Origin: Bacteroidales bacterium UBA1219
GTDB lineage: Bacteria; Bacteroidota; Bacteroidia; Bacteroidales; P3
Assembly (NCBI GenBank): GCA_002309295.1
Contig: DBXF01000013.1
Span: forward strand, 11,143 to 75,142
DNA length: 64,000 nt
Direction: 5' to 3'
The notes under the pieces were generated by a model. It had not been told where the DNA came from and ran no database searches. It saw only the letters and a program-made list of their open reading frames with translations. Below, in pieces: positions 1 to 64,000 of this stretch. How positions within the stretch are numbered: position 1 is the first letter of the stretch; the number at the start of each line of letters is the position of its first letter. The position numbers and the translations under genes are program-made.

Positions 1-1
1 C

Positions 2-514
2 ACTGCCATACTCGACGGCAACGCCAACGAGATAATGGTGCTTAACGACTTTTTCGAAACCGACATCAACGACAATACTCGCGGATACATACGCTATCCA
101 CTCTACGACCTCGCCGAAGGCACACACACGCTTACGCTCAAAGCATGGAACGTGTACAACTACTCCGCTTCGGCTACAATATCCTTTGTGGTGAGAAAAG
201 GCAGTCCCGAGATAGGACGTTTCTTCGCCTACCCCAATCCCGCACGAGAAAAAACTACAATTCAGATAGAGCACAACAGTTCGTCGAAACCCACTGCCGC
301 TGAGGTTTACATTTTCGACGCCGCCGGGAGGATGGTGAAAAAGATAACACCGATCATAAGCGACGGTTCCTCTGTGGTTGGACATATCGAATGGGATTTC
401 CGCAACGAGTCGGGGAGCAAAGTCGCCAAGGGCGTTTATTACCTGCGTGCCATAGTAACCTTCGACAACGGCGAGCAGGACACCAAATCGACAAAACTGA
501 TTTATCACAGATAA
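2..514 (+). CDS. porU: C-terminal part of a T9SS-associated protein, probably sortase PorU (5' end outside window)
   Basis: The frame is open from the window edge. The protein ends in a T9SS type-A C-terminal sorting domain (YPNPAREKTTIQIEH...KGVYYLRAIV). It lies directly upstream of porV, the usual Bacteroidota arrangement. Confidence 0.55.
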   Translation, partial: TAILDGNANEIMVLNDFFETDINDNTRGYIRYPLYDLAEGTHTLTLKAWNVYNYSASATISFVVRKGSPEIGRFFAYPNPAREKTTIQIEHNSSSKPTAAEVYIFDAAGRMVKKITPIISDGSSVVGHIEWDFRNESGSKVAKGVYYLRAIVTFDNGEQDTKSTKLIYHR

Positions 515-583
515 AAAAATCACCTTTTAAACAATAAAACAACACAAACTGCGTTTTTTCCGTTGCATTAACTATTTAAACTA

Positions 584-1777
584 ATGAAAAGACATCAGAA
601 AATTCTGGCTCTTACAGCCACCGTTGCTATGATATTTAGTGCCAACGCCCAGAAAAAAGAGATAGGCGGACAAAACTACATATCCACAGCCATGCCAATA
701 ATAATGGTTTCGCCCGATGCCACATCCTCAGGCATGGGCGACGTGGGCGTGGCATCAAAACCCGATGCAAACTCCATGCATTGGAACAACGCCAAACTTG
801 CTTTTGTAGAGGACAAAGGCGGTTTCGCCATGACCTACACCCCATGGCTGCGCAAACTCGGCGTGGGCGACATGAATTTGCTTTACTTGGGCGGATACTA
901 CGCCGTGAACAACCGTAGCACCATAGGAGCTTCGGTAACTTACTATTCCGTTGGCGATGTTAATTTCACCAGCGAGGAAGGGCAAGACCTTGGCACATAC
1001 AATCCCAACGAGTTCAGCATCGACGTTGCATACGCCATGAGACTTACCGACGAAATTTCGCTTGGCGCATCGGGACGCTACCTGCGCTCCGACCTCACAC
1101 AAGGACAGGACGTGGGAACCACTTCCACACGTGCCGGCAACGCCATTGCCGCCGACATCGGAGTGTACTATCAGAACAAGCTCAGTGTCAGTCCTTCCAT
1201 GCCCGGCGAACTGGCTTTGGGATTATTCATCTCCAACCTCGGCTCCAAAATCTCCTACTCCGACGACGACAACGAGAAGGACTTCCTTCCTGCCAACCTG
1301 CGTCTGGGCGGACGCTATACGCTCAACGTTGACGAATACAACCAGTTCTCCTTCCTTATGGATTTGAACAAACTGCTTGTTCCCACGCCACCTGTATATG
1401 ACGAGGAAGGCAATATCATAGCAGGCAAGAACGACCGTGCCGAGGACATCAGCGTTATGCAGGGCGTATTCCAGTCGTTCTACGACGCTCCCAACGGCAT
1501 GAAAGAGGAGTTGCAGGAGATACAGCTTTCGGTAGGTGCCGAATATTGGTACAACCAACTTTTCGCAGTTAGGGCCGGTTATTTCTTCGAGCACAAGAAC
1601 AAAGGCGGACGCCAGTACATCACTTTCGGCGGCGGAATACGCTACAACATGTTCACTTTCGACCTGTCGTACCTACTGGCACTCTCAAGGACACAGAATC
1701 CACTGGCCAACACAGTACGCATTTCGTTGGGCATGAATTTCGGCAAACCAGAAAAGAGCAAACGAATCTCCGACTAA
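584..1777 (+). CDS. porV: T9SS outer-membrane channel/shuttle protein PorV (LptO)
   Basis: Has a signal peptide and a conserved PorV N-terminus (GQNYISTAMPIIMVSPDATSSGMGDVGVAS). It is of beta-barrel length (397 aa) and follows a porU-like gene. Confidence 0.85.
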   Translation: MKRHQKILALTATVAMIFSANAQKKEIGGQNYISTAMPIIMVSPDATSSGMGDVGVASKPDANSMHWNNAKLAFVEDKGGFAMTYTPWLRKLGVGDMNLLYLGGYYAVNNRSTIGASVTYYSVGDVNFTSEEGQDLGTYNPNEFSIDVAYAMRLTDEISLGASGRYLRSDLTQGQDVGTTSTRAGNAIAADIGVYYQNKLSVSPSMPGELALGLFISNLGSKISYSDDDNEKDFLPANLRLGGRYTLNVDEYNQFSFLMDLNKLLVPTPPVYDEEGNIIAGKNDRAEDISVMQGVFQSFYDAPNGMKEELQEIQLSVGAEYWYNQLFAVRAGYFFEHKNKGGRQYITFGGGIRYNMFTFDLSYLLALSRTQNPLANTVRISLGMNFGKPEKSKRISD

Positions 1778-1793
1778 CAACCTAAACGACATA

Positions 1794-1829
1794 AAAAAAC
1801 GCAGGAGCTCACGAGTCCCTGCGTTTTTT
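1794..1829. terminator. Bidirectional intrinsic terminator between porV and the convergent YiiX-like gene
   Basis: Perfect 12-bp stem AAAAAACGCAGG / CCTGCGTTTTTT. An A-run on one side and a T-run on the other let it work on both strands. Confidence 0.7.
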
Positions 1830-1847
1830 CTTTTATCGTGTGCCTTT

Positions 1848-2492
1848 TTATTCGGCTATGTGGTGGTTGATGATGCGTTGGAAATGCGTGGTGTCGAAGA
1901 AAGGCGAAAATTTCACCACTTCGGTTTTCGACTTGTCGGGGTAGATGTCGTAGTTGAAAGTCTCTTTAAGGGCGCACCAGACCATTTCGGAGCAGTACAT
2001 CTCTTCCTGCTCTGATATGTCGAAACCTTCGTCGAAAGGCACCTTTTGGTCGAGGTATTTTTGTGCTGTCTTGGCAAGATTGGCAAGAGGCACGTCGGCG
2101 GTGTCGCGGAAACGCACCACCATAATGCTGTTGGCCTTGCTTTCGTGCTCAAACTCCTTGATAGTGCAGTCCTGCAAGCCGTCGAAATCGGAGAGGCTGC
2201 TCGACACGGAATGTATCACACGCACGTTGCCGTTGCTGTCGACATCGACTATGCCACAATGCGAAACAGAGAATTCTCCGTTGAGGCTTGTGGCGATAGA
2301 GGCGCTCACAACGCCGAAACCACGCCTAAGGATAATGTCGCCCGTACGCAACTCCGCTATCTCCTTTTTCGAAAGACGATCATGATATACTCGCTGTTTT
2401 TCATCGTTATGGTCGTAAATCAATGCAAAAACTGCCACTCCGGCAACCAAAGTTACTATCACAATAGCTATGATAATCAGTACTTTTTTCAT
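1848..2492 (-). CDS. YiiX/YaeF-type permuted papain-like (NlpC/P60 superfamily, DUF830) enzyme, membrane anchored
   Basis: N-terminal TM helix. The His precedes the Cys (SHCGIV ... MYCSEMVW), as in permuted papain-fold C92 proteins. Confidence 0.6.
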   Translation of the reverse strand: MKKVLIIIAIVIVTLVAGVAVFALIYDHNDEKQRVYHDRLSKKEIAELRTGDIILRRGFGVVSASIATSLNGEFSVSHCGIVDVDSNGNVRVIHSVSSSLSDFDGLQDCTIKEFEHESKANSIMVVRFRDTADVPLANLAKTAQKYLDQKVPFDEGFDISEQEEMYCSEMVWCALKETFNYDIYPDKSKTEVVKFSPFFDTTHFQRIINHHIAE

Positions 2493-2507
2493 TTCAGAAG
2501 ATTTTTC

Positions 2508-4055
2508 TCACGAGAGATGTTCCTTGCGAAGAAGGTCGTTCACTGTTTTAACAGGATTGAAAGTTATCAGGGGCACTTCCACAAAGATGGTAGTCCAATA
2601 GGCCATGGATCCGTTCCACAATCCCGGCAGTTCCTGCGATTTCAGAGTCCTGGCGCCTTGCGACTTGTTGGTGATGAAACCCGTTTTGGGGTCGCGGTAT
2701 TTGAGCAGGTCGAAAGGCCGGCCTTTGTAGTCGCGCATGCCGCACACCAAATCCACCGGGTTAAAATGCGTGGACGATTGTAGTATGGCCTCCTGCGAGG
2801 GATCCTTGCGGTTAATCTGGTTTGTCTCGACAATCTGCAAGCTGATGTTGCCATCGGAGCCTTCAACCCAAAATGGGCCACCTCCCGGCTCGCCTTGGTT
2901 GAGCACCATACCGCACACACGCATCGGACGGTTGAGTTTATCATGAAGCATGGCTGTTTTGTCGGCAGCGGAGAGGGTGGCAAAATTGTCGGGAATCATT
3001 ATATTCAGAGTGTGTGCCGCGAAGTCGGCAATCTCCGAGAGGGTTGCGGCGTCAGGGGCGTTGTCCAGGCGGTTGAGGTAGTCGAAAGTCTTTTCCTGCA
3101 AAGACAGCAACACGCCACCGAGAATCTTTTTCCACAACACCGGTTCGGGGTCGGGCGATTTTACGAAAGGATTGTCGGGAGTGACGTTGTCGATATTCTT
3201 AATGAACACCACATCGGCGGTGCATTCGTTGAGGTTTTCGAGCAGTGCGCCGTGTCCGCCGGGACGGAAAATCAGACGGCCGTCGTCGTCGCGGAGAGGG
3301 TTGTTGTACTCGTCCACGGCAATGGTGTCGGTGTAGTGTTTCTGTTCGGAGAGTGTTACGTCGAAAGTAACGTCCTTATAAATGGGTTTCAGGCGTTCGA
3401 TAGTGGTTTCGAAATCGGATCTGTGCTCCGGCGAAACGGTGAAATGCAAAGCCACATGGCCGTTGTTTTCGGCATAGCGCACGCCTTCGGTGAAATGTTC
3501 GATTATAGCTGGGTAAGGTTTCCCGTCATATTTATGGAAAAGAAGCAGAGCCTTAGGCTGTGTGCCATAGCCCATGAAATTCTTGCCCAGCAGATAGTTG
3601 ATTATTGTGGCGTAGTCGTGGCGGTTGAGATAGTCGTCGATGTCGAGGCCGCTGTTTTTCATGGCTTCCGCCAAATCGTTGTAGAAGGCGAATTTTGGAA
3701 GATTGTCGATAAAAGTCTTGACTGCAGGGTATTCCTTTTCGAAATTGTAGCACACGCCGAAATATACCGACGAGAATTCGGCCAAATCCTTGAACATACG
3801 CGATGCGGCTCCGGAGGCGGGCACGAACTTAAGCACCGACAAGTTGCTACGTTTCTCGTCGTAGAAAGAGGCGAGACGCTGTTTGTCGGAATCCTTCACA
3901 CGCAAAATGCCGCCGTTGTCCACGGTGGCTGCTGCGTAGAGATGTATGGGAGGGAATTTCTTACGGAAATTTTCGAACTGAATCTCCAAGGCATCCATTG
4001 AAATGCCTAATGCCGACATCTGTTCAATGTCGGCTGACGAAAATGCATTGGCCAT
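2508..4055 (-). CDS. DUF4301 family protein (nucleotidyltransferase-like, uncharacterised)
   Basis: 515 aa. The N-terminus (SADIEQMSALGISMDALEIQFENFRKKFPPIHL) and length match my recollection of Bacteroidota DUF4301 proteins. Confidence 0.6.
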   Translation of the reverse strand: MANAFSSADIEQMSALGISMDALEIQFENFRKKFPPIHLYAAATVDNGGILRVKDSDKQRLASFYDEKRSNLSVLKFVPASGAASRMFKDLAEFSSVYFGVCYNFEKEYPAVKTFIDNLPKFAFYNDLAEAMKNSGLDIDDYLNRHDYATIINYLLGKNFMGYGTQPKALLLFHKYDGKPYPAIIEHFTEGVRYAENNGHVALHFTVSPEHRSDFETTIERLKPIYKDVTFDVTLSEQKHYTDTIAVDEYNNPLRDDDGRLIFRPGGHGALLENLNECTADVVFIKNIDNVTPDNPFVKSPDPEPVLWKKILGGVLLSLQEKTFDYLNRLDNAPDAATLSEIADFAAHTLNIMIPDNFATLSAADKTAMLHDKLNRPMRVCGMVLNQGEPGGGPFWVEGSDGNISLQIVETNQINRKDPSQEAILQSSTHFNPVDLVCGMRDYKGRPFDLLKYRDPKTGFITNKSQGARTLKSQELPGLWNGSMAYWTTIFVEVPLITFNPVKTVNDLLRKEHLS

Positions 4056-4066
4056 AGGCTATAGGA

Positions 4067-4462
4067 TTAGTAGTGACGCAACATCTCTTTCAGTACGATA
4101 ACTCTGCATTCAACGGTTTCGCCGTCGACCAGACGTACCGAGTTTTTGCCTTGACGATAGAACCTCTCACCAGTGGTGGGGTCGGACATGCCGGTTTCGT
4201 AAGTAGCAATCACGTCGAAGATAGCGGGAGCCTTGAAGGTGGCTTTGAAATGGCCGTTGGCATCGGTAACGCCTTCCACGTTCACCTCGCTATTGTCCTT
4301 GGCAATTTTCACGCCAACACCCTGAAAAGGCTGGTTGGTTTCTTCGTCGATAACGACTACCATAACCGTGCTGTCGGTCTCTTTGTCGCAAGACGTAAAC
4401 ATCACTGCTGCGAAAGCACTAATAACCAGTGCACTAAGTGTGATCAATAAACTTTTTTTCAT
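4067..4462 (-). CDS. Small lipoprotein with carboxypeptidase-regulatory-like beta-sandwich
   Basis: Signal peptide with lipobox (FTSC). Body shows a GVxVK...TDANGHF pattern. Confidence 0.5.
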   Translation of the reverse strand: MKKSLLITLSALVISAFAAVMFTSCDKETDSTVMVVVIDEETNQPFQGVGVKIAKDNSEVNVEGVTDANGHFKATFKAPAIFDVIATYETGMSDPTTGERFYRQGKNSVRLVDGETVECRVIVLKEMLRHY

Positions 4463-4503
4463 AAAAAATTACTTTTTATCTTCCGTAAATCGAAATTTTA
4501 GTT

Positions 4504-4511
4504 TACCTTTG
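4504..4511 (+). promoter_or_regulatory. Bacteroidota -7 promoter box TACCTTTG for the PPIase gene
   Basis: Matches TAnnTTTG, followed by CA. Lies 24 nt upstream of the ATG at 4535. Confidence 0.5.
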
Positions 4512-4534
4512 CAAAGATAATAAATTTATACGAC

Positions 4535-5224
4535 ATGGACAAAAAAATAGTTATTTTTGCAACATTATTTTTATTCCTGACGGTTGGAATTTTTGCACAA
4601 AAACCTGATAACAAAGGTGTTACAACCAACAAAAAAAGTTATGTCTTATTGCAGACCGACTACGGAAATATGAAGATTTTGCTGTACGAAGACACCCCTT
4701 TGCACCGCGAAAACTTCATAAAATTGGTAAAATCGGGTTTTTATGACGGACTTTTGTTCCATCGGGTGATAAACGGTTTTATGATTCAGGGCGGCGACCC
4801 CGATTCGCGCAACGCTCAGCCGGGTGTGATGCTTGGCAACGGCGGTCCTGGATACACCATCCCGGCGGAATTCGTACCAAAATATTTACATAAAAAAGGC
4901 GTCATTGCCGCCGCACGCGAAGGCGACAACGTGAACCCGATGAAAGAGTCGTCGGGCTCTCAGTTTTACATAGTTCAGGGCAAGGTTTACAACGAGGCCA
5001 TAATGCAAAAAATAGCCGCCCAGATGAACAAAAACTTTTCCGAAGAACAGATAAAAGCCTACGGCACCATAGGCGGCTCGCCGTGGCTAGACAACGACTA
5101 CACCGTCTTTGGCGAAGTTGTTGAGGGACTTGACGTTATCGACAAAATCGCCGCAGTGAAATGCGGTCCCAACGACCGTCCCGTGGAAGACGTAAAAATG
5201 ACCATAAAAATTATCGAAGAATAA
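4535..5224 (+). CDS. Cyclophilin-type peptidyl-prolyl cis-trans isomerase, secreted
   Basis: Signal peptide plus cyclophilin core FHRVINGFMIQGGDP...GSQFYI. Confidence 0.9.
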   Translation: MDKKIVIFATLFLFLTVGIFAQKPDNKGVTTNKKSYVLLQTDYGNMKILLYEDTPLHRENFIKLVKSGFYDGLLFHRVINGFMIQGGDPDSRNAQPGVMLGNGGPGYTIPAEFVPKYLHKKGVIAAAREGDNVNPMKESSGSQFYIVQGKVYNEAIMQKIAAQMNKNFSEEQIKAYGTIGGSPWLDNDYTVFGEVVEGLDVIDKIAAVKCGPNDRPVEDVKMTIKIIEE

Positions 5225-5245
5225 CATTTACAACTATATACAACG

Positions 5246-6289
5246 ATGAAAAACAAGATACAGAACTACATTGACGAAATTCAGTCGCTGAAAAGCGAAG
5301 CATTGCAGAACAAAATTGCCGACATAGAGCAATTCCGCATAAAATACCTCGGCAAGAAAGGCATCATCAGCGAGCTTTTCGGCCAGTTCAAGGACGTGCC
5401 CAACGACCAGAAGAAAGAGATCGGCCAGATGCTCAACCAGCTGAAGACCGCAGCCCAGAACAAAATCGAGGAACTCAAGGACGCCCTCGGTGACACCCCT
5501 GCCGAAAACACCGGCGACACCGACCTTACCAAACCCACCGACTTTGCGGAGCTGGGCAGCCGCCATGTGCTTTCGGTGGTGCAGAACGAGATTATCGAAA
5601 TCTTCTCGCGCATCGGCTTCACCGTGTCGGAGGCTCCCGAAATTGAGGACGACTGGCACGTGTTCTCGGCACTGAATTTCCCGCCCGAGCACCCCGCCCG
5701 CGACATGCAGGACACTTTCTTTGTGGAGAAGGAAGGCCAGCACGGCGACGTGGTTCTGCGGACACACACCTCGTCGGTGCAGGTGCGTGAGATGGAACGC
5801 AGCAAGCCTCCCATCCGCATAATAGCTCCGGGTCGCGTGTTCCGCAACGAGGCCATCTCGGCACGCGCACACTGCATATTCCATCAGGTGGAAGGTCTTT
5901 ACATCGACAAAAAAGTCTCCTTCGCCGACCTGAAACAGACATTGTTGTATTTCTCCAAAGAGATGTTCGGTGCCGACACCCAGATACGTCTGCGTCCGTC
6001 GTATTTCCCCTTCACCGAGCCCTCGGCAGAGATGGACATCTCGTGCAACATCTGCGGCGGCAAGGGCTGCAACATCTGTAAGCACACCGGATGGCTGGAA
6101 ATCCTCGGCTGCGGCATGGTGGACCCCAACGTGCTGGAAGCCAGCGGCATCGACAGCAAAGTATATTCCGGATTCGCTTTCGGAATGGGTGTGGAACGTA
6201 TGGCAATGCTGAAATACCAAATCCGCGACCTGCGTCTCTATTTCGAGAACGACCTGCGTTTCCTCAAACAATTCGACACCCTTATATAA
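5246..6289 (+). CDS. pheS: Phenylalanine--tRNA ligase alpha subunit
   Basis: Class II aaRS motifs (FRNEAISARAH, FPFTEPSAEMD, GFAFGMGVERMAM). Typical length of 347 aa. Confidence 0.95.
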   Translation: MKNKIQNYIDEIQSLKSEALQNKIADIEQFRIKYLGKKGIISELFGQFKDVPNDQKKEIGQMLNQLKTAAQNKIEELKDALGDTPAENTGDTDLTKPTDFAELGSRHVLSVVQNEIIEIFSRIGFTVSEAPEIEDDWHVFSALNFPPEHPARDMQDTFFVEKEGQHGDVVLRTHTSSVQVREMERSKPPIRIIAPGRVFRNEAISARAHCIFHQVEGLYIDKKVSFADLKQTLLYFSKEMFGADTQIRLRPSYFPFTEPSAEMDISCNICGGKGCNICKHTGWLEILGCGMVDPNVLEASGIDSKVYSGFAFGMGVERMAMLKYQIRDLRLYFENDLRFLKQFDTLI

Positions 6290-6290
6290 T

Positions 6291-6650
6291 ATGGCGACCA
6301 TCGGACTGGAAGACCTGCGTTTCTACGCTTTCCACGGCTGTTTCGAGGAGGAACGCGCCATAGGTACGCATTTCCGTGTTGACGTGTGGCTGGAAGTGGA
6401 CACCAACTCGGCACAGCAGAGCGACAACCTCGACGACACAGTGAGCTATCTTTCTGTTTACCAAACCATCAAAAAAGAGATGGAAACACCGTCGAAACTG
6501 CTTGAAAATGTGTCCGAAAGAATCGGAAAAGCGGTGCTTGACCTCTACCCTACCGTTACGAGCGTGAGAGTGAAAGTTTCGAAACTGAACCCTCCGCTGG
6601 GCGGACAGGTGGGAGCGGCAAGCGTGTGTTTGGAGAAAAGTCGCAACTAA
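6291..6650 (+). CDS. folB: Dihydroneopterin aldolase
   Basis: 119 aa with FolB-like LRFYAFHGCFEEERAIGTHFRVDV. The start is 1 nt after the pheS stop. Confidence 0.8.
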   Translation: MATIGLEDLRFYAFHGCFEEERAIGTHFRVDVWLEVDTNSAQQSDNLDDTVSYLSVYQTIKKEMETPSKLLENVSERIGKAVLDLYPTVTSVRVKVSKLNPPLGGQVGAASVCLEKSRN

Positions 6651-7927
6651 GCGTTGGCAATCAACACCTTATAACCTATCTGACACGAGAGACAGCGTTT
6701 CTTTCGGCAATACTCATTATATAATTGTATCAGAGCCTGCGAATGAAGGGCGTTTTCGGGATTGAGCCCCGCCGCACTCCATTTCTTTATTATTGCGTTG
6801 TTCTCGCAAGGAAGGCTGGCGAGAATCTGTAAAGCGTTGTCCTTGTATTTTTGTTGCTGATATTCAATGCCGTAGAGCATGAGCGTTGGCACCCACGCAT
6901 TGATGACAATCGACTCGGCGAAATCCGTTCCCAAGGCTTTCGACTTGCTTTTCACCGGCTTGTCGAAATGGTAGTGCGTCTGCCAATATTCCGAAGCCGA
7001 GACATCGAAAAAGGAAAGCAGGGTATCGACATCGGTGGTTTCCAACAGTTTGGAGAACAATCCGTTAGACTTGAATATAAAATCGGCGAACTGACTTATG
7101 CGGATTGTGGGGAACCCCAAAGGACGCACACGGAAGAATTTCCACAGATAACCTTCTATAGGACTGAGGTTGTACACTTTACGCTGATATTCGTACTCCT
7201 TTTTCAGGGCGTTGGGGTAGTCGTCGGAGAAATCCCCGTCGAGCATGCCCGCCTGTCCGAAAAGCAACGCTTCGATGCGGAAGGCCGACTGTTTTATCTT
7301 GGCAAACACCCGCATATCGATGGATTTGGCGAGGAGCTCGAACGGCATTGCGTTGACCTTGCCGCCGAAAAAGCGTGCCACAGCCCAATAGCAGCAGGTC
7401 TCCCACGAATTGCCCGACTCGGTGAGCAGGCGTTTCACCACCTCCGACTTCTGTTCCAGTCGTTCCACGGCGAGGCGTTCGAGGTAGGATTTTATGGTGA
7501 AGTCGGGAATCTGCGAAAGCACGTTTGAACAAGGGATGGTGTCGTCGACCGAGGGACGTTGCAGGGAGCAGTAGTTCTCCCAAACTCCGGGGCGAAGCTG
7601 GTTTTTCAGTTCCAACGTGGCCGGACGGCGGCCGTTTTCGAGCACCACCTCGGCATCGTTTTCGTACACCACGTGCAGGATGACGTTGTTGTAACGCTTG
7701 TCGGCCGAATGTCCGTGCTGGTTCCAGTCGGAGGAACGCAGATGAATCTCCACATTGCCCGCCCATTCGGTGTCGCCAATCATCAGTTTGCTGTTGAAGA
7801 AATCGGGACCGGCATCGTTGTTCACCTCGCCAACGGACATTACAACAATCTTCTGATTGTCTACGGTATAAATCTCGTTGGCAAGCAGTCGGTGTTTCCA
7901 GCAATAATGAAGAAAGGCTTCGGTCAT
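6647..7927 (-). CDS. DUF2851 family protein (uncharacterised)
   Basis: 426 aa. N-terminus FLHYCWKHRLL and the block VEIHLRSSDWNQHGH are typical of this Bacteroidota family as I recall it. Confidence 0.6.
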   Translation of the reverse strand: MTEAFLHYCWKHRLLANEIYTVDNQKIVVMSVGEVNNDAGPDFFNSKLMIGDTEWAGNVEIHLRSSDWNQHGHSADKRYNNVILHVVYENDAEVVLENGRRPATLELKNQLRPGVWENYCSLQRPSVDDTIPCSNVLSQIPDFTIKSYLERLAVERLEQKSEVVKRLLTESGNSWETCCYWAVARFFGGKVNAMPFELLAKSIDMRVFAKIKQSAFRIEALLFGQAGMLDGDFSDDYPNALKKEYEYQRKVYNLSPIEGYLWKFFRVRPLGFPTIRISQFADFIFKSNGLFSKLLETTDVDTLLSFFDVSASEYWQTHYHFDKPVKSKSKALGTDFAESIVINAWVPTLMLYGIEYQQQKYKDNALQILASLPCENNAIIKKWSAAGLNPENALHSQALIQLYNEYCRKKRCLSCQIGYKVLIANA

Positions 7928-7930
7928 AGG

Positions 7931-8659
7931 TCAGTCGTTTTCCACACCGTAGCCGAAGAGTGCGAAATCGCCGAGACAGGGGTCGCCGGGGAAGACTTCG
8001 GAGAGGCTGCGGGTGATGGTTTTTGCGGTGTTCAAAGAGTATGTCTGCGAAGGCACAAGGCCGAGTTTTGCGGCCATCTGCGCCACATGAGTGTCGAGAG
8101 GTATTATCAGTTCCGAAGGCGAGAAAGTACGCCAAGCGCCGAAATCCACTATGCCGTCGGTGCGAATCATCCAACGGAGGAACATGTTGAGTTTTTTCTG
8201 CGGACTTTTGTCGGTAACGCCCAACAGACGGCACAATTTATGAAAAGGCACGTTATCGTTGAAGGACTGCGACACACCATTAACGGCATGTTCTAGCGTA
8301 TCGAAAACGGTGTAGAATAGGTACAACCGCGTAAAAAGTTCGTTCATTGCCTGATGGCTTACAGTGCGATAGAAAGAGGTGGTGTCGTTGGCTGGAAAGT
8401 CCTTCTCCCAAAGTTTTGAAAGCAAGTATTGCCGAGGTTGGTGGTTCATCATATCGTCCAAAAGAAGTGCGGTTTTCACAATCTGCTTGCGGTTGCCAAA
8501 ACTGAGGTACGCAGTAAGCAACGCACTTATTTCCAAGTCCTGAAGCGAAGCGTCGCGGTAGCGGTTGGGCACTTGTATCGGGTCGTTGGCAAGAAAAAGA
8601 TCGCGGTTGTTGTAGTGTTCCGCCCACGAGCGGAGCTGTTGTGCAAGTTGTTCGGTCAT
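7931..8659 (-). CDS. TIGR02757/DUF2400 family protein (uncharacterised, HhH-glycosylase-like)
   Basis: 242 aa. Family assignment is from memory of Bacteroidota homologues. It is tightly packed between the giant T9SS protein gene and the DUF2851 gene. Confidence 0.5.
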   Translation of the reverse strand: MTEQLAQQLRSWAEHYNNRDLFLANDPIQVPNRYRDASLQDLEISALLTAYLSFGNRKQIVKTALLLDDMMNHQPRQYLLSKLWEKDFPANDTTSFYRTVSHQAMNELFTRLYLFYTVFDTLEHAVNGVSQSFNDNVPFHKLCRLLGVTDKSPQKKLNMFLRWMIRTDGIVDFGAWRTFSPSELIIPLDTHVAQMAAKLGLVPSQTYSLNTAKTITRSLSEVFPGDPCLGDFALFGYGVEND

Positions 8660-8661
8660 AA

Positions 8662-11600
8662 TTATTTAATTATGGTTACGTCGCCTTTAAAATATGTGTT
8701 CTGGTGTCCTTCGCACTCGATGTCGCAGGTGTACATATACACACCCGACTGACACTTGCGGCCTTTGTAGGTGCCGTCCCAACATTCGTTGATGTCGTTG
8801 GTTTCGAACACCTTTTCGCCCCAGCGCGAGAAAATGGCGATATGGAACGACACGATCCACTCGCCTTTGAAGCAGAGCTGGTCGTTCTGTCCATCGCCGT
8901 TGGGCGAAAAAGCGTTGGGTATAAACACGTTGGGTCGTCCACAGATAACATCGATACAGGGCATAAAAAGACTGTCGCGGTACTCGCAACCGAGGGAGTC
9001 GATGACGGTTACATAATACCAAGTGCTGTCGTTAGGACCTGCCGTTGTGGTGGGCGTATTTGGCGAGCCGAGGGAGCCGCTGGTGGCATCCCAATGATAA
9101 GTGGCGCCTTGTACAGGAGTTACGTACAGACGAGTTGTATTGCCACGGAAAACGACAGTGTCGTCGGCCCAGACACGCATACTGTCGAAAACGCTGTACA
9201 CATCCACAAAGAAAGTATCTGTAATACTGCAATTTACGCTATCGGTAATAACAAGCGAATACGTGCCGCTACAAAGCGAGTCGATAAAACTTGTGTTGGC
9301 ACCGTGGCTCCATGAGTAGGTGTAAGGCGACACACCGCCGATGGGCGTAACGTCGATTTCACCGGAACAAAGGTCCTTGCAAGTGGCCTTAACTAAAGCC
9401 GTGTCGGTATATGGCGGAAGCTCGACAATCTGGGTGGTGTCGAAATATTCGCAGCCGTTGGAGTCGGTGATTTTAAGTATGTATGTTCCAATGCAGAGGT
9501 TGTGGCGTTCGGGTGCATAAATGGGAGCGTCGAGCCATTCGAAAACATATTGCGAGGGTCCTGTGATAGTGTCGAGGATATAGCCATTGCATGAAGCGGC
9601 GCAATTGGTGTGTCCTACGGCTTTTGTCACCACAGGTCCTTGCGGGTCGACAAGCGTAAAGTTCTGAGTTACAGAACATCCTTTCGAATCCATCACCCTT
9701 ATGGAGTAGTTGCCCTGACAGAGGTTATAAATGGCTGTGTCGGTGCGATTTCCCGTACTCCAACGGATATCGAAGGGCGGAGTGGCGTTGTTGAGCGACA
9801 CCGAGGCAAAGCCATCACAGCTGCCCGGACACAGAGGATCCTGAAATACGACGGGCATGGCAATGGAAACGAAATTCACGAACACGCTGTCAATGCTGAA
9901 ACAGCCGTTGGTGTCGTACACCTTTACATAGAAATACTGCGGGCCGGTGATATTGACATACGCATTGGGCGAACGCATTGTATTGGGATTGAGAGTGTCG
10001 GTAAAATAGCGGTTCGACGAGAAATGATAGAAATAGTAGCCATGACTCTGAGTGATGGTCGAAATTAGTATAGGGCTGGTGCAATCGGAGGTGTCGCGGT
10101 ACAGCGACATGTTGATTGGCGACATTATGATATTTTGTGGGATAGTGTCGGTGCAGGCGCCGTTGGAGACCACGCAATAGAGCACGGTGTCGTTGTAGAC
10201 GGTGGTGTAAGGATTAGCTATGGTGGAGTCGCTTACATTGCCCGAAATCCAGTGATATGTACATCCCATCTGAGGGTTCTGCCCGATGCGGATTTGATTT
10301 CCCGGACAGGTTTGTACGGTATCGAAAGGCTGCTGGTGCCCCAAAATCATTATCTGTTTAACTATTGAGTCGGTAGAATGGCAACCATTTTCGAGATAAG
10401 CCACAAGCATAACGTTGTAAATACCCGGCTGGGTGTAGATATGCGTAGGATTCTGTGCTGTGGAGGTGCCTCCGTCGCCGAAATACCAGCGGAACGATGT
10501 GCCGAAACCTGTATTGATAAACGTTACTGTGTCGGGGAAACAACCTACAGGAGGACGAATGAAGTCGGCCACGGGGAAGTCGTTGTGGACGTTCATACGG
10601 AAAATGCCGTTGTTGCAGTTGCTGCTATTGTTGGACGACGACAATGCGCTGGGAGTGGTGGGGAATCCCTGACATCCGCCGCAGCTGGCGCATACCGACT
10701 GGTAGAGCGTTGCCATCTTGTCGAAACGGCTGGTGCCGCCATCCACGTGGTCGTGGCCGGAGTTGGCATTGCTGCCGGTATGGCTCTCGCCGAAGAAAGT
10801 GGCATAGTCCATAGCGTTGGCTGTTTCTGTAATACAGATGACATAAAAGTCCTGACCGTCGGTGGAACTTTGGATGGCTCCCGGCGACACCTGCATGCCC
10901 CAAGTGCCGTTGGTGTTCCACGGCTGTATCTGACCTGCAAGATAATATCCGCAGAAAATCCTGCCCCAGCCTGCGGCATACACACGGTTGCACACGTCGG
11001 CGGCAAAAGCCGTGGGCGAGATGTTAGGCACACCGCTGCCCGTGCCGAACACTGTGGACCATATAAGGGTGTCCAAATCGGCTCCGAAACGGGCGAGAAA
11101 CTGTCCGCTGTTGGGGACATTATACTGGGCGTTGTGTATCAGGGTGTTACCAGAAGCCTTGGTCTGTCCGAAGACAAACACATGGTTTTGCTTACCGGTA
11201 CGCACAAAATAAGCCTGGTCGTAGGCTGGTGAGCCGAAGAAGGTTGAGCCCATCAGCTGGGTGCCATTGGACGAAATTTTGGCGATGAAAGCATCGGCAG
11301 AGCCACCGTTGTAAGACATATTATAAGCGTTGGCGGTAACCAGATAATCATTCGAGTTGGTGCCACCACAGACCAAGATATTATATTCGTCGTCGGTGTC
11401 GATGGAGTAAGCGGCATCGTCGTTGCTGCCACCTATATAGCTACTCCACAGCAGGTTGGACAGATTATAGTCCAATTTGAAGACAACGCCATCCTGCCCT
11501 CCTCCCGCGGTGGGCTGAAAAGAACCAGGGGTAGTTGGGAAGTTGCTAGAGAAGGTGCATGATGCCACGTAGACGTTGTTGAGGTCGTCGGTGATAAGCT

Positions 11601-12918
11601 CGCCACGCGCACCGTCGCCGTAGTTGTAGTAGAGCGAGTCGTTGCCAAGCATCACAATGTCGTTGCTCGACGAGAAACGCTGCTTGTAGTTGAGTCCGTC
11701 GTTGCCGGTACCGCCGATATAGGTAGAGGCGCCAAGCCGTGTGCCTGTGGCGTTGAGGCGACACACGAAAATATCCGAGCCGCTGGGGAAATTTATCACC
11801 CCGGTGCCGAGATAAGTAACGCTGCTTCCGCCGCTGAAAGTACGGCTATATGCCGACGTTGTTGTCGGAAAATTGGGAGAGCCCGTGGTTCCAAGAATCA
11901 CAAGTTCGTCAAACTCATTGACATACAAGCTATGGGGCATATCGGCGTATGTGCCGCCGATGTAGGTGGCGTACACGCGTTGCGCGCCTGTGGCGTCGAG
12001 TTTTATAACACCGATGTCGGCATTTCCCGCCGAGGTAGTCTGAAAAGCACCAAGAGTTGTTGGATATCCGTTACCGAAGACAAGTCCGGCGGAGTAAGTG
12101 TTTTTGTGCGAGTCGAAAGCAGCGGTGGTGCCCCAGTTGTCGGCCACGGAGCCGGTGTAGGTGGAGAAAATCAGCATCGGGTCGATGACGAGCGGCTTCG
12201 ACGCATCGTAGTCGCCGAGGTCGAAAGTAACTGCGTTTCCTTTCAAGCGGTAAGAGCATTTGACTTCAACTTCCTTGCCGTCAATGATTTGGTAGGCATA
12301 CGGCTCCAGCTCCACGATGTCAAGCACGGAGGTCTTGATGATGAGGTTGCCGTTTTGGGTGCGGAGTCCGTCGGTGCCGTCGTAGCTGAGGCAGATCTTT
12401 TTTGGCGATGCACCGGGATGCAGCACGAAATCGTATTTCAGGGCACCTTCGGCGGAATAGACCTTGAGGTCGGTCTTGGGGTAGATGTTGTGATACTCAA
12501 CCGTTTGGAACAGATGCACTTCCGAAGCCCAGTGTTTGGGGTCGTTGCCGATGAAATAGTTCTCATAAGTGTCCTCCTTGTCCTGCCCCACGATGGAATC
12601 TGCCTTGGCGTTGACGAAATTGACGCGGTAGGCGTGGAAACGGTATTCCTTGTTGGTATTCTTGTCGTTGAGGTAGGGCTTGCCCTTGGGATTTTTGGGG
12701 TCGGAAAGCAGTATGGTGAAGCAGTTGCGTTCCATAAAGAGGTCGGCATTGCTCATCACCGACTTGAAAAGGATATTGCTCTCCCACTGTCCTTTGTTTT
12801 CGGTGAAATGCATACGTCCGCCCACGCTGAGTGTGTCGCGGGCATTACGGGCATAGAGCGGCGTAGCGGAGAGCAGCGTAGCTATCAGGAGCAGGAAGAT
12901 GGCAAAAATCCTTTTCAT
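8662..12918 (-). CDS. Giant (1418 aa) secreted cell-surface protein with T9SS type-B (gliding-motility-associated) C-terminal domain
   Basis: Signal peptide, SBBP-like beta-propeller repeats, and a PKD-like segment (FRWYFGDGGTSTAQNPTHIY). Also Cys-rich SprB-type repeats and a C-terminal VFIPNAFSPNGDGQNDQL... domain. Confidence 0.8.
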   Translation of the reverse strand: MKRIFAIFLLLIATLLSATPLYARNARDTLSVGGRMHFTENKGQWESNILFKSVMSNADLFMERNCFTILLSDPKNPKGKPYLNDKNTNKEYRFHAYRVNFVNAKADSIVGQDKEDTYENYFIGNDPKHWASEVHLFQTVEYHNIYPKTDLKVYSAEGALKYDFVLHPGASPKKICLSYDGTDGLRTQNGNLIIKTSVLDIVELEPYAYQIIDGKEVEVKCSYRLKGNAVTFDLGDYDASKPLVIDPMLIFSTYTGSVADNWGTTAAFDSHKNTYSAGLVFGNGYPTTLGAFQTTSAGNADIGVIKLDATGAQRVYATYIGGTYADMPHSLYVNEFDELVILGTTGSPNFPTTTSAYSRTFSGGSSVTYLGTGVINFPSGSDIFVCRLNATGTRLGASTYIGGTGNDGLNYKQRFSSSNDIVMLGNDSLYYNYGDGARGELITDDLNNVYVASCTFSSNFPTTPGSFQPTAGGGQDGVVFKLDYNLSNLLWSSYIGGSNDDAAYSIDTDDEYNILVCGGTNSNDYLVTANAYNMSYNGGSADAFIAKISSNGTQLMGSTFFGSPAYDQAYFVRTGKQNHVFVFGQTKASGNTLIHNAQYNVPNSGQFLARFGADLDTLIWSTVFGTGSGVPNISPTAFAADVCNRVYAAGWGRIFCGYYLAGQIQPWNTNGTWGMQVSPGAIQSSTDGQDFYVICITETANAMDYATFFGESHTGSNANSGHDHVDGGTSRFDKMATLYQSVCASCGGCQGFPTTPSALSSSNNSSNCNNGIFRMNVHNDFPVADFIRPPVGCFPDTVTFINTGFGTSFRWYFGDGGTSTAQNPTHIYTQPGIYNVMLVAYLENGCHSTDSIVKQIMILGHQQPFDTVQTCPGNQIRIGQNPQMGCTYHWISGNVSDSTIANPYTTVYNDTVLYCVVSNGACTDTIPQNIIMSPINMSLYRDTSDCTSPILISTITQSHGYYFYHFSSNRYFTDTLNPNTMRSPNAYVNITGPQYFYVKVYDTNGCFSIDSVFVNFVSIAMPVVFQDPLCPGSCDGFASVSLNNATPPFDIRWSTGNRTDTAIYNLCQGNYSIRVMDSKGCSVTQNFTLVDPQGPVVTKAVGHTNCAASCNGYILDTITGPSQYVFEWLDAPIYAPERHNLCIGTYILKITDSNGCEYFDTTQIVELPPYTDTALVKATCKDLCSGEIDVTPIGGVSPYTYSWSHGANTSFIDSLCSGTYSLVITDSVNCSITDTFFVDVYSVFDSMRVWADDTVVFRGNTTRLYVTPVQGATYHWDATSGSLGSPNTPTTTAGPNDSTWYYVTVIDSLGCEYRDSLFMPCIDVICGRPNVFIPNAFSPNGDGQNDQLCFKGEWIVSFHIAIFSRWGEKVFETNDINECWDGTYKGRKCQSGVYMYTCDIECEGHQNTYFKGDVTIIK

Positions 12919-12939
12919 AGCTTTTTGTTTTTCAGAACA

Positions 12940-14214
12940 TTAACTTATTTTGTCGAAACCGAGGAAAGGCACCAGAGCCTCGGGCATGCGTATGCCGTCT
13001 TCGGTCTGGTAGTTCTCGAGGATGGAAGCCACTATGCGCGGGAGGGCGAGGGCGCTGCCGTTGAGGGTGTGTGCGAGACGCATCTTGCCGTCCTTGTCCT
13101 TGAAACGCAGTTTCATACGATTGGCCTGGAATGCCTCGAAATTGGACACCGAACTTACCTCGAGCCATTTCTCCTGAGCGGCAGACCACACCTCGAAGTC
13201 GTAAGTAAGTGCGGATGTGAAGCTTATGTCGCCGCCACAGAGTTTCACTATGCGGAACGGCAGTTTCAGTTTCTGCAGAAGTCCGCCAACGTAGTCTTTC
13301 ATTATCTCGAGCTGCTGGTACGAGTGGTCGGGGTGGTCGATAACAACGATCTCCACCTTGCTGAACTCGTGCAGACGGTTGAGGCCGCGCACGTCCTTGC
13401 CGTAGGAGCCTGCCTCGCGGCGGAAACACTCCGAATAGCCCGCATGACGGATGGGAAACTGTTTTTCGTCGAGAATCACATTGCGGTAGATGTTGGTGAT
13501 AGGCACTTCGGCGGTGGGTATCATATAAAAGCCGTCGAGGGGTATCTGGTACATCTGTCCTTCCTTGTCGGGGAGCTGGCCGGTGCCGAGGCCCGAAGCT
13601 TCGTTGATCATCAGCGGGGGCTGGATTTCCTCGAAACCTGCCGCTGTGGCGTTGCTGAGGAAGAAATTGATGAGGGCGCGCTGCAGGGCGGCACCTTTGC
13701 CACGGTACACGGGAAATCCCGCACCGGTTATCTTGTTGCCAAGTTCGAAGTCGATAATGTTGTATTTTGCGCACAACTCCCAGTGTGGCAGTGCGTTGGC
13801 GGGGAGTTCGGGCTTTTCGCCGAAATAGGCCACAATCTCGTTGTCGTCGGCGTTTTTGCCCTTGGGGACGGAGATATGTGGTGCGTTGGGGAGGGCTATC
13901 AGCTTGGCGTTGAGCTCTTTCTCGGTCTCGGCCAGACGGTCGGAGAGTTCTTTCTCGCGGGTTTTCAGCTCGGCGGTGAGGGCTTTCTTGGCGTTGGCCT
14001 CGTCCTGACGGCCCTGCTTGTAGAGCATTCCTATCTCTTTGGCGATGGCGTTGCCCTCGGCCTTGGTGTCGTCGCATTCTTTCTGGAGCTGACGGCGGGT
14101 ATTGTCGAGGTCGAGAATCTCGTCAACACGCTGTTCCACATCCTTTACGTTCTTGATTTTGAGGCGTTCGATGGCCTCCTGTTTGTTATCACGTAGAAAT
14201 TGAAGTTGTAACAT
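12940..14214 (-). CDS. serS: Serine--tRNA ligase
   Basis: 424 aa. Has the N-terminal coiled-coil arm and a class II core (FRREAGSYGKDVRGLNRLHEF, GSALALPR). Confidence 0.95.
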   Translation of the reverse strand: MLQLQFLRDNKQEAIERLKIKNVKDVEQRVDEILDLDNTRRQLQKECDDTKAEGNAIAKEIGMLYKQGRQDEANAKKALTAELKTREKELSDRLAETEKELNAKLIALPNAPHISVPKGKNADDNEIVAYFGEKPELPANALPHWELCAKYNIIDFELGNKITGAGFPVYRGKGAALQRALINFFLSNATAAGFEEIQPPLMINEASGLGTGQLPDKEGQMYQIPLDGFYMIPTAEVPITNIYRNVILDEKQFPIRHAGYSECFRREAGSYGKDVRGLNRLHEFSKVEIVVIDHPDHSYQQLEIMKDYVGGLLQKLKLPFRIVKLCGGDISFTSALTYDFEVWSAAQEKWLEVSSVSNFEAFQANRMKLRFKDKDGKMRLAHTLNGSALALPRIVASILENYQTEDGIRMPEALVPFLGFDKIS

Positions 14215-14262
14215 GATGTTTTACAATATTTTATCTATTATTTTACATTATTTGGGATATTG

Positions 14263-14270
14263 CAAATATA
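14263..14270 (-). promoter_or_regulatory. -7 promoter box (TATATTTG on minus strand) for serS
   Basis: The plus strand reads CAAATATA inside the extended TCGTATATTTGCA context. Lies 48 nt upstream of the serS ATG. Confidence 0.55.
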
Positions 14271-14280
14271 CGATTTTTTT

Positions 14281-14360
14281 TAATGCGGAGAGCGGATTTC
14301 GGAATTCGGAAGTGATTTTTTAATGCGGAGAGCGAAGTTCGGAACTCGGAAATGATTAAA
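14281..14360 (+). repeat. Two tandem 40-bp units (TAATGCGGAGAGCGRAKTTCGGAAYTCGGAARTGATT...)
   Basis: Direct reading: 14281-14320 versus 14321-14360 are near-identical. The core GGAGAGCGAAGTTCGGAAC recurs at 16766-16784. Confidence 0.9.
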
Positions 14361-14363
14361 AAA

Positions 14364-14390
14364 AGTGAACTGTGATCAGTGAACTGTGAT
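14364..14390 (+). repeat. Two copies of AGTGAACTGTGAT with a 14-bp period
   Basis: Exact 13-mers at 14364-14376 and 14378-14390. Confidence 0.9.
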
Positions 14391-14508
14391 TGGTCGCAGT
14401 TCCATGGTCTTTGGTCATTTGACCAATTTGAGATTTTCAGATTTTCAAATGTAGAGATACGGCGAACATCAGGATTTCAAATCCCTATACTCAATTGTGT
14501 CGGATGAA

Positions 14509-14529
14509 GAAACTGCCTGTGGCAGTTTC
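14509..14529 (-). terminator. Candidate terminator hairpin downstream of the 14583..15458 gene
   Basis: Perfect 9-bp stem GAAACTGCC-tgt-GGCAGTTTC, 54 nt past the stop. The T-tract on the minus strand is weak. Confidence 0.35.
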
Positions 14530-14582
14530 GATAGCCGCAGGTGGAGAATATCAAATCCGCCAAAACAAGAAAATCATCGCAT

Positions 14583-15458
14583 TCACGCTTGGTTTTTGAT
14601 TTTGCAGGATTTCAGCGTCTTACGGTAAATGACAAAGATTACAACAAAAAATATCAGATTGCTGAAATAGGAAATGTCCACATACGACTGCCACCAATAT
14701 TCGGGGGAATCGACTATTTGGGGCTCGGTGAAAAATTCTAACAGCAGAGAGGGCAAATAGAAATCGACAAGATAGCCCAATACAGCAACTGCTAGGACAA
14801 CAATCAGATTAATCCGTACCGAAGGTCGTTTTCTTACCAGCTGGTAAACGACTCCTATTGTTAGCAGGAGCAACATAAAATGCACAACGGCGTTCAAAAG
14901 CATCGGATGTACCAGAAGCCTGACATTATAGGCAATGGTACATACCAAAAAGAATACATAACCGAAAGCGCTGTAGAGCAACATCCCGCCATAAAAACAA
15001 CGCGCTATGCTGTCGGGAGTCCGTCTTTCAGCACAGTAACGCCAGCACAAATAAGCCAAAGTAAGCAGCGCAACGACAATGTTTTTCCATTTGTTCAGCT
15101 CACTCAAAAATTGTTGGGAGAGACCATATTTATACAGATTGTCGGACAAAAGGTAGGAGTCCATCAGATTTGTTCGAACAAACATTTGAAAAAAACTCAG
15201 CAGGTACACAAGCACAAACACCCCCACCACATGGAACCACTTGATATTCAAAAAGAAGGGTTTGCGAAATAAGAAAAAAATGACAGCAAGTTCGAGCAAT
15301 GCACTCCCCGCCACCACCATAACGGGGTCCATAACGCTATACAAGTCATAGATAAAATAAAAGCACTGTCCCCAAATGGCACCGAACAGCCAGTAGGACA
15401 GTATTCCGAAAAGGAAGTAAAGGTAACGTACGTTTTCTTTAGTGAAGCTATAGGTCAT
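14583..15458 (-). CDS. Hypothetical polytopic membrane protein (about 8 TM segments)
   Basis: 291 aa, hydrophobic throughout, no recognisable motif. AT-richer than the neighbouring genes. Confidence 0.6.
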   Translation of the reverse strand: MTYSFTKENVRYLYFLFGILSYWLFGAIWGQCFYFIYDLYSVMDPVMVVAGSALLELAVIFFLFRKPFFLNIKWFHVVGVFVLVYLLSFFQMFVRTNLMDSYLLSDNLYKYGLSQQFLSELNKWKNIVVALLTLAYLCWRYCAERRTPDSIARCFYGGMLLYSAFGYVFFLVCTIAYNVRLLVHPMLLNAVVHFMLLLLTIGVVYQLVRKRPSVRINLIVVLAVAVLGYLVDFYLPSLLLEFFTEPQIVDSPEYWWQSYVDISYFSNLIFFVVIFVIYRKTLKSCKIKNQA

Positions 15459-15514
15459 ATTTCTGTAATGGGGTTATATGTTGTTTATAGGGACTTCCAA
15501 TTTGCGATTTTCGT

Positions 15515-16057
15515 TTAGAAATGCAACGACAGGCCAATCTGCGTGGGCGAGACATTGAGTTTCAGCTGTGTGGTTATCGGTTCACGGTGCCCGATGCCGC
15601 TGTTGTAGGAGTCGCGCACTTTGTTCAGTTTGTGTTTTCCCCTGATGGCGAGGATGGTGGTAGGAACCAACATGCAGACTCCCACCCCACAGGCCCATAC
15701 ACCCACATTTGCTCCTATAAAACCGAAGGTCCCCACAATCCCTACTTCACTCTTGTCGATACATATCATTCCCCAACCCAGACCTATTAGCGTTCCGCCA
15801 CCGACAACCAGACCAGCCGACAGTCCCCCGAATATCAACGACTTACGGTAGAGCGACTTTCCTTTGTCGTAAAGTTCGAACATCTCGTCGGAAAAGAGGT
15901 TGTGCAACTCGTCGTTGGAGATGCGCGTCTTGGACTCGTCGGAAGTGTAGTAATATCCCATGCCTTTCCTCGCGATGGTCTCTATGCTGTCGTTCTGTGC
16001 AAACAGGCTACACGAAATGGCCATTACGGCAATCAGAAAAATAGATACCTTTTTCAT
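15515..16057 (-). CDS. Hypothetical secreted/membrane protein with Gly-rich TM hairpin
   Basis: Start trimmed to MKKVSIFLIAVMAISCSLFAQ, which is a signal peptide. The C-terminal half has two Gly-rich hydrophobic segments. Confidence 0.55.
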   Translation of the reverse strand: MKKVSIFLIAVMAISCSLFAQNDSIETIARKGMGYYYTSDESKTRISNDELHNLFSDEMFELYDKGKSLYRKSLIFGGLSAGLVVGGGTLIGLGWGMICIDKSEVGIVGTFGFIGANVGVWACGVGVCMLVPTTILAIRGKHKLNKVRDSYNSGIGHREPITTQLKLNVSPTQIGLSLHF

Positions 16058-16100
16058 TGCATTGTTAGTTATTTCGTTTATAATCAATTTATTATAGAAA

Positions 16101-16547
16101 TTAGTCGGCATCGGCGGGAATTATGTCGGCAGAAATTGTATAGGTAAGTTTGCCGTAGCACGGACCGCTGGGATCTCCTTTGGGAAATGACTCGGTTTTC
16201 TCTTCGTAGCTGTATGCCGAAGATTTGAAATTGTACGGACTGAGACCAATAGTGTCGGTTTTATGAAAAACCACGGTGTCGCCAGTGACGAAAATAAATG
16301 ACACACTGTCGCCGAAACGGAATCTGAAAACTCTTTCGCAAGATTCTTTCGAGGCAAATCCCATGCCGCAGTCTCCATCAACAATTTTCTCGGTGCCATC
16401 GGGAATTGTTACATTAATATTTTGTGAAATAACTGTTACCTCGAACCCGGAGTTGTTTTTTATTACATTTTCCTCAGTATATCCCGGGTCGCAGGAGAAC
16501 AAAACGGCCGATATGGCCAACACCGTTAAAATCGATTTTAGTTTCAT
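16101..16547 (-). CDS. Hypothetical small lipoprotein
   Basis: Signal peptide with lipobox (LFSC). 148 aa with no recognisable domain. Confidence 0.55.
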   Translation of the reverse strand: MKLKSILTVLAISAVLFSCDPGYTEENVIKNNSGFEVTVISQNINVTIPDGTEKIVDGDCGMGFASKESCERVFRFRFGDSVSFIFVTGDTVVFHKTDTIGLSPYNFKSSAYSYEEKTESFPKGDPSGPCYGKLTYTISADIIPADAD

Positions 16548-16754
16548 AATATAAATCAGGCGGACTTCATTGTTTTACTTTTTTTCGTTGCCATCTCCTC
16601 AAAATTTGCCGAAGTCCTTTTAGGACAAAATCGGAAGAAACGACACTGCAAAATTACAGCATTTTTTCGAATAAAACAACTTTTCAAAAGAAAAAATTTA
16701 GGGGGGGAGTAATCAATTGATAATTAATAATTTACAATTAACAATTGACAATTA

Positions 16755-16784
16755 GTTCGGAACTCGGAGAGCGGAGTTCGGAAC
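16755..16784 (+). repeat. Copy of the TTCGGAA repeat family (GTTCGGAACTCGGAGAGCGGAGTTCGGAAC)
   Basis: Shares the exact 14-mer GTTCGGAACTCGGA with 14336-14349. Shares 18 of 19 nt of GGAGAGCGRAGTTCGGAAC with 14327-14345. Confidence 0.85.
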
Positions 16785-16872
16785 GAATTTGGAGTTTTGA
16801 GTTGGGAGTTTGTAGGTAAACGATGCGGGGGTTCAACACTTCGACAAGCTCAGTGACCGCACCCACCGCACT

Positions 16873-16940
16873 TTCACTTCTTCACATCTTCACACCTTCA
16901 CATCTTCACATCACTATTCACTATTCACTATTCACTATTC
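16873..16940. repeat. Short tandem repeats: (TTCACNYC)x5 followed by (ACTATTC)x4
   Basis: Direct reading. The tract ends at, and overlaps, the stop codon (16942-16944) of the last operon gene. Confidence 0.9.
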
Positions 16941-16941
16941 A

Positions 16942-18444
16942 CTAAATATTATCATAAATCTCCTGAATTATCTTGTTTATACCCAGAAATTCGGCGCATG
17001 TTATTATTCCTCCGATGGTTACGCCGAGTATGCCGTGCGAGTTGATGTTCTGTCCGGTCATAAAGAGGTTGGGGATTTTGGTGCGTTGCGACACGTAGGT
17101 CTGGCTGGGGAAGTTTTTGTCGCGGATTATGCCGTACATCGAGCCTTCGTGGGTGGCGGTGTAGTCCTGATAGGTGAGCGGTGACGAGGTGTAGTACGAC
17201 TCTATGCAGCTGCGTATGCCGGGAAACGATTTTTCGAGGCTGGCAAGCAACAGCTCGGCCTTCTGCTCCTTGAAATCGAGGTAGTCCTGTCCGCGGTGGC
17301 CCACACGGGTGCCTTCCCAACGTCGCACCTCGTCGAAATGCATGTAGCCGATAAGCTCGGCGCTCTGGGCATAGACGGGGTCTTTTTGGTGGCACTGGTG
17401 CATAAAGAGGTAGCTCTGCGGCCAGCGGGCTATGTCGTAGTCGTTGGATTTCCACACGTCGGGCAGCTCGTAGAAATAGTAGTTGTAGTTGAGGTACGGA
17501 GTGGCGTTTTCCTTGAACTTGATATAAACGGTGAAGTTGGAGATGGTGTTTTCGAGGTTCGACACACGTTCGCGGTAGGCCTTGCGGATGATGTGCGAGT
17601 CTATCTTGCTGAGGGTGGCGTGCGGGTGGACGTTGGAGACGAAATAGTCGGCTTCCACCACCTCGCCAGTAGTGAGGCGCACACCGGTGGCGTGGTAATC
17701 GTCGCAGAGGAATTTCTCCACCTCGGCGTTGGTACGCACCTTGCCACCGAATTTCTCAATGGATTTTGCCAAGGAATGGGCTATGGTGTCGCTGCCGCCG
17801 ATAATACGGAACGCACTCTGTATGTAGAAGTTATGAATCAGCGCATGGACGTAGGTGGGAGTCTTGTCCTTGACTCCGGCGTAGAGCGGCAGATTGCCCG
17901 CCAGAACGTTCTGCAGCTTTAGATTTGACGTGGATGAGGCTATGAAGTCGTTGATGCTGGTTTTGATGTAGTCGGCTTCGATAAATATGTTGTTGTTTAT
18001 CTTGCGGAGGTTGTAGAGCGGCGAAGCATCGGCAATTTCGCGCACACGCGAGAGGTAGGTCTCTATGTCGGAACGGTTGTCGGGGAACTGCTGTGAGAGG
18101 GTGTCGGCGAAACGCTCGTAGCCGTTGGCGAACTTAAATGTCTCGCCGGCAAGGGAGATGACGTCGTAGCCCTCGGTGTCGAGTTGCTGCAGTGGCACTG
18201 TGTCGAGCAGTCCGAGGTAGTTCCAGAAACGGTGCAGTATCTGGTTTTCGAGCATGCTGCCAATGTAGTGCATGCCTGTGTCGAATTTCACGCCGCCACG
18301 GCGGAAAGTCTGCAGGCACCCTCCTATCTGGGCGTTTTTTTCGAGGATGGTTACATCGTATCCGTTCTTGGAAAGCACGTAACCGCACACCAGTCCTCCG
18401 AGGCCGCTGCCCACTATCACTACTCTGTTCTTATTCATCGGCAT
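16942..18444 (-). CDS. FAD/NAD(P)-dependent oxidoreductase, phytoene-desaturase-like
   Basis: N-terminal dinucleotide fold VVIVGSGLGGLVCGYVL...EKN..IGG. 500 aa, and overlaps the upstream gene by 14 nt. Confidence 0.75.
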   Translation of the reverse strand: MPMNKNRVVIVGSGLGGLVCGYVLSKNGYDVTILEKNAQIGGCLQTFRRGGVKFDTGMHYIGSMLENQILHRFWNYLGLLDTVPLQQLDTEGYDVISLAGETFKFANGYERFADTLSQQFPDNRSDIETYLSRVREIADASPLYNLRKINNNIFIEADYIKTSINDFIASSTSNLKLQNVLAGNLPLYAGVKDKTPTYVHALIHNFYIQSAFRIIGGSDTIAHSLAKSIEKFGGKVRTNAEVEKFLCDDYHATGVRLTTGEVVEADYFVSNVHPHATLSKIDSHIIRKAYRERVSNLENTISNFTVYIKFKENATPYLNYNYYFYELPDVWKSNDYDIARWPQSYLFMHQCHQKDPVYAQSAELIGYMHFDEVRRWEGTRVGHRGQDYLDFKEQKAELLLASLEKSFPGIRSCIESYYTSSPLTYQDYTATHEGSMYGIIRDKNFPSQTYVSQRTKIPNLFMTGQNINSHGILGVTIGGIITCAEFLGINKIIQEIYDNI

Positions 18445-21400
18445 TGGGGTGTTCGTATTTCAAATTTTCCGGCACGCTGACGCAGTTGGCGGCTATGTCC
18501 ACCAAATCGGCGTCGCTGTCGGTGGCCGTGATTTGCAGTTTTTTCTTCACCAAGGCGGCAAGCAGTGCAAACTCGCCCTGTCCGCAGTTGTCGATACGGA
18601 ATTCGCCGTTGTCGGGCAGTGCGGCGATGGCCTCGCGGTAGTTGCCGTTGCGACGCAGGTTCTGGCGTGCACGGCGTTCTATGTCGCGACCTTTATAAAT
18701 ATAGTTGTGCAGCACGAGGTCTGCGTAGTAGTCGGCGGTCTCGGTATCGCGGCACAGCTGTCCGTATTGCTCCACATAGTATTGCCGCATGGCTTTGGCA
18801 ACGGTGTTGGCGTCGCCTTCCATAAGCGGATTTTCGTTGGTAATACGTGGCAAAATCTGCACATCCACTCGTCCTTTGCGCAGCATAAACTCCTGTTTCG
18901 GGAAAACATGTCCGATGCCGTGGGTGACGAGCGGCAGCACGTCCACACCAAGTTTTTTGGCCAAATGGAATGCCCCTTTGTGGAAACGCAGTATGTCGCA
19001 AGTCTCGGAACGGGTGCCTTCGGGGAAGATAAGCACCGAATAGCCATTGCGCAGAGCCTTTTCAACCTGTTTCTCGTTCTCCTCAAGTCCGTTGGCCACG
19101 GGATAGAAATCGGCGTAACGTATTATCCAGCCGTAGAACGGGCTGTTCCACACCCATTTGTTTGTCAGACAGATGATTTTGGGGTTGAGGGCAAGCGTAT
19201 AAAGCAGGTCGAGGTGCGACTGGTGGTTGCAGGTGATGATGGCGGGCTTTTCGAAAGTCTCGCCGGCGGTGTTGTGCACATGCGCCTTAACTCCCGGCAT
19301 CCAACGCACGCAGGTGCGCAGAAGCCCACATAAACATTTGTGGTAAAACAACTTATGCTTTGGCGTTTTGCCTCCGATGGTAAGCACGAAAAATCCCAAA
19401 ATAGAGAGGAATATCGAGAAAACGAAGAAAACCGTAAAGGCGTAGATGGTTTTCAGAAGGTTGAGCAGGGTTATCGGCATCAGGCGGTCGTGGCCGCGTT
19501 TTTTGGTGAGCCAGCGGTAGATGAGCGGCGGGAAAATGTAGGCCATCAGCACCACGCAGAACATACCGATTATCGTTACTTCGGCCAGCGAGTGCATGGC
19601 AGGGTGTTTGGCAATAATCAGCGAGCCGATGCCGATAAACATAATGGTGGCCGACAGCAGCACCGAGTTTTTGTACGAGGCAAGCATCTTGCGGCGGTAG
19701 GTGTATTCGTACATCATCCCTTCGGTGACGAAAATGGTGTAGTCGTCGCCCTGCCCGAAAATAAAGGTGGCAAGTATGATGTTGATTATGTTGAACCGTA
19801 TGTCGAAGATGTTCATTATGCCCAAAATCCAAATCCAGCCCACCGCCAGCGGCAGAAACGACAACAGGCTGAGTTCCAGCCGTCCGAACGAGATGGTGAG
19901 GAACAGGAAAACGATGAACCCGCAGATGTAAAGCACGTAGTCGAAATCGTCGGAGAGGGCGTCGACCATCTTGTCCACAATGCTGGTGTTGTCCATGGTA
20001 AAGACGGCATCGTCCACATTGCCAAGACGTTGCGACACAGCCTCGCGATGGTTGCTCTCCATCAGGGTGTAAACCATGCAGCGGTCGGGGTTGCTGCAGA
20101 GGTAATTACTTGCAAACGAGTTGATTATCGGTTCAAAATAGGTATATTCGTGTGTTTCGTGGCTTTTGCCGATGATGTCGAAGAAAGGTTGCAAGGCTCC
20201 TTTGCTGTAGCCGAGTTTCGCGGCCTCGGCCTCGACGTTGCGCACAAGGTCGTCGCGGCGGGTGCTCCAGAAAGCCTCCCACTGCTCCACACGTTGTTTC
20301 TGCATCTGTTGCGAAGGCACAAAACCGCCAATCCCCGACACCTTGACCACGGTGCTGTCGGCGGCCATACTTTCGATGACGGGCATCGCCGCCTCGTAGC
20401 CGCGCAGAGCCTCCTCCATATCCTTGCCCTCGGCCACACAGTACACCGACGGCACGCCGCTCTCGGTCTGGGCTATCAACTTGTCGAGCTTCACCCGCTG
20501 GTCGGGAGTCATGTAGTTGATTTTACTCATGTCCGACTCGAAAGCCGTCTGTCGGCTGAAATAATACAACGGTATGGTTATCAGCACTATGGCAAGGACG
20601 AATATCTTGTTCTGTTCGAAACGGCGGTCGGCCACCTTGCCGAAGACAAGTCTTGTGGCTGAGCGGTCCTGCTTGTGGAACAGCGTTTTACGGAACAGAT
20701 GCGGCAAAAAGACCAGTACAAAGAGTATCGTCCCGACAAGGAGCAGAGCGGCGAAGAGCCCTAGGTCTTTCATGGCGTCGGAACTGATGAATACAAGGCT
20801 CAGGAAGGCACCCACGGTGGTGAGGTTGCCCGTAACGAGTGGCTCAATTATGTCCTTGATAGTCTGTTCCTTGCTGTATCCCTGCTGGTAATGGGCAAGG
20901 AAATGCAAGGGGTAATTCACTGCAATTCCGACAATTATGGACCCCACCCCTATCGCTATCACCGACACGGTGCCTTTGAACAGGGCGAGGAACGCCAGTC
21001 CGAACAATGCGCCGAAAGTAATGGAGAACACAATGATTATCAACGCTCTGGCATCGCGGAAGAAGTACATCAGCAGGGCAAGGATGAGCACCAGCGCAAG
21101 GATGGTGGAGATGATGCTGTCGGTTTTGATACGGTCGGCGTTCTCCACCGAAATCACGGCGGCACCGATATAATCCACTTTCACCGTGCCTCCGAACTCA
21201 TTTTCAACCTCGTGGGCAATCTTATCTATCTGTTGCACAAGCTTTTTGTTGCCCGAAGTCTCGCTCACGGGGTATTTGGAGGTGACAGCCATTATCGCCT
21301 CGGTGCCCTCCTTGTTGAAAACGTATCCGTCGATGATTTCGTAACTGTCGCCCATGGGGTTTCCGCCCCCAAGTTGCGGAAGCTTAGGCGATACGAAGCC

Positions 21401-21931
21401 CAGCGGGTCGTTCACGATTATCTTTTTGGCCACACCGCCGGCGGGCGAGAGAAGCACCTGCTTGTCGGCGGCAAGTGCCTGTGCTATCTTCTGCGGAGCG
21501 AGAAGGCTGTCGATACGGGCATAGTCGGCGCTGTCGAGGTAGTACGGCATATTGGCCTGCACGAATTTCGTCAGTTCGAAAACCTTTTCCTCGTTCACCT
21601 GATAGAAAATGTCGGTGGTATGCTCCGCCACGTCGGGACTTTCGAGACGTGCGGCCATGCGGTCCACGGCGTCCATGATTTTCTCCTGGTCGGGTTCGCC
21701 CTGCGTGGCATACACGTTTATCATTATCTTATTGGCCGCCCCAATGTTCTGATAGGCATAATTTTGGCGGTTGTCGTGTCCCTCCTGCGGCAAAAAACGG
21801 CTGATGTCCTCAACGAAATCGAGTCGCAGCAGACACAGGGCCATCAAAGCGAGCAATACCGTCAGCACAACGACCATCAAGGGATGACGTTTGTCGAAAA
21901 AGGCATATAGGCGGAGCAGTATATTTCTCAC
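18431..21931 (-). CDS. Fusion protein: MMPL/RND-like exporter + lysophospholipid acyltransferase + truncated class I methyltransferase-like tail
   Basis: About 800 aa of multi-TM exporter, then LPLAT motifs NHQSHLD and FPEGTR. The last ~67 aa resemble SAM-MT motifs I-II (IDNCGQGEF...ITATDSD) and then the protein stops. Confidence 0.7.
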   Translation of the reverse strand: MRNILLRLYAFFDKRHPLMVVVLTVLLALMALCLLRLDFVEDISRFLPQEGHDNRQNYAYQNIGAANKIMINVYATQGEPDQEKIMDAVDRMAARLESPDVAEHTTDIFYQVNEEKVFELTKFVQANMPYYLDSADYARIDSLLAPQKIAQALAADKQVLLSPAGGVAKKIIVNDPLGFVSPKLPQLGGGNPMGDSYEIIDGYVFNKEGTEAIMAVTSKYPVSETSGNKKLVQQIDKIAHEVENEFGGTVKVDYIGAAVISVENADRIKTDSIISTILALVLILALLMYFFRDARALIIIVFSITFGALFGLAFLALFKGTVSVIAIGVGSIIVGIAVNYPLHFLAHYQQGYSKEQTIKDIIEPLVTGNLTTVGAFLSLVFISSDAMKDLGLFAALLLVGTILFVLVFLPHLFRKTLFHKQDRSATRLVFGKVADRRFEQNKIFVLAIVLITIPLYYFSRQTAFESDMSKINYMTPDQRVKLDKLIAQTESGVPSVYCVAEGKDMEEALRGYEAAMPVIESMAADSTVVKVSGIGGFVPSQQMQKQRVEQWEAFWSTRRDDLVRNVEAEAAKLGYSKGALQPFFDIIGKSHETHEYTYFEPIINSFASNYLCSNPDRCMVYTLMESNHREAVSQRLGNVDDAVFTMDNTSIVDKMVDALSDDFDYVLYICGFIVFLFLTISFGRLELSLLSFLPLAVGWIWILGIMNIFDIRFNIINIILATFIFGQGDDYTIFVTEGMMYEYTYRRKMLASYKNSVLLSATIMFIGIGSLIIAKHPAMHSLAEVTIIGMFCVVLMAYIFPPLIYRWLTKKRGHDRLMPITLLNLLKTIYAFTVFFVFSIFLSILGFFVLTIGGKTPKHKLFYHKCLCGLLRTCVRWMPGVKAHVHNTAGETFEKPAIITCNHQSHLDLLYTLALNPKIICLTNKWVWNSPFYGWIIRYADFYPVANGLEENEKQVEKALRNGYSVLIFPEGTRSETCDILRFHKGAFHLAKKLGVDVLPLVTHGIGHVFPKQEFMLRKGRVDVQILPRITNENPLMEGDANTVAKAMRQYYVEQYGQLCRDTETADYYADLVLHNYIYKGRDIERRARQNLRRNGNYREAIAALPDNGEFRIDNCGQGEFALLAALVKKKLQITATDSDADLVDIAANCVSVPENLKYEHPNADE

Positions 21932-22665
21932 TTTTTCAGCAATTTAATCAGTTTTCGGATTCCCATCGACGGATAGCCGTAAACCACGGCCAGCAGGCAG
22001 AGCACTGTGTTTAGCACGCTGATACGTGCAAAGTCGGCGGTGGGCCGGAAATGGCTCACGCGCTCCTCCTGCGGGGGGTAGTAAACGTTTATGGGACAGG
22101 ACTTTATCTTCACATCGCGCCAAGCGCAACGCACAAGTATCTCAAGTTCAGCCTCGTAGCGGTTGTTCAGCGGGTTGTGTCGACCGATCTTTTTCAGAGG
22201 ATACACACGAAAACCCGTCTGTGTGTCGGGCAGACGGCGGATGGTCTGCACCGTGAACCAGAAATTGGAGAAACGGTTGGCAAAGCCGTTTTTCGAAGGC
22301 ATATTGGGGTTGTCGAACTTGCGGCTGCCCACCACAAGGCTCCCTTCGTCGGCCGAATAGCAGTCGAGCAACGTGGGTATGTCCGAAGCTCGGTGCTGAC
22401 CGTCGGAGTCGAGGGTTACGGCGGTGTCGAAACCCTTTTGCAGAGCGGCTTTGAAGCCTTGACGCAGGGCATAGCCTTTGCCGCGGTTCTTGGGGTAGGA
22501 AACAACTGTGACGCTATCGCCCAAAGTACGGAGAATGCCCTCGGTGCCGTCGGTGGAGCCGTCGTTTACAACAATGATGTCGGACACGAAACTGCGCACA
22601 TCGTCAACGACGGCGGGCAATGTGGCCGCGTTGTTGTATGTGGGGATGATGGCACAGACTTTCAT
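21928..22665 (-). CDS. Family 2 glycosyltransferase
   Basis: AIIPTYNNA...VVNDGSTDGT...NRGKG signature. Has a 4-nt overlap with the downstream gene. Confidence 0.85.
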   Translation of the reverse strand: MKVCAIIPTYNNAATLPAVVDDVRSFVSDIIVVNDGSTDGTEGILRTLGDSVTVVSYPKNRGKGYALRQGFKAALQKGFDTAVTLDSDGQHRASDIPTLLDCYSADEGSLVVGSRKFDNPNMPSKNGFANRFSNFWFTVQTIRRLPDTQTGFRVYPLKKIGRHNPLNNRYEAELEILVRCAWRDVKIKSCPINVYYPPQEERVSHFRPTADFARISVLNTVLCLLAVVYGYPSMGIRKLIKLLKK

Positions 22666-22677
22666 TGTGGCGGGTTG

Positions 22678-23049
22678 TCAGTGTTTCTCGCAAAGCAGGC
22701 TCGCTTTAACGACAATCGTTTCGGGGTCGGAAATGGTGGTCTTGGCGGAAAACAGGGTTTCGCTTTGCGCAACAAGCTGTATGTCAAAGGTAAACACCTT
22801 GCCTTCGGCCGGAGTCATAAGGTTCAGGAATTTCATGTTTTTCACCGTCGGAATGCGGATTTCGCCGCCTACGACCTCGGTAACCAACTGACGGATAATC
22901 TCCAAGGTGCAGACGCCCGGAACGATGGGGTTGTCGGGGAAATGCGCCTGGAAAATGACGTGGTCCATGCGGAACACTATTTCGCGACGAATGTGCAGCG
23001 AGTCAGTATCGTGGGTGCCGACAATGGTGTAAAAACTCCCGTCTATCAT
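22678..23049 (-). CDS. FabZ/FabA-type hotdog 3-hydroxyacyl-ACP dehydratase
   Basis: 123 aa with the catalytic-His motif HFPDNPIVPGV. Confidence 0.75.
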   Translation of the reverse strand: MIDGSFYTIVGTHDTDSLHIRREIVFRMDHVIFQAHFPDNPIVPGVCTLEIIRQLVTEVVGGEIRIPTVKNMKFLNLMTPAEGKVFTFDIQLVAQSETLFSAKTTISDPETIVVKASLLCEKH

Positions 23050-23054
23050 AGCAG

Positions 23055-23690
23055 CTATTTAAGGTTAAACATTTTATCGTCAATAGAGGCATTCACTTTG
23101 TGGTTGCTGAAAGTGATGGTGGTGCTGTCGCCCTCCTTCTCGTTCATAAACATTTTCACGGCCACCATCTTTTGTTTGTCCAAAGTCAGTTCCAGATGGT
23201 TGAAAAAGACTTTCAAACGGCGGTTGGCGGGAGTCAGCTTGATCCAATAGGCGTTGGCGCCGACATAGAACTCACTCTTGAAATTCTTGCCGTCGTCGAG
23301 CTCCTTGCCGCTCACCACACCGGTTATCAGCGCAGCCATCTGACGGTACATGCGTCCGTCTTTGCCCTGCTCTTTGCCATCAGCGTCGGTGACTTTAACT
23401 TTGGCACCTTCCATAACTACCACCGACACAGTGGGTTTAGTGTATTCCCATCGCAACGATGACGGTTTTCTGAAATACATAACACCCTCACTGACAGATA
23501 CTTCGTTAAAGAGTGCCGATTTTTTCTCCTGTCGGAAATCGCATTGCATCGTCTGGAAATTGTCGTTCATCGCCGAAAGCAAGGCTTTTTTTTCGGCATC
23601 GGAAACGGCTTTGAAACCAGCAGGTTGGGCCATGGAGCACAGCGTTGCGGCAAGCATGACCATAAGGGAAAAAAGCCTTGTCTTTTTCAT
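23055..23690 (-). CDS. LolA-like outer-membrane lipoprotein carrier family protein
   Basis: Signal peptide plus a LolA-like pattern (F.Q.K......S.G......P..LRWEY..P). Confidence 0.7.
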   Translation of the reverse strand: MKKTRLFSLMVMLAATLCSMAQPAGFKAVSDAEKKALLSAMNDNFQTMQCDFRQEKKSALFNEVSVSEGVMYFRKPSSLRWEYTKPTVSVVVMEGAKVKVTDADGKEQGKDGRMYRQMAALITGVVSGKELDDGKNFKSEFYVGANAYWIKLTPANRRLKVFFNHLELTLDKQKMVAVKMFMNEKEGDSTTITFSNHKVNASIDDKMFNLK

Positions 23691-23696
23691 AACACT

Positions 23697-24044
23697 TTAT
23701 TTTAAAACAATGAAATACATGCCGGCAATGATAAGAGCCACACCAAGCCATCGTATCAAGGGGATACTTTCGCCGAAAACTGCAGAAGCCAGAATCATGC
23801 TGAAAATAAAGCTGGCACCTGACAGGGGGTGTATCACCGAAAGGTCATGATTTTTAAGTAGATACATCCATAACACAGTAGCTGCAAACATTGCGCCGCC
23901 AGCTGCCAAAAGCCACCAGTTGGTGAACACACGCCACGACCATTCAAAACGGTCCGAAAGAGTGGCCTTTTTCATAAACACCTGCCCGAGCGCAAGACAC
24001 AACGACTGCAGTAGGCTCCATAATATCAATATAACTTTAGACAT
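23697..24044 (-). CDS. Small (115 aa) EamA/SMR-like membrane protein
   Basis: Four hydrophobic helices in an EamA half-domain-like arrangement. Overlaps the upstream KS gene by 8 nt. Confidence 0.5.
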   Translation of the reverse strand: MSKVILILWSLLQSLCLALGQVFMKKATLSDRFEWSWRVFTNWWLLAAGGAMFAATVLWMYLLKNHDLSVIHPLSGASFIFSMILASAVFGESIPLIRWLGVALIIAGMYFIVLK

Positions 24045-26286
24045 TTGAAAGTAGTGCTAATGAATACTCTAAATCTTTGAAATGATTAACCACGAGTATG
24101 TTACGCGGTTTGTCGATATTTTTATCACTATTATTCGTTAAAAACGAAGGAATTTTGCCGTTTTTCAGACAAACGGCCGCAGCGTAGATTCCCATGGCCG
24201 GCATGGTGAACCCTTCGCCGAAAAGATGTTTGTAACGTAGCACCGCAGCCTGTGGCAACATACGGCAGAAATCATCGTAATGACGGTTGTTATCGGCATT
24301 TTCGTCCTTGCCCGTCATCACCGCTGCGATGTCGGAACGTTGCAGTCCGTGCCTTTGCAGCATTGCGTCGAGGGTGCACTGCAACTCCTCTTCGCTGGGA
24401 CGGAAAAACAGCTGTGTGTCAAGCAGTTCGCACCAGGCAGCTTCCGTCTGGCGGTTTTCCAGAAACATCGTCAAAGCCGTTTCGCCGGCGAAGGTGCCGT
24501 CCCAGAAGTCGACCTTGTCCAGAAGGTCGTAGTAGTCGGGCGTCATCTCGTCGTGACCGCCCACCAGAGCAGTTTTAATCTTGCCCAGCTTGAACTGCAG
24601 GAAAGCGTCCTGCAAGGCACTTTCGAACGACACCCCGCGTTGCGAGTAGGTGCAGTTGTAGCCGTGGCAGTGCAGGTTAAGCGCCACCTGCGAACTGATG
24701 GTGTTGTGGGTGGACTGCATGAAATAGGTCGGCGTGAGCAGCTGCTCGCCGTCCACTACCATGGCGCGGAGGAATTTCTCGGTGTTTTCGATACATCCCA
24801 AGCCCGTACCGGTGATGATGGCGTCGATGGCCGAGCCGTCGGCGGTAGGCAGCGCCGAGAGTGCCGTAGTGAGAGCGCGTTTCAGCACCGCTCCCATGCG
24901 GCGGGCCGCTTTCGGGTCGATAAACTGCTTATAATCAGGCGACAGAGCCCTGACATATTTCTCGTTGTAGAAAATCGGATTTTCAAACCATTCCTCGCCA
25001 AGAGGCTGTTGCACACTTATTTGCGAAGCTCCACCGATGAACACCCTGCGTTTTTCGTCGTAAACGCTTGACGTATGTGTCTGTTTTTCAGGCTGGTATT
25101 TGCCAAAAATCAGCGACGAGTCGTTGCCACCGAAACCGAAGGAGTTGGTCATCACATGGGTGAGCGAAACGCCAGTTTTCAGGAATTTCTGCGGCACCAC
25201 AGGCACGTCAGCCATAGGCGTCTCGAAACCGAGGCTCGGCGGGATGAAGCCGTGTTGCATGGCAAGTATGGAAATCACCGCCTCCACGCTGCCCGCGGCA
25301 CTTGTGCAGTGTCCCGTAAAGGCTTTGGTGGAGGAGATTGGCGGGTAGTCGTTGCCGAACACCCGCAGTATGGCGTTGCCCTCGCTGGAGTCGTTGTTTT
25401 GCGTGCCAGTGCCGTGCGCGTTGATGTAGTCGATGTCAGATGGTTGCAGACCGCTGTCGGCAAGAGCCTGTGTCATAGCCAGATACGCCCCTTCTCCTTC
25501 CGGCGAGGTGGCCGTCTGGTGGAAAGCGTCGCAGCTGTTGGCGTAGCCTTCGAGGGTGCAGAGAATCTCCGCCCCGCGGGCCTTGGCCTCGCTCTCGCGT
25601 TCTATCACGAGGAAAGCGGCGCCTTCGCCGAGGTTAAGGCCGTTGCGACCATCGTCGAAGGGACGGCAGCGCTCGCGGTCGAGAATCATCAGGGTGTTGA
25701 AACCGTTGAGGTGGAACTTGCTCAGACACTCGGTGCCGCCCACCACGGCTTTGTCGGCCCTGCCGCTCTTGATGAGGTTGGCACCGAGGATGATGGCGTT
25801 GGAGGCCGAGGAACAGGCGGTGGAGATGGTGGTGGTCTGCGAGAAACGGCCGAAGAAATCGGCAGCGAAAGCAGTCCCTGCACCGCAGTCGTGGGCCGCG
25901 ATGTAGGCCACATCTTTGTCGTCGAAGAAACTGAGGTACAGCTGTTCGCTTTTCTCCATGCCGCCCACGGTGGTGCCGTTGATCAGCGCCACACGGCCGC
26001 TGTCGGGCTGCAGGTGCGACTGCTGCAAGGCCTCGCGCATGGCCATAAGAGAGAGGAGAGGCGTGCGGGTGGTTACCACGTCGGCAGGGATGTCCATACG
26101 CTGGCGCATCTCGGCTTCGGTCATCGGCACCTCGCACACGGGAATGTCGGTATGAGCGGTGCTGAGGTACCTTACGGCACCCACACCGGAACGGCAGTGC
26201 AACAGCGCGTCGAGCGTGGACTCAACGCCCACACCGATGCCCGTAACGATACCCATCCCCGTTACTACAATCGCGTCTCCCATCAA
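24037..26286 (-). CDS. Fused beta-ketoacyl synthase + chain-length-factor-like (KS-CLF) protein
   Basis: The first half has the complete Cys-His-His triad (TISTACSSASNAI, DAFHQTA, INAHGTGT). The second half is thiolase-fold-like but lacks the active-site Cys. Confidence 0.8.
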   Translation of the reverse strand: MMGDAIVVTGMGIVTGIGVGVESTLDALLHCRSGVGAVRYLSTAHTDIPVCEVPMTEAEMRQRMDIPADVVTTRTPLLSLMAMREALQQSHLQPDSGRVALINGTTVGGMEKSEQLYLSFFDDKDVAYIAAHDCGAGTAFAADFFGRFSQTTTISTACSSASNAIILGANLIKSGRADKAVVGGTECLSKFHLNGFNTLMILDRERCRPFDDGRNGLNLGEGAAFLVIERESEAKARGAEILCTLEGYANSCDAFHQTATSPEGEGAYLAMTQALADSGLQPSDIDYINAHGTGTQNNDSSEGNAILRVFGNDYPPISSTKAFTGHCTSAAGSVEAVISILAMQHGFIPPSLGFETPMADVPVVPQKFLKTGVSLTHVMTNSFGFGGNDSSLIFGKYQPEKQTHTSSVYDEKRRVFIGGASQISVQQPLGEEWFENPIFYNEKYVRALSPDYKQFIDPKAARRMGAVLKRALTTALSALPTADGSAIDAIITGTGLGCIENTEKFLRAMVVDGEQLLTPTYFMQSTHNTISSQVALNLHCHGYNCTYSQRGVSFESALQDAFLQFKLGKIKTALVGGHDEMTPDYYDLLDKVDFWDGTFAGETALTMFLENRQTEAAWCELLDTQLFFRPSEEELQCTLDAMLQRHGLQRSDIAAVMTGKDENADNNRHYDDFCRMLPQAAVLRYKHLFGEGFTMPAMGIYAAAVCLKNGKIPSFLTNNSDKNIDKPRNILVVNHFKDLEYSLALLSNV

Positions 26287-26296
26287 AAGAAAAGGC

Positions 26297-26554
26297 TTAT
26301 TTTGTACGGTGAGCCTGGATGTATTCGGCCATCACTCTTACCGACTTGAATACGTCCTTGCCTTCGGCGGCTGAGTTCAGCTTGATGCCGTAGTTCTTCT
26401 CCATCAGCACTATGAGTTCCAGCGCGTCGATGGAGTCGAGACCCAGACCTTCGCCAAAAAGAGGAGCGTTTTCGTCGATGTCCTCAGGTTTCATGTCTTC
26501 GAGGTTGAGCACCTCAATTATCTGTTTCTTAAGCTCTAATATCAGTTCTTCCAT
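26297..26554 (-). CDS. Acyl carrier protein
   Basis: 85 aa with the phosphopantetheine attachment motif LGLDSIDALEL. Confidence 0.9.
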   Translation of the reverse strand: MEELILELKKQIIEVLNLEDMKPEDIDENAPLFGEGLGLDSIDALELIVLMEKNYGIKLNSAAEGKDVFKSVRVMAEYIQAHRTK

Positions 26555-26591
26555 TGTGTTTTTATTATCTTTTTTTCAAAAATTAAAAGTG

Positions 26592-26599
26592 CAAATATA
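26592..26599 (-). promoter_or_regulatory. -7 promoter box (TATATTTG on minus strand) for the ACP-led operon
   Basis: Plus strand reads CAAATATA, in the same extended context (TCGTATATTTGCA) as the serS promoter. Lies 38 nt upstream of the ACP ATG. Confidence 0.55.
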
Positions 26600-26891
26600 C
26601 GATTTTTTTTGTAAAGTGACAAATGATTTGTGATTTGTGATTAGAAAAATTTATAAAAGAGACTGATTTTGAGCAAAATAGCACTCCACTCCTCACAATT
26701 CTGTTTGTGGCTTTTTTGAAAGAGATGAAAAAGTGTCTATTGCAAAATACACTTTTGGGAGTGTTTTTGTATTATGAGGGAAACAAATTTGCACGGTTGG
26801 TTTGAAAAAAATGTACAGAAAAACGACTTTTTCTCGTTTATCTGTACAAAATTTTGAAACCATATAATAAAACAGGCTGGTGGTTTATGTT

Positions 26892-26976
26892 GCCCCTTAG
26901 GGGCGTAATGGTTGGGGGGGGGATTTACTAACCGGAGGTTATCACCTCCGGCTGTATTATTGCGCCCTTACAGGGC
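26892..26976. other. Three consecutive GC-rich hairpins with a G9 homopolymer between the first two
   Basis: GCCCCttaGGGGC (26892-26904), G9 (26914-26922), CCGGAGGTtatcACCTCCGG (26932-26951), GCCCTtacAGGGC (26964-26976). Confidence 0.8.
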
Positions 26977-27004
26977 TATAACGAAAAAATTATAAGTCAG
27001 CTAA

Positions 27005-27061
27005 CGCCGAACTAAAACTTCCGAACTCCGCATTGGCTGCGCCGAGCTAAAGGTTCCGAAT
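27005..27061 (-). repeat. Inverted-orientation members of the TTCGGAA repeat family, including an internal 21-bp direct repeat
   Basis: CGCCGARCTAAANNTTCCGAA occurs at 27005-27025 and 27041-27061. The reverse complement of 27018-27034 is AATGCGGAGTTCGGAAG. The block abuts the hemW stop. Confidence 0.8.
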
Positions 27062-27067
27062 TCCGAA

Positions 27068-28186
27068 TTAAACAAAGCTTTCCGCGGCCATGGCGTCGGC
27101 CATAAGGAGGCCTTTTTGTGTGGGACGAAAGGCAGTGCCGTCGTCGGTGAGGAGTCCGCGGAGGACGAACTGCCGGGCTTTTTCGGCAAACTGCGAGGCA
27201 AAATCGGGGAACCGCTGTTCCAACACGCTCTTTTCCACGCCTTTGGCTGTGCGCAGGGCTGTCATCACGTACTCGTTGTAGAGGTCGGCGGCGGTGAGCA
27301 CCTCGCTCTCGCTGAAAGGAGTGCCGTTTTTCACACCTTTAATATATGCAGCAATAACCGCCACGTTCCACCGCCGCTGTGTGCCACTAAAAGAGTGCGC
27401 CGCCGCCCCGAAACCCATATACCGGGTGCCGTCCCAATAACCGCTGTTGTGGCGCGAGTGGTAGCCGCTCTTGCAGAAGTTGGAAATCTCGTACTGCTCG
27501 AAATTATTTTCTTTCGCCCACTGTATCAAGGTGTTGTATTGGAAAATAACCGTTTCCTCGTCGCATGGTTGTATTTTGCCCTTTTCAACAAGTTTGGCGT
27601 AGGCGGTGCCTTGCTCCAAAGTGAGCGAGTAGCAGGAAAGATGCTGTACGTCAAGCGTTTCCACGGTGGCGAGGTTGCTCTGCCAGCTGTCGGACTGCGG
27701 TATGCCATAAATCAAATCTATGGAGATATTGTCAAAACCGCTATCCTGCGCTGTCTTCACGGCTTGCACAGCCTGCTGTGCGGTATGACGGCGGTTGAGC
27801 AGTTTCAAATCGGCATCCGAAAAGGACTGCACGCCGATGCTCAACCTATTCACGCCCAGCGTTTTAATCTCATACAAATATTCTTTGGTAAGCTGTTCGG
27901 GATTGGCCTCGAAGGTAAATTCTTCCAGTTGCGACAAATCGTAGCAACGGTGGAGTGTGTCCAGAATTTTGTAGAGTTGCGAAGGGGTGAGCAGCGAAGG
28001 CGTTCCGCCGCCAAAATACAGTGTCTTAGCATGTTCCGTCCCAAGTTCGTCCTTGCGCAGTTCCATTTCGGAGCAGAGGGCGTCCACGTAGGTGTCGATG
28101 TCGGCCTCGCTTTTCAGCGGAAGCGAGTAGAAGGCGCAGTAGAGGCATTTCTGCCGGCAAAACGGTATGTGGACGTAGATCATCAT
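27068..28186 (-). CDS. hemW: Radical SAM heme chaperone HemW (coproporphyrinogen-III-oxidase-like)
   Basis: Radical SAM CxxxCxxC (FCRQKCLYCAF) sits right after the start. Start trimmed to MMIYVHIPFC. The upstream extension to 28279 is AT-rich and non-conserved looking. Confidence 0.85.
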   Translation of the reverse strand: MMIYVHIPFCRQKCLYCAFYSLPLKSEADIDTYVDALCSEMELRKDELGTEHAKTLYFGGGTPSLLTPSQLYKILDTLHRCYDLSQLEEFTFEANPEQLTKEYLYEIKTLGVNRLSIGVQSFSDADLKLLNRRHTAQQAVQAVKTAQDSGFDNISIDLIYGIPQSDSWQSNLATVETLDVQHLSCYSLTLEQGTAYAKLVEKGKIQPCDEETVIFQYNTLIQWAKENNFEQYEISNFCKSGYHSRHNSGYWDGTRYMGFGAAAHSFSGTQRRWNVAVIAAYIKGVKNGTPFSESEVLTAADLYNEYVMTALRTAKGVEKSVLEQRFPDFASQFAEKARQFVLRGLLTDDGTAFRPTQKGLLMADAMAAESFV

Positions 28187-28380
28187 TAGGGGACAACTAA
28201 AATTACTTTTGAACACGGATGACACGAATATAACTGATTGGCACTTCACATAAACATGAATTCCCATATAATTGACCATAAATTATTTAGGAATAGTAAT
28301 TTATGGATAATTAGTGGCAATTATATGTTGAAAGAAAAACTGTCATTATCGTCTCTTTAAAGCATCTAATTATTTGTTAA

Positions 28381-30456
<2,076 letters not shown>

Positions 30457-30511
30457 TTAATTATCTCCGTTTGTTCTCGACTTCAATTTGTCATATTAAC
30501 TCAAAACACTT

Positions 30512-33500
30512 TTACTGATCCATTTTTTTCTGCAAGTCGGCTTTCTGCTTGCGGTATTTTTTCAGTTCGTCGGCGTTGCCCGGATGCGACGGGTCTTCGA
30601 GTATGTCAACCATAAGCGATGTGGCGTTGAAGTAAATCGAAGTCATCTCGTCGGGGTCGGAGGCGTTTTGGCATATCTCCATGCATTTAAGCAGGTTTTC
30701 CTTGGATTTGGCGATGTCATACATATCTTCATCCATCTTGTAAACCAAGGCCTTAGCAATGTAGTTGAGGGCTATGTCCTCTTCCACATATTCCTTATAT
30801 CCGTTTTGATACAGCGGGGTAAGCACGGCAAGCGATGTGTCGAAATGTTTGTTAGCAGTATATATGCGGTTCATGGAGTAACAAACCACTCCCATACGAC
30901 GATGGTAGTATCCGCGATTACGTTTCAGCGAGGGGTTGGTGTCCATGGTAGCGAGTTCACCGACGACGGCGGAGTAGAGTTTAAGAGCCTCTTTGTTCCA
31001 TGTGTCGGCGTTGTCGGGGTCTTGTTCGGCAAGTTTTTCGAAACATTGGGCGGTCTGGCTCTTGATATTCAGCTCGTTGAATTTACAGTCGTCGGGGGCG
31101 GTGTCGCAGTACATCTGGCGGTTGAGCTCGCTGCATTGGCGGAACTGCTCCACGGCCTGTTCTAAGGAGTCGCTCATGCGGTAGTACCGGGCCACGGCGT
31201 AGGCCAGCTTGTAGTACTGGTCGTCGGGAGTTTCGCCGTACTCCATAAGGAATTCCTTGGCTTCTTTGGCATCCTTGTAATAACGCAGGGTAGCGACGGG
31301 CACGCCAATTTTCGACCAAAGGTCGCCCAGCTCTATAGCCTCGCCGATATAAGCCTGGTAATGGTCCATGTCGGTTAATTTCACGGAGTCGAGGTATTGG
31401 TAGAATCTCGATTGGGAAATGAGGGACTGCATGAATTCGTCATTATCATCGTAATATTTTATCAGCGTGGCTTTAAGTTTCTCGTATTTTTGGCTGACCT
31501 TTGTCATGGGCTTGGTTTCGTACAGACTTTCGGCCTTTTGCAACGACTCTATCATCTTGTCTATCTTTTCCTGTTGCGCCATGGAAACCGCCTTGCTGTA
31601 GTGCAGTTCGGCCCAGTTGCCGTACAAAGTGCTGTCGCCGAGCTTTTCGGCTTTTTTGAACTCCTTGTCGGATTTGTCGAAATATTTCTTGGCTTTTTTG
31701 AAATCCTGTTGTGCCAAAAACACATCGCCTTGGAAATGGTAAGCGGCGGCCTTGCGCGCGGTGTACACGGCCTTGGCCTTTTCGGGAATGCGTTTCTCGT
31801 AGTCGAACACCTGCTGGTAGCAGTCGAAAGCCTCGTTGTAGCGTTTTTGGTTGAAAAACGCATCGCCTTTTTGCAAACGATTGGTACACAGCTCTGTAAT
31901 GGCGTATCCCGATGCATCGTCGGCGGCGGCTTTATCGTAATATCCGGCGGCTTTGTCGTAGCTCAGCATCGACTGTTTGTAAAGTTCCTCGTTGTACAGG
32001 CGCTCGGCCTCGTTGTTGTAAAATTCGGCCTTAAACATAGCGGTGTCTTCTCCGTTGCGCTTGGCCACAGCGGTTAGAATCTCCTCGGTGAAGGCATCCA
32101 CCTTGTCGGCAATAAAATCGTTGTCGGTATGGTAGCCGTGGACTTTCACGGCGCGGTTCACCCGCAGGCAATGCCCATCGAAAATAGTGGGATAATACTT
32201 GTTGCATTCGTAGTAAGTGGCTTTGTATTCGTCGAACTTTTTAAGCAGTTCGCCAGGAGCGTCGTCGGAATAGAGCGACATAGCAACTATGGTTGTCTTG
32301 GTTTTGCCGAAAATGTTGGGCATAAGAATGTATGGCATGTCGTTTTTCAGCTCCTGCTGCAGGCTGTCGATGGCAGTTATATATACGGTCAAAAGGCTGT
32401 CGTTGTCCGACGAAACTTTTTGCATTGTGTAAAGGTAGAACAACTTGCTGCTCAGCGTGGGCTCCACTTGGTATAGCTCCCTTGCTGTGCTCACCATATA
32501 ATCCTTGATTTTCGACGTCAACTCACTGGCTTCCAAATCAAAACAAGGTGTAAAGGACAAACCGAAAAGTTGATTGCGGAGGTATGTAGCTGTGTTTATG
32601 TATTCGTTTCTGTCCACTTTGCGAAACATATTGTATGCCGAGTCGAGATACTGCTCGGCTTTGGCCTGATTTTCGTCCCCCAAATATAAAATAGAAATTG
32701 CGGAATATTCCCTGGCAATTTTTTCTGCCTCGAACTTAGGCAATGACTGAGCTGCTTTCAAATCCTCAAAAGCCTGTTTTATTCCCTCTGCGTGGTCTTT
32801 TTCCGCGAACGTTTTCAAAGAATTTTGACTTAGATAATAGGGTGCCGAGGGGTCTTTGCTCTTTTTAAGTTCTGTTTGCCTTAGCTGCTCTGCTTCCTGC
32901 TCGTAGCCTTCTGCAGCAAGTGCATTATAATAGTCGTACAAAAACATTAAGTTGTTGAAACCATTGTCGTAAAGCATTTTGTAGTAATGACTTGCGGGGG
33001 TGGTGTCGTTGTTGGCGTCCCTCACTGCAAGATAATAATCAATACGCTGCAGGTTTTTGTCGCTCATGTCGCCGTCCACAATCTGGTTCCGGGCTTTTTC
33101 CACACAGCCGTCGATATCGCCTTTGAGCAGCATTGCCTCGCAATCTTTGCGCACATCTTTGTCGATAAAGCACCTCTTGAGCGGGTTAATAACGTTTGCT
33201 ATTTTACGGTAGAAATCCCGAGTGCCTTCAAATTGGTTCAATTGCAACAGTTGTCCGGCAAGTTCATCTGTTTCGTCATTAATAATGGCCATATTGGTGT
33301 ATTCACGGAACATTGGCACACCGGAGTTGCGGTAGAAATACATGCACAGCGAGTCGAAGAGGTTCTCGCGTTCGGTGTCATAACGCTTGTGGTCCACCAT
33401 ATAAATAAGTACGGAGTCCTTGGTAAGAGCGTCGGTTTTTATGTTCTTCCACGCCTTGCTGAGAAAAATGTAATTTTCCTTGCGCACTTTGCCCAAGTCC

Positions 33501-33718
33501 ATAAAGTCGCCGTATTTTAGTTTCTTGGAGTTGAACACCGCCACACCGCCGGCGTTGGTGGTGAGCGTTTGTCCGCAACATTCTATAGTTACACCCGACA
33601 GCGGTTTGCCCGTGCCGTAGTCCAAAACTTTGAAAATCTGGCGCACCTGCGCGGAGGCAACGCCGCATACCATCATGGCCAACGCCATGGAAACCAAGGT
33701 TTTTCCGAATTTATTCAT
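30512..33718 (-). CDS. Large secreted TPR-like repeat protein, function unknown
   Basis: Start trimmed to MNKFGKTLVSMALAMMVCGVASAQ (signal peptide), because the promoter box overlaps the longer ORF. The body is helical-repeat rich, with Y/A/K periodicity. Confidence 0.6.
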   Translation of the reverse strand: MNKFGKTLVSMALAMMVCGVASAQVRQIFKVLDYGTGKPLSGVTIECCGQTLTTNAGGVAVFNSKKLKYGDFMDLGKVRKENYIFLSKAWKNIKTDALTKDSVLIYMVDHKRYDTERENLFDSLCMYFYRNSGVPMFREYTNMAIINDETDELAGQLLQLNQFEGTRDFYRKIANVINPLKRCFIDKDVRKDCEAMLLKGDIDGCVEKARNQIVDGDMSDKNLQRIDYYLAVRDANNDTTPASHYYKMLYDNGFNNLMFLYDYYNALAAEGYEQEAEQLRQTELKKSKDPSAPYYLSQNSLKTFAEKDHAEGIKQAFEDLKAAQSLPKFEAEKIAREYSAISILYLGDENQAKAEQYLDSAYNMFRKVDRNEYINTATYLRNQLFGLSFTPCFDLEASELTSKIKDYMVSTARELYQVEPTLSSKLFYLYTMQKVSSDNDSLLTVYITAIDSLQQELKNDMPYILMPNIFGKTKTTIVAMSLYSDDAPGELLKKFDEYKATYYECNKYYPTIFDGHCLRVNRAVKVHGYHTDNDFIADKVDAFTEEILTAVAKRNGEDTAMFKAEFYNNEAERLYNEELYKQSMLSYDKAAGYYDKAAADDASGYAITELCTNRLQKGDAFFNQKRYNEAFDCYQQVFDYEKRIPEKAKAVYTARKAAAYHFQGDVFLAQQDFKKAKKYFDKSDKEFKKAEKLGDSTLYGNWAELHYSKAVSMAQQEKIDKMIESLQKAESLYETKPMTKVSQKYEKLKATLIKYYDDNDEFMQSLISQSRFYQYLDSVKLTDMDHYQAYIGEAIELGDLWSKIGVPVATLRYYKDAKEAKEFLMEYGETPDDQYYKLAYAVARYYRMSDSLEQAVEQFRQCSELNRQMYCDTAPDDCKFNELNIKSQTAQCFEKLAEQDPDNADTWNKEALKLYSAVVGELATMDTNPSLKRNRGYYHRRMGVVCYSMNRIYTANKHFDTSLAVLTPLYQNGYKEYVEEDIALNYIAKALVYKMDEDMYDIAKSKENLLKCMEICQNASDPDEMTSIYFNATSLMVDILEDPSHPGNADELKKYRKQKADLQKKMDQ

Positions 33719-33754
33719 AGGATATAAGTGTTTTTTTATGTGAAAAAGATTTTG

Positions 33755-33762
33755 CAAATTTA
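33755..33762 (-). promoter_or_regulatory. -7 promoter box (TAAATTTG on minus strand) for the TPR-like gene
   Basis: Plus strand reads CAAATTTA in a TCGTAAATTTGCA context. Lies 37 nt upstream of the ATG at 33718. Confidence 0.5.
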
Positions 33763-33844
33763 CGATTTTTTACAGATAAAAACAAGATGATGCATCAATT
33801 TCGACTAAAACTTTTTTTCGTTTGCATTAATTCGTTTTTTTCCG

Positions 33845-33852
33845 TATTTTTG
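33845..33852 (+). promoter_or_regulatory. -7 promoter box TATTTTTG upstream of the cstA 5' fragment
   Basis: CCGTATTTTTGCAA context. Lies 62 nt upstream of the ATG at 33914. Confidence 0.5.
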
Positions 33853-33913
33853 CAAGTCTGTTTCGCAAGGACAGAAACCATTTCAGTAACAACGTAAAAA
33901 ACACAGTATAGTC

Positions 33914-34135
33914 ATGATAACATTCATCATATCAGTAGTTTTACTTTTGTTGGGGTATTTCATATATTCCAAGATTATAGAAAAGATATTGGGCGTGGCC
34001 CCTGCAAAAGCCACTCCTGCCACCACTATGGCCGACGGTGTGGACTATGTGCCTATGAAAACGTGGCGCATTTTTCTTATCCAATTCCTGAACATCGCCG
34101 GCGTGGGACCCATTGTGGGTGCCATTATGGGAGCG
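33914..34135 (+). pseudogene. Diverged copy of the first 74 codons of cstA (gene fragment)
   Basis: Hand alignment to 34865-35086 gives about 21 mismatches in 222 nt and 71 of 74 identical residues. Homology stops abruptly at codon 75. Confidence 0.85.
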
Positions 34136-34138
34136 AAT

Positions 34139-34669
34139 ATGAGGCATGTCAAAATAATTACGATTTTAGCCATCTTGTTTGTAGTAAACACGAAAACAAT
34201 CGCTCAAACAACAGACAGACAGCTGGTTGATAAAATCGTTCAGATAAACGACATACCTTATGTCGGAAACTTCGGAGACAGTTTGTATTGGAAAATTGTG
34301 GCCGAAGGACTTGACATTGTCCCCAATTTAATTGAGTTGATTGATGATACAACGACGACAAAAGCGACTATTCCAAATTGGGGAGGATATTATTGTGTCG
34401 GAGACATTGCCTTTAGCATGATAAACGACATCATTTTTCAGATTCCCATTCTCAATTTCATCCAAACAAAAACAGACTATGTAGGGGAAAAAATATATTT
34501 CGAATTTGTACAGTATGATTTTCAAAACAGAGTCCATCTGAAAAATGAGTTATCCGATTGGTTTGTAGCCAATAATGACGGTCTCGAGTGGGTAAACAAT
34601 AAAAAAGAGTTTCTCGCCAACCATTACAATCCACCTTACATAAAAGGTCACTACGTTTTTAATAAATAA
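34139..34669 (+). CDS. Hypothetical secreted protein (177 aa), AT-rich, in frame with the cstA fragment
   Basis: Has its own Met and signal peptide (MRHVKIITILAILFVVNTKTIAQ) 3 nt after the end of cstA homology. Composition is clearly AT-richer than the flanks. Confidence 0.6.
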   Translation: MRHVKIITILAILFVVNTKTIAQTTDRQLVDKIVQINDIPYVGNFGDSLYWKIVAEGLDIVPNLIELIDDTTTTKATIPNWGGYYCVGDIAFSMINDIIFQIPILNFIQTKTDYVGEKIYFEFVQYDFQNRVHLKNELSDWFVANNDGLEWVNNKKEFLANHYNPPYIKGHYVFNK

Positions 34670-34817
34670 CAACCGAGCATTAGCCGCCAATACAAAGCCA
34701 ATAGACCGGTGGTCCTAAATTGCTGTCTGGTTAGTTGAAAACAACCTCGTCGGAGGCACAAGCCATCAATATATCAATGTCACGAAAAATATTTTTCCAA
34801 AATCCAATATTTTTTCG

Positions 34818-34825
34818 TAAATTTG
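34818..34825 (+). promoter_or_regulatory. -7 promoter box TAAATTTG for cstA
   Basis: TCGTAAATTTGCAG context. Lies 39 nt upstream of the ATG at 34865. Confidence 0.55.
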
Positions 34826-34864
34826 CAGTTTGGTATTTAACCAGACAAAAAACATAGTTAGGTT

Positions 34865-36343
34865 ATGATAACATTCATAATATCAGTAGTTTTGCTATTA
34901 TTAGGATACTTCGTGTACTCCAAAATAATAGAAAAGATATTGGGCGTGGACCCTGCAAAAGCCACTCCCGCCACCACTATGGCCGACGGTGTGGACTATG
35001 TGCCGATGAAACCGTGGCGCATTTTTCTTATCCAGTTCCTGAACATCGCCGGCGTGGGTCCCATCGTGGGAGCCATTATGGGAGCACAGTTCGGCACGGC
35101 CTCGTTTCTGTGGATAGTGTTCGGATGTATCCTGGCGGGTGCCGTGCACGATTTCATCGCCGGTTTCGTGTCGTTGCGCGACAAGGGCTGCTCCCTGCCC
35201 GAAATCCACGGCAAGTACCTCGGCAACGGCGCCAAGCAGATTATGCGCTATTTCACTGTGATACTGATGATTCTGGTGGGTGCCGTGTTTGTAAAGACTC
35301 CCTCCACCCTACTTTTCGACAATTACTCAAAAGACTGGGTCATTACTATCGGCGACATGCAAATAACTTGGCAGATATGGATCTGGCCGGTGATAATCTT
35401 CGTGTATTACATGCTTGCCACCATGCTCCCCATCGACAAGCTGATAGGCCGTATCTACCCCATTTTCGGCATCTTGCTGCTGCTTATGGCCGTGTTTGTG
35501 ATGTGCGCCTTCTTCTTCCGTCCCGAAGTGCATCTCACCGAGGTGTGGGAAGGCCTTAGCAACCAGCATCCCAAGGCCGACACCAACCCCATTTTCCCGA
35601 TGATGTTCGTAAGCATCGCCTGCGGCGCCATCTCGGGATTCCACGCCACGCAGTCGCCGCTGATGGCACGCTGCATGGTTAACGAAAAACAGGCACGTCC
35701 TATCTTCTACGGCGCCATGATAGCCGAAGGCATCGTAGCCCTTATCTGGGCCGCCGCAGCCACATATTTCTTCCACGACAAAGCCGACCTCTGCGCCGGA
35801 CAGAGCGGCGATGCCATGGTTGGCGTAATAGCCAACGAGTGGTTCACACCCGTGCTGGCCGTGGTTACCGTGCTCGGCGTTATCGCCGCCGCCATCACCT
35901 CGGGCGACACCGCTCTGCGTTCAGCACGTCTGATAGTGGCCGACATCTTCAAAATCGACCAGAAACCCATCTGGAAACGTTTCCTCGTGGCACTGCCCGT
36001 ATTCCTGCTGGCCGGAGCCATATTGGTTTACACTTTCGCCGACGCCGACGGATTCCAGACCATCTGGCGCTATTTTGCTTGGGCCAACCAGCTTCTGGCA
36101 ATGGTAACACTCTGGGCGATAACCGTTTATTTGACTATCAACAAAAAACCGTATATCATCACGCTTCTGCCCGCATTGTTTATGACAATGGTCTGCTCCA
36201 CCTTCATCATCATCTCCGACAGCGGATTCGGACTGCCGCACACACTTTCGTACATCCTCGGCGGAGCGGTAACCCTCGCCTCATGTGTGTGGTTTTTCGC
36301 ATGGAAAGCAAAAAAATCCGAGAAACTGAAGGAGAAGGTTTGA
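34865..36343 (+). CDS. cstA: Carbon starvation protein A family transporter
   Basis: 492 aa polytopic membrane protein with the CstA N-terminal signature (DYVPM...FLIQFLNIAGVGPIVGAI.GAQFG). Confidence 0.85.
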   Translation: MITFIISVVLLLLGYFVYSKIIEKILGVDPAKATPATTMADGVDYVPMKPWRIFLIQFLNIAGVGPIVGAIMGAQFGTASFLWIVFGCILAGAVHDFIAGFVSLRDKGCSLPEIHGKYLGNGAKQIMRYFTVILMILVGAVFVKTPSTLLFDNYSKDWVITIGDMQITWQIWIWPVIIFVYYMLATMLPIDKLIGRIYPIFGILLLLMAVFVMCAFFFRPEVHLTEVWEGLSNQHPKADTNPIFPMMFVSIACGAISGFHATQSPLMARCMVNEKQARPIFYGAMIAEGIVALIWAAAATYFFHDKADLCAGQSGDAMVGVIANEWFTPVLAVVTVLGVIAAAITSGDTALRSARLIVADIFKIDQKPIWKRFLVALPVFLLAGAILVYTFADADGFQTIWRYFAWANQLLAMVTLWAITVYLTINKKPYIITLLPALFMTMVCSTFIIISDSGFGLPHTLSYILGGAVTLASCVWFFAWKAKKSEKLKEKV

Positions 36344-36583
36344 AAACACATATTTTCAAGTTTCGCATTAGCGAGAAACAGGTTTTTCCATGTCGCCTCT
36401 AGCGAGAAATCTATTTTTTTTGCAAAATAAATAAAATTATGTATTTTTGCATAATTGATTTAAAATACGGGATAATAAGCAGTTGCACAATTTGCAACGA
36501 TAATGTACGCAAGTTTACAACCTTCCACGACCCAAGTCACGGAAAAGTGCAAAAAACCGCCTATTTTATGCAATAAATACTCC

Positions 36584-36618
36584 GTATTGCACAAAAAACA
36601 TACTTTTTTGTGCAATAC
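36584..36618. repeat. Perfect 15-bp inverted repeat GTATTGCACAAAAAA-catac-TTTTTTGTGCAATAC
   Basis: Direct reading. Lies 25 nt upstream of the 36643 promoter box and 240 nt downstream of cstA. Confidence 0.9.
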
Positions 36619-36642
36619 GCATCGAAAATTGAATAAAAATCG

Positions 36643-36650
36643 TATCTTTG
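36643..36650 (+). promoter_or_regulatory. -7 promoter box TATCTTTG for the 36705 gene
   Basis: TCGTATCTTTGCAG, identical over 14 nt to the box context at 37837-37850. Confidence 0.5.
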
Positions 36651-36704
36651 CAGCGTGAAAATAGCCATTTTCAACAATAAAGTTATGAACTCAACAATAA
36701 CGTT

Positions 36705-37742
36705 ATGATACTAAATGCGCTAAAAAACCAAAACAAGAGTATAAATCCGACGATACGGGGATGTTATACCTTATTATTCATTCTTACTTTTTTCTCTTTT
36801 TATTGTCACGGTCAGAATGAAGACATTACATTAAAATTCAAAATTAAAAAGAAAGATGTTGGAAAAATCGAATTTCGTGCACCTGAAGTGAAAGATCGAG
36901 CGAAGAAAGATATGACGAGTGTTGTGGATAGTATGTGGTATGTTGGCGACACGTTATATGTCATATATTTGCAAAAAGCACTTGTTGAAGAAGTTTATGA
37001 ACATCATGATGGAGATTTAAATTATTTTGGCTTAGGGTCAGTACTATTTGTACCACAGGAAAAACAACATATTCAACATCTGTCAGTCCCAAAAAGGCCG
37101 GAACACATCTGTTTGTACAACGGCAACCATATTTTTAATTTTAAAAGAACTTCTTCTCAAGAATATCAATTAACTGAATATCATCAGATTCAAAGGAAAT
37201 CGGGGAGACCTAAAAAGCATTTGCAATTGTTAAGCACACATGGCAATTCTTTTGTAAAATATCATTTTTATGGCGATAGCACTTTTACACTAGAGTGGGG
37301 AAAAGAAAATGTAAACAATACTTCCAAAGAAAAGTTTGAAATATTAGGAAGCGGTGTACCGCCTTTGGTTGACTATGATGAAAAGACAATTATTTTAGGA
37401 CAAAGTTGCGGAACTTCCTGTAAATATTATGTTATCTTGCCATTAGTGCCAAATAGCGTGGAAAAGATCTACATGTTTGCCGAAGCATTTAATTTAGAAA
37501 AAAAGATGGTTGCTTATATACCTGAAGAAGAAGACCTTTTTATTAGAGTAGAAAATTATGTCACAGGTCAATATTTGGATATTAAAGAGGAAAATATATG
37601 TCCAGCAGCTTTTAAAGGCGAATGCATTGATAGCGTTTATTTTTCTGATGATACTATTGTGATAAAGTGGCAGGGAACAGAGTGGATGAATGACAGGCCT
37701 GACCCTAAAGAGAAAAAAATTAAAATACAGTTGGATAATTAG
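36705..37742 (+). CDS. Hypothetical secreted/membrane-anchored protein (345 aa), AT-rich orphan
   Basis: Has an N-terminal hydrophobic segment (CYTLLFILTFFSFYCHGQ) and no recognisable domain. Strongly AT-rich codon usage compared with cstA and leuS. Confidence 0.6.
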   Translation: MILNALKNQNKSINPTIRGCYTLLFILTFFSFYCHGQNEDITLKFKIKKKDVGKIEFRAPEVKDRAKKDMTSVVDSMWYVGDTLYVIYLQKALVEEVYEHHDGDLNYFGLGSVLFVPQEKQHIQHLSVPKRPEHICLYNGNHIFNFKRTSSQEYQLTEYHQIQRKSGRPKKHLQLLSTHGNSFVKYHFYGDSTFTLEWGKENVNNTSKEKFEILGSGVPPLVDYDEKTIILGQSCGTSCKYYVILPLVPNSVEKIYMFAEAFNLEKKMVAYIPEEEDLFIRVENYVTGQYLDIKEENICPAAFKGECIDSVYFSDDTIVIKWQGTEWMNDRPDPKEKKIKIQLDN

Positions 37743-37838
37743 GATTCCCATAACTCTAATTTGCAATCTCCACCCACTCGGACAACGCCACAAAAGCACG
37801 TCCAAAAAAATATATTTTCGAAATCCGATTTTTTTTCG

Positions 37839-37846
37839 TATCTTTG
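37839..37846 (+). promoter_or_regulatory. -7 promoter box TATCTTTG for the 37940 gene
   Basis: TCGTATCTTTGCAG context, 94 nt upstream of the ATG. Confidence 0.45.
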
Positions 37847-37939
37847 CAGGTCGTTTCGTCGTATAAAATCGTGCGAAACATTACGTCAAAACAATAATAA
37901 AAGGGAAAAATAGTTACATACTAAATAAATTCCATCGAT

Positions 37940-38809
37940 ATGAAAAAAGCATTTCTCACAACGATACTGCTGTCCACCCTGCTGACAGCCACCGCTTTCG
38001 CCGGATGGCGTGGCGGCACCATGTGCGAGATAATTGGCGTGGGCAACGTAGAATTTGGCAAACAGTTCCGCAACTCGCTCACACGCATGAACTTGCACGG
38101 CGACATCGTTTACATAATGGAACGCACCTACTATATGGAAGGCGATGCCAAAAAACTCTACAGCACCGACTCCATCAATTTCGACCGCCGAGGCAACCTC
38201 GACGACCGCGTGTATATCCGCAACAACGTATATACTTGGTATTCATATTATTTCGACGGCAACAGCTACGCCCTCGGCTGGAACGAATACGACCGCGCCG
38301 ACAAACTGCAGGCTCGTACCGCCTACCTCAACGACCGCAAAGGCAACCGCACCGAACGCACCATTTTCTTTGCCGGAAAGATGAGCAAACGCGAGACCTA
38401 CAAATACGAAGGCACCAACCTCGTGGAAGAACTGCATTACAGCGAAAACGGCAGCGTGTCCGAAAAACGACTCTACAAATACGACGGCAGCGGCAACTGC
38501 TCGCAAATTGAATTCTACGACGCCGCAGGCGACCTCAAACAGACTTACTACTACAAATACGACGGCAACGGCAACCGCATCGAATGGCGTTTCTACGACG
38601 ACGACGAAAACCTTATAAAACTCACCACCTACTACTACGACGAACACAACAATGTAACCGAAATCCACTCGTTCAACTACGACGAGCATGTGAACTGGAA
38701 ACACACCTACGTCTACGAATACGACGAGGACGGCAACTGGCTGCGCCAAACTATTTTCCGCAATGGCGAGAAATACCAGATCATCGAACGCGAAATAGCT
38801 TTCAGATAA
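37940..38809 (+). CDS. Secreted protein built of YD-repeat-like units
   Basis: Signal peptide plus repeated Y.YD..GN...(E/W) units (YKYDGSGNCSQIEF, YKYDGNGNRIEW, YEYDEDGNWLRQ). Confidence 0.6.
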   Translation: MKKAFLTTILLSTLLTATAFAGWRGGTMCEIIGVGNVEFGKQFRNSLTRMNLHGDIVYIMERTYYMEGDAKKLYSTDSINFDRRGNLDDRVYIRNNVYTWYSYYFDGNSYALGWNEYDRADKLQARTAYLNDRKGNRTERTIFFAGKMSKRETYKYEGTNLVEELHYSENGSVSEKRLYKYDGSGNCSQIEFYDAAGDLKQTYYYKYDGNGNRIEWRFYDDDENLIKLTTYYYDEHNNVTEIHSFNYDEHVNWKHTYVYEYDEDGNWLRQTIFRNGEKYQIIEREIAFR

Positions 38810-38828
38810 AAACGAACGAACTATAACA

Positions 38829-38870
38829 GCAAGTGAGGATTTGGCAAAGAAATCCTCGCTTGTGTTTTTT
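38829..38870 (+). terminator. Intrinsic terminator after the YD-repeat-like gene
   Basis: 13-bp stem (CAAGTGAGGATTT / AAATCCTCGCTTG, with one G-U pair) followed by a T6 run. Confidence 0.7.
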
Positions 38871-38886
38871 AATGACATAAAACACA

Positions 38887-41800
38887 ATGGATTACAATTT
38901 CAAAGAGATCGAACGCAAATGGCAGAGCTACTGGAGAGAAAATAACACCTACCGCTGCGAAAACTCCTCCGACAAACCCAAATACTACGTCCTCGACATG
39001 TTCCCCTACCCTTCGGGAGCCGGGCTGCATGTGGGACACCCGCTGGGATACATAGCCAGCGACATCTTTGCCCGCTACAAACGTCTGAAAGGGTTCAACG
39101 TGCTGCACCCCATGGGCTACGACGCCTACGGCCTTCCCGCCGAGCAGTACGCCATCCAGACCGGCCAGCACCCTGCCATCACCACCGAACAGAACATAGC
39201 ACGCTACCGCGAACAGCTCGACAAAATAGGCTTCTCCTTCGACTGGAGCCGCGAGGTGCGCACCTGCGACCCCGATTACTACAAATGGACTCAGTGGACT
39301 TTCATCCAGCTGTTCAACCATTATTATTGCAACAAAGCCAACAAAGCCCTGCCTATCAGCGAATTGGAGAAACACCTGTCGCAACACGGCACCCAGGGCC
39401 TCGACGCCGCCTGCAGCGAACCCCTCGACATCACTGCCGAGCAGTGGAACGCTTTCACTGAAAAGGAGCGTCAGCAGACTTTGATGAACTACCGTCTTGC
39501 CTATCTGGCCGACATTCCCGTTAACTGGTGTCCGAAACTCGGCACCGTGCTGGCCAACGACGAGGTGGTGGGCGGACTCTCCGTCCGCGGCGGCTATCCC
39601 GTGGAACGCAAACTGATGCGCCAGTGGTCGTTGCGTATCACCGCCTACTCGCAGCGTCTGCTCGACGGCCTCGAGCTCGTCGACTGGACCGACAGCCTCA
39701 AGGAAATACAACGCAACTGGATAGGCCGCAGCGAAGGCGCTTCGGTGTTTTTCAACGTAGAAAACAGCAACAAAAGCTTCGAGATTTTCACCACCCGTCC
39801 CGACACCATTTTCGGCGTAACGTTTATGGTTTTATGTCCTGAACACGAGATGATTATGGACATCACCACCAACGAGCAGCGCAAAGAGGTGGAGGAATAC
39901 CTCAACTGGGCCAAGAACCGCAGCGAACGCGAACGGCAGGCTGAGGTGAAGAAAGTGTCGGGCGTGTTCACCGGCGCCTACGCCGTCAACCCGCTCACCA
40001 ACGAACATATCCCCATCTGGGTGTCCGACTATGTGCTGGCAGGCTACGGCACGGGAGCCATCATGGCAGTGCCCGCCCACGACAGCCGCGACTTCGCCTT
40101 CGCGCGTCATTTCAACCTGCCCATCCGTCAGGTGGTGAGCCTCGAAAAGGACGTTACCAGCGACCCCGCCACATGGACGGAGAGCATGGACGCCAAGACA
40201 GGCTATTCGGTGAACAGCGGTTTCGTTACCGGAATGAAAGTGAAGGACGCCATGAAAGCCGTCATCGACTGGCTCGACGAAAAAGGCATAGGCACACGCA
40301 CGGTGAACTACCGCTTGCGCGACGCCATCTTCAGCCGCCAGCGTTACTGGGGCGAGCCCTTCCCCGTTTATTACAAAGACGGCATGCCCTACCCCCTGCC
40401 CACCGACAAACTGCCGTTGCAGCTGCCGAAAATCGACAAATTCCTGCCCACCGAAACCGGCGAACCGCCCCTCGGACACGCCACCACATGGGCTTGGGAC
40501 ACCGACAAACAGCAGGTGGTGGACAACACCCTTATCGACAACAAGACCGTTTTCCCGCTCGAACTCAGCACCATGCCCGGTTTTGCAGGCTCCAGCGGAT
40601 ACTACCTCCGCTATATGGACCCGCGCAACAACAACGAATATTTCAGCCAACAAGCCGTTAACTACTGGCAGAATGTGGACCTCTACGTGGGCGGAGCCGA
40701 ACACGCCAGCGGACACCTCATCTACAGCCGTTTCTGGAACAAATTCCTGTTCGACATGGGCATGAGCGTAAAGGAAGAGCCTTTCCAAAAACTCATCAAC
40801 CAAGGAATGATACAGGGACGCTCCAACTTTGTGTACCGCGCCAATTTCGAGAAAATGGCCGAGTATTATATTTGGCAACTGATAAAAGACGGTCGTCTGG
40901 GTGCCGATTTCAAACGCGACTACAAGGACGGCAAACGTCGTTTCGACTTCTACAGCGACCACAAGAAAATCATCATCGAGATAAAACGCAAAGAGTCGCT
41001 CGAAAAACTGGCCGAAGTGTATCAGGAATACGCCCTCGTACAAGGATTCAAGATACTGCTCATCTCCGTAAGCGACGTGATGAACGGCACCGACAACATC
41101 GAAAAACGTATCAAAGCCTGCATCGACGGCGAATTCACACCCGCACTGGAGCAGGAGGAAGACACTTTCGTCTCCTACCCCCTCTTCATCTCGAAAAACA
41201 TCCCCGGACGTGAGGAGTTTACGATGCCTATCCACGTGGATATCAACATAGTAAACAACGACATACTCGACATAGAGAAGTTCAGGGCCTGGCGTCCCGA
41301 ATTTGCCGACGCCCAGTTCCAGCTCGAGGACGGCAAGTACGTGTGCGGTTGGGAGATAGAAAAGATGTCGAAATCGATGTTCAACGTGCAGAACCCCGAC
41401 GACCTTGTGGAACGCTACGGCGCCGACACCCTGCGTCTGTACGAGATGTTCCTCGGCCCCATAGAGCAGGCCAAACCGTGGGACACCAACGGCATTGAAG
41501 GCGTGTTCCGCTTTATGCGCAAGCTGTGGAAACTGTTCCACACCGAGAAAAACGACTTCTGCGTAAGCGACGAAGCCCCCACCAAAGAGGAGCTGAAAGT
41601 GCTGCACCAGACCATCAAGAAAGTTACCGACGACATCGAGCGTTTTTCGTTCAACACCTCGGTAAGCACCTTTATGATTTGCGCCAACGAACTCTCCACC
41701 CTCAAATGCAACAAACGTCAGATTCTGGAGCCGCTCACCGTGCTGATAGCCCCCTTCGCTCCGCACATCGCCGAAGAGCTGTGGCACCTGCTGGGCAACA

Positions 41801-42045
41801 CCACCAGCGTAACCACCGCCGCTTTCCCGCTCTGCGACGAGAGCTATCTGGTGGAGGACACCTGCAAATACCCTGTGTCGTTCAACGGCAAGATGCGTTT
41901 CACCCTCGACCTGCCGCTTACCACCACGGCCGCCGATGTGGAGAAAATCATAGCCGAGAACGCCGACGTGCAGAAATGGCTCGCCGGAAAAGCCCCCAAG
42001 AAAATCATCTTCGTGCCGAAGAAAATCATCAACGTGGTATTCTAA
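38887..42045 (+). CDS. leuS: Leucine--tRNA ligase with an extra ~107-aa insert before KMSKS
   Basis: HIGH-type motif ([10 protein letters not shown]), CP1 editing region, KMSKS and a conserved C-terminus. It is 1052 aa, against roughly 920-950 aa that I recall for Bacteroidota LeuRS. Confidence 0.95.
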
Positions 42046-42067
42046 AGCACGTCACTCCAAAATAAAA

Positions 42068-42094
42068 GGCGACTCCGTTGAGTCGCCTTTTTTG
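42068..42094 (+). terminator. Intrinsic terminator of leuS
   Basis: GGCGACTC-cgtt-GAGTCGCC followed by TTTTTTG. Confidence 0.8.
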
Positions 42095-42119
42095 TTTTCA
42101 TCCAAAAGCCGAAACCTGA

Positions 42120-43367
42120 TTATTGTTTCTCCGCAACAGCTTTTGCCAACGAGAAAGCCTCGTGGATATTGTCCTCCAACGAGCAGTATGTCCACGAGCC
42201 GTAACGGCCTATGGAATATACATCCGACTGCTTGAGCAACTCTTTTTTCCTTGCCTTGTCCTCTTCCGAACGTTGAGTGATATGCACGTAAGCGGGGTCC
42301 ATCATTATTGGATGCGAGGCAACCAGTTTCTGGTCCGTTATTATGCCCACTTTACGCAAGTCGGAAAGCGTGCGTTCGAGCAATTGGTCGATGTCGATGT
42401 CGCGGGCTTCGTGGTCGAAACCGATCTCCACATAAAGCGAGGTCTTGTCCTGCCCGATGATATTGTCATAAAAGCCGACTCTGTAGAAAACGAGCTCCCT
42501 GTCGGGGAAATAAATCCAGTTATTCTGTTTTTCCGGTCCTTTCTTGTCGAAACCGAGGTTGAAAACCAGCACTTTGTTCCACGAATAAACCTCCTTGTCG
42601 TACTCCACACCGCATTTGTCCATCAGAACGGGGAACGGCATTGTCGAAATAAGGTTGTCGTATTCGATAGTACGTTTGTCGGTAACGGCCTTTTTGTTTT
42701 TCATATCCACCGACAAAAGTTTCTCGCCAAGAAGGATTTTGGATTTGTCGACGTGTGACGCCACGGACTCCACTATTTTGATAACGCCTTTTCGCGGATA
42801 TAGGAAAAACGAGTTGTACGACTGGTTTGTCGAATTTTTGAAGTTCCTCACAATCTGTTCCTTGTCGGCGTAGGGGAAGAAACGCCCCATGGCATCGACA
42901 TCCAGTTTGTCCAGATCGGTGGCGTAGAGTTTTTCATTGTACGGAATAAGGAATTTCTCGGCAATGGATTTGCCGAATTTCGCAAAGAGCATCTTCTTGA
43001 AAGATGTAACCTCGGTGCTGTCGTCGATGGTGAAAAGGTCGTACAGGCAGTCGATGAACTCGTCCTTGTTCAGCTGGTGGATGTTCATCTGGAAAGGATA
43101 ATCCACATAAATGCCTTTGTAGTATATCTGTGTGTACTTGCGGACTTTCAAAATATCCTTTTCGTCCAACCTGCTCATCACATAATCCTTGATTTCAGGT
43201 CGTTGGAAATGAAAAAAATGCCCCGAATAATCCCATACATAGTCGCCGGAATAGATGGTTTTGCAGTAACCTCCTATCTCATTGTCCTTTTCAACAATAA
43301 GATAATCGTTGGGGGTTTTGGCCGCATAGCTCAAACCGGAAATTCCCGCTCCAATAATCAAATCCAT
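42120..43367 (-). CDS. FAD/NAD(P)-binding oxidoreductase (amine-oxidase/UDP-galactopyranose-mutase-like fold)
   Basis: N-terminal LIIGAGISGLSYA...VEKDNEIGGY dinucleotide fold. 415 aa and paired with a GT2 gene. Confidence 0.6.
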   Translation of the reverse strand: MDLIIGAGISGLSYAAKTPNDYLIVEKDNEIGGYCKTIYSGDYVWDYSGHFFHFQRPEIKDYVMSRLDEKDILKVRKYTQIYYKGIYVDYPFQMNIHQLNKDEFIDCLYDLFTIDDSTEVTSFKKMLFAKFGKSIAEKFLIPYNEKLYATDLDKLDVDAMGRFFPYADKEQIVRNFKNSTNQSYNSFFLYPRKGVIKIVESVASHVDKSKILLGEKLLSVDMKNKKAVTDKRTIEYDNLISTMPFPVLMDKCGVEYDKEVYSWNKVLVFNLGFDKKGPEKQNNWIYFPDRELVFYRVGFYDNIIGQDKTSLYVEIGFDHEARDIDIDQLLERTLSDLRKVGIITDQKLVASHPIMMDPAYVHITQRSEEDKARKKELLKQSDVYSIGRYGSWTYCSLEDNIHEAFSLAKAVAEKQ

Positions 43368-43391
43368 AGTCTTATATATTTACATTACAAA

Positions 43392-44405
43392 TCAAACCAC
43401 TACGTTTTTTTTGCGCGCATACGCCGCAATAACTTTTTTTGCAGTACACGGCGTGTGTCGCAACATCCAAATCAAAACCCGCAAGGATGTTTTTTTCTTG
43501 TAGAAGGGGTTTTTGTTATAATCCGGAACCTGATTCAGCAACTCGTCGTAAATCTCGCGGAGTGTGGCCGTTTTCGGTTCCAGCGAGTTGGACACATAGT
43601 TGAAAACCGATGCCATATACCCTTTTTTCAGATAGATGAAATCCACTTCGTCCTTGAATTCTTCGTAAAGACGGTTTTCTTTGATGTATTGCATCAGTTT
43701 GCGGAAAGTGGAAAGACGTTTCTGGTACTTCGTGCTGTCCTTTGTCGTGGTCACCGAGCCGGGTCTTATCAGATACCTGTAGAAAGGCTTGTCCACATAA
43801 GCTATGGACGCCGCTTTCATCCAAGCGCAGGTTACGAAATAGCTGTCGTCGGCGGAGCGGTCCTCGGCAAAAAGAATGTTGTTGTTCAAAAGGAACTCCC
43901 TTTTGTAGATGAACGAAGCGAACAACGACACATAATGCGTAAGCAGGAACGAGCGTCTTTCGTGGTTTATGACTCCGTTGTCCACGTGTGGGTTTTCCAG
44001 AATCTCACCTATGCTTCCGTCGGGATATTCTTTTTGCATCTGGCAGCAGCACAAGTCGCAGTCGCCGTTTTGCTTGGCGGCGTTATATAGCTCTTCGAAC
44101 ATTTCGGGCAGCACCCAATCGTCGCTGTCGACAAAAGCCACATATTCGCCGTTGGCCTGCGGAATAGCGAAATTGCGTGCCATGCCTGCACCAAGGTTGT
44201 GCTCTGGTTTCAGGAACCGAAACTGTCCTTCGCGCGGATGTCCGGCTATGGCGCGTTTGGCAATGTCGATGCTGTCGTCGGGACCGTGGTCGTCGACAAA
44301 GATAAACTCCATTTCGTCCAAAGTCTGTGCCAGCAGCGACTTGGTGCATTTTTCGATATATTCTGCCACACCATAAACAGGCAGTATCACAGAAACTTTT
44401 ACCAT
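43392..44405 (-). CDS. Family 2 glycosyltransferase
   Basis: VSVILPVYGVAEYIEKC...FVDDHGPDDS...DSDD signature. Confidence 0.85.
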   Translation of the reverse strand: MVKVSVILPVYGVAEYIEKCTKSLLAQTLDEMEFIFVDDHGPDDSIDIAKRAIAGHPREGQFRFLKPEHNLGAGMARNFAIPQANGEYVAFVDSDDWVLPEMFEELYNAAKQNGDCDLCCCQMQKEYPDGSIGEILENPHVDNGVINHERRSFLLTHYVSLFASFIYKREFLLNNNILFAEDRSADDSYFVTCAWMKAASIAYVDKPFYRYLIRPGSVTTTKDSTKYQKRLSTFRKLMQYIKENRLYEEFKDEVDFIYLKKGYMASVFNYVSNSLEPKTATLREIYDELLNQVPDYNKNPFYKKKTSLRVLIWMLRHTPCTAKKVIAAYARKKNVVV

Positions 44406-44473
44406 TTTCAGATGTTTTATTCTATAACAATCGCTTTTCCTTTTAACTACGCAAAAAACATTTTTCGATTTTG

Positions 44474-44481
44474 CAAAAATA
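44474..44481 (-). promoter_or_regulatory. -7 promoter box (TATTTTTG on minus strand) for the GT2-oxidoreductase pair
   Basis: Plus strand reads CAAAAATA, 69 nt upstream of the ATG at 44405. Confidence 0.45.
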
Positions 44482-44536
44482 AGGAATTATTCTGAATAAT
44501 ACGTGATTTTGCAAAAAATATTATACAAAAGAGCGA

Positions 44537-44572
44537 TAAAAAAAGACGGAGCCGCTTGTTTGCGGGCTCCGC
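44537..44572 (-). terminator. Intrinsic terminator of the T9SS transglutaminase-like gene
   Basis: On the minus strand: GGAGCCCGC-aaacaa-GCGGCTCC (one bulge) followed by TCTTTTTTT. Lies 26 nt after the stop. Confidence 0.65.
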
Positions 44573-44597
44573 CCAAATGCTATGATAAAAATAGATG

Positions 44598-46958
44598 TTA
44601 TTTCTTTATGATTTTTTTCACGTTGCCGGCGTATTTCACAATGTAAACGCCCTGTTGCAGGTTGCTCACGTTGATTGTTGCAGTGCCTTCGGCGATATTC
44701 TGTCTGGCCACTGTTCTGCCAGCCATGTCGATGATTTCCACCTGGGCATTGTCGCGAACATTACCGCTAACGGTTACAGTAACTTTATCCTCGGCAGGGT
44801 TGGGATAGACGGTGAACTCGGCTGCTTCGGCGGTTTGCACACCAAGGAAATCGAACTGAGCGCCTTCTTTCAGCTCGTAGCCGTAGTTGAGTTCCACGTA
44901 GTTGGTGAAGTTGTTGTTGTTGGTAAGCACCACGTATGTCTTTCCTGTGCTGTGCAGAGGCACGTCGAACTGACCTTCGGCCAGTTTTCCGAAATAATAT
45001 TCAGCATTGGCCGACATATCGCCATTTTTGAATCTGCTGATATTGGATTCATCAACAACATAAATGCTCACGTTACCCAGTGTTTTGGTACGTTGGAAGA
45101 AACGTCCGCCCTGGGCATCCACTGTACGTTGACCGGTGGTAACATTGTCGGCTTTAACCGAGAGGCTGAGGCTCTTGGTGGCGGGATATTCTGTCTGGGT
45201 GTAGCTTACTCGGTTACGTTGAGGTGTAAGGGTGGTGTCGAAAGTATATGTCTTGGAATATGTACGTCCGGCCACGGTTTTCATAGTGGTATAAACCTGA
45301 TACACCTGATTTGCTGTGCTGGGGAAAGAGCCGAATTTCGGGTGATAGACTTTCATGTAGTACTTGTTGCCTGTACCCACAGCTATATTCACTTCACCAT
45401 GGGCGTCGGTCCAAACATAGCCGGCACTCAATATGGAGGGGCTGGTAGCGCTGTACTGATAGTTGGTAGAATACAGATTGATTCTAGCACCATCGACGGG
45501 TTTGCCATCGCGACCTTTGATAGTTAATTTCAGACGACAGCCTGTTGTATCGTCGGAATAGGTTTTGGACACGTTGATATAGTTACCATCGGGCACTTCG
45601 CCATGTACGAAAGAGCTAGCCCAGCCGTAGTTGCCGTCGAATTGCAAGTTGGTCATTCCCCAGAAAGCTCCACGTCCCGAAGAGAGTCCACCGCGGAAGA
45701 ATTCGTAGTGATGCCATACACTGTCGCCACCGTCGTGAATGGCTGCCCACACGTGGTCGTCGCAGTTGTCGGAGATATGCATACAGGGTATCAGACAGGT
45801 ACGTGCGGCCGAGGTTACCAGTATGGCGTCCTCGTGACAGTTGCCGAAATGGTTTGTGGCTATCTGGTTGGGTTGCGAGGAACGCATCTGACTGGTAGAG
45901 GTAACATCCCAAGGAATGCAACGCGAGCACCAGTTGCCGAGCACATCCAAAGCACTTTGGCTTTCGCTGTAGTTTCGGTTGAAATACCAAGCTGTAGGTC
46001 TCTCATCCCACAAGTATTCGGGCATCTGCATCAGTTGTCCTAAACGGTGTATAGTGTCGATACAAACGCTGTCGCGATTACCCGAAGGCAACATGGGATA
46101 GCCGCACATGTGCACGTTTTGGTATTCGTGCAAAGCACTGGGGTTGTTCCAAAGGAAATCGCGCCAGAAATAGCCCCATGTGCGCTGGTCGGTGTACGAG
46201 GTGATGTCGCGCACCACAAGAGCTTCGTCGTACAGCTTGGGCATTACTATAAACATATAATAATAGTAGCGGTCCACTTCGCGCCAAATGTAGTTGGAGC
46301 CTTGTTTTATCTTATATTCGGTGGTGGTGTACCAGTCGTCGGTGTTAGTGTCGCCGTATTCTTTCAAACGAACATATTTCAGAGAGTCGGCATGTGCATA
46401 TATCATCTCGACATTGCGCACCAGATACTGCCAGTCGGAAGCTTGGTTGAAAGCGGAATGAGTAAGCACTTCGGCAGGCAGATAGGTGAGCTGGAAGGCC
46501 ACTTCGTCGAGAAATTGCTTCGGGGTTTCGTTTATCATCTGCACCATGCGTGTCTGGTAAGTCGATGTCATGCGACGGAACTTGAAACGCAGGTCGTATT
46601 GCATCCATACGGGAACTCTGGCGATGGCGCTTTCTATCGTCGACGAAAGCTGTATGTGGGTGCTGTCGTCGGTAATGGTGTCGTTTTCCACGGCAATAAT
46701 TACCGATTCGCCCGGGGCAAGCATACGTTTGTTGTCCATGGTGACCGATTTGGTGAAAGGCCTACCGATGTTTATGCTCTGATATGCCGGAGTGTTGTCG
46801 TCGGGCAATGCCAAAACGCTCGTTGCCGGAACGGAGTTAGGACTGTAGATGCCTGGCATCTCCTGCGGACCCGCGGGCTTGGTTACTACAAAGTTCTGCT
46901 GGGCGCTTGCGCACAACGCTCCAAACAGCAATGCGATGGTGAGTGCTACTCTTTTCAT
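44598..46958 (-). CDS. T9SS-secreted transglutaminase-like cysteine protease superfamily protein
   Basis: Signal peptide, a transglutaminase-core pattern (GNCHEDAILVTSAARTCLIPC...DDHVWAAIHD), and a type-A T9SS C-terminal domain (VYPNPAEDKVTV...QGVYIVKY). Confidence 0.7.
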   Translation of the reverse strand: MKRVALTIALLFGALCASAQQNFVVTKPAGPQEMPGIYSPNSVPATSVLALPDDNTPAYQSINIGRPFTKSVTMDNKRMLAPGESVIIAVENDTITDDSTHIQLSSTIESAIARVPVWMQYDLRFKFRRMTSTYQTRMVQMINETPKQFLDEVAFQLTYLPAEVLTHSAFNQASDWQYLVRNVEMIYAHADSLKYVRLKEYGDTNTDDWYTTTEYKIKQGSNYIWREVDRYYYYMFIVMPKLYDEALVVRDITSYTDQRTWGYFWRDFLWNNPSALHEYQNVHMCGYPMLPSGNRDSVCIDTIHRLGQLMQMPEYLWDERPTAWYFNRNYSESQSALDVLGNWCSRCIPWDVTSTSQMRSSQPNQIATNHFGNCHEDAILVTSAARTCLIPCMHISDNCDDHVWAAIHDGGDSVWHHYEFFRGGLSSGRGAFWGMTNLQFDGNYGWASSFVHGEVPDGNYINVSKTYSDDTTGCRLKLTIKGRDGKPVDGARINLYSTNYQYSATSPSILSAGYVWTDAHGEVNIAVGTGNKYYMKVYHPKFGSFPSTANQVYQVYTTMKTVAGRTYSKTYTFDTTLTPQRNRVSYTQTEYPATKSLSLSVKADNVTTGQRTVDAQGGRFFQRTKTLGNVSIYVVDESNISRFKNGDMSANAEYYFGKLAEGQFDVPLHSTGKTYVVLTNNNNFTNYVELNYGYELKEGAQFDFLGVQTAEAAEFTVYPNPAEDKVTVTVSGNVRDNAQVEIIDMAGRTVARQNIAEGTATINVSNLQQGVYIVKYAGNVKKIIKK

Positions 46959-47029
46959 TTTCTGTAAATGTTTATTTTTTAATGTTTTATATTTCTTTTC
47001 AGCCTTCGTTACAACTACGAAAGGAACTG

Positions 47030-47037
47030 CAAATATA
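47030..47037 (-). promoter_or_regulatory. -7 promoter box (TATATTTG on minus strand) for the 44598..46958 gene
   Basis: Plus strand reads CAAATATA, 72 nt upstream of the ATG at 46958. Confidence 0.45.
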
Positions 47038-47082
47038 CATTTTTTATTTGGATTTTCCGAGCATCGGGCTGTTTTTTTAGCT

Positions 47083-47117
47083 CAAAAAAATGGCGGACTG
47101 ATTACCAATCCGCCATT
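47083..47117 (-). terminator. Intrinsic terminator of tig (potentially bidirectional)
   Basis: AATGGCGGA / TCCGCCATT 9-bp stem flanked by an A-run on one side and a T-run on the other. Lies 30 nt after the tig stop. Confidence 0.7.
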
Positions 47118-47146
47118 ATGTTGTTTTTTTTTGTAGTTCTAAAAGC

Positions 47147-48502
47147 TTAGCCGCGGGCTTTCTCCACAAACTCCTTGATGGAGATTTTTTCGGCTGCGGG
47201 TTTTGCCTTCTCGCTGAAGAGCTTGAACATCATCTCGCCGCGCAGACGGCCGTAGATCTGTTCCACGTTCTGACGGTCCTTGGCGATGGTCTCGGCCATC
47301 TCGCCAATACGTTTCTCGTAGTCCTCGTCGCTCTCCTCGTCTTTCTTGGCATCGCGCTGTTTCAGAATGTTCGAAACTTCTTTCACCACATCGGCGTGCG
47401 AAGGAGTGATGTTGCCTTCCTTGCCGAGATTCTCTTCCAGTATCTCAACTTTGATGGAGGGCAGATACTTGGTTTCCCAATTGTTGACAACCTCTTCAAG
47501 AGTCTGGTCTTTCTCGCCTCTGTCGGCAATGTAGCGTTGCAGGAAATTGGTGGGCAACTCGGTATTGAAGTTGTCGAGAAGCCATTTCTCAACATCGTTC
47601 ACGTACATTATATCGCACTGACGGGCGTAGCTTTCTTCGATGTCTTTCTTTATGGCTTTCTTGAACTGCTCCGCTGTGGTGATGCCTGCACCTGGATACA
47701 TCTTGTCGTAAAGTTCCTGATTAACCTCGTGCGGGGTGATGTGAGCCAGGCTGCTGATTGTAAGTTCTATCTCGGCTTTGTATTTCTTAGCGTCGGCGGG
47801 AGCCAGATGGAAAATCTGCTCGATGTCTGCGGCGGCGAAGGCCTTGCCGACGTTCAGTTTAATCACGTCGTTGGCTTTCTTGCCCATAAGGGATTGTTTT
47901 ATCTCTTCGTCTTTGATTTTGCCCACTTCGAAGGTGAGGTATTTCTCGTTCTCGCCCTCTTTTTTCTCGCCTTTCACCAGTTCCACGTAGCGGCCGTAGA
48001 TAGCGTCGCTGTCGTTGGCGATTTCGGCGGGGATTTCAAATTTGCCGTAGTTGCGGCATGACATTTCTATCTGTTCGTCAACATCCTTTGCAGCCACTTT
48101 CACCTGATACAGCTTGGCGTCGATTTTGTTCCATTCGATGTTCATTGTGGGGAACAAGGCGGCGTCGAAATAGAATGTGAAGTCGGTCTGGTGGTCGAAA
48201 TCCAGCGTGCCGGTCTTTTCGTGGTTGGAGATGGGCAGTCCGATGAGGTCGAGTTTCTCGTCGGTAATGTATTTGTAGAGAGCGTCGTTGAGGGTGTTCT
48301 GAACGGTGTCGGCAACAACAGCGCCTTTGTACTGTCTGTTTATCAGTCCCATTGGAGCCATGCCTTTTCTAAATCCGGGGATATTGGCCTTCTGGCGGTA
48401 CTCTTTGAGAGTTTTGGTAACTTTTTCGCTGTAGTCGGCTTCGTTGATGTCAACTTTAATCAAAAGTTCAAGATCACTTACATTTTCTCTTGTTATATTC
48501 AT
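47147..48502 (-). CDS. tig: Trigger factor
   Basis: 451 aa. The N-terminus and FKBP-like middle domain match the Bacteroidota trigger factor layout. Confidence 0.85.
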   Translation of the reverse strand: MNITRENVSDLELLIKVDINEADYSEKVTKTLKEYRQKANIPGFRKGMAPMGLINRQYKGAVVADTVQNTLNDALYKYITDEKLDLIGLPISNHEKTGTLDFDHQTDFTFYFDAALFPTMNIEWNKIDAKLYQVKVAAKDVDEQIEMSCRNYGKFEIPAEIANDSDAIYGRYVELVKGEKKEGENEKYLTFEVGKIKDEEIKQSLMGKKANDVIKLNVGKAFAAADIEQIFHLAPADAKKYKAEIELTISSLAHITPHEVNQELYDKMYPGAGITTAEQFKKAIKKDIEESYARQCDIMYVNDVEKWLLDNFNTELPTNFLQRYIADRGEKDQTLEEVVNNWETKYLPSIKVEILEENLGKEGNITPSHADVVKEVSNILKQRDAKKDEESDEDYEKRIGEMAETIAKDRQNVEQIYGRLRGEMMFKLFSEKAKPAAEKISIKEFVEKARG

Positions 48503-48559
48503 CTTATTTTTTTTGTATAATGGTGATTACTAATACTATATACTTTTCAATGGAATTTG

Positions 48560-48567
48560 CAAAGTTA
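48560..48567 (-). promoter_or_regulatory. -7 promoter box (TAACTTTG on minus strand) for tig
   Basis: Plus strand reads CAAAGTTA within the 35-bp block 48556-48590. That block is duplicated at 49392-49426. Confidence 0.55.
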
Positions 48568-48664
48568 CGAACTTTTTACGGAAAAAACAAATTTTTTTTA
48601 CGGCTATTCAAAAGTTGTTCACAAAACAAAAAAAAAGATTACGATAATTATGTAAAAAAACGTG

Positions 48665-49351
48665 TCACCATGCCATAGCCCACCAACAAACACGAGACAC
48701 ATTTCGTGACACAGCAATACCTTTTGCATAGCCATGTTTCCAATGGTCCGACAATACAGGTCTTTGCTCTTCTAATGCCTTCTTTTTATTCTTCCAAAAA
48801 TTACCATTATGAGCTTCTAACACGTAAACAATAAGGTCTTCTGGCAGTATCTCTCTATTATCTATATATTGTTTATTATCAATAATCAGCGTGTCTTTGT
48901 ATTTGCCAAGTTTAAAATATGCATAGCGCATATTGGCAATAGGAATTTGAAGCGAATCTTTCATTGTGTTACGATACGATTCTGCATGTCTCATATATGG
49001 CACATCTATTGTAAATGTTGTTTCATCGTATTTTAATCTGTCTATATAATTAAGTGCCTCCAAACTATCCATCGTTGCTGTCGACACTTTTTTTGAATAA
49101 TATGCACAACATCGGAATCCGCTTTCCCACGGCGATGAATAATATGAACCCCATTCGTTTTCTGAAGACAAGTTAAAACAATCGTCAGGGAAGAAATCTA
49201 TGATATTAGTTTCATACATTGAACCCAACTGCCTGACAAACTGCTCTCTGGAAGGGTCATTCTTTACGCCATCGTTATATTGCGCACAACCAACAAACGG
49301 AATCGTAAATACAAAAAACAGCAGCAGCGATATTATTATTCTTTTCATCAT
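48665..49351 (-). CDS. Hypothetical lipoprotein (228 aa), AT-rich orphan
   Basis: Signal peptide with lipobox (FVGC). No recognisable domain, and AT-rich relative to tig and exbB. Confidence 0.6.
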   Translation of the reverse strand: MMKRIIISLLLFFVFTIPFVGCAQYNDGVKNDPSREQFVRQLGSMYETNIIDFFPDDCFNLSSENEWGSYYSSPWESGFRCCAYYSKKVSTATMDSLEALNYIDRLKYDETTFTIDVPYMRHAESYRNTMKDSLQIPIANMRYAYFKLGKYKDTLIIDNKQYIDNREILPEDLIVYVLEAHNGNFWKNKKKALEEQRPVLSDHWKHGYAKGIAVSRNVSRVCWWAMAW

Positions 49352-49395
49352 TTTTATGACTATGTGTAAAGTTTATAACTGCAACAAATGTTTTG

Positions 49396-49403
49396 CAAAG
49401 TTA
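49396..49403 (-). promoter_or_regulatory. -7 promoter box (TAACTTTG), a duplicate of the tig promoter, driving the orphan lipoprotein gene
   Basis: 34 of 35 nt are identical to 48556-48590. Lies 45 nt upstream of the ATG at 49351. Confidence 0.55.
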
Positions 49404-49532
49404 CGAACTTTTTACGGATAAAACAATATTTGTTACAAATATTAATATGAAGGATACGAATCATCCACAAAACTAACATATTGCTGTTGAAATAATTCGG
49501 ACACCCGCACGTTACAACGACGAAAGAAACGT

Positions 49533-49540
49533 TATTTTTG
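49533..49540 (+). promoter_or_regulatory. -7 promoter box TATTTTTG for exbB-exbD-tonB
   Basis: TAnnTTTG followed by CA, 18 nt upstream of the ATG at 49559. The TTG start of the tracked ORF lies inside this box. Confidence 0.5.
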
Positions 49541-49558
49541 CAAAAAATCATTAATAAT

Positions 49559-50272
49559 ATGTTTAAAGGTATTTTATTAGCAATCAATGAAATAGACTCT
49601 GCAACACAAGTCGCCGCAGAGGCTTCCGAAACTGCAGTAACCACAGAAAAGCTGTCACTTTGGGAGATGGCGATGAACGGCGGATGGATAATGTGGGTGC
49701 TGCTGGCACTCTTAATTTTGTGCCTGTACATTTTTATCGAGCGTTTTCTCACCCTCAACCGCACGCTGAAATCTGACTCCACGCAGTTCATGACCAACAT
49801 ACGCAACTACATACACCAAGGCGATATCGATGGTGCCCGCTCGTTGGCAAAATCCACTAACTCGCCCATCGCACGCATGGTGGATTCGGGACTTTCGCGC
49901 CTCGGACGTCCACTGAGCGACATACAGACTTCCATCGAAAATGTGGGACGTCTGGAAGTGTCTGACCTCGAAAAACGCGTGTCGCTGATAGCCACCGTGG
50001 CCAGCCTAGGACCCATGATAGGCTTCCTCGGCACCGTTACCGGTATGATTAAAGCCTTCTTCGACATGGCTCACGCCGGAAACAACATAGAAATAAGCGT
50101 GCTCTCGAGTGGCATCTACGAAGCCATGGTAACCACCGTGGGCGGTCTCATCGTCGGCATCATTGCCTATTTCCTTTACACACTGCTCGTAAGCCGTATC
50201 AACAACGTGGTGTTCCAACTCGAGGCCCGTACCATAGAATTTATGGACCTGCTTAACGAACCCGAATCGTAA
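49559..50272 (+). CDS. exbB: MotA/TolQ/ExbB proton-channel protein
   Basis: Three TM segments plus a conserved C-terminal channel region (GPMIGFLGTVTGMI..F). Start moved to the first ATG downstream of the promoter box. Confidence 0.85.
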   Translation: MFKGILLAINEIDSATQVAAEASETAVTTEKLSLWEMAMNGGWIMWVLLALLILCLYIFIERFLTLNRTLKSDSTQFMTNIRNYIHQGDIDGARSLAKSTNSPIARMVDSGLSRLGRPLSDIQTSIENVGRLEVSDLEKRVSLIATVASLGPMIGFLGTVTGMIKAFFDMAHAGNNIEISVLSSGIYEAMVTTVGGLIVGIIAYFLYTLLVSRINNVVFQLEARTIEFMDLLNEPES

Positions 50273-50305
50273 GTCATTTTCAATCACTATTTTAAACGAT
50301 AGGTT

Positions 50306-50731
50306 ATGATACGCAGTCAAAACCAGATAAAGATAGAATCGAACAGCTCCACCATGTCGGACTTGGTGTTTCTGCTGCTGATTTTCTTTATGATAACCTC
50401 CACGCTGATAAGTCCCAACGCCGTGAAACTGCTTCTGCCCGAGAGCAACAGCAAAACCATGGCCAAGCAGAACGTAACTGTTTACATCGACGACCAGTTT
50501 GCCTTTTACGTCGACGGCGAGCCGGCTTCCATCGAAACCCTCGAGCCGATGATACAAGAAGGCATTGTGAAAAGTGTTACCGACGGCGAGACTCACGACG
50601 CCTGCGTGGTGCTACGCTCCGACAAAACGGTGCCAGTGCAATACGTTGTCAATGTGATAGACGCCGTGAATGCCATCAACGAACATACCGGTGCACAACA
50701 TAAAGTGATATTGGCCACAAGCCCCAAATAA
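50306..50731 (+). CDS. exbD: ExbD/TolR biopolymer transport protein
   Basis: 141 aa with an N-terminal TM preceded by MSDLVFLLLIFFMIT, an ExbD signature. Confidence 0.85.
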   Translation: MIRSQNQIKIESNSSTMSDLVFLLLIFFMITSTLISPNAVKLLLPESNSKTMAKQNVTVYIDDQFAFYVDGEPASIETLEPMIQEGIVKSVTDGETHDACVVLRSDKTVPVQYVVNVIDAVNAINEHTGAQHKVILATSPK

Positions 50732-50741
50732 ACTTGCACAC

Positions 50742-51524
50742 ATGAAAGCCCCCGAAGAACAAAGAAACGACAGGATAAAAGCAGCCGCAGGCACCCTCAT
50801 AACGATAGGTGTACTGTTTATGGCACTTTTTTTGCTGGGACTTTCGTACCAGAACCCGCCTCCCGAAGAGCAGGGCGTTGAGGTGAACCTCGGCGACAGC
50901 GACTTCGGCTTTGGCGACAACCCCGAACCCGAACCCACCGAAAATCCAGCGCCACGTCCCACCACTCCTCCGCGTCCTACCGCTGTGGCAGAAAACATAA
51001 GCACTCAAAGCACTCAGCAGAGCGTGGCCATCAACAAAAAGGAAAACAAGAAAGAAGATAAACAAACTAAAGTGGAGCCCACTCCCGAACAGCCCAAAGA
51101 GCCCGAGATAAACCAGAAAGCTCTGTTCCCCGGCACCAAAAAGACCAACCAGTCCGGCGGCAGCGAGGGCAAGACCTACGGTCCAGGCAACCAAGGCAAG
51201 GCCGGCGGCGACCCCAACAGCAACCGCTACGACGGCACTCCGGGCAAAGGCGGCACAGGATGGTCGCTGAAAGGACGTACCGCAAAAGCCCTTCCCGAAC
51301 CCAACTACAACTCCAACCAACAGGGCAAAGTGATAGTTAAGATATGGGTGGACCGCAATGGCAACGTAACCCGCGCTGAAGCTCAGGCCAACTCCACTAT
51401 AACCGATGCCGGACTGAAGAAACAGGCCGAAAACGCCGCCATGAGGTCCAAATTCAGTCCCGACCCCAACGCATCGGAACTGCAGACCGGCACCATCACC
51501 TACGATTTCCGCAAGTTCAACTAA
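50742..51524 (+). CDS. tonB: Energy transducer TonB
   Basis: TM anchor, a Pro/Glu/Lys-rich linker, and a C-terminal TonB domain (GKVIVKIWVDRNGNV). Confidence 0.8.
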   Translation: MKAPEEQRNDRIKAAAGTLITIGVLFMALFLLGLSYQNPPPEEQGVEVNLGDSDFGFGDNPEPEPTENPAPRPTTPPRPTAVAENISTQSTQQSVAINKKENKKEDKQTKVEPTPEQPKEPEINQKALFPGTKKTNQSGGSEGKTYGPGNQGKAGGDPNSNRYDGTPGKGGTGWSLKGRTAKALPEPNYNSNQQGKVIVKIWVDRNGNVTRAEAQANSTITDAGLKKQAENAAMRSKFSPDPNASELQTGTITYDFRKFN

Positions 51525-51535
51525 ACGCAGCGTTT

Positions 51536-52285
51536 ATGCGTTATTTCATGCACTTGGCCTACAACGGCACTCCATACCACGGCTGGCAGATACAGCCCAA
51601 CGCCCCTACCGTGCAACATACTTTGGAGGAAGCCCTTTCCATTTTCTGCAACGAAAAAATCAATATCGTGGGCTGCGGCCGCACCGACACCGGAGTTCAT
51701 GCCACCAATTTCTATGCCCATTTCGACACCCAACAGCAGTTCGACGAAAACCAACTTACACATATATTATATAAGGTAAACGCTTTTGCAGGCGAAAACA
51801 TAGCCGTGTACCGCATTTTCCCCGTAGCCGACGATTTCCACGCCCGTTTCAGCGCCACGGCCCGCACCTACCAATACCATGTGGCCACGCAAAAAATGCC
51901 CTTCCGTCAGGAGTTTGTATACCGCATTTTTTTCGACCTTGATGTGGAAAAGATGAATGCCGCCGCCGAAATCCTTTACCAGTACGAGGATTTCACCTCT
52001 TTCTCCAAACTTCACACCCAAACAGCTACCAACAACTGCAATGTGATGTACGCGCATTGGGACGAGATAGACAACGAACTGATTTTCACCATAAAAGCCA
52101 ACCGCTTTCTGCGTAATATGGTGCGCGCCATCACCGGAACGCTCATCGATGTGGGACGCGGAAAAATCACCCTCGACGACTTCCGCAACATAATCGAGAG
52201 TCGCAACCGCTGCAACGCCGGCACCTCGCTGCCCGCCAAAGCCTTGTTTCTCACCGAAGTAGAGTACGGTGACACAAAACTTTAA
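51536..52285 (+). CDS. truA: tRNA pseudouridine(38-40) synthase
   Basis: YNGT.YHGWQ.Q and the catalytic Asp motif GCGRTDTGVHA. Confidence 0.9.
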   Translation: MRYFMHLAYNGTPYHGWQIQPNAPTVQHTLEEALSIFCNEKINIVGCGRTDTGVHATNFYAHFDTQQQFDENQLTHILYKVNAFAGENIAVYRIFPVADDFHARFSATARTYQYHVATQKMPFRQEFVYRIFFDLDVEKMNAAAEILYQYEDFTSFSKLHTQTATNNCNVMYAHWDEIDNELIFTIKANRFLRNMVRAITGTLIDVGRGKITLDDFRNIIESRNRCNAGTSLPAKALFLTEVEYGDTKL

Positions 52286-52373
52286 CATCCTATTTGTTAA
52301 AAAAAACTCACTCCACACAATTTGACGGCATTTTTGACGTTAAAGTCGTAGAATTATCCCTAAATCACACCTC

Positions 52374-52787
52374 ATGAATTTAGAAATACTTATAAAACAA
52401 GGCATTGGCGATGTCCGTTTTGGCATGACCATGGCCGAAGCCGAGAAAAAATTGGGTCAACCAACCGAGACCGAAAACATCGACGACGCAACGGGCGAAC
52501 AAATCACCGTAATCCACTACGACGACCAAGAGCTGTCGCTGTTTTTCGAAGGTGCCGACAAACTGCTCAACTGCATCGACATATCCAACGAAGACACCAC
52601 TCTGTTCGGAGAAAAGATCTTCGACAAGAACGAACGCGAGATTGTGAGCCTTCTTGTGGCCAACAAATACTACGAGCAGGACATCGAAAACGAAGCGTGG
52701 GGCGAACGGCGCGTCTCCTTCGCCGACGGCAATATCGACCTGTTTTTTGTGGACAACGAACTTAGCTCTGTCTCCATTGGAAGGTAA
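52374..52787 (+). CDS. Hypothetical cytoplasmic protein (137 aa)
   Basis: ORF with host-like codon usage and no signal peptide or recognisable motif. Confidence 0.5.
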   Translation: MNLEILIKQGIGDVRFGMTMAEAEKKLGQPTETENIDDATGEQITVIHYDDQELSLFFEGADKLLNCIDISNEDTTLFGEKIFDKNEREIVSLLVANKYYEQDIENEAWGERRVSFADGNIDLFFVDNELSSVSIGR

Positions 52788-52788
52788 A

Positions 52789-53421
52789 ATGCCCATCTTC
52801 AGCACTGCTTATTTCCCCTGCACCGCCTATATGACGGCACTTGCAGCCTGTCCGTCGGCAAGGGTGGAGGCTTTCGAGACCTACCCAAAACAAACCTACC
52901 GCAACCGCACCGTAATAGCCACCGCCAACGGCCTGCTACCACTCACGGTAAACGTCACAAAACCCAACGGCAACCACACCCTAACCAAGGACATAACCAT
53001 CTGCAGGAAAGAGAACTGGCCCGTGCAGCACTGGCGCGCTATAGAGTCGGCCTACAACGCATCACCCTATTTCCTATACTACTCCGACGATGTACGGAAA
53101 CTTATTCTCGGCAGCCATAAATACCTTCTCGACCTGAATATGGATATCCTGACTTACCTCGTTGGAAAACTGAAACTTACAACAGGCATAACTCTTACAT
53201 CGGACTTTGTGTCCCCAGACCAAGCCGACAACGACTACCGCAACGTGTTTTCTCCAAAAGCCGAGCAAAGCCTCTTCAGCGACCGTCCCCCCTACCCTCA
53301 GGTTTTCGACGAAAAGAACGGTTTTTTCCCGAACATCAGCATCCTCGACCTACTTTTCAACCTCGGTCCCGAAAGTAAGCAATACCTGAAAGAAGCCGGA
53401 GATACTTTTACAAACCTTTAA
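52789..53421 (+). CDS. WbqC family protein
   Basis: The start at MPIFSTAYFP, 2 nt after the previous stop, is typical of Bacteroidota WbqC-like proteins (..YPKQTYRNR..I...NG...L). Confidence 0.65.
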   Translation: MPIFSTAYFPCTAYMTALAACPSARVEAFETYPKQTYRNRTVIATANGLLPLTVNVTKPNGNHTLTKDITICRKENWPVQHWRAIESAYNASPYFLYYSDDVRKLILGSHKYLLDLNMDILTYLVGKLKLTTGITLTSDFVSPDQADNDYRNVFSPKAEQSLFSDRPPYPQVFDEKNGFFPNISILDLLFNLGPESKQYLKEAGDTFTNL

Positions 53422-53434
53422 CAACCAATATCCT

Positions 53435-54052
53435 ATGAGAAAAATCGTTGCAATCGTTTTGTTTGGAATGGTTGTGGGTTTTGGCAACACTTTTGCCCAA
53501 CTGCCCTCGAATATAAAATGCTGGCAAGCCCCCAACATCTTGGCCGACAGCGCAAAAACGTTGGCCGACAACACGGTGGTTTACGACCCTTCATACCGAC
53601 AAATCCCCTACCCCAACGGCGATGTGCCGCCAAAAATCGGAGTATGTACCGACGTGGTTATCAGGGCTTTCCGCAAGGCTTTCAACTGGGATTTGCAGAA
53701 AAGCATCTACGAGTTCCGCAAAGCCAAGAAACAGCCCACCAATACCAATATCGACCACCGCAGAGTGAAAAACCTTATGGCCTATTTCGACGAGGTGAAA
53801 CAATTGCGCAACGACAAAGGGGGCAAATACCGCAAAGGCAACATCGTCATCTGGAATCTCGGCAACGGAAAGCTGCACATCGGAATTCTTGTTGAGGACG
53901 ATGTAATTATCCACAACATCTGCTGCGGCCAGGAGGTTGAACCTATGTATATGCAGGACAAGGTGATACGCAACTACACATGGCGGTGTCTCGAGTTGGA
54001 AGGTCTTTCACCTAAAGAGATATACGATAAATACAAAGCGGGGGAACTGTAA
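53435..54052 (+). CDS. DUF1287 domain protein, secreted
   Basis: Signal peptide plus YDPSYRQIPYPNGDVPPKIGVCTDVVIRAFR, the DUF1287 signature as I recall it. Confidence 0.65.
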   Translation: MRKIVAIVLFGMVVGFGNTFAQLPSNIKCWQAPNILADSAKTLADNTVVYDPSYRQIPYPNGDVPPKIGVCTDVVIRAFRKAFNWDLQKSIYEFRKAKKQPTNTNIDHRRVKNLMAYFDEVKQLRNDKGGKYRKGNIVIWNLGNGKLHIGILVEDDVIIHNICCGQEVEPMYMQDKVIRNYTWRCLELEGLSPKEIYDKYKAGEL

Positions 54053-54219
54053 AAAACGTCCTCTCTCCCCATACTATCACATTTTAATCCTCACGCATGT
54101 AAATACTTTTTTTGCAACAAAAATACATTTATGTCGTATAAATAAAAATCTTTGAGGCCAAAAAGCCTCAATAATAATACAAATAGGTGATATACAATAA
54201 TTTAAAAACAATAAATTAG

Positions 54220-55077
54220 ATGAGAATCCAACGGATTGTTTTGATATTATTCTTTATATGTTTATGTGTGGCCGCACAGGCTCAGGATGTGATTGTTACA
54301 AAGGATTCCCGTCACATTCAGGCAGAAATTATCGAAGTATCTCCAAGCGTAGTAAGATATAAGGTGTACGGAAAGCCCAATGCCCCTGTTACCACTATTT
54401 CAATAAAAGAGGTCGAATCGATAACATACGAAAGCGACATAGAGCCTGAAGAAACAGAAGAAGACTTCAACTATCAAAAGAACCCCCACAAAAAAGCGAG
54501 GAGACAAGCTTATATTTCCGGCACAGCATTCCATGCCTATATCGAAAGTGAGTTCTCCTATAATTTCAGATATTCCCTATTTTCCATCGACCCGCTGAAA
54601 GTCACTCTTGGAGCGCAGATTGGAGATTACGTATTTGCCGGAGCCGGAGCCGGAGGGACAATTTTCACTAAAAACATAGCCGAGAAAGGCTACGAACTCC
54701 TAGGCACTGATTCCATGGAATATTATGACGAAATATCGCGATATAAACTATCTGCTTTCGGAGTAATACGGCTCACCAAGCCGATAAACGAAAAAGTCGT
54801 CCCATTTTTGAATATCGAAGGCGGTGTCTCCGTCTGTCGTAGGGAATGGACCGAAGAATGGTTCGCCGCACCATACTTCTCGGCAGGACTCGGCATCTCA
54901 ATCTCGCATTTCGAGATAAGCGCAGGATACGAACATTTTGCAATGCCGGTGGACAGGATGTATAAGCCGTACAGAGAGTGGACATACTTCACCGAAGACA
55001 GTCACGCAAACGGCGCCTTAAAATTCGGGAACATATTCGTCAAAATCGGGGCAAAAATCGGATACCTTAAACAATAG
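54220..55077 (+). CDS. Hypothetical outer-membrane beta-barrel-like protein
   Basis: Signal peptide and an N-terminal small beta domain. The C-terminal half has alternating hydrophobic strands. AT-richer than its neighbours. Confidence 0.5.
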   Translation: MRIQRIVLILFFICLCVAAQAQDVIVTKDSRHIQAEIIEVSPSVVRYKVYGKPNAPVTTISIKEVESITYESDIEPEETEEDFNYQKNPHKKARRQAYISGTAFHAYIESEFSYNFRYSLFSIDPLKVTLGAQIGDYVFAGAGAGGTIFTKNIAEKGYELLGTDSMEYYDEISRYKLSAFGVIRLTKPINEKVVPFLNIEGGVSVCRREWTEEWFAAPYFSAGLGISISHFEISAGYEHFAMPVDRMYKPYREWTYFTEDSHANGALKFGNIFVKIGAKIGYLKQ

Positions 55078-55221
55078 CCATCCGACATCCCCTGCCCGAA
55101 GCCCGAAAACGCACATGCAACACTCTATTTTTCAAAATCTTCGATAAAAAAAGCATTATCCATATACTTTTTTTATAAAAAACGCGTTTTAATCATTCGT
55201 AAAACTAAAAAAAATATACAC

Positions 55222-55662
55222 ATGGACTTAAGCAAAATTTTGGCAATTTCCGGAAAACCGGGTCTCTTCCAACTCGTTACGCGCACCAAAAACGGCGCCA
55301 TTGTTGAATCGCTCATCGACGGCAAACGCATGCCTGTGTTCCAAAGCGACAAAATAAGCTCCCTCAACGAGATAAGCATGTTCACCTACGAAGACGACTA
55401 TCCCCTGCGCAAGGTGTTCAGCAACATGTATGTGAAAGAAAACCACCAGCCCGTGGACGACAGCATAAAAAATTCGTCGAAAGACGCCCTGTTCGCTTAT
55501 TTTGGCGAAGTGCTGCCCAACATCGACACCGAGAGGGTGCACACCTCCGACATCAAGAAAGCCATCAGCTGGTACAACCTGCTACTTAGCAAGGACATGA
55601 TAGACGATAAAGCCGACGAGGAACCCGCCGAAGAACAAGAAAACACCGAAAACAAGGAATAA
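55222..55662 (+). CDS. DUF5606 family protein
   Basis: The N-terminus (ILAISGKPGLFQLVTRTKNGAIVESL) matches my memory of this Bacteroidota family. The C-terminal tail is acidic. Confidence 0.55.
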   Translation: MDLSKILAISGKPGLFQLVTRTKNGAIVESLIDGKRMPVFQSDKISSLNEISMFTYEDDYPLRKVFSNMYVKENHQPVDDSIKNSSKDALFAYFGEVLPNIDTERVHTSDIKKAISWYNLLLSKDMIDDKADEEPAEEQENTENKE

Positions 55663-55705
55663 CACCCTGCTCCGCAGAAAAGCGGCACCAAACAACCTCT
55701 CCGTT

Positions 55706-57058
55706 ATGAAAGCATTCAAAGCCTACGACATTCGTGGCGTTTATGGCACCGATTTCGACAAGGAAGCCGTTTACAGGATGGGCTTTTTCCTGCCACGTCT
55801 TTTCGGAGCCCACCTTATAGCCGTGGGCTGCGACGCTAGACTATCGTCGCCCGAAATATCGCAAACACTGCTGCAAGGCATCACCGACAGCGGCGCCGAC
55901 GCCGATTTCTACGACCTTTCCACCACACCCTTTATGTACTGGGTAACGGCAAGGCAAGGCTACGAGACTTCGGTGATGATAACCGCCTCGCACAACCCCA
56001 AGAACCACAACGGACTCAAAATATCCGCCAAAAACGCAGTCCCCGTAGGATACGACACCGGACTGAACAAATTGGAACATTGGGTGGAGAACGAGACACC
56101 CGTGCCCGTGGCCAACAAAGGTAAAGTCAACGACTGCAGCAACAAACTAAAAAAAGAATACCTCGAGTTCCAACGCCAATACCTCGGCGATTTGAGCGGA
56201 CTCAAAATGGTGGTGGACTGCTCCAACGGCATGGCCAACCTCTTTGTAAAACAACTCCTGCCCGACAGCGTTATCTATCTTGCCGACACCATAGACGGCA
56301 CCTTCCCCTGCCACGAGCCCAACCCGCTGGAACCCGCCAACATAGTGGCTTTGCAGCAGAAAGTGCGGGAGACACATGCCGACATCGGAGTTATCTACGA
56401 CGGCGACGCCGACCGCGTGATGTTCGTCGACGAAAATGGCAACTTCGTCTCACCCGACCTGATGATCGGACTCCTTGCCACACGATTGCTCAAAGGCAAC
56501 GCCGGCGCCAAAGTGCTGCAGGACATACGCACCTCCAAGGCCGTAGCTGAACTCATTGCCGAGCTAGGTGGCGAGCCTTGCATCTGGCGCGTGGGACGTG
56601 CCTACGCCGCTAAAAAGCTCCGCGACATCGACGGACTTTTCGGCGGAGAGCTGGCAGGGCACTACTATTTCCGAGATTTCTACTACAGCGACAGCGGCAT
56701 TATGGCATCGCTGCTGATACTCAGCATAATTGCCGAAGAGCACCGCAACGGCAAGTCGTTCTCGCAAGTGATGGCAGGCATTGCCCGCTACAAAAACTCC
56801 GGCGAGATTAACTTCACCATCGACAAAAAGGCCGAAGCCATGGAGGTGGTGAAAAACCATTTCTGCAACGCCGAGCAACCTACCCGTTTCCTCGATTTCG
56901 ACGGTTACCGCGTGGAATATCAGCACTGGTGGTTCAACATACGTCCCTCTAACACAGAGCCTTACCTGCGACTTATTCTCGAAGCCGACACCGACGAGCT
57001 TCTGGCTCAGAAGACCGACGAGATAAAGCGACTCCTCGCTCCGTTCATTTGTAAATGA
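55706..57058 (+). CDS. Phosphomannomutase/phosphoglucomutase (alpha-D-phosphohexomutase)
   Basis: Active-site Ser loop ITASHNPKNHNG and metal loop YDGDADR. Confidence 0.85.
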   Translation: MKAFKAYDIRGVYGTDFDKEAVYRMGFFLPRLFGAHLIAVGCDARLSSPEISQTLLQGITDSGADADFYDLSTTPFMYWVTARQGYETSVMITASHNPKNHNGLKISAKNAVPVGYDTGLNKLEHWVENETPVPVANKGKVNDCSNKLKKEYLEFQRQYLGDLSGLKMVVDCSNGMANLFVKQLLPDSVIYLADTIDGTFPCHEPNPLEPANIVALQQKVRETHADIGVIYDGDADRVMFVDENGNFVSPDLMIGLLATRLLKGNAGAKVLQDIRTSKAVAELIAELGGEPCIWRVGRAYAAKKLRDIDGLFGGELAGHYYFRDFYYSDSGIMASLLILSIIAEEHRNGKSFSQVMAGIARYKNSGEINFTIDKKAEAMEVVKNHFCNAEQPTRFLDFDGYRVEYQHWWFNIRPSNTEPYLRLILEADTDELLAQKTDEIKRLLAPFICK

Positions 57059-57828
57059 CATATTTGCAAATGACTGATAATGAGAAAAATATTAGACACT
57101 TCGGTTTAGTGGGCAGGAAACTGGACTACTCTTTTTCCAAAGCCTATTTCCAACAGGAATACCATAATATATATCCGTCGACGGCACATTACGAAAACTA
57201 CGAACTGCAGTCGGCGGATGAAATTTTGCCGCTTGCCAAGGAACAACAACTTGATGGACTGAATGTAACCATACCTTTCAAAGAGGAGGTGCTCCCGTTT
57301 TTGGATTTCCTTTCCGATGAAGCAATGTCTATAGGTGCCGTCAACACCTTGAAATTCAGGCATCTGAATTCAGGCATCTTTGCAGAAGGATTCAACACCG
57401 ACGCAACCGGCTTTGCGAAAAGCGTAAAACCCTATCTGTCGGAACATAGCAACGCCCTTGTGCTCGGCACCGGCGGAGCAGCTAAAGCGGTGGCTTACGT
57501 CCTGTTAAAGCACGGGGTGTCGGTTACTTATGTCAGTCGTGACAAAAAAGGTGACGACATTATCAACTACGAAGACCTCGACGAGCATATTGTGGAGCTC
57601 AACACACTGATTGTCAACGCCACACCCCTCGGCACCCTTGGCTTTGGCGGCGAAGTGGAGATACCTTACAACGGCATCACCCCCGACCATTTCTGCTTCG
57701 ACTTGGTTTACAATCCGTTGGAAACATATTTTATTAAAGAAAGTGCCAAGCGCGGCGCCAGAGTGAAAAACGGCTTGGAGATGCTACACCGACAGGCTGA
57801 AGAAAGTTGGAGAATTTGGAACAGTTGA
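57055..57828 (+). CDS. aroE: Shikimate dehydrogenase
   Basis: GLNVTIPFK, GAVNT and the NADP loop VLGTGGAAKAV. Has an ATGA overlap with the upstream gene. Confidence 0.85.
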   Translation: MTYLQMTDNEKNIRHFGLVGRKLDYSFSKAYFQQEYHNIYPSTAHYENYELQSADEILPLAKEQQLDGLNVTIPFKEEVLPFLDFLSDEAMSIGAVNTLKFRHLNSGIFAEGFNTDATGFAKSVKPYLSEHSNALVLGTGGAAKAVAYVLLKHGVSVTYVSRDKKGDDIINYEDLDEHIVELNTLIVNATPLGTLGFGGEVEIPYNGITPDHFCFDLVYNPLETYFIKESAKRGARVKNGLEMLHRQAEESWRIWNS

Positions 57829-57847
57829 ACATAACACATAGAAAACC

Positions 57848-58942
57848 ATGAAAATACTTGAAGTAATTCAATATCTCAACCAGCTTATTCCTCCAGGATA
57901 TCAGGAGAGTTACGACAACTGCGGGCTGCAGGTGGGCGACACCACGGACGATGTTACTGGAGTGCTCATAGCCCTCGACCTCACCGAGGCCGTGGTCGAC
58001 GAAGCTGTGGCGACACACAGCAATCTCATAGTCACCCATCACCCGTTTATTTTTACAGGCATTAAGCGCATCGATGCCGACTCCCCTTCCGGAAAAATCA
58101 TTTACAAACTTGTACGCAACGGCATTGCTGTGTATTCGGCACACACCAGTCTTGACAAAATGAAAACCGGCGTGAGTGCGCTGCTGGCCGAGCGTTTGGG
58201 TCTAGCCAACCAACGGATTCTGGCTCCCGAACCCAACTCGTTGAAACAGTTGGTGGTGTATTGTCCCAACGAGCAGTCGCAGCAACTGAAGGACGCCCTT
58301 TACACCGCCGGAGCGGGAAACATAGGCAACTACCGTCATTGCTCGTACTCCGTGGACGGCACCGGCAACTTCGAGCCTTTGCAGGGAGCCAATCCTTTTA
58401 TTGGAACGGTAGGTCAGGACACCGCCACCGCCGAGGAACGCATCGAAATGATTTATCCGCAAGTGTTCGAAAGCAAGATAGTGTCGGCTCTGCGTGCCAA
58501 CCACCCCTACGAAGAGCCCGCCTTCGCTCTTATCCCTCTTGGCAACGGCAATTCCGAGATAGGTCTGGGCATTATAGGGACTTTGCCACAAGAAACAGAT
58601 ATCAAAGAATTACTGCAGAAGGTAAAAGAAACCGTCGGAATTCCCATAGTGCGTCATTCGGAACTTTGTCGCAAGACTGTGCGAACCGTGGCACTTTGCG
58701 GCGGTGCAGGAGCCGAATTTATCGGGGCTGCGGTAGCGCAGAAGGCCGACATTTACATCACCGCCGACCTCAAATACCACGATTTCCAACGGGCTGCGGG
58801 ACGGATCGTCGTTGCCGACATAGGGCATTACGAGAGCGAACAATTCGCAAAAGATTATTTTTATGACAAAATATCGAAAAAATTTCGTATATTTGCCGTC
58901 CGTATTGCCGAAACGGAAACCAACTATGTTGGGTATATGTAA
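57848..58942 (+). CDS. Nif3-like dinuclear metal centre protein (GTP cyclohydrolase 1 type 2 homologue)
   Basis: 364 aa with NIF3 motifs (LIVTHHP, AVYSAHT.LD, GHYESE) and the PII-like insert. Confidence 0.8.
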   Translation: MKILEVIQYLNQLIPPGYQESYDNCGLQVGDTTDDVTGVLIALDLTEAVVDEAVATHSNLIVTHHPFIFTGIKRIDADSPSGKIIYKLVRNGIAVYSAHTSLDKMKTGVSALLAERLGLANQRILAPEPNSLKQLVVYCPNEQSQQLKDALYTAGAGNIGNYRHCSYSVDGTGNFEPLQGANPFIGTVGQDTATAEERIEMIYPQVFESKIVSALRANHPYEEPAFALIPLGNGNSEIGLGIIGTLPQETDIKELLQKVKETVGIPIVRHSELCRKTVRTVALCGGAGAEFIGAAVAQKADIYITADLKYHDFQRAAGRIVVADIGHYESEQFAKDYFYDKISKKFRIFAVRIAETETNYVGYM

Positions 58943-58967
58943 TTGAAAATTAAAAATATATCGATAT

Positions 58968-59798
58968 ATGGCAAAAAGAACAAAAACCGAAAAAGCACAG
59001 GCCGAAACGACCGTAGTTGACGAATTTGTAAAACAGCAGGATGTTGATATCGTTGTAGAAAAAAGGTTGCTGGCTTTATACACTCTGCAAAGCATTGACA
59101 CGCAGATTGATAAAATCCGCATCACCAGAGGTGAACTGCCTCTCGAAGTTCAGGACCTCGAAGACGAAATTGTAGGATTGGACACACGTATCAACAACTT
59201 AAAATCGGACATCAGCACAAGCGAAAACGCTATCAACGAACACAAGGCAGCTATCGACATTCACAAGGCAGCCATCGAAAAATACACCAAACAACAGGAC
59301 AATGTCCGCAACAACCGTGAGTTCGAATCGCTGAATAAAGAAATTGAATATCAAGGACTTGAAATACAACTCTGCGAACGCAAGATAAAAGAACTGAAAG
59401 CTGCCATCAAGGAAAAACACCAGCATGTGGAAATAGCCAAAAACCTTTTGGAAACCCGCAAAGGCGACCTTCAACTGAAGAAACAGGAACTCGAAGAAAT
59501 CACCAGCGAGGCAGAACGCGAAGAGAAAGTGCTCATCCAGAAATCGCAGGAGCAGGAAAAACTCATCGACGAACGCTACCTGACCGCCTACAAACGCATA
59601 CGCAACGCTGCCCGCAACGGTCTTGCAGTGGTATCCGTTGAACGCGAAGCCTGCGGCGGATGCTTCAGCCAGATTCCTTTCCAACGCCAGATGGAGATTA
59701 AGATGCACCGCAAAATAATCGTTTGCGAACACTGCGGACGCATTTTGGTTGACACAAACATTGTGGACCGCTCCAAGGCTCTTCTGGAAGAAAAATAA
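58968..59798 (+). CDS. Coiled-coil protein with C4 zinc ribbon (COG1579-like)
   Basis: A long coiled coil followed by CGGC...CEHCGRIL. It follows nif3, a commonly conserved gene pair. Confidence 0.7.
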   Translation: MAKRTKTEKAQAETTVVDEFVKQQDVDIVVEKRLLALYTLQSIDTQIDKIRITRGELPLEVQDLEDEIVGLDTRINNLKSDISTSENAINEHKAAIDIHKAAIEKYTKQQDNVRNNREFESLNKEIEYQGLEIQLCERKIKELKAAIKEKHQHVEIAKNLLETRKGDLQLKKQELEEITSEAEREEKVLIQKSQEQEKLIDERYLTAYKRIRNAARNGLAVVSVEREACGGCFSQIPFQRQMEIKMHRKIIVCEHCGRILVDTNIVDRSKALLEEK

Positions 59799-59821
59799 AA
59801 TTCTGAAATCATAAACAAAAC

Positions 59822-59858
59822 AACGGCAGGTGCTTCTACTTGCCGTTGCTCGGTTTTA
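59822..59858 (+). terminator. Candidate terminator after the zinc-ribbon gene
   Basis: 10-bp stem AACGGCAGGT / ACTTGCCGTT (one G-U pair) followed by a weak T-tract. Confidence 0.4.
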
Positions 59859-59864
59859 AAGGCT

Positions 59865-60356
59865 ATGACGACCATCGCAAGAAAATATGTTGCCGCTTTG
59901 TTGATGTGCATTGCCGTTTTTATTTCGGCGACTGCGCAAAAAGACAAATCGTCGTTCCAGATGCACGGGAACACCTTCCCATACATCACCATTGAGCAGC
60001 TAATACGTTACTGCGACATGGATTCCGCATCTTTCGACAGCGTTATGCGCAGCATGGACTTCGTTTTGGAGGAGAACATCTACACCAAAGGCACTTTGGA
60101 CAAATCAAAGATGGTTTTCGGAAAATCGACGAATTTCGGCACCAGCATAGTATGGATAAGCAACGACACCAGTGTGAGCATAATAGAACGGATGCTCGAG
60201 AAATTCACACATCCGAGCAACATTTCCCTCTCCGACGGTTTCAGTTTTATGTACAAAAAATACGTCATCAGCGTAAAATCGACACAAGCAACACCTAAAT
60301 ACGAGGAGATAAATATCATAGACAAAGTAAATTACAACAAAAATCAAGACAACTAA
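59865..60356 (+). CDS. Hypothetical secreted protein (163 aa)
   Basis: Signal peptide (LLMCIAVFISATAQ) and no recognisable domain. Confidence 0.5.
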   Translation: MTTIARKYVAALLMCIAVFISATAQKDKSSFQMHGNTFPYITIEQLIRYCDMDSASFDSVMRSMDFVLEENIYTKGTLDKSKMVFGKSTNFGTSIVWISNDTSVSIIERMLEKFTHPSNISLSDGFSFMYKKYVISVKSTQATPKYEEINIIDKVNYNKNQDN

Positions 60357-60368
60357 AACACAACAACC

Positions 60369-61853
60369 ATGATACACAAAATCAGTTCCGAACGACTTAC
60401 TTTACAGCGAGTTAAAGAAATTATCGACAACGGCATGAAACTCGAGCTTTCGCAAGATGCCATAGACAGAATCGAGAAATGCCGCAACTATCTGGACCGC
60501 AAGATGGAAAACCAGAAAGAGCCTATCTACGGTGTAACTACCGGTTTCGGTTCGCTGTGCAATATCTCGGTAAGCCGCGAAGAGTTGTCGCAACTGCAGA
60601 AAAACCTCGTGATGTCGCACGCTTGCGGCGTGGGCGAGGAGGTGCCCCAGAACATCGTAAAACTGATGCTTCTGATGAAAATCCAGTCCCTTTCATACGG
60701 ACATTCGGGAGTGCAGTTGCAGACCGTTCAACGTTTGGTTGATTTCTTCAACAACGATGTATATCCTGTTGTGTATCAACAAGGTTCACTCGGAGCCAGC
60801 GGCGATTTGGCTCCTTTGGCACACATGTGTCTGCCAATTCTTGGCTTAGGCGAAGTTTATTATCAAGGCAAACGCATGCCCGCCGCCGAGGTCAACGCAA
60901 AATTCGGCTGGCAGCCCATCGAACTGCAGTCGAAAGAGGGTTTGGCACTGCTCAACGGCACCCAGTTTATGAGCTCCTTCGGCACTTGGTGCATTCTCAA
61001 GGCACAGCACCTTGCACAGATGGCCGACAAAGTGGCCGCCGTTTCGCTCGACGCCTTCGACGGACGCATTGAGCCTTTCTGCGACGAGGTACATCTGGTA
61101 CGTCCCCACAACGGACAGCTGGCTACTGCTCGCAACATGCGTAAATATCTGGAAGGCAGTGAAATAATCAAACGTCACAAAGAGCACGTGCAAGACCCGT
61201 ACTCGTTCCGCTGCATACCGCAGGTGCATGGCGCCACCAAGGACAGCCTCGCCTACGTGGCATCGGTGATTGAGACCGAGATAAACAGCGCCACCGACAA
61301 TCCCACCGTCTTCCCCGACGAGGATATGGTGGTTTCGGCAGGCAATTTCCACGGACAGCCCCTTGCTTTGGTGCTCGATTTCATGGCCATAGCCACCGCC
61401 GAGCTGGGCAACATCTCCGAACGCCGCACCTACCAGTTGATTTCCGGCAAACGCGGCCTGCCTCATTTCTTGGTTGCCAACCCCGGCCTCAATAGCGGTT
61501 TTATGATTCCGCAATATACTGCCGCATCGATAGTTAGCCAGACCAAACAGCTCTGTACCCCCGCCTCGGTGGATTCCATCGAATCTTCACAGGGACAGGA
61601 GGACCACGTGAGCATGGGCGCCAACGCCGCCACCAAGTGCTACAAGGTGATGCAGAACGTGGAACGCGTGCTGGCAATAGAGATGTTCAACGCCGCACAG
61701 GCGCTGGAGTTCCGTCGTCCGCTGAAATCGTCGCCCTTTGTGGAAGGCATGATGGCAAAATACCGCAAATGCGTGAATTTTGTGAACAACGACGAGATAA
61801 TGTACACCCACATCCACAACTCGGTGAAATTTATCGCTGAATACGCCGACTAA
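60369..61853 (+). CDS. hutH: Histidine ammonia-lyase
   Basis: MIO-forming GSLGASGDLAPLAH. Carries the HAL-type Ser-His selectivity pair in LVMSHACGVG. Confidence 0.85.
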   Translation: MIHKISSERLTLQRVKEIIDNGMKLELSQDAIDRIEKCRNYLDRKMENQKEPIYGVTTGFGSLCNISVSREELSQLQKNLVMSHACGVGEEVPQNIVKLMLLMKIQSLSYGHSGVQLQTVQRLVDFFNNDVYPVVYQQGSLGASGDLAPLAHMCLPILGLGEVYYQGKRMPAAEVNAKFGWQPIELQSKEGLALLNGTQFMSSFGTWCILKAQHLAQMADKVAAVSLDAFDGRIEPFCDEVHLVRPHNGQLATARNMRKYLEGSEIIKRHKEHVQDPYSFRCIPQVHGATKDSLAYVASVIETEINSATDNPTVFPDEDMVVSAGNFHGQPLALVLDFMAIATAELGNISERRTYQLISGKRGLPHFLVANPGLNSGFMIPQYTAASIVSQTKQLCTPASVDSIESSQGQEDHVSMGANAATKCYKVMQNVERVLAIEMFNAAQALEFRRPLKSSPFVEGMMAKYRKCVNFVNNDEIMYTHIHNSVKFIAEYAD

Positions 61854-61856
61854 CAG

Positions 61857-62480
61857 ATGGAAGCCCTGCCTTCGAAACTGCTCGAACGGACAGTAGAAGA
61901 GTTCTCGAAACTGCCGGGAGTGGGCAAACAAACGGCGTTGCGTTTTGCCCTGCACCTGCTTAGGCAGAACAAATCCGACGTGGCGCTATTCACCTCCACC
62001 ATCGACCAGATGATGGCCGACATAAAGCTCTGCAAACACTGCCACTGCATTTCCGACAGCGACGTGTGCGAAATCTGCTCCAACCCCAAACGGCAGAAAG
62101 ACGTGGTGTGCGTGGTGGAGAACATCCAAGGCTTGATGGCGATAGAGCACACGGCGCAGTTTACCGGCGTTTATCACGTTCTCGGCGGGGTGATTTCCCC
62201 CATAGACGGCATCGGCATCAACGATTTGACAATAACCCAGCTGTTGGAACGTGTTGAAAAAGAAGGCGTTAAGGAAGTAATTCTGGCTTTGCCAACCACT
62301 ATGGAGGGCGATACCACTAACTTTTACATCCACAGACAGTTGCAACGTTTCCCCGTGCAGGTTTCAACCATAGCGAGGGGCGTGGCAATAGGCGATAACC
62401 TCGAGTACGCCGACGAGATCACCCTCGGTCGTTCCATTGTGAACAGGGTGCCGTTCGACAGTGTTTATAAAAATAATTAA
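61857..62480 (+). CDS. recR: Recombination protein RecR
   Basis: HhH N-terminus ([13 protein letters not shown]), C4 zinc finger (CKHCHC...CEIC) and a Toprim domain. Confidence 0.9.
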
Positions 62481-62491
62481 TCTAAGATAAA

Positions 62492-63253
62492 ATGCAGAAA
62501 TACAGCGAGACATTGGAAATGCTCAAAAACCACCGTTCGGTGAGGAAATACAAAGACCAACCCATAGAACAGGAGTTGCTCGACCAGATACTCGAAGCCG
62601 GAATGCGTGGCTCGAACACAGGCAACATGCAGATTTACAGCGTTGTAGTAACCCGCAACGCCCAACGGAAGAAAGAACTCGCACAGTTTCATTTCAACCA
62701 GCCGATGGTGGCAAACGCCGCCGCGGTAATCACCGTGTGTCTCGACATCAACCGCTGGGACAAATGGTGCCTGCAACGCAACGCCGACCCCGCCTACGAC
62801 AACCTGCTGTGGCTCCTGACCGGCTCGGTGGACGCCACCATAGTGTCGCAAAACATCTGCGTGGCCGCTGAGGCTCAGGGACTTGGTATCTGCTACCTCG
62901 GCACGGTGCTCTACAACGCCCCCGAAATTGCCGAATTCCTGAAACTGCCCCGTGGCGTTGTGCCAATCACCACAATAACAATGGGTTATCCCGACGAGAC
63001 ACCTGCCGAATCAGACCGTCTGCCGCTCGATAGCGTGGTGCATTACGAGGAATATCGCGACTACAGTCCCGCCGACATCGACAAAGCCTTTGCCGAAAAG
63101 GAAAACCTGCAGCTCACCAAGGATTTGATAAAAGAGAACGGCACCGAAAACCTTGCACAGATTTTCACTCAGAAACGCTATACCAAAGCTGACAACATCG
63201 CCATTTCGAAAAAACTTTATAAATATCTGAAAGACAGCGGATTTTTGAAATAG
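62492..63253 (+). CDS. Nitroreductase family NAD(P)H oxidoreductase
   Basis: The N-terminus HRSVRKYKDQPI and the body are typical of the NfsA/Frp-like nitroreductase fold. Confidence 0.75.
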   Translation: MQKYSETLEMLKNHRSVRKYKDQPIEQELLDQILEAGMRGSNTGNMQIYSVVVTRNAQRKKELAQFHFNQPMVANAAAVITVCLDINRWDKWCLQRNADPAYDNLLWLLTGSVDATIVSQNICVAAEAQGLGICYLGTVLYNAPEIAEFLKLPRGVVPITTITMGYPDETPAESDRLPLDSVVHYEEYRDYSPADIDKAFAEKENLQLTKDLIKENGTENLAQIFTQKRYTKADNIAISKKLYKYLKDSGFLK

Positions 63254-63333
63254 CAATTCTCTTTGCAGCTTTATTCACATCCGGCTGGGGAAAAAACGAA
63301 ACGGAAGCAGTCGGAAATATCGGTTTTTTGCAA

Positions 63334-63341
63334 TAACTTTG
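63334..63341 (+). promoter_or_regulatory. -7 promoter box TAACTTTG only 7 nt upstream of the ftsB-like ATG
   Basis: TAnnTTTG followed by CA. The spacing implies a very short or absent leader. Confidence 0.45.
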
Positions 63342-63348
63342 CAAAATT

Positions 63349-63657
63349 ATGACCGAGAACAAAAACCTAAAAAAAACGTTTAAAATACTGAGTAACAAAT
63401 ATGTTATTTGTACTCTTGTTTTCATTTTGTTTTTTATCATCATCGACAACAACGGTTTCATGACCTACTACAGGCTGCGAAACCAAAACAAAATATTGAC
63501 CGAACAAAAGGAAAAACTCGAAGAAGACATCCTCATCGACAGCGTGAACTACGAAAAAATGACTCACGACCCCGCCGAGATAGAACGTTTCGGACGCGAA
63601 AACTATTTTATGAAACGGGACAACGAAGAAATTTTCATTGTAAAACGAGACAAATAG
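63349..63657 (+). CDS. Septum formation initiator (FtsB/DivIC-like) protein
   Basis: 102 aa with a single TM followed by a short coiled coil (LRNQNKILTEQKEKLEEDI). Confidence 0.65.
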   Translation: MTENKNLKKTFKILSNKYVICTLVFILFFIIIDNNGFMTYYRLRNQNKILTEQKEKLEEDILIDSVNYEKMTHDPAEIERFGRENYFMKRDNEEIFIVKRDK

Positions 63658-63664
63658 CAAAAGC

Positions 63665-64000
63665 ATGAAAAAAGTTTTCAAAACATTTATATACTTAACG
63701 TTGTCGGGGACGCTCTTTTTTTCGTGCGGGACACTGAAAACCATGTTCACCGCCGACTCGGACTACGACGATTTTTCGTTTGAAGAAAATTTTGACGGAC
63801 AGAAGACCTACCGGAGAGTACCTTCGAAAAAGAAAGACCGCAACGTTGTCACCAGTACGGGAAAAAGTGGCAAGATGCCCATCACCTTCACCGACAAGGA
63901 CAACGCCAAGCTGTACAAAGTGATAGAAAAATGGTATGGAACCCCCTATAAATACGGCGGTTGCTCGACCTCGGGCATCGACTGTTCCTGCTTTGTAAAA
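63665..64000 (+). CDS. NlpC/P60 (C40) family lipoprotein, 3' end outside window
   Basis: My own translation. It has a lipobox (FFSCG) and runs into the catalytic-Cys motif YGTPYKYGGCSTSGIDCSCFV at the window edge. Confidence 0.7.
   Translation, partial: MKKVFKTFIYLTLSGTLFFSCGTLKTMFTADSDYDDFSFEENFDGQKTYRRVPSKKKDRNVVTSTGKSGKMPITFTDKDNAKLYKVIEKWYGTPYKYGGCSTSGIDCSCFVK

Follow-up and report, generated by a model that had tools for sequence, protein, structure and literature searches.

An eight-gene operon of Bacteroidales bacterium UBA1219 as a probable unit of a dispersed flexirubin-type aryl-polyene cluster

The window analysed here, a 64,000-nt stretch of contig DBXF01000013.1 of Bacteroidales bacterium UBA1219 (assembly GCA_002309295.1), carries at positions 16942-26554 eight co-directional minus-strand open reading frames. 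Their predicted functions (acyl carrier protein, chain building and lipid export) make them one section of a flexirubin-like aryl-polyene (APE) pigment cluster of the ordinary Bacteroidales kind. We consider it very probable that these genes form a single transcription unit within a flexirubin-type APE cluster that has been split in this genus into three or more loci, with starter and reduction genes encoded elsewhere in the same genome.

Gene content and family assignment of the operon

The first-pass annotation had described a compact operon of eight genes, and its coordinates, junctions and domains are borne out by ORF coordinates, Pfam matches and translations. From the ACP to the CrtI-like gene, the successive junctions are a 10-nt gap, an 8-nt overlap, gaps of 6, 5 and 12 nt, and overlaps of 4 and 14 nt; the motifs LGLDSID, HFPDNPIVPGV, NHQSHLD and FPEGTR are all present in the translations. 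The features, with Pfam domains in operon order, are these:

26592..26599, minus strand: Bacteroidetes-type -7 promoter box TATATTTG (within CGTATATTTGCA), read from the sequence, with presumed promoter function
26297..26554, minus strand: cluster-specific acyl carrier protein (ACP), 85 aa, LGLDSID serine site; PF00550 (PP-binding), E=1e-9
24037..26286, minus strand: KS-CLF fusion ORF, 749 aa, comprising the next two features
25072..26286, minus strand: KS half of the fusion, ApeO-like, approximately residues 1-405, with a Cys-His-His triad; PF00109/PF02801 (ketoacyl-synt N and C)
24037..25071, minus strand: CLF-like half of the fusion, ApeC-like, residues 406-749, without catalytic residues; PF13723 (Ketoacyl-synt_2) at residues 452-611
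23697..24044, minus strand: half-size EamA/SMR-like membrane protein, ArnE/ArnF-like, 115 aa; PF00892 (EamA), 35.5 bits
23055..23690, minus strand: LolA2, flexirubin-cluster periplasmic lipid carrier, 211 aa; NF053544 LolA2_flexi equivalog and PF03548 (LolA), 82.5 bits
22678..23049, minus strand: FabZ/FabA-fold hot-dog dehydratase (DH), 123 aa; PF07977 (FabA-like), 27.2 bits
21928..22665, minus strand: GT2 glycosyltransferase of polyprenyl-phosphate sugar synthase type in an ApeJ-like slot, 245 aa; PF00535 (Glycos_transf_2), 81.5 bits
18431..21931, minus strand: MMPL/RND exporter (ApeM-like) fused to an LPLAT acyltransferase (ApeD-like), 1166 aa; PF03176 (MMPL) and PF01553 (Acyltransferase)
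16942..18444, minus strand: CrtI/CrtD-family flavoprotein, the conserved terminal cluster gene, 500 aa; PF01593/PF13450 (Amino_oxidase/NAD_binding_8)

The ACP passes NF006617 (92.1 bits, cut-off 70) and fails the housekeeping AcpP model TIGR00517 (33.7 bits, cut-off 70.45); it is the only cluster-type ACP found genome-wide, with no tandem pair. The N-terminal half of the KS-CLF fusion, which has more than 7,900 homologues, retains the catalytic Cys (TACSS), His (HGTGT) and His (GHCTS), and its PDB matches include 6qsp_A and 7f28_B, identified as ApeO chains through PMC8358021. By sequence it lies slightly closer to FabF structures (211 bits) than to ApeO (172-180 bits), so that its family assignment rests on context and on the failed FabF equivalog cut-off (328 bits, cut-off 493.75). 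When the C-terminal half is aligned on it profile to profile (hhalign, probability 95.9%), Gly, Gly and Glu occupy the positions of Cys, His and His, so this half has lost its catalytic residues and resembles a dead, CLF-type partner; its top PDB match is AbApeC (7f28_A, E=1e-5). The 123-aa dehydratase scores far under the FabZ cut-offs (29.2 bits vs. 155.15), and its slot is kept in related loci. An origin of these genes in ordinary fatty-acid or lipid A metabolism, which the first-pass annotation had itself considered, would make them FabF, AcpP, FabZ and LpxL-type housekeeping genes. The KS, DH and ACP do belong to FAS II superfamilies and the top PDB matches of the KS are FabF structures, but the equivalog cut-offs for FabF, AcpP and FabZ all failed, separate FabF/FabH-type genes reside on contigs C72 and C36, and the genomic context is flexirubin-specific (LolA2, FlxA, FlxB, FlxJ, FlxY), which leaves this explanation virtually no probability.

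Further downstream, the LolA-like protein passes the LolA2_flexi model NF053544 (160.4 bits, cut-off 125), and lolA2 is known to be located in flexirubin loci (PMC11885536). Together with the non-AcpP ACP, the sub-FabF KS and a gene order common to flexirubin-type loci, this upholds the assignment to the aryl-polyene/flexirubin family proposed at first pass. The EamA-like protein gives weak ArnE (35.2 bits) and ArnF matches, both under cut-off; its gene fills its slot in 19 Bacteroidales loci, a polysaccharide deacetylase does so in 12 others, and the two are mutually exclusive. All the top NCBIfam matches of the GT2 (AglJ, PpgS, a dolichyl-phosphate hexose transferase and ArnC) are likewise under cut-off, those of the 1166-aa fusion are HAE3/HpnN-like and AGP acyltransferase, and the flavoprotein scores 101 bits on crtI_fam, under the 238 cut-off. 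Fusions and flavoenzyme had been taken for oddities, yet they are not peculiar to the UBA1219 genome: the KS-CLF fusion recurs in the cluster family, the MMPL-LPLAT fusion appears as a single tblastn HSP spanning both domains in 16 related loci, Flavobacterium included, and in 18 related loci the exporter is followed by a CrtI-like homologue, or in some of them by two paralogues in tandem.

The -7 box lies 37 nt upstream of the ACP start codon, and an identical 12-mer is also found upstream of flxA on contig C42. With 55 copies genome-wide, the 12-mer represents a consensus used for promoters throughout this organism rather than a signal peculiar to the cluster.

Complementary loci and synteny in relatives

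The operon itself encodes no ligase, ketoreductase, thioesterase or ammonia-lyase, as had been noted; the accompanying view of a reduced architecture with missing starter and reduction genes, from which neither the starter nor the reduction pattern could be inferred, does not hold at genome level, given two further loci in this 95-contig draft genome (94% complete, 3% contamination). The first, C42:17610-27817, encodes FlxA, FlxB, KS405, an LpxL-like acyltransferase, FlxJ, DH137, a 4HBT thioesterase, KS398 and x215. Its tyrosine ammonia-lyase FlxA (NF053541, 825.6 bits, cut-off 700), ketoreductase FlxB (401.9 bits, cut-off 340) and methyltransferase FlxJ (601.6 bits, cut-off 560) are all assigned at equivalog level; KS398 and the FabB-like KS405 are two more ketosynthases, DH137 is a second hot-dog dehydratase of 137 aa, and x215 is a 215-aa CLF-like protein without a Pfam or NCBIfam match. 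The second locus, C11:14878-16182, holds the aryl-acid ligase FlxY, also at equivalog level (NF053551, 705.4 bits, cut-off 520). The six components of the aryl-polyene core set of Grammbitter et al. 2020 (KS, ACP, CLF, DH, KR, transporter) are all present genome-wide. The ketoreductase of that set is the C42 FlxB and not a member of the window operon.

The order from ACP to CrtI-like gene is common to flexirubin-type loci of Flavobacterium, Arenibacter, Myroides and many Bacteroidales MAGs, and in relatives one cluster contains both the C42-type genes and, immediately after them, the ACP. A single block with small gaps, TAL-KR-KS-(AT and MT in either order)-DH-TE-KS-x215-ACP-KSCLF-EamA-LolA-DH-GT2-MMPL_AT-CrtI, is found in L003, L005, L020, L023, L026 and L034, with the TE match absent in L003 and L005, the EamA, LolA and DH matches absent and an acyltransferase-only match in L034, and the sequence of L023 ending after LolA; L017 has the same block except for an undetected FlxJ homologue. 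A scripted count over 36 loci places x215 immediately before the ACP in 30, and three further cases can be seen outside that count. It is precisely at this x215/ACP junction that the cluster is broken in UBA1219, and the split is common to four same-genus genomes. G003 and G004 show a ligA-hemW-ACP...CrtI arrangement, G004 in addition RNaseG-FlxA...x215-p272, and in G001 the two halves sit inside 70-kb and 144-kb contigs; the split is real and genus-shared. Within the genus, G001, G003, G004 and G005 match both halves, and in G002 neither of the two marker genes searched was found; outside it co-occurrence is imperfect, with a KS but no FlxJ match in G009 and G016 and the reverse in G018. Synteny in relatives and co-occurrence within the genus, rather than direct linkage, suggest that the three loci act together.

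Predicted pathway and likely product

Every enzymatic step set out here, as well as the anchor and the final structure, is predicted from the genes. The window would supply a dedicated ACP, a fused ApeO-ApeC-type KS-CLF elongation pair and one dehydratase, along with a lipid-anchoring and export set of GT2, ArnE/F-like small membrane protein, LPLAT fused to the MMPL/RND exporter, and LolA2; it would also contribute the CrtI-like flavoprotein. FlxA (C42) would convert tyrosine to 4-coumarate by deamination and FlxY (C11) would activate it, after which the window's ACP would receive the starter and malonyl units would be added to it by the fused KS-CLF, the KS398/x215 pair and the FabB-like KS405, each extension being followed by keto reduction by FlxB and dehydration by the two hot-dog dehydratases. 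FlxJ would methylate the ring, and the acyl chain would be attached to an anchor, either a glycolipid or a phospholipid, and then be carried to the outer membrane via the MMPL exporter and LolA2.

The operon could instead be a self-contained reduced pathway, as read at first pass, in which ACP, KS-CLF and DH work with a borrowed housekeeping FabG to yield an acyl chain that is polyunsaturated or conjugated but not aryl; the acyltransferase, GT2 and exporter encoded in the operon would put this chain in the outer membrane independently of C42. The operon has its own promoter box and lies physically apart from the other loci in the four cluster-carrying same-genus genomes, and Xenorhabdus APE-lipids also bear a conjugated C26:5 acyl chain without an aryl group, attributed to enzymes of the same kind (bioRxiv 10.1101/2020.12.19.423268). 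Such independence is nonetheless highly improbable: of 36 related loci, 30-33 have the KS398/x215 pair immediately before the ACP, the full TAL-to-x215 set comes ahead of it wherever a relative's upstream sequence is long enough, the same-genus genomes match both halves or, in G002, neither marker, and the sole cluster-type ACP would be needed by the C42 enzymes too. Highly improbable, too, is a true flexirubin (an aryl polyene ester-linked to a dialkylresorcinol) whose darA and darB genes lie in the unassembled part of the genome. At 94% completeness some genes could lie there, the C. pinensis dar genes occupy a separate locus (PMC3992019), and dar genes stand beside the cluster in some Bacteroidales (DarA and DarB in L006, L030 and L031, DarA only in L007 and L041). 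Against this, the 94%-complete genome gave no DarA match with PF14399 or in tblastn with a Flavobacterium DarA query, no DarG match with NF053545, and for DarB a sole PF08541 match to a FabH-like gene on C36 and a weak FabH match in tblastn, while DarA and DarB were clearly detected in the positive-control locus L044; most contiguous Bacteroidales relatives, moreover, are devoid of dar genes within 10 kb.

Of the strict flexirubin markers, then, FlxA and FlxY are present outside the window and LolA2 within it, and darA, darB and darG were not found; without them, the most likely product is a membrane-anchored aryl-polyene lipid (APE-lipid) and not a dialkylresorcinol ester. That the product of this Bacteroidales-type architecture is uncharacterised still stands, as the literature searched yielded no chemical characterisation of a Bacteroidales product of such clusters. 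It is conceivable, if rather doubtful, that dar-less Bacteroidales clusters make an undescribed aryl-polyene glycolipid, unlike flexirubin and the Xenorhabdus APE-lipids, with a head group supplied by a polyprenyl-phosphate sugar route. This idea leans on the resemblance of the GT2 to PpgS, AglJ and ArnC and of the small EamA-like protein to the ArnE/F flippase. The EamA-like slot is held in other Bacteroidota by an ArnD-family polysaccharide deacetylase. If such a glycolipid is made, part of its assembly would take place at the periplasmic side of the membrane, as happens when lipid A is modified with aminosugars, and the dispersal over at least three loci would show that the pathway is kept without a need for clustering.

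Comparison with known systems

The likeness to the flexirubin clusters of Flavobacterium johnsoniae (Fjoh_1073-1111) and Chitinophaga pinensis (flxA-flxY plus darAB) lies in the equivalog-level FlxA, FlxB, FlxJ, FlxY and LolA2. In C. pinensis, too, the cluster occupies more than one locus, and both its split flx/dar arrangement and the biochemistry of FlxA and FlxY have been described (Schoner et al. 2014, PMC3992019). Unlike these clusters, the UBA1219 draft genome yielded no DarA, DarB or DarG, and so no dialkylresorcinol partner is expected. Loci of Flavobacterium, Arenibacter and Myroides have the same order of ACP, KS, CLF, LolA, DH, GT2, exporter/acyltransferase and CrtI-like genes; compared with the flavobacterial loci, UBA1219 is without detectable LolB2, polysaccharide deacetylase, outer-membrane beta-barrel and ABC-2 genes and has the ArnE/F-like EamA half-protein in the deacetylase slot. 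KS and CLF, fused in UBA1219, are two overlapping genes in L044.

With the proteobacterial ape clusters of E. coli CFT073, Xenorhabdus doucetiae and Acinetobacter baumannii it shares a type II PKS with a KS-CLF pair (ApeO-ApeC) and a FabB-like KS (ApeR-like KS405), a KR, two DH, an MT and a thioesterase, as well as GT2 (ApeJ), LPLAT (ApeD), RND exporter (ApeM) and LolA-like carrier (ApeL), and neither has a dialkylresorcinol. The UBA1219 starter would derive from tyrosine via TAL and a PaaK-type ligase, whereas Xenorhabdus elongates a 4-hydroxyphenyl starter, 4-hydroxybenzoate loaded by ApeH. UBA1219 further differs in its single ACP as opposed to tandem ApeE/ApeF, in its fused KS-CLF and fused exporter-acyltransferase, and in the addition of a second KS/CLF-like pair, the CrtI-like flavoprotein and the LpxL-like acyltransferase. 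The structure of the APE-lipid and the roles of ApeD, ApeJ, ApeM and ApeL have been reported (bioRxiv 10.1101/2020.12.19.423268).

Finally, clusters labelled 'arylpolyene' by antiSMASH in the Bacteroides vulgatus BVU_1014 region, B. xylanisolvens (pBGC-12) and Prevotella spp. look, by gene content, as if they belonged to this Bacteroidales-type family; such clusters in Bacteroidales from gut and mouth have been recognised only via genome mining, as flexirubin-like (PMC5850320, PMC12940132, PMC13455363). What sets the genus of UBA1219 apart from them is a cluster dispersed over at least three loci.

An eight-gene operon of the aryl-polyene/flexirubin family

The coordinates place eight minus-strand open reading frames at window positions 16942-26554, joined in order by a 10-nt gap, an 8-nt overlap, gaps of 6, 5 and 12 nt, and overlaps of 4 and 14 nt. 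Both these positions and the domain assignment of each gene made by the first-pass annotation are upheld, the latter by Pfam and NCBIfam, and the motifs it quoted (LGLDSID, HFPDNPIVPGV, NHQSHLD and FPEGTR) are found in the operon proteins.

Genes of the operon, in order (window 16942-26554, minus strand; Pfam/NCBIfam)
ACP: PP-binding
KS-CLF fusion, 749 aa: full KS at residues 5-354, Ketoacyl-synt_2 region at residues 452-611
EamA half-protein, 115 aa: window 23697-24044
LolA protein
Dehydratase: FabA/FabZ fold
GT2
MMPL + LPLAT fusion, 1166 aa
Flavoprotein: CrtI/CrtD family

The earlier aryl-polyene/flexirubin family call is correct, as judged from the LolA2 equivalog, the ACP model and gene order in relatives. 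The LolA-like protein passes the NCBI equivalog for flexirubin-locus LolA2 (160.4 bits, cut-off 125), and De Smet et al. found lolA2 in no loci but those of flexirubin type (PMC11885536). Judged by curated cut-offs, the alternative of ordinary FAS II is excluded, since the ACP passes NF006617 and fails the AcpP model, the KS of the fusion falls below the FabF cut-off (328 bits vs. 493.75) and the dehydratase fails the FabZ model. Against solved structures, the N-terminal half of the fusion matched the ApeO chains 6qsp_A and 7f28_B about as well as FabF, and the best match of the C-terminal half was the Acinetobacter CLF ApeC (7f28_A, E=1e-5; chain identities from PMC8358021); as the halves match ApeO and ApeC structures, the 749-aa protein is a covalent ApeO-ApeC pair. 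Profile-profile alignment of the C-terminal against the N-terminal half gives an hhalign probability of 95.9%, and because Gly, Gly and Glu stand at the Cys-His-His positions, the second half is a dead, CLF-like partner.

The flanks of the operon carry features of their own. Just downstream of hemW, within the 512-bp spacer preceding the ACP promoter, window 26892-26976 holds a homopolymer of nine bases (C9 in the coding strand of the operon) and three hairpins rich in GC. The spacer directly after the stop codon of the CrtI-like gene (16700-16941) consists of short tandem repeats, four of GTGAATA and then five GTGAAGNT-like, with repeats of the TTCCGAA type and a run of C7 behind them. Further downstream, an islet AT-richer than the cluster (14583-16547) encodes three minus-strand ORFs of 148, 198 and 291 aa that neither Pfam nor NCBIfam matches; the first two were searched in relatives and gave no match beside the cluster.

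Starter and reduction genes on other contigs

The organism's own genome is a MAG-like draft of 2.61 Mb in 95 contigs, 94% complete. Window proteins searched against it by tblastn revealed two further KS genes on contig C42, separated by 6 kb; positions 17610-27817 of this contig form an eleven-gene minus-strand block.

Genes of the C42 block (17610-27817, minus strand), and FlxY on contig C11
Gene 1: FlxA tyrosine ammonia-lyase (NF053541, 825.6 bits, cut-off 700)
Gene 2: FlxB SDR ketoreductase (NF053542, 401.9 bits, cut-off 340)
Gene 3: FabB-like KS, 405 aa (KS405)
Genes 4-5: 307-aa secreted protein; 154-aa membrane protein
Gene 6: LpxL-like acyltransferase
Gene 7: FlxJ-family methyltransferase (NF053543, 601.6 bits, cut-off 560)
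Gene 8: hot-dog dehydratase, 137 aa
Gene 9: 4HBT thioesterase
Gene 10: KS, 398 aa (KS398)
Gene 11: x215, 215 aa, no Pfam or NCBIfam match
C11:14878-16182: FlxY, PaaK-type ligase (NF053551 equivalog, 705.4 bits, cut-off 520)

The claim that starter and reduction genes are missing thus fails at genome scale: the C42 and C11 genes supply an ammonia-lyase, an aryl-acid ligase, a ketoreductase and a thioesterase, and the proposed genome-wide check for KR, adenylation and TE genes is answered by FlxB and the 4HBT thioesterase on C42 and by FlxY on C11, the last followed by an LPLAT-like gene. The x215 protein shows no significant BLASTP similarity to the CLF half of the fusion; its faint match in the PDB to the actinorhodin CLF (E=0.004) is a slight indication that it may be CLF-like.

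Between KS405 and the LpxL-like acyltransferase (C42:22899-24327; L081:7899-9327) lie the 307-aa and 154-aa genes, whose products go unmatched in Pfam and NCBIfam. The former is also present in the related genome G004; both are unmatched in G001 and in other relatives, where KS405 and the acyltransferase adjoin, and the pair has the look of a recent insertion.

Each half, the window operon and the C42 block, is preceded by a Bacteroidetes-type -7 box, contained in a 12-mer, CGTATATTTGCA, that is identical upstream of both. We rejected this 12-mer as a mark of co-regulation: it occurs 55 times genome-wide, vs. ~0.3 expected by chance, and is thus a strong general promoter consensus of the organism.

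One block in relatives, dispersed in this genus

With the KS-CLF protein as query, 80 loci were retrieved. Bacteroidales loci L003, L005, L020, L023, L026 and L034 carry a contiguous block with small gaps: TAL, KR, KS, acyltransferase and methyltransferase (in either order), DH, TE, KS and x215, continuing into ACP, KS-CLF, EamA, LolA, DH, GT2, MMPL-AT and CrtI. TE had no match in L003 or L005; L034 lacked EamA, LolA and DH matches and gave an acyltransferase-only match; the L023 sequence ends after LolA; and L017 keeps the order with no detectable FlxJ homologue. A script placed the x215 gene directly upstream of ACP in 30 of the 36 loci that could be tested, and inspection by eye added three. 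The window operon starts exactly at this x215/ACP junction, and the C42 block ends exactly there.

The ligA-hemW-ACP...CrtI order of the window recurs in same-genus G003 and G004, and the RNaseG-FlxA...x215-p272 order of C42 in G004, and in the more distant G001 the two halves lie inside contigs of 70 and 144 kb; the split is thus no assembly artefact. Neither marker gene (FlxJ, KS-CLF) was matched in G002. A serS-hemW empty site, sought in same-genus genomes as a sign that the operon had been inserted as a module, met a gene order that is not kept in G001, G002 and G005.

Several relatives carry a further run behind the cluster: a B12-binding radical-SAM gene (identity to the own copy 80-87%) and a 120-aa ORF directly after the cluster in L003, L007, L016, L021 and L026, with a BD-FAE esterase and FlxY next in most of these. 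The own copies of this run lie at C83:19361-20683 (L083) and at C11:11085-12351 and 14878-17330 (L082), and the ancestral block has thus been dispersed to at least three, perhaps four, places. The "reduced architecture" of the first-pass annotation dissolves accordingly into a split cluster. What seems a reduced cluster when a single window is viewed can belong to a complete pathway spread over several loci, which single-locus tools would under-call or mis-type.

Fusions, dar genes and likely product

Nor are the fusions and flavoenzyme once called unusual peculiar to this genome. The KS-CLF fusion has >7,900 full-length homologues and occurs both fused and unfused (two overlapping genes in the Flavobacterium control locus, L044); the MMPL-LPLAT fusion comes out as one HSP in 16 loci, Flavobacterium and Arenibacter among them, with an acyltransferase-only gene in four; and a CrtI-like gene, at times duplicated, follows the exporter in 18. 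Only the EamA-like half-protein is lineage-specific among these features: the slot after KS-CLF holds this ArnE/F-like protein in 19 Bacteroidales loci and an ArnD-family polysaccharide deacetylase in 12 others, mostly Flavobacteriia (L044:12252-13016), and no locus has the two together. Taken with the polyprenyl-phosphate-type GT2, this slot is reminiscent of the Arn and Flm pathways for lipid A aminosugars, and the alternation hints at a polyprenyl-phosphate sugar step.

Aryl-polyene clusters have been flagged repeatedly in gut, rumen and oral Bacteroidales, and the links drawn to colonisation or disease are associations only. Genome mining has reported flexirubin-like/arylpolyene clusters in the BVU_1014 region (PMC5850320), in B. 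xylanisolvens (pBGC-12; PMC12940132) and in oral Prevotella (PMC13455363), and a flexirubin "gene cluster cloud" in 5/6 Bacteroidetes classes analysed (PMC9248904). What was put forward as new, namely a reduced architecture, an unknown starter and odd fusions, dissolves once genome and relatives are considered; the case matters mainly as a caution. The statement that the product is uncharacterised stands within the literature searched, which yielded no structure or genetics for any Bacteroidales product. What remains of interest is the genus-wide dispersal, the alternation of EamA-like protein and deacetylase, and the dar-less Bacteroidales type, which comprises FlxA, FlxY, FlxB, FlxJ, two KS/CLF pairs, a FabB-like KS, LolA2, GT2 with the ArnE/F-like protein, the MMPL-LPLAT fusion and the CrtI-like enzyme.

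The dialkylresorcinol (dar) genes of true flexirubin lie inside the cluster in L044, as DarB (PF08541) and DarA (BtrH_N + DUF4872). Our 94%-complete genome gave no match to PF14399 (DarA), no tblastn match to DarA, no DarG (NF053545), and for PF08541 a single match, a FabH-like gene on contig C36; NF053546 and NF053547 are violacein models, irrelevant to the cluster. Among the Bacteroidales and Tannerella MAG loci, DarA and DarB stand beside the cluster in L006, L030 and L031, and DarA only in L007 and L041, so that dar-containing and dar-less types both occur within Bacteroidales. Since a few loci of the order have dar genes, their absence here is a trait of the lineage, within the limit set by the completeness of the draft.

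The closest chemical precedent without dialkylresorcinol is the Xenorhabdus APE-lipid, which has its aryl-polyene acyl chain in ester linkage to a GalNAc-phosphate-glycerol lipid, with proposed roles for ApeD (acyltransferase), ApeJ (glycosyl/acyltransferase), ApeM (RND exporter) and ApeL (LolA-like carrier) (bioRxiv 10.1101/2020.12.19.423268). Starter chemistry here would follow the biochemistry of FlxA and FlxY from Chitinophaga pinensis (PMC3992019). As ApeD, ApeJ, ApeM and ApeL each have a counterpart in the window operon, we propose an aryl-polyene-lipid pathway, every catalytic step of it inferred, in which the aryl-polyene chain would undergo lipid-anchored export via the operon proteins.

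Follow-up and report, generated by a model that had tools for sequence, protein, structure and literature searches.

The window, a 64,000-nucleotide stretch of contig DBXF01000013.1 from Bacteroidales bacterium UBA1219, carries a leuS gene for a leucine–tRNA ligase (LeuRS) of 1052 amino acids (aa), insert included (Table 1). Its product scores 947 bits against the bacterial LeuRS model TIGR00396 (leuS_bact; curated cut-off 548), which places it among bacterial LeuRS. Pfam recovers tRNA-synt_1, the editing domain (PF13603, 221 bits), and the anticodon-binding domain, and matches to LeuRS entries of the PDB reach E values down to 1e-192. The genes flanking leuS are 94% and 72% identical to the neighbours of a 944-aa leuS in L045, and the closest relative with the same gene neighbours has an insert-less LeuRS of 944 aa with 6 aa at the insert site. 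The window leuS is the housekeeping copy, in a locus syntenic with that of the insert-less relative. A 651-aa antisense ORF inside leuS was dismissed as an artefact of GC3 bias, and Rfam and tRNA scans across the window returned nothing relevant to leuS.

We show that the surplus length of this LeuRS is a single contiguous in-frame block, as a preliminary description of the 1052-aa gene had proposed. In an alignment with 13 relatives (14 LeuRS in all), the block takes the place of six residues, "SK(T/K/S/E)(D/N)N", in insert-less proteins, and its net gain of 108 aa agrees with the difference between 1052 and 944 aa. Insert-less relatives measure 937 to 976 aa, in line with the shorter length that had been expected of LeuRS. 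The insert starts exactly where it was first placed; its end, first put at 41160 (aa 758), lies about seven codons farther on, at 41181 (aa 765), after which the chain continues LFISKNI...PIHVDINIV...KMSKS. At its N-terminal end the module is joined tightly; at the other end, an acidic linker of about 20 aa leads back (net charge −6 in the window protein; median −4 over carriers). This linker has the highest dN within the insert, and the last residues fall below a pLDDT of 50 in the AlphaFold2 (AF2) model of the insert alone. Between 40700 and 41320, no direct or inverted DNA repeats were found above chance-sized matches.

The alignment of the window protein to Thermus thermophilus LeuRS (1h3n) covers aa 1–648 and 814–1051, ending at query residue 648 (T. 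thermophilus residue 583) and resuming at 814 (T. thermophilus residue 626). Because 1h3n has no aligned counterpart for aa 649–813, the insert falls within the leucine-specific domain (LSD) region ahead of KMSKS, where it had initially been located. The LSD is defined as the catalytic-domain insertion immediately upstream of KMSKS; as a variable, non-essential domain, it sets the position of KMSKS and both binds and discriminates tRNA-Leu (PMC3643597). The block is translated as part of LeuRS and bears neither an intein nor an intron signature.

Table 1. Features of leuS and its insert in the window.
Feature	Position (nt)	Residues (aa)	Strand	Evidence or remark
leuS, leucine–tRNA ligase	38887..42045	1052 aa incl. 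insert	+	ORF, TIGR00396, Pfam, PDB matches
HVGH motif (class-I HIGH-type)	39028–39039	48–51	+	Translation
Upstream anchor [15 protein letters not shown]	40795..40839		+	(Near-)invariant in the 14 aligned LeuRS; insert begins directly after
In-frame insert, in place of 6 aa of insert-less LeuRS	40840..41181	A652–P765 (114 aa)	+	Alignments
Folded DUF559/Vsr-like PD-(D/E)xK core (predicted)	40846..41124	654–746	+	Pfam, AF2, Foldseek, viral-library matches
Predicted core elements		H654–669, E676–681, E684–690, E695–700, H702–718, E722–727, H728–732, H736–746	+	AF2 models
Glu659, helix 1; counterpart of Vsr Glu25 and of the conserved DUF559 Glu	40861..40863	659	+	Conservation
Asp687 of "FDF", beta-2 (strand 684–690); counterpart of metal-binding Vsr Asp51	40945..40947	687	+	Alignment to VDF of 3hrl
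Glu698-Ile-Lys700, beta-3 (strand 695–700)	40978..40986	698–700	+	Conservation
Ser704, position of the DUF559 His (= Vsr His69 general base)	40996..40998	704	+	Alignment to 3hrl
Acidic C-terminal linker [19 protein letters not shown], returns chain to LSD	41125..41181	747–765	+	No regular secondary structure predicted
KMSKS catalytic loop of LeuRS	41362–41376	826–830	+	Translation, 1h3n alignment; 60 aa past insert end

We find that the likeness of the insert to DUF559 endonuclease domains is not due to chance. The isolated block matches Pfam PF04480 at 27.2 bits (E = 3.7e-6) and the whole protein at 22.8 bits, both above the gathering cut-off of 20.6, with the match spanning aa 657–744. The same family was matched independently by all 12 divergent representatives of the insert (E ≤ 0.01; best 6.4e-8), half of which also matched the DpnII-MboI restriction-enzyme family. 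The scores are nevertheless far from those of canonical members (about 27 vs 110–140 bits). A profile of the inserts found the solved DUF559 protein 3hrl by sequence (E = 1.5e-4 to 3.7e-4), and an exhaustive search with the insert profile retrieved 313 of 1.84 billion proteins, mostly free-standing canonical DUF559 proteins of 100–200 aa. A word-indexed homologue search with the insert alone gave no matches, which reflects the limit that a short query sets on a word index rather than absence, since relatives did turn up with the full-length query, in the GTDB scan, and with the exhaustive profile. Vsr, DUF559, and homing endonucleases were matched in a viral library; among defence and phage families, the insert had no PADLOC or NCBIfam match and only insignificant PHROG matches.

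Structure prediction led to the same family. The predicted fold of the insert is that of a self-contained alpha-beta-beta-beta-alpha-beta module: the block modelled alone (pLDDT 80.4) and within full-length LeuRS (pLDDT 86–91 over the block; pTM 0.51 for the whole model) adopts the same alpha-beta-beta-beta-alpha-beta-alpha-alpha fold. The top Foldseek match in the PDB is again 3hrl (target-normalised TM-score 0.79, rmsd 2.2 Å, 92 columns), followed by the Vsr-like homing endonuclease I-Bth0305I, with Vsr further down. Ranks 4–7 are Toxoplasma gondii mitoribosomal proteins, which we take to be of the RAP-domain class. Thus, the assignment to a DUF559/PD-(D/E)xK fold, originally made from the sequence alone, is upheld by both profile and structure comparison.

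The putative active site is conserved and altered at once. Glu659, Asp687, Glu698, and Lys700 are invariant in all 40 distinct inserts, including the Asp of FDF and the Glu-x-Lys of IEIK that the preliminary description had singled out, and these four belong to only 20 invariant columns out of 113. The first three agree with DUF559 usage (Glu in 144 of 155 DUF559 domains, Asp in 153 of 155, and Glu in 144–153 of 155, respectively). Lys700 stands in place of a conserved DUF559 Asp (Asp in 142 of 155; Lys or Arg in only 2), producing a classical D...ExK motif. At the level of sequence and topology only, the insert has the beta-2 Asp and beta-3 (D/E)-x-K of PD-(D/E)xK nucleases. The "EADGGQH" of 3hrl aligns to "EIKRKES" of the insert, so that the E-x-D-G-x-x-H pattern is absent: the conserved Gly (118 of 155) has become Arg, and the position of the His (89 of 155) is held mostly by Ser among inserts. 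The role of this His, Vsr His69, and the residue equivalences between Vsr and I-Bth0305I have been described (PMC3239194). With the loss of the D-G-x-x-H motif, and of the Vsr-type His base in it, the D...ExK set represents a remodelled site and not DUF559's own motif; the predicted core residues are present, and the family hallmark is gone. The replacement motif, K-R-x-x-S, and a "G-x-R-x-FDF" hairpin are fixed in all carriers. Site remodelling preceded the radiation of the carriers, with the helix-1 Glu, beta-2 Asp, and beta-3 Glu kept.

At least 44 GTDB species, all uncultured Bacteroidales, carry the block at this one position of leuS, and so do more than 100 metagenome clusters. All 44 GTDB loci lie in ORFs with KMSKS, of 1035–1053 aa where the gene is complete on its contig (in four species the ORF is cut by a contig end), and the best 120 metagenome clusters were all carriers. 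In this sizeable uncultured clade of Bacteroidales, it is typical of the lineage. Across 162 LeuRS, the site is empty in 95, filled by the full insert in 47, and occupied by a remnant of 24–25 aa ("FEKMAEYHDIS.YD") in 20. The remnant sequences form one clade, left with a scar of just 16 aa and sister to carrier group C (98 of 100 bootstraps).

Insert and host gene have diverged together. Their pairwise identities correlate closely (Pearson r = 0.92, 1081 pairs), with insert identity between groups at 43–60% and host LeuRS identity across carriers down to 68%. Within groups, dS of the insert is about that of the remaining leuS, and in four groups dN/dS is 0.03–0.11 for the insert core versus 0.03–0.12 for the rest of the gene. 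The insert is thus under purifying selection as strong as that on the rest of this essential enzyme. Third-position composition follows the host as well, insert GC3 ranging from 0.23 to 0.69 as host GC3 ranges from 0.33 to 0.77. In the window, the supposed match in composition to the rest of leuS was near rather than exact: the block is slightly lower in GC (0.49 vs 0.56) and GC3 (0.66 vs 0.77). Neither a host-discordant distribution nor an insert younger or less diverged than its host gene, the marks of a mobile homing endonuclease, was observed. Recent mobile insertion is ruled out by dS, dN/dS, GC3 amelioration, and congruence with the host gene. Inheritance of the insert appears to be vertical, and the original impression of an old, domesticated element agrees with dN/dS, dS, host-gene congruence, and GC3 tracking.

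In the LeuRS tree, which is unrooted, has no outgroup, and is read as bipartitions with bootstrap support, all insert-less sequences except P0004/5 form one clan (100 of 100 bootstraps). A third homologue search, in which an outgroup was sought, returned carriers only. Since the insert-less sequences bar P0004/5 form one clan, a single gain suffices, although the insert could also have been gained and then lost once, in the large insert-less clan. P0004/5 nest in carrier group A with a patch at aa 646–798, which is 87–97% identical to the insert-less clade and 47–67% to group A; P0005 has the same neighbouring genes as the window. One lineage thus replaced the insert by recombination. The insert is dispensable, in that it can be lost without losing leuS.

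We favour, with moderate confidence, an ancient capture followed by domestication. In this reading, a surface loop of the LSD took up a DUF559 (Vsr-like, PD-(D/E)xK-fold) endonuclease gene in frame at an early date, and uncultured gut and rumen Bacteroidales of one clade have passed it on vertically ever since. Its active site was remodelled before the carriers radiated, and the module would now be a beneficial, non-essential accessory domain that binds or positions nucleic acid for tRNA-Leu, not a DNA endonuclease. The LSD positions KMSKS and contacts and discriminates tRNA-Leu, and Vsr-like folds have been reused as RNA binders; therefore, such a tRNA-Leu-binding or positioning role is the most likely one. 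FASTKD4, for instance, has a Vsr-like cavity and binds RNA but does not cleave it (PMC11879112). By this analogy, the module is more likely to be a nucleic-acid binder than a cutter. Against this reading, the median net charge of the core is +2, only mildly basic. Moreover, a pure binder would not obviously need four invariant E...D...ExK residues, and thus catalysis may be retained. Two independent losses show that any benefit of the module is modest or context-dependent.

A module that is still an active PD-(D/E)xK nuclease, either moonlighting on DNA, tRNA, or other RNA, or serving as the endonuclease of an in-frame homing element that does not splice and has insert-less leuS alleles as its target, is an unlikely but serious alternative. 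It would account for the invariance of Glu659, Asp687, and Glu698-x-Lys700 in inserts otherwise so divergent between groups, and for an Asp-to-Lys change that builds a classical motif rather than decaying and has become fixed. The DpnII-MboI matches, true homing endonucleases among the fold relatives (I-Bth0305I and the viral matches), and a site between two invariant LeuRS motifs, typical for homing targets, point the same way, as do mosaic recombination around the site and in-frame canonical DUF559 cassettes in other genes. Yet the His general base and adjacent Asp of the Vsr/DUF559 mechanism are gone, a separate DNA-binding domain like the NUMOD/HTH region of I-Bth0305I is lacking, and co-divergence with the host gene, equal dS, and ameliorated GC3 argue against recent horizontal spread. 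The sole documented recombination event removed the insert and did not spread it, and an unspecific nuclease on an abundant housekeeping enzyme would be a hazard. A live D...ExK nuclease in LeuRS would represent either a new host-tolerated, non-splicing class of homing element or a coupling of charging to cleavage of tRNA, foreign DNA, or RNA; we consider this outcome rather improbable.

Still more doubtful is a frozen accident, in which a mobile DUF559 landed in a permissive LSD loop and stayed there as a functionless passenger, kept because imprecise deletion is lethal and constrained merely to fold. No other part of LeuRS varies as much in length or is as dispensable as the LSD (PMC3643597), two lineages that lost the module retain a normal leuS, and canonical DUF559 cassettes stand in frame in many unrelated genes, all as a passenger would lead one to expect. 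However, folding alone should leave selection more relaxed than the core dN/dS, which is as low as that of the remaining LeuRS in four independent groups, and it fits poorly with the fixation of K-R-x-x-S and the "G-x-R-x-FDF" hairpin across carriers or with retention of the module over a radiation that takes host LeuRS identity down to 68%. It is very improbable that the block is simply the lineage-typical Bacteroidales LSD with a chance likeness to DUF559. All LeuRS inside the carrier clade do have it; however, the site is just 6 aa long in 95 of 162 related LeuRS, which keep the remaining LSD region. Ordinary relatives do without the block, so it is not the generic LSD of the lineage, and two independent lines of evidence, sequence and structure, each support DUF559 homology significantly. 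Inteins, like this block, sit in frame at conserved sites of essential genes, but an intein or other spliced element missing from mature LeuRS was rejected and has next to no probability. There is no Hint or intein Pfam match; the junctions, R|A(V/L)... and ...YP|L, have no Cys, Ser, or Thr after and no His-Asn before; and with some 93 of the 114 aa taken up by the nuclease fold, a splicing domain would not fit.

The domesticated-module reading matters for several reasons. Accessory domains of synthetases are a classic route to new functions, and here a module is conserved as tightly as LeuRS itself over dozens of species. Because closely related genomes have full, scarred, or cleanly replaced alleles, they offer a clean natural experiment on how an LSD add-on affects tRNA-Leu recognition. 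The insert would also represent a selfish nuclease gene domesticated as a protein domain with no splicing vehicle, and it is a diagnostic signature of a clade of uncultured rumen and gut Bacteroidales. If instead the nuclease were live, the cassettes in UvrC, GluRS, AroA, and a methyltransferase would suggest a general mobility mode of in-frame nuclease cassettes.

To our knowledge, and in the literature searched, no bacterial LeuRS has been described with a restriction-endonuclease-fold module nested in its catalytic-domain insertion, and we found no description there of a nested DUF559 in LeuRS or GluRS. The preliminary description knew of no described nuclease-fold module nested in the catalytic domain of a synthetase. 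This holds for the searched literature; sequence data tell otherwise. Canonical DUF559 cassettes occur in frame in UvrC, GluRS, AroA, and a methyltransferase, and because the class-I GluRS P0261 in the sequence library has one nested in its catalytic domain, LeuRS is not the sole synthetase with such an arrangement.

The known LSD variants are, as far as we know, idiosyncratic beta-rich elaborations, none reported as a recognisable domain of a nuclease superfamily. They share with the insert the region before KMSKS, a tolerance of large length changes, and a part in binding and discriminating tRNA-Leu; among bacteria, the LSD is absent in Mycoplasma mobile and Bacillus subtilis and large and gene-splitting in Aquifex aeolicus (PMC3643597). 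An IleRS family with a GNAT domain (NCBIfam NF040702) likewise combines a class-I synthetase with a domain from an unrelated enzyme superfamily; judged by the family name alone, that domain is additional, whereas the LeuRS domain is nested in a catalytic-domain insertion.

Free-standing DUF559 (PF04480) "endonuclease domain-containing proteins" such as Neisseria gonorrhoeae NGO0050 (3hrl) resemble the insert in fold, length, and order of elements: the helix-1 A-E, the L-G, the G-x-x-x-x-D-F hairpin, the beta-3 Glu, and the G-(F/Y)-x-(I/V)-L strand. Unlike these stand-alone proteins, the insert is nested in frame in LeuRS, and besides the change of D-G-x-x-H to K-R-x-x-S, it has Tyr for a conserved Arg and R-R-F for a hydrophobic Y-I-V strand. 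With Vsr and the EDxHD homing endonucleases (I-Bth0305I, 3r3p), it shares the restriction-endonuclease-like core and equivalents of Vsr Glu25 and Asp51. The relatives of I-Bth0305I are mobile and are found within conserved genes, in introns, inteins, and fractured genes; the insert, by contrast, has no His general base, zinc site, NUMOD/HTH region, or intron or intein vehicle, and appears to be inherited vertically. Inteins, too, are in-frame inserts derived from selfish elements, at conserved sites of essential genes and with sporadic loss. Unlike inteins, the insert stays in LeuRS, since it has neither a splicing domain nor the junction residues. RAP-domain proteins such as FASTKD4 also hold a Vsr-like fold inside a larger RNA-handling protein. 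These eukaryotic, organellar proteins have no sequence relation to the insert that could be detected, and the putative catalytic site of FASTKD4 is dispensable on mutation, whereas the E/D/ExK set of the LeuRS insert is invariant.

By every measure of its sequence, the 1052-residue leuS product is a bacterial leucyl-tRNA synthetase (LeuRS). It scores 947 bits against TIGR00396 (cut-off, 548), contains the Pfam domains for class-I catalysis, CP1 editing, and anticodon binding, and is matched by LeuRS chains in the PDB (best E, 1e-192). Alignment with Thermus thermophilus LeuRS covers residues 1-648 and 814-1051; the unmatched residues 649-813 form the leucine-specific-domain (LSD) region, directly upstream of KMSKS (residues 826-830). 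When aligned with 13 relatives, the surplus is one contiguous block, flanked by an invariant 15-residue motif on one side and LFISKNI on the other, while insert-less enzymes have 937-976 residues. Thus, the in-frame insert claimed in the preliminary description is real, although its end had been placed ~7 codons short.

Features of the window (positions in nucleotides)
Feature	Position	Strand	Remarks
Acido-Lenti-1 small RNA	26932-26977	+	Rfam RF01687, 42.3 bits (gathering score 37)
Low-GC segment	36705-37800		contains ORF 36705..37742
289-aa protein	37940-38809	+	directly upstream of leuS
leuS, leucyl-tRNA synthetase, 1052 aa	38887..42045	+	ORF and family matches
Antisense ORF, 651 aa	39832-41787	-	wholly inside leuS
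Counterpart of smaller mosaic patch in P0005 leuS	40117-40237		aa ~406-465
Insert A652-P765	40840-41181	+	replaces six residues 'SK(T/K/S/E)(D/N)N' of insert-less LeuRS

The RF01687 match is the only Rfam match within the window, and a tRNA scan of the 64 kb found no tRNA genes.

Residues 657-744 match Pfam PF04480 (DUF559): the full-length protein scores 22.8 bits and the isolated block 27.2 bits (E 3.7e-6), both above the curated cut-off of 20.6 bits. DUF559 is also matched separately by 12 of 12 representatives spanning the whole insert family, which are 43-59% identical to the window insert except for one close relative (82%). From sequence alone, the insert profile finds 3hrl, the solved DUF559 protein NGO0050 of Neisseria gonorrhoeae (E 1.5e-4 to 3.7e-4). 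Among 1.84 billion representative proteins it has 313 matches at E<=1e-3, and those inspected are canonical DUF559 domains (110-284 Pfam bits); matches in a viral library are Vsr, DUF559, and homing-endonuclease proteins. The best non-LeuRS match (E 1e-20) is P0121, a 377-aa protein of the representative library that is made up of three DUF559 domains in tandem; the first and second of them have lost D-G-x-x-H.

AlphaFold2 models the block alone (mean pLDDT 80.4, pTM 0.72) as a restriction-endonuclease-like core: a helix, three strands, a helix, a strand, and two helices. In the full-length model, where the block is the highest-confidence part (pLDDT 86-91), the same elements lie at residues 654-669 (helix), 676-681, 684-690, and 695-700 (strands), 702-718 (helix), 722-727 (strand), and 728-732 and 736-746 (helices). 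In a Foldseek search of the PDB, the top match is 3hrl (92 columns, target-normalised TM-score 0.79, rmsd 2.2 A), followed by the Vsr-like homing endonuclease I-Bth0305I (3r3p) and T. gondii mitoribosomal proteins, with E. coli Vsr lower. Because independent sequence and structure evidence agree, the DUF559 fold assignment is supported, and the DUF559/Vsr-type identity first proposed holds in profile and structure searches alike. The block is shown to be a nuclease-fold domain in its own right that is translated as part of LeuRS.

[quoted passage not shown] We compared 40 distinct inserts with 3hrl and 155 DUF559 domains.

Active-site positions in LeuRS inserts and DUF559 domains
Window residue	Inserts	DUF559 domains
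Glu659, helix 1	invariant Glu	Glu 144/155
Asp687 of 'FDF', beta-2	invariant Asp	Asp 153/155
Glu698, beta-3	invariant Glu	Glu 152/155
Lys700	invariant Lys	Asp 142/155, Lys or Arg 2/155
Arg701	Arg or Lys	Gly 118/155
Ser704	mostly Ser	His 89/155
Tyr712	invariant Tyr	Arg 98/155

The DUF559 hallmark E-x-D-G-x-x-H reads E-I-K-R-K-E-S in the LeuRS insert; thus, the Vsr-type His mechanism has been lost. The classical D...E-x-K constellation pointed out earlier is present, and was fixed before the carriers (LeuRS with the full insert) diversified. Of the two Lys/Arg-bearing DUF559 domains, one (P0122, from a contig of 900 nt) is in fact a piece of a LeuRS insert. With the sequence and fold of DUF559 and without the family's catalytic motif, the inserts are best described as a divergent subfamily that derives from DUF559 and is confined to LeuRS.

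Scanning one genome per GTDB species, we find 44 insert loci, all in MAGs of rumen, caecum, or colon origin whose labels are Bacteroidales, Bacteroidia, Bacteroidota, Bacteroidaceae, Lentimicrobiaceae, or Candidatus Limimorpha. Every insert occupies the same site in a KMSKS-containing leuS frame, of 1035-1053 aa where the contig spans the whole gene (in four loci, the contig ends within it). In a distant-carrier profile search, all of the best 120 clusters have lengths of 1035-1050 aa; gut metagenomes thus commonly contain carriers. A 'plain LSD' reading was rejected, since 95 of 162 near-full-length LeuRS are empty at the site; 47 have the full insert and 20 a remnant of 24-25 aa, 'VN(D/N)FEKMAEYHDIS.YD...NNLF', which retains the first residues of helix 1. 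An intein reading was likewise rejected.

Insert identity correlates with host identity (Pearson r 0.92, 1081 carrier pairs). In four carrier groups, median dS of the insert core versus the rest of leuS is 0.49/0.48, 0.78/0.52, 1.24/1.13, and 1.9/1.4, with core dN/dS of 0.11, 0.03, 0.04, and 0.06 against 0.12, 0.03, 0.04, and 0.07. The insert is thus under purifying selection as strong as that on LeuRS itself. Its GC3 (0.23-0.69) follows that of the host (0.33-0.77). The window insert is somewhat below the rest of leuS in GC (0.49 vs 0.56) and GC3 (0.66 vs 0.77; within the lowest 5% of windows), partly because of its Lys/Ile/Glu-rich composition. The antisense ORF was dismissed as a gene and taken as an artefact of high leuS GC3. 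Upstream, GC is 0.31-0.37 over ORF 36705..37742 versus 0.55-0.62 within leuS, 1 kb downstream; this sharp contrast reflects either a foreign segment or strong gene-specific codon bias.

In bootstrapped NJ trees excluding the insert and mosaic patches, all insert-less sequences but two form one clan (100/100 bootstraps), for which a single branch with one gain, or with one loss, is sufficient explanation. The remnant clade and carrier group C are sisters (98/100); thus, the remnant is a secondary internal deletion. The two exceptions, P0004 and P0005, fall inside group A, the window's own group (100/100). Over most of its length, P0005 (944 aa, locus L045) shares 97-100% identity with carriers of group A, whereas its residues 646-798 are 47-67% identical to group A and 87-97% to the insert-less clan. 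In the smaller patch, nucleotide identity to the window leuS is 57-70% against ~88% elsewhere, and the protein is closer to the remnant and insert-less clades than to group A; at the insert site, mainly the gap is visible at nucleotide level. The leuS gene is thus recombinationally mosaic in these lineages. Its neighbours in L045 are orthologous to those in the window (94% and 72% identity). The foreign-like patch and orthologous neighbours indicate that, in the P0005 lineage, homologous recombination replaced the insert region by a foreign segment lacking it. In carriers, leuS is the normal housekeeping copy, and the insert is shown to be dispensable in two lineages. The 289-aa protein contains repeats of the form 'Y.Y.YD..GN'; it shares 94% identity with the same-position gene in L045, an orthologue with no family among precomputed Pfam matches.

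The insert profile also found canonical DUF559 domains, D-G-x-x-H intact, embedded in frame in proteins of unrelated families: UvrC, a class-I GluRS (within its catalytic domain), an EPSP synthase-NUDIX fusion, a PriA-like helicase, a DNA methyltransferase, and HsdR (P0137, P0261, P0198, P0204, P0222, P0239; 111-138 Pfam bits). In the UvrC, EPSP synthase, methyltransferase, and HsdR cases, the domain lies between near-identical peptide repeats rich in Pro, Gly, and Glu (e.g., 'VPLLTPPPKGEENSPSLREGVRERD' and 'VPLLTPPLKGEENSPSLREGVRGRD'); in GluRS, the two flanks resemble each other only loosely. Some sources are finished or independently assembled genomes: one case lies on the complete chromosome of Methylococcus sp. 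Mc7, and that of UvrC is seen in three assemblies, as three Ignavibacteria sequences. Such domains look like a mobile in-frame cassette, and their presence in several unrelated proteins suggests that cassettes are still landing in frame. The LeuRS insert would then seem to stem from an old landing of this kind, since fixed and remodelled.

The LSD is a modular insertion of variable length that is not strictly essential; besides positioning the KMSKS loop, it makes contact with tRNA-Leu and distinguishes isoacceptors by nucleotide 20 and the loop size of the variable arm (PMC3643597). In FASTKD4, a Vsr-like cavity binds RNA and does not cleave it (PMC11879112). The module joins LeuRS tightly at its N terminus and through an acidic C-terminal linker (net charge -6) without predicted regular structure. 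Most likely, it is an accessory extension of the LSD that binds nucleic acid or helps to position tRNA-Leu, a role that would bring a benefit without being indispensable. The main rival, that the module retains catalysis in a moonlighting or homing-type activity, draws on all four E/D/ExK residues being invariant, yet seems rather unlikely given the lost His base, vertical inheritance, and lack of a separate DNA-recognition domain. That the module is a functionless passenger is a third and somewhat less likely option in view of its low dN/dS.

Full-text searches on DUF559, Vsr-like elements, and synthetase homing endonucleases or in-frame insertions found no description of a nuclease-fold domain nested in a tRNA synthetase. 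Known Vsr-like mobile endonucleases reside in introns, inteins, or fractured genes. We rate the domain architecture and the DUF559 subfamily as new.
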